Shown piece after piece: positions 1 through 64,000 of a stretch of DNA of 64,000 nt. A model generated the notes under the pieces. The model was not told the origin of the DNA and did no database searches. It saw only the letters and a list, made by a program, of their open reading frames with translations. A program made the translations under genes and the position numbers. This stretch comes from Catajapyx aquilonaris (lineage: Eukaryota): assembly GCA_000934665.2 (NCBI GenBank), contig JYFJ02001493.1, forward strand, positions 1-64,000, in the 5' to 3' direction. The first letter of the stretch is position 1; each line of letters begins with the position of its first letter.

Positions 1-1670
1 GGGGGGGGCATTTCTTCTTCGGGCTTGGGGCGCAAAAAACCTTAATGCGGCCCGATGTGCTACATCTGGTTATGTACTGTGAGACATGCAGAAACGAGCA
101 ACAGACTGACCTGTAAATGTTCAAGCATGAAGACAAATAAAAAAGGCGTGATCCAATAATTGAAGATGCCACATATGCCAGAAGCAGCAACATCCATGAT
201 GCACAGTCCACCAGAGTGACACGTTTCTGTCTGACATGGGTCATTTTATAGCATTCCTGGCATATGGTAATGTAACCCCTGAATAGCCTTATTTTTCAAG
301 AAAGCTCGTATATAACATCTTACTGAATTATTGAAACGAAGGAAAGATGAGAGATAAGAGGATAAGACCATTTTTGCGAATATGTAGGCTTTAGGATGAA
401 TACTGAATAATAGGCAAAGGTTTAAATTACGTTCTTAGATAATATCCTGCATATGTCCACTCCAAATTCGATATTCTAACCTTCAGACATTGAGAAGAGT
501 TTACGCTGCAAGTGAAAATATCACTTTTCACAAAGTGTTCACACAATCCATAACTTTTTTCATGTTCTCCTCTTGAACTGTATGGACTTGGATAGTGCAC
601 CACTTTGTCGATGATGTAGCTCTACAAATACAGTATGGTGACACATGCAATTACTGTATAATAAAAGAAAAACTTTTTTTTTCCAGAGCAGATAAAAATC
701 TGTATTGCAATAACTTATTTGTACACAAGATTATTTTGTGACATATTGTCCATATCATTTCGAGATTCACATAATAAGCGAGGAGAAATACAACAACTGA
801 TTGTGACTATCAGCAAGTATTTCCACAACAGGCAGCACCCATACATTTTCCATTGAAAGTACAGTATGAGTAATGAGATCTGATTACACACGTCCCTGAC
901 ATGAAACCTCAAGGAGATTCACCAAGTTATTATGACAACAATAAGCCACATGTCACACATTCATTCTTCAGCACGAGTTACAGAACGCATCAGTTAGAGC
1001 TGTCAACACAGCACTACTTGCTTATTAAGTGCGAGAACATTTTTATTCCTTAGTCGTAAACCAATGTGACCAGTGGTATGTAATGAAACATTTCATAAAA
1101 CTGAGATGGAATGCAAATTATTGGCTAATAACCTGGATTGAAATACTTCCACTAAAAGTGTGTGCCACTTCCTACATTTGTTTCCGATAATGTGTACATG
1201 TATGAGATTCTAAAGGTCATCAAAATAAAAGCTAACCTAATGGACATAATGGACAACACAGTTTGTACTACCGGTACATATTATGTAAAAATATAAGTTA
1301 ATGAATAATGATGATTTGCTGAACACTCGAGTGTACAGCAAATCATTAATTGGTAATGATGAGATGCTGGATAGATCAACAGAGCAAAACTTCCTTCTTA
1401 ATGCTCCAACCTTTAGCCCTGTGCAATTTGTTTCAGCCTAATCTCTTAATAAATCATGAGTCGTACATAATTATCATGATCTCAATCATTGAGCTAAAGA
1501 CAGCAGAACAACTCCAACAGAAATGCAATGACTAACAGGCCACTTTCATTTGTACACATCACCATGAACCTGATTTTAGCGTATCATAGTTGGTGAAAGG
1601 CCCGCTTGCTCTTTGAAGTAAAAATATACCAAAAATTGTACCAGTACCTCGCCGGTACCTTTAAATAATA

Positions 1671-1780
1671 TCACTTGTTGGGACCAATATCGAGGATGGA
1701 TTCAGGAATGCCAAACTTCGAATGTTGATGTGGGCTCTCATTACACTCAGCATCTAGCAGTGTATATGAAGTGTTCCAAT
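1671..1780 (-). CDS. CEPT1: Candidate alternative last coding exon of CEPT (DWNTSYTLLDAECNESPHQHSKFGIPESILDIGPNK*)
   Basis: Strong acceptor ttttccttttgttctgcag at 1781. It is phase-1 compatible with an internal donor AACG|gtatga at 3310/3309 and the frame is open to TGA at 1673-1671. Confidence 0.6.
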
Positions 1781-3253
1781 CTGCAGAACAAAAGGAAAAA
1801 GGCCACATGTTAACAAAACGGTAGCCGTGATTTTTGGTAGTACATTAGAGTGCATGACAGAACCATCAACATTCAAGTTAAAAGCTCCCCAGAAAGGTTC
1901 GTGAAAGCAAACACAAGAAATCACATTCGTATTGATGCATTACTATATATTTTTCTCCAAATATTTTCATGACCCACATATTATGCCTGCGTTTATTTAA
2001 GTAAATATGTACCACTGATACAGCCCATTGCAGATCACAACCAAGAAAACCTCTAAAAAAAAGTGTCACAGCAGAGAAAGGAGAGTTGGAAGATTCACCC
2101 ACTCACATTTATTCGTGGACAAATCACCACAAAGGTGGAAGATACAGACGAAAATTAATTTCTAACATGGAACAAATGGCAAGAACAACAATGGGCTCAG
2201 TATCCTGGGTTAAAACTAACGCTGCTTCTTTTTTCTTTCTCTTTTCTTCCTCCTCCTTCTTCCATGAGTATAAATATGACTATGAGTTGTATTGTTCAAA
2301 ATATCTATACCTCTTCCCATTCACGAGTTTGGTTTGGTCAGCATACAAAAAAAACAATTCAAGTTACGTCATTGGTATCTTGGCATTTTCAATTGGCAAT
2401 CCACATACACCAACTAACTTTTAAAATACACGTAACGCAAAAAAAAATTATTTTGCCTCTGGTCATGTCACGATGTACTGAACCATCGACCGCATACATA
2501 GCGCAGCATGTTCAGTAATTAAAAATTAATTTCAGAATGTGGATGAGGAGGGAATATATTAATTTTCATTGTGTAGTTTGAATGTCAAATAAATGTTGTA
2601 TTCTACTCTACCAAAAAAAAAACATGGTAAATCACAAAAAGGAAGCTCTGCTAACACCTAATGAGCATTAGTATTTGTAATCTTGGAAAAAACCAACTGA
2701 GTTAAGCATAAATGAAACTACTAAACCCATGACCTTGATATGTTGCATGTTAGACAACAAAAATCGCAGGAAAAAAGTTAACGGAAACCCATGAAAATAT
2801 CACAGAATGAACTTGTGCCAGGTTAGACAAAAAAAAACAACAACTAAATGTTCTCTACAACATAAAGGTAAACGAAAGAAAACAACCCATGCTACTGGTA
2901 CATAACACCATTAACAAGCTACCAAATTTCACCTATGATACTTATTTATATACATACAATATATTTACAATCGGTAACCAAAAGCCTTGTTAACAGTGAT
3001 AAAGAAATATAGTTTATACTGTACAATATATCACAACTCAAAAAATAGGAAGATGTAAATCAAATTATTGAAATATTAATAAATCTTTTCCAAATAAGCA
3101 CGTAACCAAAAAAGAAAAATAAATTGCAGCCCACATAATATAATACATTAAAATAAGAAAATTACATCAGGATTAGGAGCTGAATTTTTGTTCCAAAAAA
3201 GTTTTGGTTGTCACCACACAACAGTGGGAGTTGAGAGGGGGGCAAAACACACT

Positions 3254-6200
3254 TCACTTCTTGTCATCTCTTCCGCCTCTAATGCGACTTGACCTGGCAG
3301 AATTCATACCGTTTCGGTCGCTTCCGGCCAATGAATGTGGCGGTGGAATTATGGTGAACAAGCTGATCCTCAAATGTTCACAGATCTCAAGACAAACTTG
3401 GCTGCAGTATCTGAACAGGTCCCAAATCACCCATAACTGTAAGCACAAGTCGTCATTTAGGAAATTCATGAGTTAAAATAGAAGTCTCTAAATTAAGTTT
3501 CTGTCGGTATCGACATTCGTTCGCATGTCATACATACAGCACTGTCACATGCACCGTAACAAAGAGTTACGTACGACTTCAACACAAATGACATTAAGTA
3601 GGGAACAATCAGGAGTGAGCATACTTACCAAACAAAGCCAGAGCACATAGTACTCCTTGATGAAGAAGTTGAAGTATTGGTTGAGGAAGAGCATGGCCGG
3701 TCCTATTAAGGCCGAGTCAAGATAATCCATCTCGCTCTTTGTCATGTGCGCTACCTGCATATCCCACAAATTTTTAAGTAATGGCTAACAAGAGTCTGGT
3801 CACTGGAATAATTAAACACACTCACCACTAGCCTGTTGGTGACTTTGGCCGAAACAAGGCCAAAAGCTATGATGTAGAGAGCAGGATGCTCTTCGTACAC
3901 ATGCTCTATACTCTTCCTATATATTATGAAGGCTGGCACTATTACCAGCCCAAATGGAATTATTGGCGATAAAACACTTGTTCCCTGGATAAGAGAAAAT
4001 TACTTTAAAACATGTCAAAGGTTTTAAAACGTGCACAATACAATGGACGAACTAGTTTTAATGCATAATAATGTGTGTTGCAATCACCCTACCCAGATGA
4101 CATGTAGGACATGACATGACAGTTCTAGTGTAATTTTTTTTAAAGGGGAACAATTAGGAAAAATTTAAGTCACATTTCTCCTATAACTTTTCAAAAGATG
4201 ATCAGCAATATTTTCAAATTATTTTAAATTTTCCTTGTCATTTCATGAAGCTGACAGTTGTCCTTCATCTCTGTCTAGCAAAAATTGCCTACTTTGCACA
4301 GTAAATAAAACATGTTGATGAATGCATGCATCAACATGTTTTATTTGCATCACAGTTATTATGCTTAAAACTCCCAGCATGCAACTATTTACAGTTGATA
4401 CAAAACATTACAACAAAACTACAGAAGAGAAAGAGAAGATCGAAGCACATTAAATGTAGCAGAAATTATGCATTGCTAATATGTGAGGGTCCGTTCCAAT
4501 CACAACTTACGGCCACAGTGGATCCGTTTTTCCCAACTCCACCCGTAAATATAACGGAGAAATGTGACTGGGCAAGCAGCCACGAGATGAGCAATGCCAC
4601 TGCCACAGGAATGGACTTTACCTCCAACTCTATGAGAGGCAGCTTGCAGAGAAAGGAGCAGAACAATGCATGTTGAGACAGTTAGCGTCAGTTGCGGTTA
4701 GTAAGGGTCGGGTTGGGGGTAACAAGAGGTGTTAGTTTCCCAAGCAGGCAACACGTCGCACACAGCAAGACTTACGGCGACTGTGGACCCGTTCCTTCCA
4801 ACTCCACCAGTGAGGATTACGGTAAATTGAGAATGAATAGCAATGGCTCCGAGTATTACAACGGTTAGAGCCACAAGCATCTTTACAGTTAAGCCTAGTA
4901 CCTGGCAACAATGAAGAGGCCAATAATTAGTGAGTGTTTTTTTTTTCCCCTTTCCCCTTCTTTTTTAAAACTACTACAGTTTTCCATTCCCACCCCCACT
5001 CATGCTCCTGAAAAGTAAGGAGACCAGTACAACCAGCCCCTATCATGCTAGTGTTAATCTGCAAAGCATATGAATATAGAAATATGAGAGTCGATGTATC
5101 GAAGCTGGGCGACGACTTACGGCCACAGTAGAACCGTTCTTCCCGCAACCGCCTGTCAAGGCAATTTCAATATTCTTGTATAGGGCATAAGTGGCAGGTA
5201 CACTTGCCACTACCAAGAAAACAATACTATACTCCATGTTTACCACGGGAATCTGAAATACAAGCTCACTTGTTAAGTGCTTTAGCATGTCAACTTTTAG
5301 TACAAAGCACTGCACAACCATTCATGTAAACACTTTAAAAAATAGTGGGTAAATATTATTCCAGCCTAACTAACATCAATTTTTCATGAAATACCAGACT
5401 TTTTTTTGAAAAATAATACGGTACATTGTCCTTCTACATACTTAGACTTGTTTCGGAAGTGGCACAGGTTCAAGGTTCAGACTTACAATCATCAAATTGC
5501 AAAACTGCATAGTATCATACCCCAAGACAAAGTCCGTCAAATTCCCTTCACTTTCATTTTGTGTAGCTATCCATTTTTGATATTGTGACATTGAAAAGTA
5601 ATCATGTTTGAGTATGCACACATCGTGTGTCTTCTATGCATGACACGATACCATCACTACTGTAAAACCTCTCTAGAGAGGTCTCTCCAGTTCGCAAAAG
5701 TTTTCTCCATATAAAATATGGGTCTGATACATAGTAACAAATACTAAACCTTATCCACAGGGAACAAACAAAAATTCTGCATTGGACTTTGTATCCATAG
5801 TCCATTTCATCTAGTAAAATTATTGAAGTGATTCATTAACCTGATAAAAATTATTCACTTTCCTGTAGGGATTGATTTCACTTTTCTAACAGTTGCTCTA
5901 GATCTCTCGCTTTATCAGTTACACCTAAAAATAAAATAATAAATAAATAAAAATCAACCACATTTTGGGGTCAGGAAGAATTATTCGTGGTTATCTACCC
6001 GCAACATCCTGTAACAAAAAATGACCAATGTTCAATGCAATTATCTATAGAAACAGAATGTGACCATCAGGTGAAGCAGTATGGATTTACACTTCCTGAT
6101 TACTGCGAGTTGAGCACCTCTGATATAATGATAGCTGCATTAATTTTTTTCTTTGTTTCGCCTTGGATATTGAAGTTTTGAGGTTCTTCACAACAATGGT

Positions 6201-9200
6201 TTCGTTTTGTGTATTAAATGAAGAAACATCACAAAAATTTCCTTTCAAATGCAGGATTAAATGTCCTTATGCAACTAATATTTTTCTCACGACATACGGT
6301 GGCAAAAATTCTCACAAACAAAATCCTGAAATAAAAAAATAAAATCAGTAAAAGTAATATGGCTTCAAAAAAAAAAAGTGTACCAGCACTTAATATCCTA
6401 AAATGAACCATAGTTAATGCAAGATGGCGATATCTTGTAACCACCAATTTCACAATATCTCTGATGTAAGGCACAGGAAATAAGTCTACATAAAAACTAG
6501 GTGTTCTAGTGAACTGAATGCTAACATTGCAAATCCTCAAGTCAGCACAGTGGTGAACTTTACCCCATCAGTTTAACACACTGGAAGACACATGGAGTGG
6601 CTACCATACCAGATTAAACACAAACTGATTGGACAGGATGATTGTTTAGAGAACATGCCAGCCTTGCTCATATTATGCCCTGGAAGGCAGCTCTTCCAGT
6701 TCAGTTTTGCATGCTGAACATACTCATGTGATACCAATACAACCTGATCATAGACTGCTGTAACAAAACTTCATGATGGTACCACACTCTTTATATCACG
6801 GACTCACGATGGATGAGTAAACAGCACCTCATTACATATGCCATGGTCTCTTAATATTCAGTTTATTCAGGCCATGATTGACAGTCATGCTTACCTTAAC
6901 GGACCAAATGGATGAACCAAATATTGCTGATGCGAGATGAACTGCCATTAAACCAAACTGTGCTTCTGTGACGTCAAACCTTCCAAACCGCAATGTACCT
7001 GAAATGTACATTTATTGATACAGTACTGCCCTGTGATTAAACTTAAAATGTGTTCCTACCAGACACATAGGTTTGCCAGTGTGCGCAATAGAAGAGGGTC
7101 ATCCCAACAAAACACTGGTAAAAAACCCATCCTGGGTACACTCCCAACTGGCAGGAAATGCATGCAGATAAGGCTGCAAATACTAAGAGAGAAAAAATAT
7201 GTAAATTCTGAATAATTTGACATGACAAGAATATTTTACCAGTGGAGAGTGAATCACATCCGTGGTCGAAAAGCTCTCCCAACGGACTCGAAGTACCAGT
7301 TCTTCTCGCCTGCTTCCCATCAATAGCGTCCAGGCTCTGATATATGAAAAGGCCCAAAGCGCATAAAAAGCAGGCCCACCTTGGCACCTGAAATAAATAA
7401 ATAAATATCCCTATAAAATCACTGGCATCAACAATATTGGCGGGAGAAGAAGAAAAAAAACAAAACATGTTGACTCATACTAAACACATCAGCAGGATTG
7501 TTTATCTGACCCCATATGGCCTGGACTTTAATCCTTGGTGGGGATACTACATATCAGGAATCTTCCAAGGGTCAACAGCATATTGTCACAATGTCACGCG
7601 TGTGAAAGTGAATGAATTCAGGTGTCAGCAAAGTTCATTTCAGGGCATTCAGCTTTCCTTCTGCGTTGCAGTTGCAAGGAGATGAATTATTAAACTGTAT
7701 ATGCTCAAACTGTATGACATTGAACTGCAGTAGTTTGCTCCTTTTTTCACCTCAGAAATTGCCTGACAGATAACTTTTCACAATGTTAACACCTGGTCTC
7801 TGGCTTCTCCGCATAATCACAGTGTCCTTATGCAGTGCTCCATGTGTTGCAGTATTTCTAACCAGCTTGTAACCACTCATGAATAATGGATAGCATCTGG
7901 ATAACTCAAACATCAGTCCAGTATTTCGTAATGCGCATTAACACCCTTCCATTGTATCTATTATCTATTAATAAATCAATCAGTATTCTGCTTCCACATG
8001 CATAACTTAATTCCGATGTGATTCTGCAGCATATAAATTTTTATCATGATCCGAAAGTGGCAAGAGTGATACCGTATGCTTTTCTAATCACTTGCCGAGG
8101 GCATAAAAACATACAATGGCCATGAAATCTTGACACTATAAAATGAGAAGAAATGAAAGTAATATACTCTCATTGTTATGACTCCAGAATTACATAATTG
8201 CATCGCAAATAAAAATTTCAATGGTAGTGCTTTATTCATACCAAAATTGAACTGCAACACACTACAAATTATTATTAACGATAGCAATTTCATTGTGTCA
8301 CCGTAAGCCCAAATAATACTCAATGTCATAAAATGTCGAATATTTTAACCATGTAACTCACATTCAGATGTAAGAATAATGTGACTTCCCACAAGGGACC
8401 ATAAAAATTCACACGTTTTGAACAAGGTATGGTGTTATGTAACCGACATGTGATATGATGCACTTATTGTACTCTCTCAAAGTTACTTGCCAGACAATAC
8501 GTTTTTATGACTACAGGATATGGCATTGCATTTGCATCGACAGAATATAACACGCCAATTGTGGATATCCATCAACAGTTACGTACTGTATTATCCTATA
8601 GTGTGGTGAATTGTGTCACTCATTAAGAAAAATAATTGCAATTTTATCTCACTTGGAGAAGTCCCAAATTGTTATCAATTGATCGATAAATACAAAAACT
8701 TTAAGTGGTTCACTTCCCCCTGCTCCTGTCTCCAAACGACCATTTATGTGATTTATTGCTTAGTGTTTGTTGTGCAACTTCTGGTCTCTCAACCTAAATC
8801 AAATACGACTTCCTTCAACAGCCACTGGAAAGTAAACGTTCCCTTCTCAGTAACAAAATTGTATGGCAGCAACCGACTAACTGGATCATTTACCATGATA
8901 TGCATTCGATGTGAACTGAATAATCCATTCATTCATCACAGCACAGCATTGTAACTGGAAAAATGCCCATAAATGATTTCTTACAATGTTTTTAAATAAA
9001 TAATAAATCTGAACAACATGATGAATCTTAAGATGTTGTAACATGACATGATCAGCCTGTTTATCTACGCATCAGCTGCATATTGTGCACTTTCTTATCC
9101 ATGGAATACGGCGACTTAGACCTCTTCTGAAGGCGGATATCTGATAAGACTGTTGTCATCCACGAGTACAAACACTGACACACGAATCAACCTCATGCCA

Positions 9201-9608
9201 TCCCAACCGTCACCTCGAACATATTAGCATACCAATAAGCATGCAATAAAAATTAATCGGTGGAGCAATTAGTAAATTATGCACCCTGTCAATTATTAAG
9301 AAAATGATCACAGTGCTGTCTGTTTGCATCCTTACAAATCATAGTACGCAGCAATGAGTGTCCATTACCTCTTCCTTGGCGTTTGGACTGTAGTAGACGA
9401 GCACGAGGCTGGTGAGTATGTTGATGGCCAGCCCCAGGACCGTGATGAGGTTAGGTGCCAGCCAGAGAGGCACCTTCCCCACAAGCCAGTTCCACAGCCC
9501 CTGCATGTAAGGGTCAAGCAGGCTGCTGCTGGCACAGCTGTACTTGTGCTCTCCCAGTCGCTTCAGCTGGCCACTGGTCAGCACCCTCCCTCGACCCATC
9601 CCCAGCAT
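3254..9608 (-). CDS. CEPT1: Choline/ethanolamine phosphotransferase (CDP-alcohol phosphotransferase, CEPT1/CHPT1 family; Drosophila bbc-like), ~404 aa, spliced
   Basis: Exons (minus): 9608-9369, 7387-7240, 7182-7060, 6998-6895, one of 5252-5121/4901-4776/4642-4511, 3984-3826, 3754-3629, 3436-3254. All introns are GT-AG and phases match. Contains the CDP-alcohol phosphotransferase motif [26 protein letters not shown], plus [39 protein letters not shown] and VAHMTKSEM. Confidence 0.95.
4511..4642 (-). CDS. CEPT1: CEPT alternative exon C ([44 protein letters not shown])
   Basis: 132 nt, phase 0/0, pyrimidine tract plus AAG acceptor, GCC|gtaagt donor. Confidence 0.88.
4776..4901 (-). CDS. CEPT1: CEPT alternative exon B ([42 protein letters not shown])
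   Basis: 126 nt, phase 0/0, tgccag acceptor, GCC|gtaagt donor. Confidence 0.88.
5121..5252 (-). CDS. CEPT1: CEPT alternative exon A ([44 protein letters not shown])
   Basis: 132 nt, phase 0/0, tttcag acceptor, GCC|gtaagt donor; paralogous to exons B and C. Confidence 0.88.
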
Positions 9609-10236
9609 CGCTCACTCCTTGGCTGGTTGTGCCTGGTTCTTCCTTCAGACCCACCTGGTCCTTGTTGTGTTTGTGTGCTTGGAGAGACACAAGAGAGTCT
9701 TTCCCTCGTCTGCAGCTTTCACTTCGCACTGAAATCAGCATCACACTACTGGATGCAGGGACTACTACCCGACCCTGCGACGTCACTCGCACTAGTCACG
9801 TGCATGCGGGGACTACTACCTGCGCAACGCAGGTTCGACCTTTCCGTGAATGTGCGCTGCCATGTTGAATCCAGGATGCGTCAAAACATTTCCAGCTAAA
9901 TTTCAAGCAAAATCTGACCGATTTTCGAATTTCAGACCCTCGGACCCCTCAAAGTATGACCTCCAAAAGTCATTTCCTATGCTGCACGTGGACTTTGACA
10001 ATCCAATTTTAGGAAGCCGTGTACTGTAACATTATTTTCGTTCGCATCAATATTGCATCTGCGAACTTGTTACCACATCCTCTCAATGACATGTCTTATT
10101 TCGGTTGTGGCACGGAAGGACTATTGATTCCAATGACAACTTGACAAGTAGCGAAATGTTCCCGTAGGACACACTTCAGGCTACATTTATGTACGTGTAA
10201 CAACACATTTGCCAACCGAACATTGTACGGTACCTT

Positions 10237-10237
<1 letters not shown>

Positions 10238-10295
<58 letters not shown>

Positions 10296-10298
10296 ATA

Positions 10299-10330
<32 letters not shown>

Positions 10331-10343
10331 GATGATGATGATG
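10238..10343. repeat. (ATT)n microsatellite ending in (GAT)n
   Basis: Directly visible near-perfect trinucleotide run; it explains the poly-Ile ORF 10209-10526. Confidence 0.97.
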
Positions 10344-10789
10344 CTGTTGGAGAAATTCATGACATATAATGACGATTTCTCCCCCAGATATAATTCGGGC
10401 CTAATGCCAACTCCGAACTTGCTTTACTGCAACTGCAGAACTACAATTTTTAATAGCCTACCGTATATTGATCTGCAGTGGATTACTTGGGATATCGTGC
10501 CAGCCATAGGCTTAAAAGTGTGCTGAAATGGCATGCCATACGTTGCTGGAGTAGGCTATTATAGGACTTTTTTAACGTACTGTAAAAAATTCGGATAGGT
10601 ACCCAACAAATAGACTATGACGCACATAACTTTAGTGTGTAAGTAAATAAAAGCCAAAATGACGTCCTAGGAATCACTTCTTATGAAACCAAGTTACTCA
10701 ATGGCTTATTTTTCTCCGGTGTGTTATGTAAACACACGTCTATTTGGACCAGATCCTAATACAACATGACCATAATATTTTGGTTACGG

Positions 10790-11040
10790 ACCGTCGCTTC
10801 CGGCCGCCCACTAATCCCTCATCAACCTGGCATCATCGCATAATGAATTTCGGCAACATCTTTCCCCCAGCATCTTGAAGGAGTGACGACGGCAACTCAG
10901 CACCAAGAAAAGTTGAATGGGTTCGACCTCGAATCGGGAGATGGCAGACGGCCCTTGGGTACTTACAGAAGAGGATTAAAACTTGTTAGGTCACGAAATA
11001 TACCATGAAGCGACGGTACATGTGACAACAAGTGGGCGGC
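10790..11040. promoter_or_regulatory. CpG-rich candidate shared/bidirectional promoter between CEPT and the tetraspanin
   Basis: Lies between the divergent genes; GC boxes at 10805 (CCGCCC) and 11034 (GGGCGG); splice donors point outward on both strands (minus 10966, plus 11016). Confidence 0.45.
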
Positions 11041-11591
11041 CTGATTTTGGAAATTTTTTTGAAGAAAAAAAAATGTGAGTTGATTTTTACAACCGTTTTT
11101 GTGTGTGTGAGGGGAGTGGTCATGTTGAGGTCAGATTGAGGGTGGACTTTAGCCCTCCTGTGGGGCAATAACGTGACTAGAGAAAATTGTGTGTAGGACT
11201 TTGCTTGACATAACAAAAGTTTTATGACCTGTTCGAATCAAGCAATATGCACGTACGAACTACAGGGTGTCCCAAAACAGATGGTTAGAAAAGAAAAGGC
11301 TAGAAAATTGTAATTTCCATTTTTATGGGGGTGTACAAAAAGTAGGCTATATGCAAACAGTAGTTAAATTATTTTAGGGGTTGAACTCATCAATATTTAG
11401 AAAAAGTGACAATAATTTTTATATGGAAGTAGTAGGTATTTCCAGCCCTGGCCACATTTTTTTTTTCAAAAGCAAACACCCTCTTCAAACATTTTACTGA
11501 CAGCATAAAACCGGACATTCCAAGCATACCCATGTGGTCCTTTTTTCCCCGAAAAAAAATTCTGATTCAAACTTCCGTTCTGTTCAACATC

Positions 11592-11845
11592 ATGTCCTTC
11601 AGCTCCAATCCAGCATTGGTCAGAAGGCCGTCCGAGAACGATGACTCTTTGGTACAGGAATTTCCTTCCTTCGGATCCAGGGTTGGGTGGGTTGGCTGGC
11701 CATTCAAGCCAAAGATTCACGTAACAAATCCAGAGGGGCCAGACTCACTACTGAGGGTAGGTGGAAAAAAAGGTCAGTCACACCAGTGTTTTTTTTTGGA
11801 GGGAGACTGTGAGGATGATTACGAGACACGGGTTGGACCTTACAG
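11592..11845 (+). CDS. Candidate alternative first coding exon of the tetraspanin (MSFSSNPALVRRPSENDD...RVGPYR)
   Basis: ATG-initiated 254-nt open frame ending AG|gtgggt in phase 2, in frame with the acceptor at 13210. Confidence 0.35.
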
Positions 11846-12435
11846 GTGGGTACTCTAAAAAGAAGGGTGTTGGCCATTGGATTTTATTTGAACTGTTTAT
11901 GGGTAGGGAGTGATGATTGGGGTTGTGTAGGTGTGTTTTTTTAAAGAAAAAAAGTGACCAACCTTGAAGGTACAGTCGTTGGTACAGTGTATATACACAG
12001 GTGGCAAATATTGCAAAATAAAATTCAAATTCTGCATGAAAATAATGTTACGTCATATATATGTCAGTTAGCGACCATTTCCGGGTAATTTGCACAATTA
12101 TGACCTTTTGCAATAACCGCTTATCGATCATAGTTTGGCCTTGCAGACACAATTGGCAACACTCCGTATTATGCACACATGTAATATGTAAACCGATGCC
12201 TGGGTTGGCCGGCGGAGTTTTGCAAATAGAGCTGATGCCAGTGCATAAATGAGCAGCTCAACAGGTGGTCAGAGGTCGAGTGGTTGGGGCGTTCCATAAA
12301 ACACAAGGTTGATATACGTCACATACTGAAGGGGGAACAAACAAACTAGTCGTACACCCCCTGCACATACTGGCTGTGTATCTCGAGTGATATCAGCTCC
12401 CTATCTGTGCTTGTGTTGAGAGGTGGGCCTTAAAA

Positions 12436-12542
12436 ATGGCGAAGAAGAGGAAGGATCCGGAAGAATTGCAAATTTCTTGCCCTTTGAACAGATACGAGAT
12501 GGAGGCTTTTCAAAAAGGACCGATGGAGATAAGCAGAAAAAA
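12436..12542 (+). CDS. Candidate alternative first coding exon of the tetraspanin (MAKKRKDPEELQISCPLNRYEMEAFQKGPMEISRKK)
   Basis: Good start context aaaaATGG, 107 nt, AA|gtgggt donor in phase 2, in frame with exon 13210 (G CGC AGG ATG). Confidence 0.45.
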
Positions 12543-13216
12543 GTGGGTATATGCTATTTTTGAGTCAGTAATCTGCCAGGAAGGGTGATTAGGTCAAAGT
12601 TGCGATTACTGGGTAAATAAACATTGTGCGGTACGTCACGTGTTTGGTTCATGGTGCGTTATCTGGGCAGAATTATTGTGCTTAATGTTGCTTAGAAGAA
12701 GAAAAATCATATGTGCATTTCCAGGAGTAATAAGGTAGCACAAAATAGCCTCCAATGAGCGCCTCTCTTGGAGGCTATTTTGAGCATAAGATCTGCTACC
12801 TTACTCCTGAAAGTACAGTACACAGCAATGTCTCAAGTACTGTCCGGATATGCCCCACCTCTTCCTACAACAGTTGAGGTCATGATCAGACAAACCATAA
12901 TTGACAGCAACCACGCGGCAGGAACAGTGAGATGACATCACTTCAAATGGTCTAAATTTCCTCCAATTGAGTCCATGGTTGGGGGGTAAGTTGAACAAAC
13001 CCTCCCAGTGTGAAGTCTGTGTCTGTAACACATGGCCACGGGATATTACTTCCATCCTAGTTGGTTCCGGGAAGATATTTCCTGGGATTCATCTACAGGA
13101 GGATTTCGGTTCTGTTGAATTTTTTTCCCATCTGCGTACAATTATTTTTCCGTTCAGGATGTGTTGTTATTAAGCAAGGTAGTGATAATTTCCTGATTAA
13201 TTGTTACAGGCGCAGG

Positions 13217-16200
13217 ATGAGTCGAAGCGGGTACACGTGCATCCGGCACACGTTCTGCACACTGAACGTCCTTATGTGGGTAAGTATCCAATTTGATGCT
13301 AATCTGATTGCGAAAATTATTACAAAATGTGTTATAAAATAATATGCAACAAATAATTATAAATGATAAAATATGCAGTGTAAAACTATAAGCGCAATAT
13401 ATAGGTTAATGTATCATTTATTCACAGAATTTATTTTTTTAAATACCCCTCGTAGGGGGGACTCAGGGGAGGTTCCCAAGGAATTTTTAGTCATTTTTTA
13501 CTTTGTGAAATACACCAGACCTTTTTTCCTGGCCCTGGGCAGAGTAGGGAGTGCACTTCAATTCGCAGAAAATTATTTCAATGGCTCATTTATTGATTTT
13601 AATAGCGATTTCAACCCCTTCATTAGTATGAGCAATTTTATATAAAAATGAATACAAATTTAACGAAATTACTTGTGAGACAATTTGAGGGATAATAATT
13701 TTCTGTTGCATACCAGAGTGAACTTTTTACATTTTAAACCCATTTTACATTTCATTACAATTTTTATTGTTCTGAAATAAGTAGTGTGTTGACCTTATAT
13801 CCAACGAACCAACGAACTAATGTCGTCCTTGGTGTCTAGTTTCCCCCCACGTCTCTCGTCCCCAATTAAACCCAATTGGACTGATGTAACCCCCTCCCTT
13901 TGTATCCTGCTGTTGGCCTACTCTGCATATGTCCAAGGAATTAAATATAAACATGACAAAATGTACTGATATTGCCTCAATTTCCAGCTGGTTGGATGTG
14001 GCGTCTTGGGCGTCGGAATATGGCTGAGGTTAGCCTACGGAGGGTATGCAACCCTTCTGCCTCATTACTCTGTGCTGAGTGCTGACAGCCTCTGCATATC
14101 AGCTGGAGTCATCATGTTCGTGGTGGCCTTTTTTGGATGCTGCGGGTCATGGTTCCAGAACCGATGCATGCTTGTCACAGTACGTTGACAAAAATGGATT
14201 GATGCTGCCTTGAGTGTCTCTTGGCTGTTGTCCAATTGTTAGACAAATTGTTTACAAACAGTGTCCTTTTATGCCGACCCCAACAACCTTCATATCTGCA
14301 TGAGGAATGTAATGCCTTTTGCATGGTGTCTCTCTGGACCGGTAGCGATTCTTTGATGCAATTTTGTGGGAAAAAATTGCATAGTCACGCCATGCAGGAA
14401 GTAATTATATATCCAAAGTTGTGAAATGGTGCGAACCATCTGTTAGTAAATTATGACATAACTAAATAGGGAAGTGTATGTTTTGCTGGCATATTTCACA
14501 GCGAGTTAATTCAAGGTGAACATCAGAGTAGGCTACAACTTAATGTACAATAATCAGTATCAATTTACATAAAACAACATTACCTGGTAGTACAGTACAG
14601 CATGTTCAGTTGTTCCAACAAGATCCATTCAAGGATTTTCAGAATAAATGCCAAACAATGGTGTCATTGAGAATGTTGAAATCACATTCATTGAGGCTGT
14701 CACACATTTTCAGGACGCTGACTCAGAACTATTCACGTTGGAACATAACATAAGTGTAAACATCCTAAAATAGACCTGTAATAATTGTGAATGGCTGACC
14801 TAGACTTGTGTTTGCAGTACTTTGGCCTGGTGATATTCGTCTTTCTATTGGAATTCCTGGTGGCCACCCTAGCTTTTGTCTTCCGCAAAGGGTTGGGGGC
14901 CACCCTTCAAGATGAGCTGAGAATAGGCATAAGAGAGCACTACAACACGTCCATGGACAACAGCCTGCATGTCACATGGACACACATACACGATGAGGTA
15001 AAAAACATAAAGACAACTTTTCCAGACAAGTTTTGTTAATATTCTTTATGGTTTCAGTTCCACTGCTGCGGCATAAATGGATATGATGATTGGTTTGACA
15101 TCAAAGCCTGGTCTGGGAAGTCGTATGTGCCGGACTCCTGCTGCCTCCCCAAGTTCAGAAACCTCACAGGTAAAATATGGATGGAAAAAATCGTGGTTTT
15201 CAAAGGCTTTAGAAATAGATCTACACAATTATTTCTTCCGATTATGTAATAATATTGGGTTTTCTTGCCTTATCATAGCAGAACTGGGGACAACCCGCAC
15301 CAGACTATCAAGTGGTAGTTCAAATGCCGTTTTAAATCATTTGCAAAGGTGTAATATTGTGCAGTAGTTTTCGCATGATGTATTTTAATAAGAGACTGAA
15401 TTGATTCCGCTACGCCCATCAGTTGTGTATACTGTCGTAATTTTTACATTTCAATATTGATTTATGGTATGTTGCAAAATTGTACATATTTGCCCACACA
15501 GCTGCATGATCTGTCAGCCTCAGGGTCATATATAGTGTGCATGGTGGTATTTTCAAAATGTAAAAATAACCCAGAATATGCCAACTGTGGCTTCTGTCAG
15601 GGTGGGGAGTGTAAGGGAACAAAATTATTTTGTGTTTAATTCAGGAAATGACGTTTTTTTTGCATTCACTCTGTATTGTAAAGGTAACTTTGCAATAACT
15701 TTACTCCAAAAAAACATGTGAAATATTGGATATACAGTTTGTGGCGTAGGTAACATTTGTACTTTTATATAGCCTCCTTTCGTCTTATCATTGCACAAAT
15801 GTTTGGTCAGTTATTAATATTTAAAACTCTACTTTCAGACTGTGGAAAGTCGGAGAATGCTGAGATGTGGTTCCACAAGGGATGTGCCGAGCAAGTTCAG
15901 ATGTGGTTTGTAGAGAGGCTACATGTGGTTGGAATCGTTGGCTTAGTCGTCTCTTTTGTCCAGGTACGCGCACACCCATTTCATTTTTTAAATACCTGAG
16001 AATGTGTGATTCAAACGTTAGTGGGTTATTTCCTTTTGATAAATTCAATGCACTGCTTGATGAAACAAGTTTCTTCACTAATCTCTCATTTGATAATTAA
16101 AAGTGAAGTCCATCACGTATTGTTGCACATGCTAATTAAAACAATTATTGCAATTAAGGGTTAATCTTTCCTACCAAATATGAAGCATTTAAATGTAGAA

Positions 16201-16568
16201 TGATCAATCACATTTGATCAAAATTGAGCTAGATATTGTGTAATGCGATTCTTGATTGGGTTTCTCCTAGTCCTAGAGAAATGAAAGCCTCCTATGGAAG
16301 GGTTTGATGAAAAATTGTTCAATTGTTCCAAACATTTCTCTCTCAAAATAATTCCAATGCGATGATGCAAATAATGTATTCATGTGTTCTTTCTATATCA
16401 TGGCCATCAAGGTTTGCAAGTCTCGATTTTTTTTCCCCTCAACAAATTACAATAAACATCTTGGCAATTTCGTTTCAGCTGTTTGGACTGATCTCGTCGA
16501 TGCTGCTGTTTTGCACAGTGCGCCATAAAAGGACTTCCTACACGTACAGGTCGTACGATAACACCTGA
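13217..16568 (+). CDS. Tsp5D: Tetraspanin, Drosophila Tsp5D-like, 253 aa, spliced
   Basis: Exons 13217-13279, 13988-14179, 14818-14997, 15058-15169, 15839-15963, 16479-16568 (762 nt, phases match). Four TM segments, FFGCCG, large-loop CCG, VPDSCC and KGC motifs. N-terminus GYTCIRHTFC and C-terminus LFGLISSMLLFCTVRHKR match my recollection of fly Tsp5D. Confidence 0.93.
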
Positions 16569-18905
16569 CTTTTACAGGAATACCAAGTGTGACAGGCAGT
16601 GGACATTTTTCGTACTGTATCCACGTGTGTTTTGCATTGTTCTCATCAGTCAGTGTGTAGTGATTCTGTGTAATTAGGCAGCTATGTTTTTTCCACCCAC
16701 GAGCGAAGACTTCAGTACCATTATCAAAAAAATACTAGACTGCATATGAGGGCTGACAAAAAAAAATAATTGAGGCGTTGATATGGGAAAGGGCGTGAGT
16801 CACTATTGAGATTTTTTTGCAGGGGCTAGGCCAAAAACCAGATTTGAGAACACTGTGAAGCAGATTTTATTACACAAAATATTTCTGATTATTGGATTTG
16901 TTGCAAAAAGTCCAATGAAAAGTCAAAGTAAAAGCAGTTTATAAGTTTAATATTTAAATGTAGGCTACTTTTTTTTCTTTTTGTGGCACATTTCTCATTG
17001 TGAATATTATACGCCCTTTTCCATGTCAACGGCTCAATTCATCACAAGATCCTTGTGAAACTGCCATTGTACATATATTTTCCATTTTATTGTTGTCTAT
17101 TGATTATGCCAAAGGTGTGTATACTTGAAACATTCCTCAATCAAATTGACCTGCTGCTATTTACTACCCTAGTTTGTTAGTGTCTCACGTCAGTCACACT
17201 CACGTATTTATATAAAATCAAATTCCTGCATTTGTTACATGTTTTTTTTAAATTGCGAGGCAGGACTATAGTAACATTCTTGTACATTGTTTATGATAAA
17301 TACAATTTCCTGATTACCATCTGACTATTTATTTGTGGAATTTTTGTAATTTATTTTAAGGTTTAATTGAAGAATTAATTAATAGTGGTATATGAGCACA
17401 AGGGGAAAATTCATCTGTGTAGACTCGTAATGAGATTTTTTTTTAAATAAGTGTTGATGATACAACCAGCCCTAACTCTTGACTTACAACTACTTCACAT
17501 TACTTGTGTTTTTACCAGGAATTTACATTGTTCAGTGTACTGTAATTTTATTGTTGCAGTTGAATCTGCTCTCGTTCACTAGATGGTGCTGAGGTCCGTA
17601 ACGCCTCACATATAATGTTACCTTACAAACATAATATCAGCTCCATCTGTATACGGTAGTAACTAGTAAGGATAATTTTTCTTGTAATAAACGTCCACCC
17701 TTTAGGTTTTTGTTACCGTCGGTCTCAAGGATTTGTGCCATCAAGGAATTTGCTTCACACCCTAACAAACACACTGAACTACCTTGATCATATTTTGAAT
17801 TGATTAAGAGGTTGTAGAGGCCAGTAAGTTTCAGACACGATAACCTGATATACCAGAGTCTGGTTGTTGGTTTTTTGCGACAGCAAATAATTTATGGGGA
17901 CTACTGGACCAGGTAGACAAACTCGGACAAGCTACAACAGGTGCCGTCAACATGAGGAGAACAACATATAGAACGGGAAATAAGAGGATATAACTAGTGC
18001 ATGAAGCATGAAGTATACTTTAAAAATATAGTGTATGGCGATTACTTCAGAACAGGGATACATCTAATTATAACCAGATAGATACATATTATTTAGAAGA
18101 AATAGTGCGAACGGGAGATTCACATTGTCACAAAATAATGTCACAATTACATCGGTTTTGTAATATAAAGAGGAAACCGTAAACCTGTTTTTTTCAGTTA
18201 CATTTTGGATTTTCAGGCAGATAAACAAGTCATCGCCTGGATTATTGGCGGCACGTGTGTGTGGTGAAATAACTTTGCCAATGGGCCTAATATTGAATAA
18301 TAACTGCTGGTTCTGCATTTCGTGTATAACTAGATTTATTAAGTGGAGCACGACCAGGTGTACATAATAATTACAGATGAACTACAACAAAATAAGGCCA
18401 TTTGTCATCTTTATAACGTGAGTTTTACAAATACTTGTTTGGCATACAACACTGCAGACACTCCCAGTGAAACTAAAGTGAAAAATAAATTACGGACGTA
18501 CTTATTATGTGTCGTACTCAGTACGGAGAAAATGCATGCATAAAATATATTTATGAATACAGCAAGTAACTTAGTTTTCTGGTAAATCATAGCGCGTTTC
18601 AAATCATTATAGAGTAGACTACAGTATAGGAATGAAAATGAGAGCGCAATTTCACATGCAGACTAATTTTCCTAATTGTGCATACCATTGCATGACTGAC
18701 ACTACTTGAGTCATCATTTTTGTTCTAATGACCGTATTACATGTATGTGCAAATACTGTACTTCAACCAATGACCTTTGAACAAATCATCCGTTGAGAGT
18801 TTGGCATCAATAACACTTCAAGAGCCATCAAGTTTGATGACCTGTTGTGACATTGCCATGTTGGCAACCAAATCTTTGTTCAAATAAAGCACTTATCAAC
18901 CGTAC

Positions 18906-19087
18906 CAAGGGGGTAGTCACTCCTCAAAAAAGTGTACACCGGCTCTCTTGAGTAGCGGCTCTCCGCGGCTCTCCTCGGCTCTCCACGGCTCTCCACGGCT
19001 CTCTGCGGCTCTCTGCGGCTCTCTTGCGGCTCTCCTCGGCTCACCAGTGAGGGTGTACACCGGCTCTCCGAAGTGACTACCCCCTTG
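18906..19087. mobile_element. 182-bp MITE with 16-bp TIRs, 8-bp TSD and internal minisatellite (hAT- or P-superfamily-like)
   Basis: TIR CAAGGGGGTAGTCACT at 18906-18921 with perfect inverse at 19072-19087; TSD AACCGTAC at 18898-18905 and 19088-19095; internal ~10-bp CGGCTCTCnn tandem units. Confidence 0.9.
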
Positions 19088-22000
19088 AACCGTACTCCTG
19101 TGACTTTGTATCTGTACACGGTCTTTCTACTAGATTTTTCTCGCATTAAAAATTGGTATAAATTTTGGCTTATTCTATACAATTAGTTCTATACAATAAT
19201 TGCAGAAGTTGTAACTCACCCTCCATCAGGGAGGTTGCATGACCTGTACATTGTTAATAGGACCTGCTGTTCGTGTAAGTAGGGCCCACTGTATGTGTTA
19301 ACAACCCCTGTGCTTTCAGCACTACTCATGTTGTAATATGCTGATAATGACATCTCTGAGCAATTATGTTTTATTTACCTTCATTGTAAATTATAGATAA
19401 TTATTAAATTTTTCCTGCAGGCTTCGTGTCGATATCTTTGAAGAAGAAAAAATGGGATACATGCAGTGTACAGTATTATTTCTTATTGCACTTTTTATTA
19501 CTGCAGTTTGTCTAACCGGAGGAGGTTACATGTAACGCATCGCATGTCTTAAATTGACGTTAAATTAATCGTAATGAATGTTTGTTTACACAGTTTTTTA
19601 CCTCCTTTTTTACTTACTTTTGCCCATTGCGGGCCAGACGGATCGAGCATTATTTAAACACTCGTCTAACAGGCGTAATTATACACAATGCTGTTAGTTT
19701 AAGACATAAGGACATAACACTAGCCCACAAAATAGCCCATTGACGTCACTGGGACATCATGTCAGTACTCAAGCACTGATCGGTCATCACAAGGAAGAGC
19801 AATGGCTAGGTAATTTTAGATATCGTTATATGTACAGTACATGGAGTTGCGATCATTGCATTGCAAATATTATTTTTCATGTCAGGTCACTGTAGGATTA
19901 ATAGTCTGCACACTGTTATTGCAAGGGGAAGATTAGACAATGAATTGCGTACTCACATAATGTAGTATAAAGTTACACGGAAAAGATCCAACTGATAAGG
20001 TTTATCAGGTCTTTCCCAGAACTGACCAGACGCACATTCTATACAGCGCGAGAAAGTAGATAATGCAACTAAATAGGGAACAAACTTTAACAACCAAGCT
20101 GCACACAATCCAATTAGCACTTACACTACTGCTTTATTATTTATACTCCCAAATAATTTATCTGCACTTATTTATTCATATGTAAAAAAATAGCGGCAAG
20201 AAGAGTAAATGCTGCCCATATGTTTCTGTGCCAAAAAAGCATATTTGCATGCTATAACATGCACTATTCACTTTTCTTTAACAATGCAATAATATGGAGC
20301 ATAATAAATTACACCCCCAAAAAAGTATTTCTTGATATAAGAAAAATGTGTGAAATAATCATCGCACTCGTGAATATATTTGCACTTTTACAAGTTAGTG
20401 TAAAAAATTACTTCTTTATTCCATATAATTATACCGGTATAATGTCGTCTATGATTAATTTCAGTTGTTCATAAACTAAGCTTGGTGTGCTATGTCAATG
20501 ATATCTAAAAATTGCGCTTATTTCTGCCTGAACATACAGTATGCATATTTATAGTGAAGGCTAATTCCAGGCTAATTCCCTGACTAATTACAGTCCCGTA
20601 TCACGTGAAGTCATTAAAATATTTATTTATAACTAATTTACGATTACTTACACCTTGCTACTATATTATAACCCCTGTGTGAATACTCCCAAGTCGAGAT
20701 ACTGCTCATTGATGGACTGCTTAAGGCAGTAATGATGGATGGAATTGATAATAATAAATTCTTGCACTAAGACGCGTTTGCCTTCAATCTGGGAAAAAAT
20801 GCATACCTGCTGCTATGGACTTTTTTTCCTCTCTAATCCTCCCATTTCCGCATAATGCCGGCAATTACAAATGGCAATGACATTTTAACCTGCAATACAA
20901 GCCTGTGAAATTATTGTAGATCTACAGTAACAAGTTATATGCGGAATTTGAACAAATAACTGAAATACATTTTATTATTAGAATTACATTGTTAAAATGT
21001 GTTTTTTAAATGAGCAAGGTTGTTCTGAATATGAGCATCGCCAAGGCTTTGATATTTCCTATAATAATCATATTATACGGTATGTTTGTAAAAGTCAGTT
21101 TTTCATTTTGAACCAGGATAGACTCTCTGATATAAATCAGCATAGTTCTGAAAAACCAAGAAATCAAAAAAAAAATGGTATGTTGATTACAACACACAGT
21201 TGGCACCATATACATGTGAAATAAAATTACGATAATGCCAAGGCTGCAGTGCCAATGGCGGAAAAAAACATGTCTTTTGCATGGCTTTCCCTTGACAACA
21301 CAACGCAACATACCATATCATTTTCATTTAACAGATAATCTGAGAAGAAGTGTTCGTATCATCTCTGCCCACTTAATAAGGCAATTTGCTTTTGCATAAG
21401 GTGCGTTTTTCACAATGAAACCTGATATTCCCGAACAGAGGCAAAAAACGTTGGGTGGGGTCATCTGAAAATCGAGGATATGTGATTATGAAAAATTATT
21501 GGAAAGAATGTTGATATTACGTCACATTCTGAACACACCAGTAGTGTCGTTGCAAATTCTTTTTTTTATATAGAAGCCGGGTGTACAGCAAAAGTTAACT
21601 ATCACCAGTTGCTGAACACGTTTCGTTTTCCAATAACACGTATTGGTGAATGACAGATTGAGACCCATTACTCTTTACCTTTTTATACGCATACCTCAGG
21701 CCTGTTCACTAATCTGTCAAGCAACAATGTGGAAACGAAAATTTACATTACACGCAACTTCTTGCGGACATCCCAAAAAAAATTGCTATCTGCACAAAAT
21801 GCATTTTGATCAAATCTCTCCTGCTGCAATTACAAAAATTATGCACCATTGCATAAGAACTTGCTGCATGCAAAAATGACCACTGCCGCTGTTACCCCAA
21901 AAAAATTAAAGTAAAGTAAATTGAAACATACACACGTGTTTGGTGTAGACCACGGCACTTTCTCCATTTCTGTGGAGTAAGCTTTCCGGATCATTCCTCA

Positions 22001-23531
22001 ATTTTCTAAACTGCATGCTTCTTTGCCGATATCATGCAAAACCCGAGGAAGAAATTGTGAAGTCCGAATAAACCAAAATACAGTTATGTAACTGGACTGG
22101 ATTTCAAATATGGCCAACTTTCAATCCGCACGCCATTGATACGTCTCAATGTGAAGTATGCAATAATCATCTACTTTTTTGACCTTATTTAATACCGGCA
22201 TTGCAGATTTTTTTCCCGCCGTACAATTTGACCGCAGTTACATGTAAAAAAGAACTTGTTGTGATTAATTGAACATGCTGTAATGCAATCTGGATAAATA
22301 AGTACAAAGGTCAGAGTGTGACGAAACGCAGCTCTCTCTATTAGCCATATTAAAATAATAATTGGATACTATTTACACTATTGTGCAATACCGGGAAAAT
22401 TTAATTAGGCTTTTGTAAGACTATAGAATTATAAAAGTTGGCCCGAAAGTAGAGCGACGGCATATACTGTACTATAAAAGATAACATCTGAATTCTGACA
22501 TTTTGTTCCGGATGACATTATAACCTCCGAAGTGGGGGAAAAAAATTGCGCCATATTGCTGTGACAGCACGTGTTCAAAAAAAGGTGCCACTTTCTCGCC
22601 AAAATTTTCTTTTGCCGCATTTTCGCACACTTAGTCATTTTGCAAAAAAAAAGCTAATCGAAATTTGCCTTGCCACAGTTTAAGAGATAGGGTTACCAGG
22701 CTAATCATACTGTAATGATAGTAATAAACCCTACCCCTGGACTCGATTGTTGAGATTGCAAGCGCACCTGGTTTGATCCTAAGGATTTAAGAGAAAAAAA
22801 ACGAAAGTGGAGAGAATATCCGGATGCTTGACTTTTGTTGAGTACCGTAAACCCGCGGTGAGGCGAAGTAATCACTTGTTATGGTTATGATTAAGGGACT
22901 GGCCAGGGCAAAGAGTAACAGCGATGACGATTGCAGGGCACAATATTTCGCACTTGCACAATGTGGGGCAAGGCTGCGCATTTTTTTGCAAAAAAAAGCA
23001 TAATAGTAAGACATTTGTGAAAGTGGATGCGCAATGAAAAATGGCGGATGCTGAGAATGTTTTTCCACGTTTTGTTGTGCATATTTTTTTTTTCATTTTC
23101 AGTGGGTCAGTGTTGCATCTGAATTGCGATGCTAAAGGTGCGACACGTTCTCACAGTACGACTTGAGAAATCGTGCGATGCGATGAGATATTCCAACAAC
23201 AATTGTTGTGTCGGTGTGGGAAGCTTCACTTGCAGGTCTGTCCACAAGTGATGAAATGTGAAGATCTGCCCCAAAAATGTGATGAAAAGTAATTAGGATT
23301 GAAGTTATGCCTCGAATTACACTTGCTGTTTTTTTATATAGTTGAGCAGAGTTAAGTCTTTTAGGTGTTGATCTTAATCGTGGTGTTGACATGCATGGCA
23401 TGATAATGAAGGGATAAGCATTGTTGGGCATGCGAGTCAAGTGAGGGTGCAAAACCTCGTTAAATTGTAATGAGACACTTTCCATCTCCGACGGAAAGAA
23501 TGGCGAGTTATTTCTCAAGCGAGACGTCTGT

Positions 23532-23699
23532 AAAAAAATCGTCTGAATTTTTTTTAATGATTATAAATGGAAGCAATTACTCTATATAGATGAGCAATAA
23601 TCATGACTAGATTGAAAAAAAATTAGTCTGCATTTTTTTAGATATTTATAAATGGAAGCAATTACTACATAGATTGAAGCAATAATCATGACTGGATTG
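23532..23699. repeat. Two-copy tandem duplication of an ~83-85 bp unit
   Basis: TTATAAATGGAAGCAATTACT and AGCAATAATCATGACT each occur twice at ~84 bp spacing. Confidence 0.85.
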
Positions 23700-26600
23700 A
23701 GTAAACAATTGGTAATATCACATGGTGTTTGTGTACTTAGGCAATGCATTACCTTGTACACTCAGGATGTCCCATTCTTTATGTTTATTTTCTTGTGCAC
23801 TTATTGGTAAGAGGAAGTTGGTACGCAATGGGTCACAAATCATAGACAAACGAGCATTTACGATGCATAAAACATACAAAATATCCAGGCTTGCGAGACC
23901 TAGTCAGGTTTTGCAATAAGTTGTTATTAAAAATGAAAACTAATGAATAATGTATGTGCTCGGTGTAATTTTCGTCGGAGGAAGCATAGCTCAGAGCACA
24001 ATTCATCTAGACATCATCCTGGGGTCATTAGCCGTGCTGTAAATGGCGTCATAATTACGCTAACGTATGTGTTGATAAGAGTCGGTACCACTCAAATGTC
24101 ACTTTTAACAGGAAAAATAATAGCTCATGTCCATATCAAGCCCTTAATTATACGACCTTCCTAAGTAGCAGTTTCGTTTTGAATAACCGTGGTTTTGAAC
24201 ATTCACTAACGTGTCCGGGTTGTGTAACTTGAGATGAAAACTGCAGTTTTGGCATCTTCACACGTGTTTCCATCAGGACAAAAAAGTGACAATGATCAAC
24301 GTAACAACATGACAACACCAATAATTTCTTGTCTTACATGTTCTCTCTACCATACCGGTAATGAAATTGAAACAAGTCAGGTCAAGTCATACAGAATGAA
24401 ACGCAATCATGTCCCAAACATCATGTGATATTGGCGCAACTGTTGTCCTGGTCGGAACAGGTATTTATAATATTCTGAGTAGAATGACGTAAAACTATTG
24501 GATTGAGGCAAAACCTACTTGACACAGTCAATGCAACATATACTCTATAGCTATTGTCCTTGGAATAAATATTCATATATCTGGTGTGCTTGACGCAAAT
24601 GTACCCGGTGTATTTGCTGTGTAATATGGCAAGAAACGTCCGTGATTAGCCTTTTAATATTGCTATCTGCAAGTACTCATCCAGACTAGTAATACTAAGA
24701 GAGAAGATATGCTACGTATGGTTACATTAATGAAGACACGAAATGCAGAACAATCAGCATGCATAATGCTATTATTAGGACACATTATTAGAGTTTGAAA
24801 TGTGAATATGTCATTATCCATTAGTGACAAAATTCTGTAACGGACAGTAACTGTTCTATTTAAAAACTTCCTTGACTTACAGAATGTATACGTCCGGTCA
24901 TATTACGCAAAGCCTTACTGTGACTCTGATCTTTTTTGTAAAGGTTTATACATGTCTAATTAAACACACAGAAAGATTACATGCTGCTTGATTGCCCCTC
25001 TATTCAAAGTCTCGAGGAAGTGTTTAATCCTAACCGTGAGATTGTACAGCAGCATTCAAACATGCAGGCTGCAGCGTCAAATGTGTGTCACATACAAACA
25101 CGCACACTTGTCAATTAACTGAAGGCCATAGAATTTCTGTAGAAATGGACACCATGCAGGTTACCGAACATAATAAATTATCCTACTTTGTATGGTTTGC
25201 CATATTACATAACACATTACATCTCTGGCGTGACATGTCGACAATGCACCATATAAGTATACGCAATGTGCAGAAATCCAGCCCTTAACCTAACAAGGGA
25301 ATATGCCACATGTTCTTATGTAATGCACTAAAAAAAATCCACTTCCACATTTTGTGCTACTAAACAGAAAGAAATATCATAATGAAATGCTAAAATGCAC
25401 AATATTCGAGCTGCCGATTAATTGATGCCTAATTACTTTTCTGTATTACTCCCAATTGCATGGTAAATGAATATTACCTTGAACCCAACTCATCAGTGAC
25501 GAGTAACCTATATTAATACACCTACATTATTTTTACTTTATAACATTGTATGAAGTCCATGACATGAAGCAATTATCCCTGACATCACACCGGTTGTATA
25601 GGCTGAATAGCATGTGAACTATGACCTAACTTGCTAGCTACAGGTTAAGGACGCTACATTGAATCAAATGCTGGATACAAAATGTGAAAGTCAGGACACC
25701 TCTTCCCATAATAGTCACATTTCCGCATCTTTTCTTAGACTCATTCACCGATATTCCTTATTTAATAATATCCTTTCTGCAACATTGTATAATATCTACT
25801 TTCTGATCGATTAAGATAACGTACTACCGTTATTGCACAAACTTTGCAAATTTAGCCTTGAAAAATCTTCCTGCCTTTGTTTTTTTTTTACATTTCAGTT
25901 TCCTGATAAGTTACCATCTCGATCGTTGGAAGATACACCTTTTAAAATAAAAATCTGGGTTGTTAACCGCGAACAATACTCTGTTAGTTGTGCTTAATTC
26001 TTCAAATTACAATTTTTTTTATGCGACCCGATCTGCCCACATATTTTTGCACACTTTCTCCATTGCCACATATTTCCCTCTACAATATTTCACACATGCT
26101 TAAATTAATTAACAGTGCAAAAAAATGTCTGCTAATTTGCGAAAATATCCGGAAGTACGTCATATGTGTCTACTTCTTTTTCCGGAAAGGAAGAAGTTGT
26201 TGGAATGTTTTTAAAAATAGTGCGCGTTTGTTTTTTTACGATTTTTATCCGAGAAACTGCGCAGTGAAATGGAAGAAAAATGTCTTCACCTCCTAAGATC
26301 CATCGTTTGAATGAGTCGTTTTTGAGAGACGTGGAAGAAGAGAGAAAGTGGACCTCATGGAAGTAGTGTGTTCGCTCGACCAATCCAAGATTTCACTTTC
26401 AACTTCCTCCAGCACAGGCAGTTCTGGACCTGGTTCGGTACAGAAACGTGTCCATGTCGGTTTTGAACTTCTTATTCCTTCTCGTGGTCTAGGGTACCTA
26501 TAGGTCGTGATGGAATGACGCCAATTGGCAAGTTGGGGTGGTCAGGAACGATATGACTTTTATGTTGATCTGATGTTAGAAAGTTTTTTGAATGATAGGT

Positions 26601-27792
26601 TTTGGTTCGAAGGTGTTTGACTTTCAGAGAGCCACGCTTGCTGGATACATTCGTGGTACTGGAGCGAAAAGAAACTGTATGTCTTTATGTATGGGAAAAT
26701 AAACAAACGAAAAACAAAACATGTTGCACTGACCTCATACAATATGCTGCTGTGATATGACCCACTGACATGCCCTGATAAAACTGGTCATGGTTAATGT
26801 CAGCATGGATTGATGACATTGTAGGTTATGTCTCAGTAAGTTTAAACAATGTGTGCATGTCATGAGTAGGAATAATAAAGTGCAGTGTAAAAACTGTACA
26901 AACAGCGCACGAAATTCATCAAAAAAATAATTGCAATAATAATTATTTTTTCAATTAATTCATCACTAAAGTCTCATCATACACATTTCACACCTATGTT
27001 ACATCAGTGCCGAAATTGAAATAATGAAAATCCTCGGAAGAAAGAAGTATGAAGTAACACACCATTTCCAAATTGAATAGACTTGAAACTCACTTTGTAA
27101 TAAATTACTCCTTATCTTATTAGTCATCTGGCGAATTATGCTTGCAGAAGGTGAGCACTTTCACCTGTCTGCATCGCATCTCCTTCTCGCATTATGGACA
27201 AGATTGACCCTCCCGCGCATCTAATTCCATTTCTACTAATGAATAGTGCAGGGGAAAAAAGTTGTTCGCTTGTTTCGTCACTATTCTAAAAACAAGTTGA
27301 GTGTTTTTTATTGTCCTATTTTGCAATGTTCCGAACAGGTCCAGGTGCTATTTTTTTGTCACGTGTAATACCTGTGATCGGGTTAGAGTTGGGCAACATT
27401 GTCTTGCGTACCACCTGCCCACACATAAGAAAGGTCAAGGTCGCTTCACAACTAACCCACTATTTAACCACGAAAAACTGTTTAAAACGATCTAATTATA
27501 AAGAGCTATAAATAACACACATTTTTATTCTCATATCCGTCCATTGATAAATCAACTGATATCCTCATCCTTGAATTGTGTTTTTCACTTTTTTTAAAAC
27601 TATTTAAAAAAAAATTACCCCTAGTGGGTGTCACAGAATCCGGGATTTCTATTGGTGAAGGGGCTTTCCTCTAGCACTGTAATCAAGAGTTAAAAAGGAG
27701 AATGCTGGGCATGGACTAGGTTCAGTCTTGAATTTGGATCCAGTCGCGGATCTCTCTCTTAAAAGAACTCCCGCGCAGCTTCTCACCTTCTG

Positions 27793-28000
27793 ATTGGTTG
27801 GAGCCCGGCTCGGCGAAAGTGACGTATATAAGTGAAAAGGAGGCCGGGAAGGGACAAAAATTTTTGTACTTTTTTCCCCCGAGTCACTACCAAGATTGTG
27901 TTAGTCCAGCTCAGGGTGCAGACCTACCTGGAATTATTGCACTCAGCTGACTGGGTGCTACACTACCAGCTGGAGATACCCTCCCCTTTTCAAATATTAG
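27793..28000 (+). promoter_or_regulatory. Candidate core promoter and non-coding first exon, probably of the 32201-43799 gene
   Basis: Reverse CCAAT (ATTGG 27793), TGACGT (27820), TATATAA (27825-27831), then an ATG-free segment ending AG|gtatgg at 28000. Confidence 0.4.
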
Positions 28001-31000
28001 GTATGGATTGCTAACCCCATATTTTTTTAATATTACTAAATATTACTGTGATTTTGTGTGTGTATTTTTTTATAAGTTTTTGATTCGAATCGTTAACCTC
28101 TGGTGTGAGTGAAAGTGAGAAAACCTGATGGAAACCAGTGTCTAAGTCTAGGAAAAATCTAATTACCGTCGCCCCGTGAGAGAGTGCTCGATGTGATAGT
28201 TAGTGTAGGAAGATGATGAATTGCATACCTGCAATTTGTTACCACGCCTCTTTTTTATTTAAAAAAAATCTGAAAATTCTGTAAATTTTGATTTAACTTT
28301 TGCTTCAGTGCCAAAAACTAGTGCTTTTTTTATCTGGGCCATGATGTAACCCACTCATTATTGATAAAGTAATGCACCTTGTGAGAAAGTTTCCGGAGAG
28401 GGCAGCATCCTGCTTCTCATCGACCTCCTTTGACTTACGAAACATAGGATACTTGTACTTCCGTAACCGATATTGCTCATCCATGTAAGTTCAAGATCTT
28501 CCGACCTTAGCATTTGTTTGATCCGTGGGTGTAACGAAGAAAATAGGATGTAAAAAATATATATAATGGAGAGGGACCAAAGTCTCGTGCGGAAAACTTT
28601 CTCGTTTTGCATAAGTTTCACTTTCCTTGCATCACAGCCTTGGCTCTGTACTTCAAGAGGGTAGTATAACACTTCTTTTTTTTATTATTATTTTTTTCGT
28701 TCTTCGAATGTGACAAAGGGGGACCCCAAAAATGTATACAACGGTATGTTTGTTTCTGTTGGAGGCGAAAGTGTCACCATGGATCACGTGCGTAACTGTA
28801 GTGCAGCAAAGTAGACACTCCCCACAAATTTTTTTAAACAAATCTGGTCACGTGTGTTGACAAATTGCCAAACAAATCGTTACGAGGAGCTATTGTGTGC
28901 ACCACGTGAGAAATACACGTGTAGAGTGCAAATTAACGCCTGGAATTTTTTCACGTAAAAATGTAGTATGTAAAAAATAATGTAAGTTATACCAAAAGTT
29001 GGCCGAGAAAAAAAGGGCGGTTCACTAATTAGCATGTAGTAAATTGCATTTGCGAATATAAAGAACCAGTACGCAAAAGTGGGGGGCCATATAAGTTGGT
29101 TGTAAAACATGTTTTCCTTGATATTCCACATGCAATTGAGACAAATTTAGTGTAGCTCAACAATGCAGTGGTGTTGACTATAAGTTTTCTTTGCCTTGGC
29201 CTCAAATAGTGCACACAACTAGAGTCGATTTAAAAAAAATTATCAGCAAAAAAAAAGTTTATAAGTGGCTCATCTGTACACCTTTCACTTTCATTTTGGA
29301 AGAATGTCCCCATTGTAGTTTATGCGACCGGAATGTTAGCAAATCGTTGCTATAATAGGAGACTTGTCAGTTTCGTAAAGGATTATGGATATTAGCGTCT
29401 GAATACCAAGGTGAGTCCCGTTTATTTTTGTCCACGTATAATCCTAAGCAAAGTCAAGAGCAGTGGCTCACGCTTAATTAGATGAGAAACGGAAGAGCAA
29501 TCAAGGACGTTCCCATATGAAAGTTTTTATGCTACTTTTATGATTTCATCCTTTTTTTTGTTTGTAAGGAGTTCTCATAACGTAACTGAGATTTCTCTAC
29601 TGTTCTAGTTCAAACTGACCGTTAGTTGCGCGTGCGGCGGAAAAACAATAGCAAAAAGAGAGGCAGTGTCGATTTGTGTCACAATATTTTGGCATTCAGT
29701 CTTTGTTTACGGCAAATTGTGTTATTATAGTTTCATTCAGCTATCGAACTATCAAATTGTGGAACATATGTATCTTATATCGTATACACGATTGAAAGAA
29801 AATATTACAGATATAAGATTTGTAGATATTTCTTCGATATCAATCTGCCATTTAGCCTGTATGTTTGAGAAAATTATTATAATTGCCACAAGTGTTATAC
29901 CACATGACAGGTTAATTGCCTTGTAATTATGCACCTGCAGGGAAGGAATCTGCATATGCACTATACGAAATATGTCAATATATATTATCGTCCGATGCAG
30001 TGCATAGCACGTAAATCAATTTGGCAAAATTATTCTGAGACTCTCCCAGTAACATTACATTCCTGATAAATTGCACTGTGACTATGCAGAAGCGCTATAC
30101 CCTTTTGCAGTGCTGTGCACAAAACAACTTTTTCCTTTAAAAAAAATTAGTGGCATTAAATTTTTGTGGGTCAACTATTTGCAAGGTCGTAAATAAAGGC
30201 AGCAACTAGTCGTTAATTTTAGTAATTGAATAATACAATAGCGATTAAAATTTATAGAGCTACTTTACAATGTGTATCTAGAACAGCAGAATGAGCCTAA
30301 TTCCTAAAGGTATAAAAATTCTGATATTTGTTGACCTCACATATGATGCTTATGAAAATGTTCGAGTTTATTTATTATTTAAAATCCAAATTCACAGACA
30401 GTTCAAACCATCTTCTGATGTTATATTACTCTCTCTTTTTATATCCTGGAAGGCAACTTGATGCCCAAGGGAATGGTCAAATTATGTAATTACAGCATTA
30501 CCAGCCAGACGGGGAAAACTGACGAATAATGCAAGTCATGTGCGATCAAACCGTGCAAAATTCGCAACATTAACGTTCGCAAGGTCCACATGCAGCACTT
30601 GCAAGTGAACAAATTACTTGATTGGCACACGAGAAAAAAAATTGTCACCGTGTCGCAAGTCCCTAAACGCATGTCATTATTATGCAATATTTGGCGACTA
30701 CTTTTGAAATATCTAGTCCACTGTTCCACCAGTTAGTTTAGAATATTATGTGCCAATTATTTTTTTCTTTTCGCGAAAACATGTCCGGAAGTGGATTTGG
30801 CACACGAAATGATCAAAATTCAAGCCAAAATGTGGTGCTTGGTCGCCTGACCATGAGACTCTTGCATGGACCAGTTTTTTTTCAGCTATAATTCTACTGT
30901 CGCATTCTTTATCGTCCAAGCGAGTAAACATTGTCAGAGGCCTATTTCGTTCCCCAAAAAATGAATTAGCATTTCTCTTATACGGAGGCCGACTGCACCA

Positions 31001-32200
31001 GGAAGAGATACTTTAGCCTTAGAAACAGGTTTTCCTTTTTCTAAAATTTTTTTCTTCTTTCTTCGCACAGATACTGACCGGTAAATTCATAGTTGCTGGT
31101 GGGCAAAGATTCCGCAAACTTTCACTCTCGAACACTCAGTTTTCGAGTTATTATCCATCAGGTTATGTCAATAATAAACTCAAGTAGGCTACTTTCCGTA
31201 TCTTGACCTTGCCTGTCTTTCCGTGTCTCTAGTTTGCTTCGGGAAAAAAAATATCATACACGGTATTTAAATTTAATAAGACCATCTGAAATATAGGGCC
31301 TTGGAAGCTGCTTATCCTTGGTGAGAACTAGCAAAATAACAGCTTTTTTTTATCTGTTGGCTTCTTTGCTAGTCAGTCACCTATCCGACAAGTAAGATTA
31401 ATGGGTGAGCTCCTAGAGTTACAAATATACCCTGCAGCTAAATACTTTTTACACCGAAGGAAAATTGAATCTTCGTGCAATTTTTTGTACATGTACCATA
31501 AAGTACACGTAAACAGAAAACCCGTGACTCATAGCTTAGGTTACGATCAGTCATAAAAAAAATGTACGGACTGTGTTTCTGCTTTCTAAATATCGGTACA
31601 ATAAGTTTCGCCGTGTGTCATAAACTGCAGAACCGGTAATGTTTCATATTTCGTCGTTTATTGGTGGTTGTCGCAAGTGGGTTAATTACTAGCAGAATCT
31701 TAATATAAAATTAGGCTTACTATTCAGTAGCAAATTATTTCAGACATGCAATTTATTGGCAGGTGACCAGTGGTCATCGTCAGGAAATGTTTTAGATGAA
31801 GGATCCAAGGCTATTATTTCAGGTTGAAATTTTTACCCCGCCCTAGTCTTCACCTGAATTTAAAACCACTCCCTACTATGCGTGCTATGAAATATTGATG
31901 TAAGACACAAACATGTTCGTGTACTTTTTTTAAGGTGTTCATATAGGATTATCAAGTTGCCCCCAAGCACGTTAGGTGGTTAGTACAATCATCAGCCAGG
32001 CTTTTATATAACTAAGGAAAAACGTCTAGACTAATTATGGCTACAGATTACAAGGCTGTGACCAACTTTACAAGAATTACACATAATGATTCTCTCATAG
32101 GATATTGGTAAGAGAAAGACGGATATTGCACAACTTCCGAACACGATTCTTCCCATCCGAATTTCACAAGTTCCTGTTACTGTTTCTCTTCAGGTGCACA

Positions 32201-35200
32201 ATGTCATCGGCACTTAGGATATTCCTGGTAGTGTCCTGCATCCTATGGTGCGGTCATGCCTTACCAGTACCACAGCAGGACAGCAGTAGCAACGTCACAT
32301 CAAATGACAGGGTGGCTGTAAGTACCTTTCGATGCTTATACACCAATCTGCTGAGGGATGCTGCTGCATTGTTGTTGACAGACCAAAGCATGATGACCTG
32401 ACCTTTGACCCCAAGCTTATGTGTTGCACTGGTTTGCTGTAACCCTTCAAACCCGATCCTATATCAAGTGGGCTAATACTGATGACCACTGTTGTATTAA
32501 TAACCAATAGTGCGTGGCGATTAAATAACTCATTACCGGGCTATAGGACGCCTTTTTTTCCCTTTATACGTTAAAAAAATGGCGCCAAGCTCTGCGGTAA
32601 CACAACATTTCGCAAAGTGTAGAAAACACAAACTAACATCAAGTGTTGTTTTTGCAAATAAGTTGCACTGGTCACATAACGACGACCCAGTTTTCAACAA
32701 GTCGATGACTCGTTCCGGCTAGACTGACCGGTCAAAAAAACAGAAGCAGAGAAAAATTTTGCACCTTTTTATATACATACATATTATTTCGCCTTTATAT
32801 GCAGTTAGTTCGACCACGTGGCACAGTTATGCGGTTTTACTGACTGAACTTTCAGTTTCGTGCCGGAGATTTTTCCTAGAGATAAATGCGTATCTCGGGT
32901 GGAGAAATGTGTCTTTCCACACTTTTGAGCGGCGGTGACAGTGAAAGCTAAGGAATCGTAAGTTTTTACTCATTCGGAAGACATATATCATTTGTCATAT
33001 TGCGAAGTTAAGTTGTGCAACTAATGCTGGGAATAGAAAGAATCGCTCAAAAATTGAAGCCCAAATATAAGATTGTTCACGTGCTAGATCAAGGAAGGAG
33101 GAAAAATAATTTGACCTTGCATATGCAGTTACTTAAAAGTGACGAATGTGAAATGCAGAAAAAAATTTAATAACATCTTACTGTTTAAAAAAAAAAAGTG
33201 ACGTAAATCTCCCTTGCATAAACATAGATGCATCCTGAGAAAGTAGGATGGTCATGTTTCACATACGAAAAAAAAATGAAGATCTTCCTCTCATATATCT
33301 CTCAGGTCATTTTTCTACTGATTCGAATTATCCTCCCTAGTTTCCACATATATTTTTTTTCTCCTTATATAATTGGGCAAGCCGGAGCATGTTGTAAAAT
33401 CACACGTTTCTCTTTTGCTCCTCCATGATTTCAAAACTCGAGCCATTGTGTCTCGAGGGATCGCCACCTTGCTCGTTTTTACCTGGCAGGTAGAACTTCC
33501 ATTGGAAAGCAATATTACCTCTTGTTTTTGCCCCGATGCGAATAGTGGTGGGCGAAAATGTAGGTTGAGGAAGGTCGTTGCCTTGCAATGTCAAGGAATA
33601 CGAAATGTACATGTTGCCAAATGAATTAATTTTGAGCTCAAAATTAATTTCATAACGTTAACCTATCTGGATTTTCAAGTTTGACCCATTGTTGTTCAAA
33701 TTGCGCAGGGGCCTGTTATAAATATTTATTGGCTATATTAGGGCTCAGTTTATTACTGGGTGAGTGTGTGAGCAGGTCTTATAAGAATAATGTGGGCTAC
33801 ATATCTCAAATCGGGCATAGCTAGTATCCGACGCAGGGTTCCGAAGAAGGTAAGATGAATAGTTTCCCCCACTGTCCATTGTTGAGTTGTGGCTATAATA
33901 ATTGCAGGTGGAGGTGGAGTCTTCACCCAAGTTCGTACGACAAACGCAACCTATCACCGTTTCTTTGTTCGGTGCTGGCAGTCAGCAAACAAACACACAA
34001 CCCCATGAACAAATTACAGATGCGTTCAAGGTGAGCGCATTGCCCAATTGTCATGGGTTCACATGGCCGTCGCTGTCTTTGGTGTCGTTGGAGTCAACAA
34101 CAACGATCGAAAGACAAAGTCGTACGTGTGAATCCGGCTGAACGGAACTTATACCGATTTTTGACCCGAATTTGATCACGCGATTAGTGTTATGTCACCA
34201 TCTAGTTTTGTACACGCGATTTGATGTGATAAGTCACGGTATGGGTGAAATGAACCAGTTGTAAACCGGTCGTGCCCAGGAAAAAGACGGACCCAATTTA
34301 TAAAACTGGGTGCCTGCTGACACGATTAGTCGCATTGCAACTAATCACTACAATTTAATACTATCGAAAGTGTGAATTTTTTTTGGAGGGGGGGGGGCCT
34401 AGTCACGTCCTGAATTGTTACGTACCATTTAATCACTGATGCAATCATTTAGCTTAAAACCGTTCTGACCTTTATAGCAAAACAATGCCGGCAACATACC
34501 TTTTAATGACCTGTTTGGGTCAAGTGCGGTCAACAATACCCAGTGTTTTTGCTGAAGATAGTTGCGTCATATCCACATTTCCGTGACTAGTAGTACACTT
34601 CCTACTTTCCTCTTTTAATACTGTAGTACGTGAGTAGTGAGAATTAGACATCTCCCCATCGGACCAGATATGATTAATATTTTCAAACACGGTCTGAGAA
34701 GAAAATGTGAAAGCAAATTCAAACACATGAGATACGATGCGCGTAAAAAAGAAAATTTTGAATCCGCTCCAATGAATAGATAGGATCAAAATTGCTTGCA
34801 AATATCGGTATAAGTGCCGGATAATTATCTGCTGCAAAAATTCACATGATTCTGCCAACTTCCAATCATTTTAAAAATAATAAAGCTGGCGACCGACACC
34901 GTGACGAACCAGATCAACGTGGTGGGCAGTTCGACATCTCAGATACTGGATGGCTTGGGCACTCTGGCCGGTCAAGTGGTCAACGCCGGTGGGCGGTTGG
35001 CCACTTCGGCGGCCGAGAGTGTGGCCGATACAGTTGACTCTGGGGCCAAGTTCGTCCAAAGGCTTGGAAATGTGAGTGCCGCCAGCACTACTATCAAAAG
35101 GTCAAAAGGTGGCAGGGCAGCCAGCACTACTATGAAAAGGTCAAAAGGTGGCAGGGCAATCGACATCGTCAGGACACGCAGGCTTTCGGTATTTGCACAT

Positions 35201-38200
35201 AACACTGCTTTTTTTTTAAAGCTTCTCACTGTTATCCAGGTTGGAATTGTTGGTGGTTGGTTTTTTTGTGTTTTAAAAAATTGATATGGTGGTTTGCACG
35301 TTATGTCGGGCATGGTGCTGTGGGGTTAGTGGTTTTGGGTACGTGTGGACAACATGGGAAAATTCTGAAGTGTTGGTTGAATCCAACGGACCACACAAGA
35401 TGGAAAGCTACGAATCATTTTCAGTTTTTTTTTACCTAACTGAATTATTGCTTGTTTCACGATGTCTTTGGGTGGTTGTGATCATCACAACAGTTCAATG
35501 GCAGCGACGAGCACAGCTTTGCAAACTGTACAGTAACAGTGCTGTTTAATATTTCGAAGGCGATCCGCCAAAAGTACATTGTTGAAGTATGTAGTAAAGT
35601 ACAGGTAGATAAACTTCACTAGGTTTTACAAGTTAGATTAATATTTCCATTGAATTCTGAAGTTGTTCGAGTAGACACTTTTAGATTTGATTTTGGCGGA
35701 GAACCCTCCGTTGTTTATAGTCTTCCTATTCTGCCTTTACTGATATCACTCTTGCAATAACAATGTCCTGACAGCAACACAGCCATATCATTGTTCTGAT
35801 TGCATTTATATAACCACAGGACTTAGCTGCTCAGCTAAATCTGGCAGGCCAGGACATTCAGCAATTAAGACAAACCATTATCAAGAACCTTCTGGGCCAA
35901 ATCCAGAGCAACAACAATAACCCGACCACCAACAGCATAAACAACGACAATGCCAACAGCAACAGCAACACGAACAACCTCATCTCGAGTGTGGAGGATG
36001 GAAACAACAGGGTTCGAAGCTCGTCCAACACAGTCCGTCAAGTCGGGGTAAGTTTTTAGTAACTTTTTTTTTTCTATTAGTTACGGGATTCGTAATGTCA
36101 GACGCGTTTACTTTCACTTCCATGAGAAAAAAGTGAAAGGGTGTTTGTAAGAGGGCAAATCCGTCAGATATATCAACCGAAATAATTAATCATTGTTTCC
36201 TCCTTTGGGTAACAGCTTAGTGGTACATACGGTGTTCCGTCGGTGGAGCCTCCAGGTTATGGCCATGTGGTAAGGTCACAGGTTCAAAAATATGTAGTGT
36301 TGACACCTGCACCAAAAAAAGGGGGAATCTGGATTAGTATCACTTCTAGAAATATTGTTTTTTCGAGACTTACTAACATTTGATTTATGCTGTAGTTTGT
36401 TTCAGCACGTTCCATCTTGCGTGTAAAATATTTCAAAGGTTATGTGTGTTAATTCCAGTGACTGACCAGGTCACTTGGAATTAAATGTGATTGGTAGAGT
36501 TGAATACTAACATCCAATGTATTATACTGTAATTATTATAATTGTTGGAGTTACATGGCACTGTATTGTATCCACAGGTGACTCCTGATCTACTTTTAGT
36601 GCCATGTACTTTTTTGTAAAATATTTCGCCATTTCTTCTCAGCTTTTTTTTGTGTGTTCCAAAAGGTGCCAGCTTGCATCGGCCATGTTGTACATTATTC
36701 TTCAGTTCAAAATTTGACAATTTTGTAGACTAATTCAGAATCGGTTTTTCAGTCCAACGTGGTCACCCCGATTGTTGACTCGACTGCAAACTTTGGTGCC
36801 AACCTGGGCAACGCTGCCACAAACACACTGAACATCGGAACTCAATTGTTAGGAAGTATTTTTGGTACAGCCACCAGTCTTCTGCAGGTACATGTCAAAA
36901 AAAAATTTGGTGAAAAATTCGGCATGAAAATTTCGGTTATACCGTACTGTAATACATTTTTGTAGGGAGCAATTCAAGCCATTCTAAGCCTGGTGCAAGC
37001 TAAAGGTCAAATCGTCAGTGGAGTGGTGAATTCCGTCGGACCAGTGGTCAGCGGGGTCACGCAAACTCTGGGTCAAGTGGTGTCAGGGGGTGCACAGGTC
37101 TTAGGTGCTGTCACTCAGGTAAGTGCCTTTCTCATACTCTGGACTCACTTTCACCCTTCCAAATGCTTGACAGGAAACAAAAAAATTTATTCAAATTTTT
37201 TAAAAATGTAAAATATTAAAAAAGCGCCAAAGTGCCAACGCAATTCGGCCTCAAAGTCCTAATCACTTTGCTTTACAGATGCAATTTTTTAACAGACCTT
37301 TTTTATAGGACATACTATGCATCTAGTTTGCTGTACAACACATTGACTTATCAGGATATACGTTTTTTTTCACGATACATACAGTAAGATACTACAAAAT
37401 ATTTTTGAGTCACATCGGTGAAAAATGCTCTTCAGTCACAGATAAAACGCAGACGCACCACTGGAGGCTTTCTGAGCCTCAATCAAAATTTGCTTTGCAC
37501 ATTTTTTTCCAAGTACTCACATCACATGTTTTTTTGAGCAAAAAAAGCAAAAAAAAATGTAGGACTGGACATATATGGCACAGACCAGACCGGCTGCAGA
37601 CAATTTATGGTGGCAGAACTAGATGCAGGACCAAGTTTTTTGGGGGTATAATTCAGGGAAGTATTTGAAAAAAGAAGGGCTCTATTAGAATTTGGGAGCT
37701 TTTGGGAAGATGTTAATAGATCACAAGGCTACTTCCCCAATGCACGTAGTTAGTCTGACATATTTGGTGTGTGACGCACAGACGGACAAACCCGGCCGTA
37801 CGTCGAAGTTCTGGGGGGAAAATTTTCGGTCCAATAACACACACTTCCGTTCACTTCGTGCATGGTACATTCCACGCGATGACACAATAGTTTGGAGGTC
37901 ATCTTACGGTTGAACAGCACATTCGTTTTTTTTATTTATTTTTTAAATGGACTAATGGAGAGAGAAGAGAGGATAAATCATGATCCCCATTACCCTAAAC
38001 CCATGGCAGGGAGTAACGGATGGTGTGTTACGGACGGCAGGCTCTGCCATCAAGTCCGGCTCCCAAGTGGTCAGTTCCCTGTCATCAACCGCGGCCCATT
38101 TGGTGCAGTCAGGAAGCCAGGCCGTGGCCACCTCTCTGGGAGCCGCTGGACATTTGGCCAGGAATGCGGCAGAGGTGAGGGGCATGGGAACGAAGATCAG

Positions 38201-41200
38201 GGGTCGTCGGAAGACCATAGAAAGCTTTTTCTGTTAGATTAGGAAGTCCGGTTTTTGTGTCAAAAACCGGATCTCCTGGCGATCCAATACCTGCTATTAC
38301 CTCTGGTGGTTTGGGCGTTGTCCACTGCTGCTTTACCCACAATCCAACACTGATCCTACCTGAGGTTGGTACCTTTGCTGATGTACATAGCAACAGGCAT
38401 ATGCTAGGTGTGACAGGCCAACGTGATATCTTCCGACGACCAGTTTGTCAGGCAGGCTACCAGAGAGGATTTCGACGTTACGGACCAAGGACATTGTACA
38501 TATGTTAATATTATACAGAACAACGATACAACATTTTGTACAGTACAACCTGTAAATAAGTCGGGGTTTTTACCACAGTATGCGGATTTTTGCCTATTTT
38601 TTTTGTATTACTGAAATGTCCATATCCACCCATTCCTTCCCCCACCATTACTTTGCCCCTGGCACCTTCCTCGGGACATAAAGGGAGCTCTGAACACCAA
38701 GGGCAACTTGGTACGCATCGGAGGAAATATCGGTGCAGGCGTGCTCGACACCACAGGCAGCTTCGTTCGTATCCTCGGAGATATCTTCGCCAACTTGACG
38801 GAGCTCAAGGGAGTGTTGCTGGGGTCCCTCATCACCACCGCGACGCAGGTTAGCGTTGGAAAAAAAAACCAGTGTCGTCCTCATCTCTGTCCCATTAATG
38901 CCTATCTCTTCTCTCTCTAACTGTGTTCTCTCTTTTTTGTTACTGGAAAGCTATTGCCTCTTTTTTATTGGGCGGAGTCTTATCAGGCGGATATTGCGAA
39001 CTAAAAAAATTTGTCAACAACCATCAGCTTACAAGGATGTCTTTTTAAAATATGGTTTTCTGAGCTTCGATTTGGGTGTGAGTACGAATATTTTTTAGCA
39101 CCAATATTTTTCACGGAATATATAGCACATAACCCCCCTTTATAAGCATATTTCACTAATAGCTTTCTTTATAACGCACCCCCCTTTTTTATGTATTACT
39201 ATATTACGAGAGGACCGCTTTTTTTAAAGACTGACGTTGAGTGGCCAAACTTTGCCTCTAGAGAACGGACAGAGCAGAAGTACCTTTGGGGGTAGTGTTG
39301 TATGTAAATTGCTCCTTGCAGGTGACGGACCCAGGTGCGTCTGCATTGGACTGTGAATTGTGATAACAGAGCAGTAAAAATATCTGGGGTGCTTTGATGC
39401 ATCCTATAGGGAATGATGGGGTGCTTTGATGCACCTTAGGGAATGAGATGACGACGACGACAGTTCAGGGCACACACGGACCAGACATTGTTAACTCGTG
39501 TATTTATTGGTGTATGGTGACCAACATAACGGGTCCCTTTGTCATCATCATTTTTGTTGAGTGAGCCACAACCATTCCCACCTGATCGCCTAGGGCTTGG
39601 CCAACCTCGGTGCAACTGCAGGGGCCACAATCACCCCACTGGTACGGTCTGCCACTAGCCTGCTGGGCATCGGCGGCGGGGGGTCGGGTGGGGGACTGCT
39701 GGGAGGAGGTGGAGGAGGCCTGCTAGGAATCATCAATAGTCTGCAATCGGCTTTTCAGGTGCCCCCATCTCAGGGGGCTAGAAGGCGCCGAAATTACAAC
39801 GAGGTATGGCCCACCCCCCAAAAAAGCGACCCAAATCCACACCTTACAGAGGACACAGGGACACAATTTGACACACCCTTATCAACCCACAATATCCACA
39901 CAAAAAAAATTTAATGTGATATGTAGGAGTGGAAGGGGTGGAGATGGGGTGCCATGGAGCAATGTGTGGCCACGTTTTTGACCGACATTTTTTTTTTAAA
40001 TTCTCTTTCATTTTCATATGTGGTGTCCAACTGTTTATCCACCCACCTTGTTTTTTCTACCCCCATGTAGTTACAGCTGGAGTCGTTTGGGTAGTATTGC
40101 CTATTGTATCTCTCCACCGCCTTCCCTCTTGGTAGAAAATGATTTCATTGAGATCCCGTAGTACTAATCTGGGACACCTTCAATATTTGCTTCCTAGTAC
40201 CTTCCCGCCACGCCCTAACCTCATTGTCCCCGTGTCTATAACCTCATCTATTTTTGGTTTATTTTTACCGTGTAAAGCACCATGCAGTGTAAATAATTAG
40301 GTTATACCACTTAGGATGTACATTATTTTTTTTGATTAGTTTGTACTATCTAGTATACATAGTTTTGAGCTACTGTCTTGTTAGTATTACGAGTAGAAAT
40401 AGGAGTAGATAGTGTTATGGGTATCGTCCAGTTGTGTACAAAAAAAAACGGGTCACTGACAACTAACATCAGGAAGGGCTGGAGCATTTTCAAAAGTACA
40501 TGTTATGTCACAAGATTACGAGTGCAAAAAGTTCTGGTCCTCGTAATAATGTGGCGTAACCCTTCAGTCGGCAACTACATAACTTTCGGTATATGCTAAC
40601 AAGTATTTCAGTTCCCCCTCCTTTCTTTTCTCTAAACAAAACGCTTCGGAATTGCACGCTAGCTTGGATTTCTACAGTACTTTTTGAGAACCCATGTAAT
40701 TTTCTAGCATATAAAAAAAGGACAAGAAAAAGACAATTTAGTTTATGGACTGTGACGGAAGTAACATTTTTGCACAACAATAACTGCACAACTTTTACAT
40801 CCTAAAGCACCCAGCTCTGTGAAGACAACGTACAGTATACATGACCCAGGATGACAACCCGGGGTAAATAAGTTGCATGGAAGCCACAATTAGTTGCACC
40901 TAGATGAATAATTTGACTTGTTTCTCTTTGCATGAAACCAGGCAAAACTGTCCATAGAGGTCTTTATGTATGACCTCAGCACAGTATTGCATGTGGCATG
41001 TGCCCCCCTCTCTTCCGAATAAAAAAAATAGGTTAACAAAGCCATCCCGCTGTGAGCACAATAATAGTTTGCGGTGTAATACCCTCCGTACAAGTGCGTT
41101 ACAATAAGTTATGTGACTGGTAAGTGATTTTCTTGTCCAAGGAAAAACGGATAAAAACCAAACTCAGCATATGCCTGTTTCAAATATTTTAATATTTTCC

Positions 41201-43799
41201 TTTTTCATGCCTACTCGTTACCGTTTTCTTCCTCATTTTTCACTCACTAATCTTAATTAACAGTATTTAAATAATCACACGATTTAAAAAAAAAGGCTGG
41301 ATGCTACCCGACAGGTGAGAGTGTTAACATCAGTAATCATTTGTCCCTTACTATTTTTTTGCCATAATAAGTTGAGCAATGTGTGGTCAGTCGGCTAACA
41401 CCCTTTTTCCTTTGTTTTTTTAAACCCACATTGCAGACCCTTTCGGGTACTGCCAACGTTTTAGCCGGAGCCAAAGCCGGTTTGGTGAACGGGTTGTTGG
41501 GTGGCATCAGCAACGTGGCCCACGCAGGACCGACTGTGATACTGAAACCAACAGTGTCCACCTATGGCACTCTGGCCCCTGCATATGGGCCTCCTATTGG
41601 AAGCTACAGCAATCAAGGACATAGTTTCAGCGCTGCGGACGCCGTCAGAGTGAGTTGGTTACATTAAGGGTCATACATGGTACAGTATGATGCTTTTTAA
41701 AAAACATATAAATATGGACACATTGCAAATTATGAAAAATGTGGATATTTTACAATGGCTGGAAATTATGTAAATATATACATTTTTTGTAGAAGATCTG
41801 CAATGAAGATTTAATAACTAATTTTGATATGCATAGTGTATGGGGAAAATGTCAGAATATCCAGCTTTGTAGGCAACCCACATGACTCATGCCACTTTTT
41901 GCTCTCACAGTCAGAACAATTTCGAACAGGTTTTACACTTGAAATAGCAGCCTTTTTTGGTTAAAAAAATATTTAATTCAGCTTTTAAAATCTAATTTGT
42001 TCTGAAATTGTTTAAAATATTTTATTCAAGTTTGGAGTGTTTTCCTATTTCCAGAAGTGAAAGCGTAAACTCCTTTCAAAAATAATTTTGGGAAACAAAA
42101 TAACACAGTAGTCAGAATATTTTGTGACAAAAACCACACACTAGAAAAATATATTGATGGTCAATTATTTCGTAATAACCGAACCCCTTGCTTTCGCTTT
42201 TTTTGAACACAGTTTTTTTTCTCTACTGCAATCCTGGGCGACAGGTCCCTTTAATTATGTACACACTTGCTACTGCATTTTGACACTTTGAGGTAAACAG
42301 GAAGACCACCACACCTTTCAGTGCTTTCACCTAATTAATTCCAGAATTCCGCAGAAAAAAATAAGTAGTGCAAAATGAATGCAACTTGTTACACCAGTGG
42401 ACCCATACCTAACCGATATCAAGCCCCCTGTCAATTGGGGACAATAAGCAGTCCGTCAAAGTGGTCACGTGCGTTGCATGCAAGGTGACATCTATGACGC
42501 ACTTGGTGCTCCGCATGTTCCGTCAAAAAAGAGCAAAAAGGAGAAAGTTCTGATTATATTCGAGAGGTGTTGGCCCCAGAAGCTGTATGCTTTCGACATG
42601 GATCAGATAATTGCACCATCTCATTATTATAGTCATCATCTAGCAATCATGTTTGCTCTCCTTCTGATTGTGTCATTTGAACATTTTTTGAACTACTTGA
42701 TTAATTCAACATGCTAAGTGGAGGGAGCCACTGGGCTTGCAAGACACTGTTTCCTCCTTGCGGATGAAATCGGAAACTCAAGAGACTGTTGCTCCACCTC
42801 TGGAGAAATGAAAAAGTGGGCCAACTTGACCCCAATATAATCATATTATTCGTAAAAATTCATTTGAAAAATTTCGCTAATTCTTAGTAATATCTAACTG
42901 TACACAACTTGGTTCTGAGAATTCCTTTGTTATCCGAACGAACGGTAAAAGAGAAACCACACGTGGGTAAATGGCGTAAAAACCAGCAGTTTTTGCCCAC
43001 TAGTGAGTGTGACTTGATCTTTCTCTCAGCTGACCTTTCACAGTTCTAAACATAGCTTCCAAAAATGGCTGCAAAAAAATATGTAACAGCAGGATGCTCG
43101 AAAGACAAATTGCGATGCATGTCATTCATAAAACTGTGTTTTTGCGGATATGACGTCCGGTACATATGATACACCCATGAATCACACCCGGTTTTTTAAA
43201 AACACACGTGTGTAGTTAGTACTAACATATGGTACATTGCTTTTCTAATGCTCTCTCTCTCTAAAAAAAACTTTTTCCTTAATGTGTAAATATTGCAGAA
43301 TTCCCGCGCTTTGGACCAGGATGGTACCGCTAGTGAGTTTCCAGCTGAATCGCTCGAACCTGCTGAAAGCTCCGAAGATGTAAATATGTACACTCTGTAC
43401 ATAGATGTAGAACGAGAAGGAAACAACTCCATATAAATCCTGAACAAATCCATCTTTAACCCACACAAATCATGAATTATTTGACAAATTTTCAAATTGC
43501 TCCATAAATCTTCAATAAATTTGCATGAATCATGAGTTGTTTCCTTCTCGGTGTATGTATGGTGAGGATTGGACAGACATGTGCTAATGTGTCCCCTTTT
43601 CTTTTCCTCGATATGCCAGACCACAGTCACCGTGTTAGGAAACGTGAAGAGTGGTATCATCGGCGGCGCAGTCAAAGGTCTGATCAACGGTCTGGCAGCA
43701 TCGGCAAGGGCCAGCAGGTCACCAGCCGACGGACCAGATGACCTCCCGCCAACTACGCCCATATCTTATGTGACCACACCAGCACCGGACAACAAATGA
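32201..43799 (+). CDS. Unrecognised secreted low-complexity protein (~677 aa) with amphipathic helical repeats, 13 exons
   Basis: Exons 32201-32317, 33908-34030, 34886-35071, 35820-36047, 36216-36269, 36729-36887, 36966-37118, 38010-38174, 38684-38848, 39594-39803, 41437-41649, 43299-43379, 43620-43799. Each is open, GC-richer than its flanks, bounded by AG/GT and phase 0. Signal peptide MSSALRIFLVVSCILWCGHA|LP; AATAAA near 44235. Exact exon connectivity is inferred. Confidence 0.78.
35081..35158. repeat. Intronic 39-bp tandem duplication
   Basis: GCCAGCACTACTAT(C/G)AAAAGGTCAAAAGGTGGCAGGGCA twice, one mismatch. Confidence 0.93.
39385..39446. repeat. Intronic ~31-bp tandem duplication
   Basis: TGGGGTGCTTTGATGCA...TAGGGAATGA twice. 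Confidence 0.85.
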
Positions 43800-46700
43800 A
43801 CAATTGCCAACTGAAAAATGATACGCAAATTTTTTCTGTTATAGTCCATCCATCCCCCCAGCGACTGTTGCTCAATATTAGGCATGTTTTTTGTGTACGG
43901 GTTGGAAAATAAGTTTTTTTTTTTTTTTGGACTGTGTGTGACCCCCTGCGGTTGTGTTCCTGTGTGCTTGAGTGATTTGCCAGATGATTTTTTTATTATT
44001 TTTCGCAATTGAGCGGTAAATTTAATTTGATTTACAACACACACAAAAATCACTCCAGCGCAAAATAATATATTCGTCTGACCTGGAGTCAGGGGTCTTC
44101 GTATATTTCCAGTGCCAGTGATTGTTCGGAGGTATTTTCTACATTCGTATTGCATGTAATGTTTTGTACAGTAAATAGATAATCACAGTGGATTTTTTTT
44201 TGTAAGAGCTGTCACTTGGCAATGCTTCTGCTCCAATAAAACGGGAGCTGAATTTTGTCAGAATTTTTGTACTTTCATTTTTTTTGCCATTTTTTGAAAA
44301 GCTCATTTTGGTTGCTTGGAGTGAGCAATTCATAATTTGCTTACACCCCTTTTGAACTGGATAGCTCAAGGGGGTTTACTACGACCATTCATTTTTGAAA
44401 GTTCCTCAGAATTTCATTCACAACGAAATAAGGACTATTTTGGTCAAAACTACTACGCTCATTCATTCCCACGGTTGTGATCCAAATTACAACACAAAAT
44501 GCGTGTCACCGGAGCCATGGATTTGACCGATTGTAACCTCCCCATGTAGCATCATCACTCAAAATCATACGGATTCCCCGTTGCGAGACCAATTGTGTAA
44601 TTATCCTCTTTTCACCCCCAAATCAGCTGGAGATGAGTGTTTTTCCCATGGAAAACCCTCCTCGTTTTCTCGAAAACCGCTTTTCTCTCCGGATCTCCTC
44701 CCAGTAATATTACGCTTGAAACACGCGCTTCCTTCACTGGAGAGATTGTCAGGTGAAGGAATGAGTTGATTAGTATGATTTTTTTTTCTCTCTCTCTCTC
44801 TTCCCCAGCACCAACAGGTCAAGCCTACCACAATTTCTGGATAGGATGATGGGTCGTGGGAGAGTCGAAGAGGGCGCTCCCTTAGAAGTAATGTACACTG
44901 TACAGGAAGTCATTTGCATTCAATAGGTGTTTGGTCAGGAAAACAATGGAAGCTGCGTGAGATGTTGTTTGTCAGGCCTATGTGTCAACTCTGTCGTGAT
45001 CAATCAAGTGAACGGAGCATTTCCGATGATACAGATCACTGAAATTGTCATACAACCATATAGAGGCCTACATGCAGTATTGAGGTAGTTCTTGGAAACT
45101 AGCTCAATTCCATGATGTACTCGCAGTAATATTATATTCAAACACATAAATCACACTCATCAAAGAATAGCAAAGATGAATCTAAGTTACACAACAATGC
45201 CATTTTCTGCAAACATCTCACATTGTCAGGTGAAGGTTCTCGTAGAGAGCAAGAGAGGACAAGTTCCAGACGGATGAAGTAATGATCAAATGCAGTAACA
45301 AGATCGCTGACAAAGGGCATTGTTTAGATGCTGCCAAGAAGGTCAATAGCGTGGAACACAAACAACTTCTGGACGGTACGGCCTAAACAAAGCCTCTCAA
45401 AGTTGGAGGACGTCTATAATGAGGATACGAAAGTCTAAAGACAATGTTTATAAAAGTCGCCAGTCATTATCTGGAGCCATTATTGTATACCGAGCCCAGA
45501 GAGAGCATTGCACAATGCTCAACCTTTGCCCGGAAACACCGGAGGAAGCAAAAGCTGGACTTTGTTAACTACGAGGCTACTCCTAAGTGATCAATAGCAA
45601 TGGGCTATTGAATGTGATAGCAACCATGCAGATGTGCAAGTGTGTTTTTTTTCGGGGGTGGCATGTGACACGCGGTGTTCTGCTATTCGAGTAACAATGG
45701 TAGGGGAAGCACCTACAGGTGATTGATGGACAAACAGGCATGTTATTTATGATTGGGGGTTATGTTAATTCGGTATTGCGCTTATCGTGTGATAGTATGA
45801 AGCTATAGGGTTCAGCAGGTATCTTTTGCTTTCTGGGCCAAAAATGTTCAGACGTCAAATGAGGCGTGTAAAAAGATCTTATCTGAGGTCTGTCAATGGC
45901 AAAAGGGTAACATGTGCTGTAACCGTGGGTCTACTCAAACTGGCCTTTGACATTTGTCTAGGTCTTAATTTAGAATCTGCATTTCGCAATGAGGGGTTAA
46001 AGGGTTTTGATATCTCGAAGGGTGCAATCGTCTTTCCCCCTCGCCCCCTCCAGCTCTCTTTTTTGTGTGCAAAGACATAGACACAAGGATTACCGGTCGG
46101 AAAATATTTTCAGACATACCTTGACAGGTCTATGATAAGAAGTTATAAATATAATTTAAACAAAACAAAAACGTCAATGCATTTTTTTCTGTTCTTATCT
46201 ATGAACTCTGTCAACCACAATGCACGTCCTTCCACAATATTATTTACTTGCAGCTCAGTATGTAGGGTACCATATAGCCCATGTTCCCAACTCAAGGGCA
46301 ATTAAGCCTTATGGATTGTTTATTTACTCCATCAATCAGCGACAAGTGAATAAGGCCTGATTATTGCTTTTAGCATAGTACAGGGGGTTACTCCTCTTTA
46401 GATTGGTTGCTATAATTATGATAAGCAATCCATAATTTCTTCGATTGTTCTGGGACACACCAACCTGGCCATTTTATTGAAGAAAGCTGGGTATGAGTTA
46501 CACTTTTGGTAACAAAGGAGCAAAATAATGGACCCTGATTTGACATAGTATACTTTCTTAGATATTGTTTAACAATGGCTTCATTTTAGGAAGCAATCAA
46601 TGGAAGTATAATATGCTCCTGACACATTCAATATCGGAGCTCACGTACTGTGTAGTACTTCAGTAATTCAATAAGCGGAATCTTAGTTCCACAGCTGCTG

Positions 46701-49700
46701 TAGTAGACCTACGATAAGAGGTTTCATTTCGAACTACAGCAGATATAATTGCATCAGTTTGTCCCTGCCTCTGAATCTACGTTCAGGTAAAATTGATGGA
46801 ATTTCATATTCGGCAAATTGTTAGTTCAGTAACTTCCAAGCTCCAGTGATTTTCACGCGTATTAATTAATGTAGTTAGTAATTCTGTAATATTCATGTGT
46901 ATAAAGTTATTCACCCGAGTGATTGTTTCTTTTGTAGGCTATTTAAAAAGTTTGTATCGTATACGGTATACGTACTTGTAGTTACCAAGATTTTGACGTA
47001 ATAAACAATCACGAGGTTGTACAAAATACCCGCAGGTGCCCGTGACATGCCCCCATTCCTCACTTAATAATCTCAGATTAATTGATGATACCTGCGGGTT
47101 ACGGTACCTTTGCTGCTGCTCTGCCGCGTACGTTCCATGGCATCATTTGGTTTACTAACCATCGCGTAATAAATACCGACGAACACGAACATGCAAAGGT
47201 GATCGGGATCATGATGATAGAGATCACTGCTCTTTGGGGACAAACAATTCCAAAAAAAAATGTGTTGTCGATGCAACATACGTCCAGCAGTAGAAGGATG
47301 TCCTTGTACTATCGCCTAATAGTCTATAAATAAACTGGTTAGAATTGTCATTTCCCTACTGACTGCTGGCTAGGACAATAGATATTTTCGTGAGGTTGAA
47401 GGAACTGACTTGAAGGCCAGCACATAGCTGGGAGAGGATTCCAAGTCGAGCTTATATGAATCCAGAAAGAAAGAAAAAATGGAACTTATGAGTCATTTAT
47501 ATGATTTGTCATGATCATAGTATACATGATGTGATGATAATAAAGTAGCAAAAGCTTCAATCAGAGACAATGACATTGTAACTGACAGACTATAATTATG
47601 AGAAATACGCGTGTGAACAGCTGCATATAGTTGAATAGTAGTGGATAAACATTACATAACGATATATCCTTCTAATTACACTATATGTACTCTACTCTTT
47701 ACAACCAAATGTGGCGCTGATGTTTTCATTAGAATAAACGAAGGCAGTTTAATTTATTGCCAGAAGATAAGGAATTTGCCAGGAACAAAAATACTGTATA
47801 GTAAAACCAATAGAATACCTTCTTGGTAGTACTATATACCGTATGTGTATACGTCGCATAAGGTGGCTCCTGATTATAAGCATGATTAGAGGCTACAATT
47901 GAACGTATCAATTTTTCCAGAATGTGTACATAATTTTTACGTGGTTTATACACTGTTTAGAAATTGAAAACTGAGTGGGTGTCCTCCCTAGCAGATATGG
48001 CGTCTGTATATCCTGGCATTGATCTTTCTATAACTCTTCTATAGGAAGACAGAGGATTGAAAGGGTTAAACGGAAATGCTAAAGTCCATCCATGTATACA
48101 CACCTGTCATTCACACCATGGTCCTCTTAAGATCATGGATGCATGTATCATAGCGACCAATTGACCCAATTTACACTTATCTATATCTTTCGTAGACTAC
48201 TATCAGGACCCGGAAGCTAATATAATATAACAACAATATTAATCGGAAGACCTGAAATAATCCTGGTAACAGTTGATTGTTTTCGATATATCAATATGTA
48301 AGGGTTTGAATATTACATTTACATTAAGGTGGAATTTTCGTCTCACTGATAGTTACTGCTAACTAGAAGTGCAAGTATTGGCAATGGTAACTATCAGTGG
48401 GAGGAAAATTCAACCCAATGTTGTATTAATTGGTTTCCGTTTAATGTACAAGTAATTCCTGCCTTTTCAGAGAGAGGTAAAAAAAGCTACACTTTTTGTG
48501 CTTTTCCTTCAAACAAAGGTAGTTTCAACCCACAATTATCACCTGCTCTCCTTAAATTAATTGGCATGATTAGGTCGGCTCTTTGATCCGTCCTAATCAC
48601 TCGTCATCACAATTTCCGCACCAGTCCTGCATACTGTTTTAGCAGCTATTATTTACCGCCATAGCAACAGCCAATGAAGGGCTACACAAAAAACAAGTAA
48701 TTGGCAACATATACCACCTCAACCAGAAAGTAATCTCCTGAAAATAAGACCATTTGAAGAGCCAATTAAAGGGTGACAACCCCCCAGACCAATTAATTAT
48801 CAATTCCGACAAAAATGTCTCACTTTGTAACCTTCAATGTCGAGTAAATTTCCTCCGAACTTCGAGGTCACAATTGAACGACCCCCCCGTCTTGGATTAT
48901 TGGTTATCTTAAGTCAGACATTAAAGGTCCATTGCCCATCTTGAAAATTGTTCAAGGCTGAGAACATTCTCACACGTCTTCTTACTGTTACCCAATTTTG
49001 CTTCCTCACTCCATGGAACGTGTTCGACCTTTGTGACGGGCAACAATGGGGTCAAGTTCGCGGCCCTTTTCGGGGGGTGAGTCGTCCCCAAAAAAATTTT
49101 TGTCCAGGGGTGTAGCAAGTGTAGTTTTGGTCCATGTCTGTACCACTAGGCGCTTTCCTCAGGCCATAACGGGATTTTTCTCTAACTGTTTTTACATGCG
49201 TGTTTTTTTTTTATATCATGTGCATGTGGGTAACATCAGGGAGTATGCAGTTTCTCTTTCTCGTACCTGACCTTCCAGTCACCTTGTGTTTTAGAGTGGG
49301 GGGGAAAATGGTCGCAAAACGCGGATAAGTGACCGTCTTGAGGTCAACGCCCAACGACACCGCCCCAGACATAGGTCGCAATGATGCCAAATCGGCATAA
49401 AATTGGTCGTCATTACAGTAATTTGCTGATAGCCATATTTAATACATAGTCATATCATGTGCACAATACAATGTGACCTGGTGCCCTCCAGACTAAAGGT
49501 ATAGAGATCAGAGTTCAAGCGTAGGACAGATCGTAAGATTCTCGGTCATACGTCACTATTGAGCGTTATATAACTACTGCAATTTATGTTATCACTGGCT
49601 GTATACCCTCATGGCGTGATTTATGTGACGAATGTCTAAACTTGAGCCAAGAAATGCAAAATGTGGGTTGATTTTTTAATATTATAACAGATGGTGTACA

Positions 49701-51028
49701 GGATGACCTTCGGTGTCGAGACATCGTGACTTCTGACACTGATATGTATATGGTCTGTGGCCAATATTGCATTGTGTGAAAATATATCATAGTGTTAGGG
49801 GTAATTTATGCGTCATTGTGGGGGATCAGAGAGCAAAAGTTGATGGGTACGGTATATAGACGATGCAGAAATGTGTGAAAGTTACGTATAGAAAAGTCGA
49901 GGAATGCGTAAGGGGAAAAAAAGAAAGTTGCTGGGTAAAAATCCCGTTAAAAGTTTGAAACATTTGTTTGGTGCATTGAACAATACACAACTTTCGTTAT
50001 GATCTGTGATGCAGAATAATTGCTCACGCATATTGCCATCGTATAGTACAGTACGAACGATTGTGTCCGACATGGACACACTTGTCATATGCTGAGATAC
50101 CTTTTAACAAACAAACAAAAATAAGCTGCTCTAAATGCGATTGTCATTATTCCTACAACACTTGCAGGATATCAGATTTATGAGCACATTACCCGTGTGC
50201 AAAAATCGTATAAAAATAACTCGATTCGGCGAAAACGACTCAGTTATTGATGACTGTTAGGGGAAGAACCTAGACTTTAATTCTGGTCCCAAAACATACA
50301 TTCGATCATAATATTATTTTTTTGCTCCAAGAAAAATAAATTGCTCATCCAAAAGTTACGTCACAAACTTCATTGACTAAACATAAAAAGCTTTGAATCC
50401 TCCATCTCCAACAATAATGTGGGAACATTCGCGAATGTTAAAGTTAACACACGTGATGGGGGTTAACCTATGCCCTCTAGACTAAAGGTATCGGGATCAA
50501 AGTTCAAGCCTGAGACTGATCTCAAGATTAGTGGACAGGTTAACGTCAGTGACACGGTCGAGTCATAGGGAAGCCACTCAGCTGCGGTCAGTAACATCAT
50601 TGCTAAAGAGGTGCATTGCTATCAGTGAATATCATAATAATGAGCCACACGCGCATGTTCTCCTGTGTTACATAACAGAGGAATATTTCCTAACAATTTT
50701 ATTGCTGATTAATGTAACCAGATAAGACCTAGTAGGCTACTGTAAAAATTGCTAACTAAAACCGTCATTTTAATTGGAACACCCTGTAGGCACTATTTGC
50801 AATGTAAAACTGCTGTACCACATAAAAAACGACAGTTCAACTACGAATGCTAAATTATGAAATCATGCATGTTATCTGCATATTAATGTCTTTTTAATCC
50901 ACAATCAGCATATGTTTTGGCCATAAAAAGTAGTCTGCCAAGATAACCCATTTCGCCATTAAGATCAGCCAAGTTGCAATATTATCAAAATTATGCTTAG
51001 TATCAATTTTGCCATATTAACCCAAATA

Positions 51029-51095
51029 CAGGTTGACCCAAAAGTCTGGACACATTATACTATTGGCTGCCAGAATCAACTTTTTGGTCACCCTG
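51029..51095. mobile_element. 67-bp Tc1/mariner-type mini-MITE
   Basis: TA|CAGGTTGACCCAAAAGT ... ACTTTTTGGTCACCCTG|TA; imperfect 17-bp TIRs (2 mismatches) flanked by TA. Confidence 0.65.
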
Positions 51096-51504
51096 TATTG
51101 TGCCAAACGTCATCTAGGTTAGTTCTTCATAATATCTGCCAAACGACGTCGCGTCGCTGTGACAACTGTCAGGACACCGGTGGAGAAACCTAAGTAAAGG
51201 CCTTACAAGGAACTAAAAATACTCCGGAGCAATAAGTGTGATAAGCACTGGAGGGGAACATCCTACAAATTACGACCCGCTATTTTAGGCTCAGCTTTTA
51301 TGGCGGTAAATATTACCATATTGCTCTCCACACTTTTTTTTAAAAAAAGGCGACTAGCGCAAAATATTATTTCACCCCCTCATATTTTGTTATGACGTGC
51401 TACCGAACTAAACAATATTTATCATAACTTCCTCAATTTTATTTACACTTTTTTTTTAACCAATTTTTTTGTGCGTGATAATTACACCCCTCAACCTGGT
51501 TGGA

Positions 51505-51798
51505 AGCATTGACGTCACTGAGAGGTTCTAGGCTCGTCGACTAGGCTGCCATCTACACCAATATAGACCACCCAATCAGAGCGCGAGTCTGTGTTAGTTC
51601 GCCCACCCACCGCACAAAAAAAAGCGGCAGTACAGACAGGTTTAGTAAGGGTGTCTTGAAGGCGGGTTGGTTCAGTCGAGGCTCACACTTAGGTCGGTGG
51701 AGGTTCATACTTGTCGTGTGGTGTATGTGACATTGTTGGACAGCTGCATTGTCTCATCGGGTTATATGTACTGTGCTGGACCGGACCGTCACGATAAT
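51505..51798 (+). promoter_or_regulatory. Candidate promoter and first exon of Ets98B
   Basis: Full CRE TGACGTCA (~51510), two CCAAT boxes, arthropod Inr TCAGT at 51672, strong donor AAT|gtaagt at 51798; ATG 51766 gives MYCAGPDRHDN in frame with exon 52608. Confidence 0.55.
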
Positions 51799-52607
51799 GT
51801 AAGTCATACATAATTTTTGGGGGGGTCAATTTGTGTTTTTGTTACAAACATAGCATAGTGACGTATATATTTATTTTTAAATGTGTAAATATGTTTTAAG
51901 TGTAATTTTATAGTTAAAATTCGTGGCCTGCATAGTGCGCAACAGGTTATAACCAGTGGGTGGGATGCGTTAAAGGGGTGGTGGAAAGTAGGACGATGAG
52001 GTCTGCGACCGTGGTACGTTCCAGCAGGAAAAAGAAGTGGAAGCAGTTCTTCAAGGTTGAGGAACGCTCTTGAAGTTAGCAAAAAAAAAAATATCTCTTC
52101 CACGAACTTACAAGTTGAGTGAAAATATATTTTTTTTCTTCGGAAATTTTTTGGATGCCCTCAATTTCTCTTTAGGTTTTTCCCTGCAGGTGAGCGTACA
52201 GGTGAAAGTCTGGGGATGGATTTTAGTGTGGGTGGGTTTTGTTCTTGGAAGTACCAGGCAGGTTTGGTTAATCGATCGTCAAGCGCACAGTTGTTATGCG
52301 GAGTTCAAAGTCTGGATGAGTGATGGTAATGAAATATATATAATATAAAAAAAAAGAGAAGGGCACGGTCTTAACCTACATTTCTTGAAAGGCAGAACGT
52401 GGCAGAGTCCAAAACTGTTGTGCATGGTGGAATACAACCTTGAAGGATGGGCACGGCATTAAAAAAAAAGCATGGTAAAAAACATAGAGAGGTGTTGCCT
52501 TGAGGGGGATTTGAGTTGTTTGTAAACGGGTTTGGCGTTTTCCTTCCCCCTCACCTTGTGGCGAATACAAGGTTTCCCGTCCACTAATTTTAACAATTTT
52601 TTTTCAG

Positions 52608-55600
52608 ATGGCCCAGACTGTACCCTCTGCAGGATATACACCACCTCCAGATTACACCGCAATTACTGAAGGATTTGATCTGTCGCTTCTGCAGGACAGC
52701 GAGGTTCCATCACCGTCCAATTTCCAGGGGGCCATGTACGACCCTACTTCACCTCTTCATATGTTCCCATCTCCGCCACATGAAGGCTCGACCATTTACG
52801 ACCTGAAGTTGACAATGAAAGTGGCACCTAAGCAACAAGTATGGTACCAGACAACGCCGACACCTTCGCCTCCGTCGTACCAATGCCCATCGCCAGCAGT
52901 CACGATCAAGACCGAGTTCTGCGAGAACACTTTTGACTTGGAGGAACTCCTGAAGGAACCACTGTTGGAGAAGGTGATGACCCCAGTTGTCGGATCGCCC
53001 CAACAGCAAGTACCGGAGCTGCCGTCGTACCACCAGCTGCATTCTCCATTGCCCTGCAAGACAGAACCGGCTTCACCGCAGTCTCAAGACCACCAGCTTC
53101 TTCGACAATGTCTGCGAGACACCAGCTTCCAGAAAAAGTACAACCTGAAGCCCATGGATTTCGACCTGGGATACGGAATCAAGAAAGAGGTGGAGGAAAA
53201 TGATGGTCTGCAGGAACAACTGACCAAGGAGAAGATAGAACCGGTTTTAAGCCTGGCTTACGAGCAGCTGAAAGGGGACATCGACGCCACCTGCAAAGCA
53301 CTCAACATCTCACCAGGTGGGCACAATTGACACTTTATTTTTAACCCCCCCCCCCCCAACACCTGGCAATGAGGTCGTACCTAGTAGGCCACAAATTGAC
53401 GCACCTGACCGTCGGCCATGCGCGTGACATTTGGCCTTTAAGTAGGACAAATTTTTTTAAAAACATGCAATGCACGCATTTTACTAAAAAACAATTACAA
53501 TTTTTTTAGTACGTCAAAAAAGGGCGTGTCGATATGTGCGCCTCCACATGTCATGAGTCACACCTGGCAAATACAACACAGGATATGCAAATGGTAACCC
53601 AATCTTCGTGTACCACTTTTTTTTTCCTGCAGCCGCCCACGATGGTCCATCGGTTGCATTTCTTTGCCGCATTGACGTAAGCGGCCGTATCTATTTCCAA
53701 CAGCCCCCGGTCTGCTCCCATGCTTATCAACAGTCACTCTCGGCTGGTTATCACTGCCACGGTTAACCTCACATATATATATATATTTCAAAACATAAAA
53801 ATCATAGTAAGTGGTGGACGTCCTTGTAAAAGTTTAGGTCCAGCTGCCACAACTTATCAAGGTTACTATTAGCGAAGGTCGACCGGTCTGATGTGTACCC
53901 ATCATCTTTCTCTTGAAAACTGTACCGGCGGACAGTAACTTTCAACAATTTGGTATGCGACGCCCATCAGGGTTTGGGTGTGGCCAATTTGAAAAACTCC
54001 GGGTACCACACCTATGTTCGTCCGTGACACCCGAAGAGGTCACGTAGCCACTTTTGACAGTTGGGTCACACAAAAGTTGGCACAAACACAGGAAGCGTGC
54101 CAAAACGGTTCTAGGAACAACATGAATGAAATACCGGCACATGGTTATTTTTGTGGCCTGTTTACTTTTAGATTCTGGTACTATTTTTGTGGTTTTTATT
54201 GTTGCAGATCCGACCCAGTGGTCTGTTGATGAGGTGAAAGCCTGGTTGTTGTGGACACTGCGACAGTACAATCTGCCTGAAATATCAATGGAGTACTTCA
54301 ATATGGATGGGATCGCCATTTCAGCAATGACCGAGGATGATTTCCGCCAGAGAGCATCACAGGTTAGTCACCTATCATTGCCCCATATTTTAATATTACT
54401 ACCGTATAAAAATAACTAATAATTTAATTACCCCCACAGTGTGGAGACACATTATATGCCCAGCTGGAAATATGGAAGAATGTGCACCAACGCAGTCTGA
54501 CTGGCAATATGGACTTTTGTCTGGACAACTCCATTCTTGATCTGGACGCACTGTTGCAATGGGGAAGCAACGCCTCTAGTGGCGAACCCAGCCCACCAGG
54601 CCACGCCGAAAGTGACGGTAAGTGTCACAAAAATATTTACACAATGCGGAAAAAAAAGCTAGGACCCCACATGGTTATCTATCACCTTTTTTTTCTAACC
54701 TAAGACCTTGATCTTCTGGCTTAAGGAACAAGGTTCATAGGCGGCTCTAGATCCTAATCTCAAACCACTCTAGCTGAACCCACACCCTAAAGGCATGTGA
54801 GTTTGCCCTCCAAAGACGCCGATTGTCTCTATAACATGAGGTGTGACACAAGGCCACTAGTTCGATCAAAGTCTAATTACTATCAGCAAAATGAACAAAC
54901 ATAAACTTTGACCAGTTTGCACACATGTTTACTGCACATTTTGTGCCACTTGTCAATACCAATATTTTTTTTCTTCATGTGTGTAAAATAATTGGCTGAA
55001 ATTGAGGCGCCAAAATGGCGCCGGTTGGCATCCCACGCGAGAGTTGTAAGTCGTGCAGTGCTCGTGGCCGAGCCCTGAAATGCCCTGGGGCGAAGCAAGT
55101 CCTGGTTGGTTGGAAAGGTAGGACAGTGGTAAGGTGGATGTGTAGAGGAGGAGGGGGTTGCAAACAGCGATTTCAGGGTCAGAGTGCCAGGTACGCCGTG
55201 GAGGCCGACTAGCCTCGCTGTAAAGGGTGCAGAAAAATTGGCGACACAAAACGTTCTTACAAAAATTACATAATTTTTTTTTAAAAAAAAGAAGCCTAGG
55301 TTGTTTTCATTCATGAGTTATTTTAGGGTGGTTCTCGCCTCGTTCGTGACCAAGGAACACATTTTTAGATGCCAAGGTGGAACTGCGCCAGAGAAAGTAG
55401 AACAGTTGTGGTTTTTGCCAAAAAAAAATGAGAGAGACTTGGGTCATGATGGCCAATGGCCGGTTGTTGCTCACTGAATCTGCTGTGGAATGTTTCCACT
55501 CGGATTAGTCTCCAATTTGTTCAGCTTCTTGCTTCCCATTCTGACGTCATCAAATGCTCCAGTCACCACTTGACCTCCTGCCTCAGGTGTGCTGATGTCA

Positions 55601-56295
55601 CCTACAGATAGTCTAAATTTGGGCAGGGTGAAAGTGGTTCCTTTTCTTTCACCTGGGGGGATGAATTGGGGCAAGCATGAGACCCCAGGTGGCCCAAATG
55701 TCCAGGTGTGGCCCATGGGGATATAATGACGTCAGCTTTTAGGAATTGTGGTATTTCCCATCCAGATGCAAAGTGAAAGGGGTTGTACTGTAGGGAAGGG
55801 AGCTCTCTCTTGAGACCTTCGTACGAAGCACTTGCGACGTGATTTCCTTGAAAATGCCCCCCACTCCCTCTGTCTGCCACTTGGTTCCTGGGTGAACAAC
55901 CGGTTGCATAAAACTCGCAATTTTAATTTACAAAAATTATGAGTATCTTCTAATGATGTCTCAATTTTGTTGCAGATGAGGATGAAAGCGAGAAGTCAAC
56001 TCCAAGTCCACGAAGCGGATCACATATTCACCTTTGGCAGTTCCTGAAGGAGTTGTTGTCCCAACCTCAGCTGTATGGATCCTGTATCCGGTGGCTGGAT
56101 AGACCCAAGGGTGTCTTTAAGATTGAGGATTCGGTCCGGGTTGCGCGTCTTTGGGGCAAGAGAAAGAACCGACCAGCCATGAACTATGATAAGCTGTCTA
56201 GGTCCATCAGACAGTACTACAAGAAGGGTATCATGAAGAAGACCGAAAGGTCTCAACGGCTGGTCTACCAATTCTGCCATCCCTACTGCCTGTGA
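52608..56295 (+). CDS. Ets98B: ETS transcription factor with Pointed (SAM_PNT) domain, Ets98B/SPDEF (D-ETS-4) orthologue, ~453 aa, spliced
   Basis: Exons 52608-53316, 54208-54362, 54440-54617, 55976-56295 (phases match). PNT domain CKALNISPDPTQWSVDEVKAWLLW...CGDTLYAQLEIWK; ETS domain IHLWQFLKELL...FKIEDSVRVARLWGKRKNRPAMNYDKLSRSIRQYYKKGIMKK...QRLVYQF of the SPDEF class. Confidence 0.95.
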
Positions 56296-59200
56296 TTTAA
56301 TGACAAAAAAGTGTTTTATTTTTTTAAAATGCAGGCATTGTACAAAGGGAGTGGTGGAGGTTCTTTCTCTGTTTTTAATTTATAATTCGAGCCTTCTCAC
56401 ATCCCTGCTTTTTGCAGGGATTTGTGACGATGGTGCTCTATTTTTTTGAGAATAGTTTTTATTGTGATTTCTGTGTGCCCCGCAGGAATATGAGTATGCC
56501 ATTTGGCAATATTTTGTAATAGTTACGTAGAGTATGTGTTTTTTCGTGTTATTTTTTTTTGCAAGAAAACTGGGCTGGTCCCTTAGTAGTTTTTGGGTTA
56601 TGGTTATTTTTAAATCACTAGTAATAACAGAGCCAGTTTCATCATTTTTATATTTAAAAAAAGGTATATATAACGTAACATGTTGCACATAGGATGAAAC
56701 TGCTTCTGTTCATAACCACTTTTAGCACATAAGCTGACCTCTTTTTGGGAAGGAAGGTAATTTCCATCTCCCAAAAGAGCTCATAGAATTTTAAGGTTCT
56801 TGGATTGTTCTATTGCTGTCCAGTACATTGTTGGAATCCTCGGTAATTAAGCTGATGCTGATATTGTGATGCTCAGGTAGTTTTTTTTTGTCTCACCTTT
56901 GAGCTCCGATTGAAGCCCGGCTTGAGGATAACCAGCTTTGTAAAACTGGGGTGATGTTTTATCCCATATATCTATGATATATCGTGTGGTACGTTCTATG
57001 AACACCCTCATTGTCTGTGTGTAACTGGTCTGTGCTCATGTGAGGCAGCCAGAATCATATAATCATATTTTCACTATTTTGAACCATATATTACATATAT
57101 TTTATTGCTAAATCTGTATGTGTAAAAGGCACCAAACCTTTCCTCGGAAAGGTTTTCTTTTTATATGCTTTTTTTGTTTATTTATTGCGTGCCTAATGTA
57201 GTTAGTGGCTTGTACCTGACCTCTATGTTGTAAGTCGCAGTTTTATAGCCCTTCTCAAAACAACTTGTGCCTTATTTTTCCAACCTGAAATGATGTATTT
57301 CATGGATTACTAATAAAGTAGAGTAGAATACTACACATGCAATTTATTTATTTTTCCTTCGCTTTAGAGAACCCTGACGAGTTATGCAGTTTACTCCGGT
57401 ATTTCCCATTGGATCAAAACAAGATGGAGAGCAAAAAAATTAAGGTCGACAGCTTTATGCCAAACCAGTTTTGCAAAGCTTCAGGTCTCCGTGGCCGTTT
57501 GGTCGAACCAAGAATCTCCTTTTTACCATACCAGATGAAGACGTAAGGTCAAGGAGCATCACCAGTTGGCTATTTACTTATTTATTTATACGTGGAAATT
57601 CCACCCAATGACAAACATGGAAGGACAAACAAGCAAGTACTGACAGATCTCGCTATTTTCACTCAACAGTTGCACACACGCGTCATCAGTCACAATTTTT
57701 GAAAGTGTAATCGAGTTTTCCAAGAAGGCGGCCAACGACCTCAGAAAATTCGGCCTTTGTTCCCGAACTTGATCTGCCTCCCAAATTAGGGTCCTAGTAC
57801 AGAAAAAAAAACATTAGAATTGGCAAATACTACGAATACAAAGTGGGTGGGCATACGTGCCTAATCCTTCCTTACTAATGTCCGCCAAGTTTATACATTA
57901 CACAGTACCGTATCAGCAGACTTTGAGCTAGGTCAAATAGCTAGGTTCAACCCCCCAAGTGTCTTTCGCAAAAAGATATTGATCCCAGTAAATTGCAAAG
58001 CAGGTGCTACGTAATCAATCTGTGACGAGTTGAGAGTTTTTTTTTTTTTTTTTTTTGTAAAGGTGAGTTTGAAGCATCGATTTGGCATGAGCTCAAATCA
58101 CGTGGCACACCCGTGGTTTTCACTCGATCTATATTTACTTGACACTTTCAAACACTGTTCAATGTTTACCTTAAGAATCGCCGTATTTTTAGGAACCGCC
58201 GATTTATTACACGCTACTAAACTGAAAAGGTCAGAATAAGGAGAAATGGTTGTAAGAACTCTCTATGTGACCATACAATTTTGTTTTTAAAAAATCAGTA
58301 TTTTTATGCAAAAAAAATGTATCTGCAAGAAAAAAAAATGTGTTGACTTCAATGACGTCCTTGACATTACCACGCGTTATCAATTCACACCCCTGCCTGG
58401 TGTATACCCCCTTTGGTGTTATTTGACTCCCACGCGTCCTCATTATATTGTATAACTGCATTGAAGAAACTACGCTGTTCACGAACGGATATTAAAGGCC
58501 GTTTTTGCTGTTTGACTCTTTCCATATTCAAACGCTCGGAGGGCCAGCTCATCACTATATCTGGCATGGTGTATTAAATATTACTCATTAGGGCGGGATC
58601 ATCACAAATTCGATACTGAAGACAGATGTGTGAAAGTTTTATCCGGATTCAAATTAACGTGAGGTGAAAACCTGATAGGTTGGAAATAATGATACGGTAC
58701 TAAGCCAACGTTGTATTTTTTTTGATTATATAATTTGGAGTTGCTCATAACAGCTGACCACACACTACAGCTAGTAAGTCACGCATGGGGGATGGACTAT
58801 GAAATTTTTTGGGGGGGATACATGCATGGGTTATAAGGATCGAGATGTGTGGTTAAGGGATATGCTTGTCATAAAAGAGTTCACAGCCTCAACCTCTTCA
58901 GAACAACGGTATTTTGCTGGTTTGCTCAGCAGTTTGGAGCCGAACGAATAGGTAGCGTTGGGATCTGCGCCATGTTTGGAGCAACCAATGCCATCTAGGT
59001 ATCAAAGGGTTGGAAAGTATGACGTGTTCGGATCTGAAGTGTTTACTAGCTTTTCACAAGGAGTGAAAATTTAGCTGAATTTAAGTAATTAGGTTTGTAA
59101 TGTAAAGCTCGAATGGACCTGCTGTTTACTGTTTGTTGATTCTCATTAAACTGAGGTAAACAATAATTCACAACTTGAACTTAGCCTGTAGTCAACCTGT

Positions 59201-61419
59201 CAAAGAATTAACGTCATTACTGACATGTGGGCAAATATTTACTGTCTGGCTACACATACTCAGAAAAGCTGAAACGGTCTTATCTCGTGGTGTATAAGCA
59301 ATGCTTTCAAAAAAATACACTGAATAGTTGACTGATGACTGGGGTGACCTTTGCAGTTATTTCCACATGTAAGCAACTATCCAGATCTGCTGAATCAAAG
59401 TTCTGAAATTGGATAGTACAATAGTGTAATAGTTACGTAACCAAATAGAATGCATCGATGGACACACTCTCCTTATTTGCAACAGGCGGTTCGGCATCAG
59501 TGCTAAATCTGCCTAATTATTCCAAGAAACTGCTGTGTTGCCATTACAGCAACGTTCTAATATATAATAATATAATAATATAATAATATAATGAACGTGT
59601 AGGCTACTTTCCCAGTTGCCTGCTACAGTAATTAGTTCTTTAGATAAATGTTTGAGGGTGGAATTACCTTCACCGAAGTTTCTAGGACAAATGCAAGTAA
59701 TGCAATCAGCCTTTTAACACACAATATCTCCCAATCACTTGATCGTTCTGCATTTCAGATACAAATATCAAAACCCTTTATCCATCGCTATTTCACAATT
59801 ATGGCGCAAGAACTTCAAATTTACGACCAATTTTCCTATAGATGCTGAAAAGATATCTCGCATGACACTGTGTAGCAAGATCATGTAGATCTCCTGTTAT
59901 CGCCATAATGTCGAAAGTGTTGGTGTAATCAGATAGGTATATCTGGGAGACTGGATAAGTCATGGTCCTCATCCAACCGCAACGATTCAGCCAATGAAAC
60001 ATCTCCATCATGCTCAGAATGAAAGGCAAGTGACCCATGCCATCTAGCATTCAAACAACAAACCTCCAGAAGGCATATAGCACCGTCGAGCTCTGCCTGA
60101 CACAAAATAAATGACCGTGCATATCATTATTCCGCGAATAATCTCTAGTACGCATCGCACGTGCACTATACACTCGATGCTCTGCAGGTAGACATGCCCT
60201 TGGAAAGTATACCTGAATTTTAAATATTTTCAGAGTTTTCCTTCAAGAGGAAGAAATTTCGTTGCGAAGAATTGCGACATGTATTCTGCGTAAACGATTA
60301 TAACACATCGTATCATACGAGACTGATCGTAACACTTTCGAAGCGTACGTTTCACACGCGATAAATTATTCTAATTGATCCAACGATTGATCTAGTGATT
60401 GCAGCTGGTTATGAAACCATTGCCATTTTGCAACCTGAAATTGCAATATGTGGCTGCCTATATGGCGTTATGTGTAGATTACATACGTGGTGTGGAAAGA
60501 GAGTACGGCATTATTGATGCATTCACAATAAACAATCCGGCATATTTGAGATTTTCTCTAGGTGGTTCTTTGTGTTGATACAAATCGGGTCTTAATCCCT
60601 GTTGAACTGCCTCCAGGAAACATTATTTTTTTGCCGGATAGTTTGACATAGGCCTAATATATTCATCGTTGAGAACAGTCAAATGATACATTTCCATCCC
60701 AAAAATTTACCTGGAGGCGGTGCAACCCAAAGATGAGAAAACCTAAGGTATATTCTCACTTCTTTGGTGCAACCTGGCCTATCCGTAGAGGGATAGACAA
60801 AAGTGACCTAAGATAATGTCACTGAAAATACTTGCTTGAAAGTCATATCTTATTAGGAGCTATCCTCTTATACATGGTGGTGTCCAATTACTCCAATACC
60901 CTATACAGTCGTGTATTTGTTACATACTCCATTTTGCAGGGAATAATGTTGTAATGTAGACTTTGGCCTCCACACATTCATGAGCCGCTTTGTTCCGAGC
61001 CGAAAAGGACGGCACAACGCACAAGTAAAATATTCGTACCCATAAAAATAATGTCATCACGCACGACGTAACCTCTCAGTGCGTGAAAACGTAAGCAGCT
61101 CAGTGCATAATGAATAGGTTGAATTTGATTAATCTTTAAAAATATACTAGAAAAACCCTCGCTTCGCTCGCTTTTTTCTAGGCCTGCGGTGTAGGGCATG
61201 TTGTTAATGATGCTCATCCAACAATTATTATCCGTATCATACTCCTCCCCCCCTCCCCTCCTTATATTAACCCTTTGACGGCTAAGTACATCATAATAAT
61301 TATGAATGATGTCAATCATGTCATGAGGGCTTTTGAATTTGGCTCGCGAGGATGTGTATAGAGAAGGCGAACTTTGCGGTGCCAAATCTGGTTCAATATG
61401 CTCCTGCTGTTGAGTGAAG

Positions 61420-61444
61420 CCCCCCCCCCCCCCCCCCCCCCCNG
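61420..61444. repeat. Poly-C tract adjacent to an ambiguous base
   Basis: Run of C followed by n at 61444; its length may be an assembly artefact. Confidence 0.9.
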
Positions 61445-61814
61445 TATAGATACTGGGTGGTAAATAAATATGAATGTGAATGATTTGAGCCACTAACAAT
61501 ACACTCTAGGCCTACACGGTCGTAATCATGTGAAATAAAACAGTGGCAATGAAAAACTGCCGCAGAGGAGTACATCTCCGCTAGTCTGGAAGTATTGTCT
61601 TCCCTACCGGCTACCGGTCAATTAATCATATAGTCAACATGAGGTTGTATTATTTTCATAATAAATCTTAAATAAAATATAAAATAAATAAAAATAAAAA
61701 TTTCACAGGTTATTAATATCCTACTGTACAGTGTCGCATGCTGTTTGGTTGAATCAAAATAGTAAACCTTATCATAGATTTTTACATTATGTCTTCTAGA
61801 AAGAGTCTGTTATA

Positions 61815-62520
61815 CAGGGTGGGGCAAAAGTCATGGGCTGGTCTAAACGACGAAGCATGGCGTAAGTAACGAACGATTATATTTTTAACAAATTACACTA
61901 CACAGAGAAAGATATGCCATTTATGGATCGAGGTCCAAAAAAAGTCACTTCTTGAAAACAACACCGGATAGATGTCCACCTTTGCGGGCAACACATATTC
62001 CTCCAAACGCCGGACGAAACCCTTCATAACGCTCTCCAGCATGTCCAGGGGAATGTTTCTCACGGCGGCGTGTCTTTTGTCTGATCCTTAAGATCAGCCA
62101 ATGACTGAGGACGTGTGGCGAACACCAAACAAATTAAAAGTCAAGTTGTTTCCTGAGAGGATCATTTCGAGATTTGGGGAGATTCCATGGCCGTCGCGGT
62201 CGCTGGATTTGACTTCTTCTTGTGTGGGTACCTGAAGAGTTTGGCGTTCACCAGACGTCCTCAGTCATTGGCGGATCTTAAGGTTCATATAAGACTCACC
62301 GTGAGAAACATTTCCCCGTTTGGAGGAGGAGGAATATGTGTTGCCCGCAAAGGTGGACATATATCCGGTGTTGTTTCTAAGTTACTTTTTTTGGTCCTTG
62401 ATCCATAAATGGCACCATCTTTCTCTGCCGGTGTAGTGTAATTTAAAAATATATATAATCGTTCGTTACTTACTCCATGCTGCGTCGTTTAAACCAGCCC
62501 ATGACTTTTGCCCCACCCTG
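61815..62520. mobile_element. 706-bp non-autonomous Tc1/mariner-superfamily foldback element with transposase remnants
   Basis: TA|CAGGGTGGGGCAAAAGTCATGGGCTGGT ... ACCAGCCCATGACTTTTGCCCCACCCTG|TA; ~300-bp inverted arms; centre encodes decayed FPERIISRFGEIPWPSRSLDL/DFFLCGYLK (WPPRSPDL..DFFLWGYLK signature) and C-terminal CVARKGGH. Confidence 0.92.
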
Positions 62521-64000
62521 TATTTCTTCGTGACTGGCAGTATAGGCCAAATTTTCGTCCCACTGCTATAGTTGCAGTTACTGCTGACTTAATTTGCACC
62601 GGTAGGCCTACTGATAAGTTAGCAGTGCAGTGGGACGATAATTCGATCCGTTTTTTCGGGCTTTCATTTAAAATTTTATTTTTTGGCGGTACATGGATTA
62701 TCCGCACCCAGATAATAGGTGGTACAGTGTAGTTACTTAGTTAGTTACTTAGGTCCATAATATAAGGGCGTGTAAAATGCCACAAAATGACAAAACATTG
62801 CTTCTCTCTTATGAAGCCTGCATTATTTTATTCTCTCAGTTCAGAAATGAAAAGTAGCACATGATAGAAGACTCTTCACAACAAACTGACTATAAAATAT
62901 TACCTTCCATCTCTTCTTGCTCTTACCTCTTAGATTCTTCTCCAACCTGGACGAGGTAGTTCCCAATGCTCCTGACACAGTGTACTCTGTGGGTGCGTGA
63001 AATTGGTTTCATTCCATCCCGCAGTGCTCCTGCAGCTCATTTGTTGTTTTCCACGATGTCCGATGAAGGGACAAAGATGATATATCCTAAACTGTCCGGC
63101 CAGAACGCACACACCCAAACCCTTTTGAGGACTTGCGAACGAGTGCTGTGGTATGAGGCAAAACACAGACGGTAGCACTAAATGGGTAGGTGCGTTATTC
63201 TGATATACCAAGGTCAAAACGTAACATCCAATGGGGCAGCAATGAGGGTCATAGCCTACAGCCTTGCTAATGTTTTCCGTCGTGTCCGCGGTAAATTCAA
63301 AATCAAATTCCTCATCTCTCGCAGTCAACCAGGCATTTCAGTGTCCCCGTCGATTGGCACCACCCGGCTGCCCCGTTTTTCCCGCCAATTTTGAAGGCAC
63401 TTTTAAATACGCTGTAATTTATCCAGTAATGTCATTTTAATGCAACAGAGTGATGGAATGTGTGTTTACAGGCATGGGCTGGCTATTTATGAACAAAAAT
63501 CCCAAATCCCAGACCAAGTCTAGGATCCCATTATAGTCTAACGAAGGATCCGAGATAGTTTGTACTGTACAGTGTGCATGTCGTTCTATATCAGGTTGTA
63601 GGTAAATGTTTTGAATCCAGCAACATTGCATGGCCTTTTTAAACATGGAATATGTTCAATAGTGAACAGCTATGAAATATTACCTTTTATAGGCACGATA
63701 TACGTATTGTGGGCAAGATATCAACAATTCCATTGCAACAAATATAGTCGCTGTTAAATGAAATGTACGAAGCATATACAATAATGCTCAGGAAGAAAAA
63801 GTTTATTAAATGTACCTACAGTTACACAGTTTCACATGCCAATATTGTTCTGTCGAGATACAGACCAGGAATGGTTACGGGGGAGTAAAACGATCCGGAA
63901 TGAAACCGAAGGCACAAAATTAGTCGGTGGGGAAGCCACAAATAAAATAAGAGCGCAGCAGCAGCCGTTTTTTTTGCAGTTGTAGTTGTTTCTCCTTTCT

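Follow-up and report, generated by a model that had tools for sequence, protein, structure and literature searches.

Gene structure and family

The window analysed was a 64,000-nt stretch of DNA from Catajapyx aquilonaris (positions 1 to 64,000 of contig JYFJ02001493.1, assembly GCA_000934665.2). A CEPT/CHPT-like gene lay on the minus strand, and its eight coding exons were found complete by tblastn with insect CEPT proteins, the exon boundaries being read from the sequence (Table 1). The eight exons tiled residues 5 to about 400 of the insect proteins in tblastn. The fifth exon was present in three versions, 5A, 5B and 5C (hereafter exons A, B and C), and the gene model was in frame whichever single version was inserted, with a length of 1206 nt and 401 aa for exon A or C and of 399 aa for exon B. 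A second in-frame ATG was seen at 9608-9606, just 5' of the modelled start of exon 1.

The predicted protein matched PF01066 in Pfam (E 5.1e-9; 37.1 bits, the cutoff being 22), and the best PDB matches were CHPT1 and CEPT1 (9uet, 8gyw and 8ero; E 2e-35 to 3e-33). The CDP-alcohol phosphotransferase motif, which we take to read DG-x2-AR-x8-G-x3-D-x3-D, was present in exon 2 (ORF 7043-7474). The Pfam and PDB matches agree with the sequence-only reading of this DNA, in which the gene had been placed in the CEPT family. Judged by homology, it encodes a CDP-alcohol phosphotransferase of the CEPT/CHPT type, akin to Drosophila bbc, with predicted choline/ethanolamine transfer activity. Exon 4 was assigned to TM5 from the residues named in the available sections of PMC10156783 and from the human exon translation in the supplement of PMC5740500.

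Table 1. Coding exons and intron elements of the CEPT/CHPT-like gene, by position in the window
Feature	Position	Strand	Description
Exon 1	9369..9599	-	ATG 9599-9597; donor GAG/gtaatg; tblastn against insect CEPT, 60-67% identity
Exon 2	7240..7387	-	CDP-alcohol phosphotransferase motif; PF01066; PDB matches, E 2e-35
Exon 3	7060..7182	-	PDB-protein and insect-protein matches; boundaries read
Exon 4, constitutive	6895..6998	-	Corresponds to TM5 of human CEPT1; phase-0 end; single copy
Exon 5A, alternative	5121..5252	-	132 nt, 44 aa; predicted TM6 and loop; most diverged copy
Exon 5B, alternative	4776..4901	-	126 nt, 42 aa; predicted TM6 and loop
Exon 5C, alternative	4511..4642	-	132 nt, 44 aa; insect LLAQS type; closest to vertebrate TM6
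Exon 6, constitutive	3826..3984	-	Starts GTSVLSP, phase 0; 91% identity to the Gryllus orthologue (best)
Exon 7	3629..3754	-	Insect-protein tblastn; boundaries read
Last coding exon	3254..3436	-	Stop TGA 3256-3254; frame read; insect-protein tblastn
Two-armed intron segment	4168..4213	-	Downstream intron; arms 19 nt apart; candidate RNA bridge
Perfect 18-bp hairpin	4303..4346	-	Downstream intron; arms 4346-4329 and 4320-4303

Three tandem paralogous exons

In the sequence and in the stop-to-stop ORFs, exons A, B and C were all open and in phase 0 between the constitutive exons 6998-6895 and 3984-3826. All splice sites at the trio were GT-AG; the donor GCC/gtaagt was common to the three exons, and the acceptors were tttcag (A), tgccag (B) and tgcaag (C). 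The sequence-only reading had described three intact phase-0 exons of 132, 126 and 132 nt with this donor, and its coordinates proved exact. As neighbouring exons of similar length, shared phase and detectable homology, the three have the features of a tandem-duplicated cluster.

The 3' ends of A, B and C formed one repeat family in a direct-repeat search, and ten columns were invariant across the copies (T33, G34, G35, G37, N39, G40, S41, T42, V43 and A44). Protein identity between exon A and the other two copies was 31% and 34%. Within the last 12 codons, eight of the ten invariant residues were written with differing synonymous codons among the copies, as had been noticed when the exons were first described. 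Alignment and synonymous divergence thus support the proposal, made at the same time, that exons A, B and C are probably old paralogues under purifying selection.

Insect CEPT proteins matched all three exons in tblastn (E 8e-12 to 0.38). When 146 variant peptides were compared by tblastn with positions 3000-10000 of the window, significant matches fell only at A, B and C (all others E > 0.005); therefore three copies are counted, and no fourth copy or relic exon was found in this interval. A 19-nt segment at 5994-6012, 84% like the exon A motif, was rejected as a relic; it contains a stop and was at chance level by our own estimate.

Relationship to the insect exon types

The insect variants fell into three types, A, B and C, with identities of 37-57% within a type and 7-15% between types, and the clustering of the type labels was reached in none of 500 shuffles. 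One of two trees and the AU tests were made with a 58-row subset of variants, hand-picked to span orders and types. In the other tree, exon C was placed within the C-type clade (SH-aLRT 89), and it reached 66% identity over 44 columns. By manual count it kept 11 of the 13 positions with a conservation of 80% or more among 30 C-type exons, and its mean identity was 45% to type C versus 18% to type A and 8% to type B. The C type of the last exon is marked by P2, E7, K9, P12 and LLAQS. By these comparisons, exon C, the last of the cluster, is assigned to the conserved insect LLAQS (C) type.

Compared over the variable part, exons A and B shared on average 14-20% of residues with type A and 8-13% with type B, and neither carried the insect A or B signature. 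The type B signature (GY at 19-20, F27 and F31; GY..F...F) was absent from exon B, whose mean identity to type B was 13%. Exon B was placed near type A in the tree, and exon A, with 14% mean identity to type A, had no settled place in either tree; the AU test left standing both exon A with type A (p 0.68) and exon B with type B (p 0.74). Both exons were on long branches (0.53 and 0.57). A search for relatives of exon B by itself, a query too short for a database of 5.8 billion sequences, yielded 51 candidates, none with E <= 10. Because the A and B signatures are missing, the evidence for use of exons A and B is their intactness.

The long branches of A and B, and the position of exon C as the sole copy clearly in a conserved insect type and the nearest to vertebrate TM6, would suit an account in which exon C, the ancestral type, is alone functional and A and B are unused or decaying duplicates. 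Against this, A and B retain open frames, canonical splice sites and a helix-length hydrophobic segment, they keep the ten invariant motif residues despite synonymous divergence, the AU test rejects neither type assignment, and three types are maintained in insects. We consider a single functional exon highly improbable and favour a cluster of three substitute exons.

Placement of the three exons on TM6

Human CEPT1 was matched by all three exons in one and the same segment, with E values of 3.5e-5 (C), 1.3e-3 (B) and 0.06 (A). In the 8gyw chain, exons C, B and A covered positions 212/214-255; because the 8gyw model begins at residue 28 (available sections of PMC10156783), these positions correspond to CEPT1 residues 239/241-282. 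The offset was checked with chain residues C226, T227, S234 and Y238, which are Cys253, Thr254, Ser261 and Tyr265 of TM6 in that paper. Each exon copy is predicted from the alignment to encode TM6 plus the GGVGKNGST loop. One membrane helix and this loop per exon had been claimed before, and mapping on the CEPT1 cryo-EM structure, suggested along with that claim, identified the helix as TM6, a wall of the TM5/TM6 cleft. At the equivalents of Cys253/Thr254, Ser261 and Tyr265, the alignment gave A/S, A and N in exon A, T/V, A and Q in exon B, and V/A, L and H in exon C.

The available sections of PMC10156783 and PMC10182977 describe an enzyme of 10 TMs with cytosolic N and C ends that dimerises via TM7/TM9 and has a cleft between TM5 and TM6, TM6 being packed loosely; they propose that diacylglycerol enters by the cleft. 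According to those of PMC10156783, TM6 carries lipid-contact and chamber residues, and work cited there reports that a change of Val216, on TM5 and thus on the opposite wall, alters diacylglycerol use.

Use of a single variant in related sequences

A single variant was present in 172 of 218 related database proteins, whereas 32 of the 218 homologue gene models had two or more and 11 had none. All 11 full-length Logan-derived (transcript-derived) proteins contained one variant each, and so did the 12 intronless metagenome contigs that had the motif (12/12). Contigs L018 and L020 showed 66 mismatches, 62 of which were in bins 650-849, where the variant exon occupies 693-824; on this alignment, they are an isoform pair that differs almost solely by the variant exon. 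The difference among the Athalia rosae isoforms X4, X5 and X6 was confined to the variant exon, as was that among Cotesia glomerata X1, X3 and X2. At the genomic locus L033, three exons of this kind followed one another in the same order, with a GTAAGT donor on each.

Ordinary cassette exons, included in combinations of none to three, would explain the models with several variants or none, provided that multi-exon and exon-less products are meaningful isoforms and not noise. Every junction combination of A, B and C stays in frame, and several of the combined forms are RefSeq-numbered isoforms; as these are listed in several species, splicing may be leaky. However, many of the entries with several variants are 'hypothetical protein' models that have had no review, and each of the transcript-derived sequences had exactly one variant. 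With 10 TMs and both ends cytosolic, one helix more or fewer should therefore invert TM7-10. Free combination of the exons thus seems quite unlikely to us, and selection of one exon at a time is preferred. Such use is supported in relatives, where it was seen in nearly all transcript-derived sequences, and to that extent the mutual exclusivity proposed earlier is borne out; for Catajapyx aquilonaris itself, we infer one-at-a-time use.

Exclusivity and intron elements

The introns between the copies were 219 nt (A-B) and 133 nt (B-C), too long for steric exclusion by the usual criteria. Each exon length is divisible by 3; transcripts with exons joined or skipped would therefore remain in frame and be spared by nonsense-mediated decay. 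By itself, the sequence would not force exclusivity. With RNAduplex in 28-nt windows and the flanking introns, no docking/selector pairing common to both inter-exon introns stood out; the best joint energies, close to -22 kcal/mol, came with long internal loops and are not taken as a finding. When the intron element was folded as a long duplex with each exon, the folds were over-extended and uninformative.

The list of exon-intron helices was compared with 100 shuffles. In the downstream intron, bases 4213-4201 were perfectly complementary over 13 nt to exon 4 bases 6931-6919, and bases 4181-4168 over 14 nt to exon 5C bases 4569-4556; two such sites within 60 nt occurred in 0 of 5000 intron shuffles. 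This bipartite element (4213-4168) may aid the choice of the distant exon C by pairing with exon 4 and exon C. In the loci L033, L040, L053 and L072, no perfect exon-intron helices of at least 11 nt were found, the downstream intron of L033 being incomplete. The hairpin in the same Catajapyx intron had a fold energy of -23.1 kcal/mol (z -3.3), and Rfam gave only sub-threshold miRNA-like matches to it.

Proposed explanation

We propose that this single gene carries three tandem-duplicated TM6 exons that are most likely used one per mRNA, giving isoforms expected to differ in lipid handling, and we put the probability of this reading as a whole at about 0.8. Splicing would pick exactly one of exons A, B and C for each mature mRNA. 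The chosen exon would supply TM6 and the invariant TGGxGxNGSTVA loop, and all else in the enzyme, with the catalytic motif, TM5 and the dimer interface of TM7/TM9, would be constant. TM6 would form a wall of the lateral TM5/TM6 cleft, by which diacylglycerol would come in and the phospholipid product go out. Because TM6 walls the lipid cleft, the isoforms would be expected to differ in the lipid species accepted or in the rate of product release. The sequence-only reading had suggested that the helix swap could tune diacylglycerol use; this idea has gained a structural basis, TM6 being a cleft wall with lipid-contact residues, and from it we infer a difference in substrate handling between the isoforms.

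The exons could also be exclusive and yet be exchanged for targeting to the ER, Golgi or nuclear envelope, for protein stability or for partner contact, and not for diacylglycerol gating. In its favour, the loose packing of TM6 at the periphery leaves this helix open to the membrane and to proteins that might bind it. The published lipid-contact and chamber residues on TM6 differ among A, B and C, however, and it is diacylglycerol use that the Val216 change on the opposite wall alters. A role in targeting, stability or partner contact is a serious but unlikely alternative, and a difference in lipid handling is the reading that we retain.

Comparison with known systems

PMC3303723 counts bbc as a gene that has mutually exclusive exons, and PMC5740500 includes it with the Drosophila genes of this kind compared with human (available sections of both). 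The cluster is already catalogued for Drosophila bbc and annotated as isoforms in many insects, where the orthologues bear the RefSeq names 'cholinephosphotransferase 1' and 'choline/ethanolaminephosphotransferase 1 bbc'; the novelty implied by the sequence-only reading was accordingly set too high. The literature searched led to catalogue entries, and no study of isoform-specific function of bbc/CEPT variants was found in it. Where bbc turned up in PMC13253536 and PMC13701588, it was an artefact of the reference list, and neither PMC5740500 nor PMC9741552 names CEPT1 in its main text. The Catajapyx gene resembles Drosophila bbc (CG6016) and its insect orthologues in family, in the position of the exon between ..W..K and GTSVLSP, and in having three tandem variants with the TGGxGKNGST ending. 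Unlike in the insect genes, exon B encodes 42 aa and not 44-45, and A and B are without the insect A/B signatures.

Human CEPT1 has a tandem-duplicated exon pair, which is cluster 215 of Hatje et al. 2017 (PMC5740500) and is discussed in PMC8373072, where the alternative TM5 exons are reported to be conserved to sharks and rays (available sections of both). The pair, one member of which encodes FDVTESQIIIII.., corresponds to TM5 with Asp212, Val213, Val216, Gln217, Phe219 and Ile220 (supplement of PMC5740500; available sections of PMC10156783), and the alternative exon changes Val216, the residue reported to affect diacylglycerol use. Like the Catajapyx trio, the human pair offers a substitute tandem exon in the same enzyme, and TM5 lines the TM5/TM6 cleft on the side that faces TM6. 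Human CEPT1 and the Catajapyx gene share the position and the phase of the intron that separates the TM5 and TM6 exons. The pair is unlike the trio in that a different exon is duplicated, and the supplement row in PMC5740500 reads 'orthologous MXEs: false'. The human exons, of 85 nt, are marked 'Frame-shift' in the same source, so their joint inclusion breaks the frame, whereas the arthropod exons stay in frame. A duplicate TM5 exon of the human kind was looked for at positions 1-14000 of the window, and none was found. The earlier statement that the TM6 exon is single-copy in vertebrates was not contradicted in the sections available, but it has to be set beside the alternative TM5 exon reported for human CEPT1.

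CHPT1 and CEPT1 have the same fold and differ in substrate range and location (available sections of PMC10182977 and PMC10156783). All three Catajapyx exons align to TM6 of both, but the vertebrate diversity came by whole-gene duplication and not by the swap of one helix in one gene. A further likeness is with voltage-gated sodium and calcium channels, in which exon pairs exchange one transmembrane segment and the rest of the protein is constant; these are channels and not a lipid-synthesis enzyme.

Significance

The control of phosphatidylcholine and phosphatidylethanolamine molecular species in the Kennedy pathway is still poorly understood, and cryo-EM structures from 2023 onward indicate the TM5/TM6 cleft as a lipid gate. 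The arthropod cluster would exchange exactly one wall of this gate and leave the remainder of the enzyme unchanged, and three distinct versions are kept across insect orders. With one wall swapped and the rest constant, it would therefore be a clean natural experiment, in which the substrate ranges of three isoforms from a single gene could be set side by side. Because annotations and catalogue entries exist already, the cluster is of little worth as a discovery; the value is in linking it to the cryo-EM structures and to the vertebrate TM5 exon pair. We tentatively suggest, as a possibility that is itself doubtful, that arthropods (three TM6 exons) and jawed vertebrates (two TM5 exons) have independently made opposite walls of the lipid gate selectable by splicing. 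If this is true, one gene would give enzymes with differing selectivity for diacylglycerol species or head groups, chosen by splicing, and the exon variants found in nature would already chart the determinants of that selectivity.

Gene model and anatomy of the exon cluster

Eight exons of a CEPT/CHPT-like gene resembling Drosophila bbc were tiled by insect CEPT proteins, and their boundaries were then taken from sequence reading (Table). The open reading frame at 7043-7474 contains the CDP-alcohol phosphotransferase motif and matched Pfam PF01066 (E 5.1e-9) and the solved CHPT1/CEPT1 structures 9uet, 8gyw and 8ero (E 2e-35 to 3e-33). Among the matches listed, the database sequences nearest to exon 6 were from insects, with 91% identity to Gryllus and 83-87% to many others; no sequence from the species itself or a near relative appeared among them. 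With exon A or C in the fifth position, the coding length was 1206 nt (401 aa). Elsewhere in the window, a Pro/Ser/Gln-rich open frame without a Pfam match was read; it probably belongs to an exon of an adjacent gene.

Table. Features of the CEPT-like gene and other elements of the window
Feature	Position	Strand	Description
Exon 1	9599-9369	minus	insect CEPT tiling and sequence reading
Exon 2	7387-7240	minus	as exon 1
Exon 3	7182-7060	minus	as exon 1
Exon 4	6998-6895	minus	as exon 1; upstream constitutive
Exon 5 slot	one of A/B/C	minus	as exon 1
Exon A	5252-5121	minus	132 nt, open
Exon B	4901-4776	minus	126 nt, open
Exon C	4642-4511	minus	132 nt, open
Exon 6	3984-3826	minus	as exon 1; downstream constitutive
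Exon 7	3754-3629	minus	as exon 1
Exon 8	3436-3254	minus	as exon 1
Hairpin, 18 bp	4346-4329 with 4320-4303	minus	within downstream intron
Helix, 14 bp	4569-4556 with 4181-4168	minus	exon C with downstream intron
Helix, 13 bp	6931-6919 with 4213-4201	minus	exon 4 with downstream intron
Helix, 11 bp		minus	A/T-rich, upstream intron
Motif-like stretch, 19 nt	5994-6012	minus	upstream intron
Open frame, 271 aa	52515-53330	plus	Pro/Ser/Gln-rich

The sequence-only reading had placed three intact phase-0 exons of 132, 126 and 132 nt between two constitutive exons, and this was confirmed by sequence and ORF reading; the ending TGG(C/V)G(K/R)NGSTVA and the gtaagt donor that it described were read in all three. 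An AG acceptor and a pyrimidine-rich tract were read 5' of each. Exon 4 ends ..IWSVK and exon 6 begins GTSVLSP.., both in phase 0, so any single one of A, B and C fits the frame. Protein alignment of the other two copies with exon A gave identities of 31% and 34%, and the ten invariant columns all lay within the C-terminal motif. The last twelve codons encode these 10 invariant residues, 8 of which use differing synonymous codons among the copies, as the sequence-only reading had noted. Synonymous divergence with the residues kept shows that A, B and C are old copies maintained by protein-level selection rather than a recent duplication or an assembly artefact.

When 146 variant peptides were compared with window 3000-10000 by tblastn, significant matches were found at exons A, B and C only, and no relic exon was detected in the upstream intron. 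A 19-nt stretch in that intron (Table), with 84% identity to the part of exon A that encodes the motif, was rejected as a relic because of a stop inside it, similarity at the estimated chance level and the lack of a tblastn relic.

The alternative exons and the proposed lipid gate

Mapping on a CEPT1 structure, the check proposed with the sequence-only reading, placed the cluster on one membrane helix. Over its whole length, exon C aligned with 8gyw chain positions 212-255 (E 3.5e-5), exon B with positions 214-255 (E 1.3e-3) and exon A with positions 212-255 (E 0.06). Since the human CEPT1 model spans residues 28-407 (PMC10156783), chain position and residue number are offset by 27; on checking, C226, T227, S234 and Y238 fell on Cys253, Thr254, Ser261 and Tyr265. 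The alignment and the checked offset identify the predicted product of each alternative exon as TM6 and the TM6-TM7 loop.

In human CEPT1, Cys253 and Thr254 are TM6 residues touching the acyl tails, and the polar Ser261 and Tyr265 lie at the top of its hydrophobic chamber (PMC10156783). TM6 is loosely packed in Xenopus CHPT1 (PMC10182977), and both structure papers regard the TM5/TM6 cleft as the probable lateral path of diacylglycerol or product (PMC10156783, PMC10182977). Dimerisation involves TM7 and TM9, neither of which is encoded by the alternative exon. The equivalents of the four positions, read from HMMER alignments, differed among the three variants at 253, 254 and 265, while position 261 set C apart from A and B; the loop after TM6 was fixed.

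Table. Residues of the alternative exons at named positions of human CEPT1
Position	Human	Exon A	Exon B	Exon C
Cys253/Thr254	C/T	A/S	T/V	V/A
Ser261	S	A	A	L
Tyr265	Y	N	Q	H

The cluster outside the window

Two database searches yielded 218 related proteins, of which 172 carried exactly one variant, 32 carried two or more, 11 joined the flanking exons directly and 3 were fragments. Isoforms differing by the TM6 exon alone were found within Athalia rosae (X4/X5/X6), Cotesia glomerata (X1/X3/X2) and Drosophila virilis (X2/X4). The tandem, alternatively spliced cluster of paralogous exons had been correctly read from the window. The variants fell into three types, with signatures ..LY..F.VIFTGG (A), ..F/Y.GY.H.F..F.. 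(B) and.P....E.K..P.......LLAQS.. (C). Mean identity in the variable part was 37-57% within types versus 7-15% between types, and the clustering of type labels was matched in 0 of 500 shuffles. Gene models reading through two or three variant exons kept the order A, B, C, and a hymenopteran-like genomic locus from the metagenome contig scan (L033) held three variants in the order A-B-C with GTAAGT donors. Two tandem variants each were present in genomic loci L040 (796-1497), L041, L065, L072 (5895-6452) and L053 (1545-2120); thus, two-variant TM6 clusters exist outside the three-type insect pattern. A scorpion model (P0002) also had two variant types.

Window exon C belongs to the insect C type, with up to 66% identity over the full 44 columns, a mean of 45% and a maximum of 53% in the variable part, 11 of 13 type-conserved positions retained by our own count, and a clade SH-aLRT of 89. 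Exons A and B lay on long tree branches, and insect A or B type signatures were not found in them; constrained trees joining window A with insect A and window B with insect B were not rejected (AU p 0.68 and 0.74).

Probable use of one exon per mRNA

Exactly one variant was carried by all 12 intronless, transcript-like metagenome contigs with the motif and by all 11 full-length Logan-derived proteins. Two of the transcript-like contigs, L018 and L020, were 96.8% identical with 66 mismatches, 62 of them in bins 650-849 of L018, around the variant exon (L018 693-824, L020 706-837); they are a natural isoform pair from one gene. Each mRNA most likely takes one variant, which would yield the normal ten-helix enzyme. 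From the topology reported for the enzyme we infer that with two variants or none the number of helices would change and TM7-10 should be flipped with respect to the catalytic half.

All inclusion and skipping combinations of A, B and C remain in frame, all splice sites of the cluster follow the GT-AG rule, the introns between the copies measure 219 and 133 nt, and a docking site pairing convincingly with both was not found; on these grounds, nothing in the window sequence appears to enforce single-exon use. The 32 multi-variant and 11 exon-less models show that annotators, and perhaps cells, sometimes make other forms. The 11 cluster-skipping annotated insect isoforms (P0006, P0030, P0042, P0047, P0048, P0059, P0064, P0083, P0089, P0123 and P0168), two Drosophila species included, join ..W..K directly to GTSVLSP and would lose TM6. 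Cluster skipping may be a genuine minor product or an annotation habit.

The pre-mRNA (6998-3826) was scanned for perfect Watson-Crick helices of at least 11 nt, and four were found (Table). When the whole stretch was dinucleotide-shuffled 100 times, 4 shuffles had a longest helix of 14 bp and none went beyond that. In 5000 shuffles of the downstream intron alone, a 13-mer complementary to any of the four exons occurred in 15 and a 14-mer in 6; in none did a pair of such sites, each complementary to a different exon, lie within 60 nt. This test was devised after the pattern was seen. The two arms in the downstream intron are 19 nt apart, and their helices with exon 4 and exon C cross in a pseudoknot-like order. 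Comparable exon-intron helices were not found in four other loci. Such a bipartite intron element could bring exon C, though far away, close to the upstream donor, and the arms are a candidate RNA bridge, to be taken as a lead only. The 18-bp hairpin (fold -23.1 kcal/mol, z -3.3) gave only miRNA-like, sub-threshold matches in Rfam; it may be either a short palindromic insertion or a stem with a regulatory role.

Relation to known exons and to vertebrate TM5

In Drosophila, bbc (CG6016) is one of the genes listed as having mutually exclusive exons (PMC3303723). The supplement of PMC5740500, whose Drosophila gene list was drawn from Hatje & Kollmar 2013 according to its methods, counts CEPT1-bbc as an orthologous gene pair in which each partner has such exons, under the entry 'orthologous exon: true, orthologous MXEs: false'. 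The window adds one more member to a cluster that insect annotations and catalogues already contain, so its novelty is low.

The human CEPT1 pair in that supplement consists of an annotated 85-nt exon and an intronic candidate, FDVTESQIIIIICQLLTGTLGPWFWNFT. Counting the human exon from Asp212 yielded Val213, Val216, Gln217, Phe219 and Ile220, which are listed as TM5 lipid contacts, with Val216 cited as changing diacylglycerol use (PMC10156783). In the alternative exon (PMC5740500 supplement), Val216 becomes Ser and Phe219 becomes Ile, both published lipid-contact positions. The human exon is reported as conserved in sharks and rays (PMC8373072). The reported human alternative exon encodes TM5 and adjoins the TM6 exon that is triplicated in the window, where TM5 has a single exon only. 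In the literature searched, which did not extend to Hatje & Kollmar 2013, no paper was found on functional differences between the isoforms of either lineage.

TM5 thus comes in two versions in vertebrates and TM6 in three in arthropods, and these helices form opposite walls of a single cleft. The cluster is of interest for its structural meaning, in that splicing would select one wall of the proposed lipid gate, with the vertebrate TM5 pair as a parallel, and because the hypothesis is easily testable.
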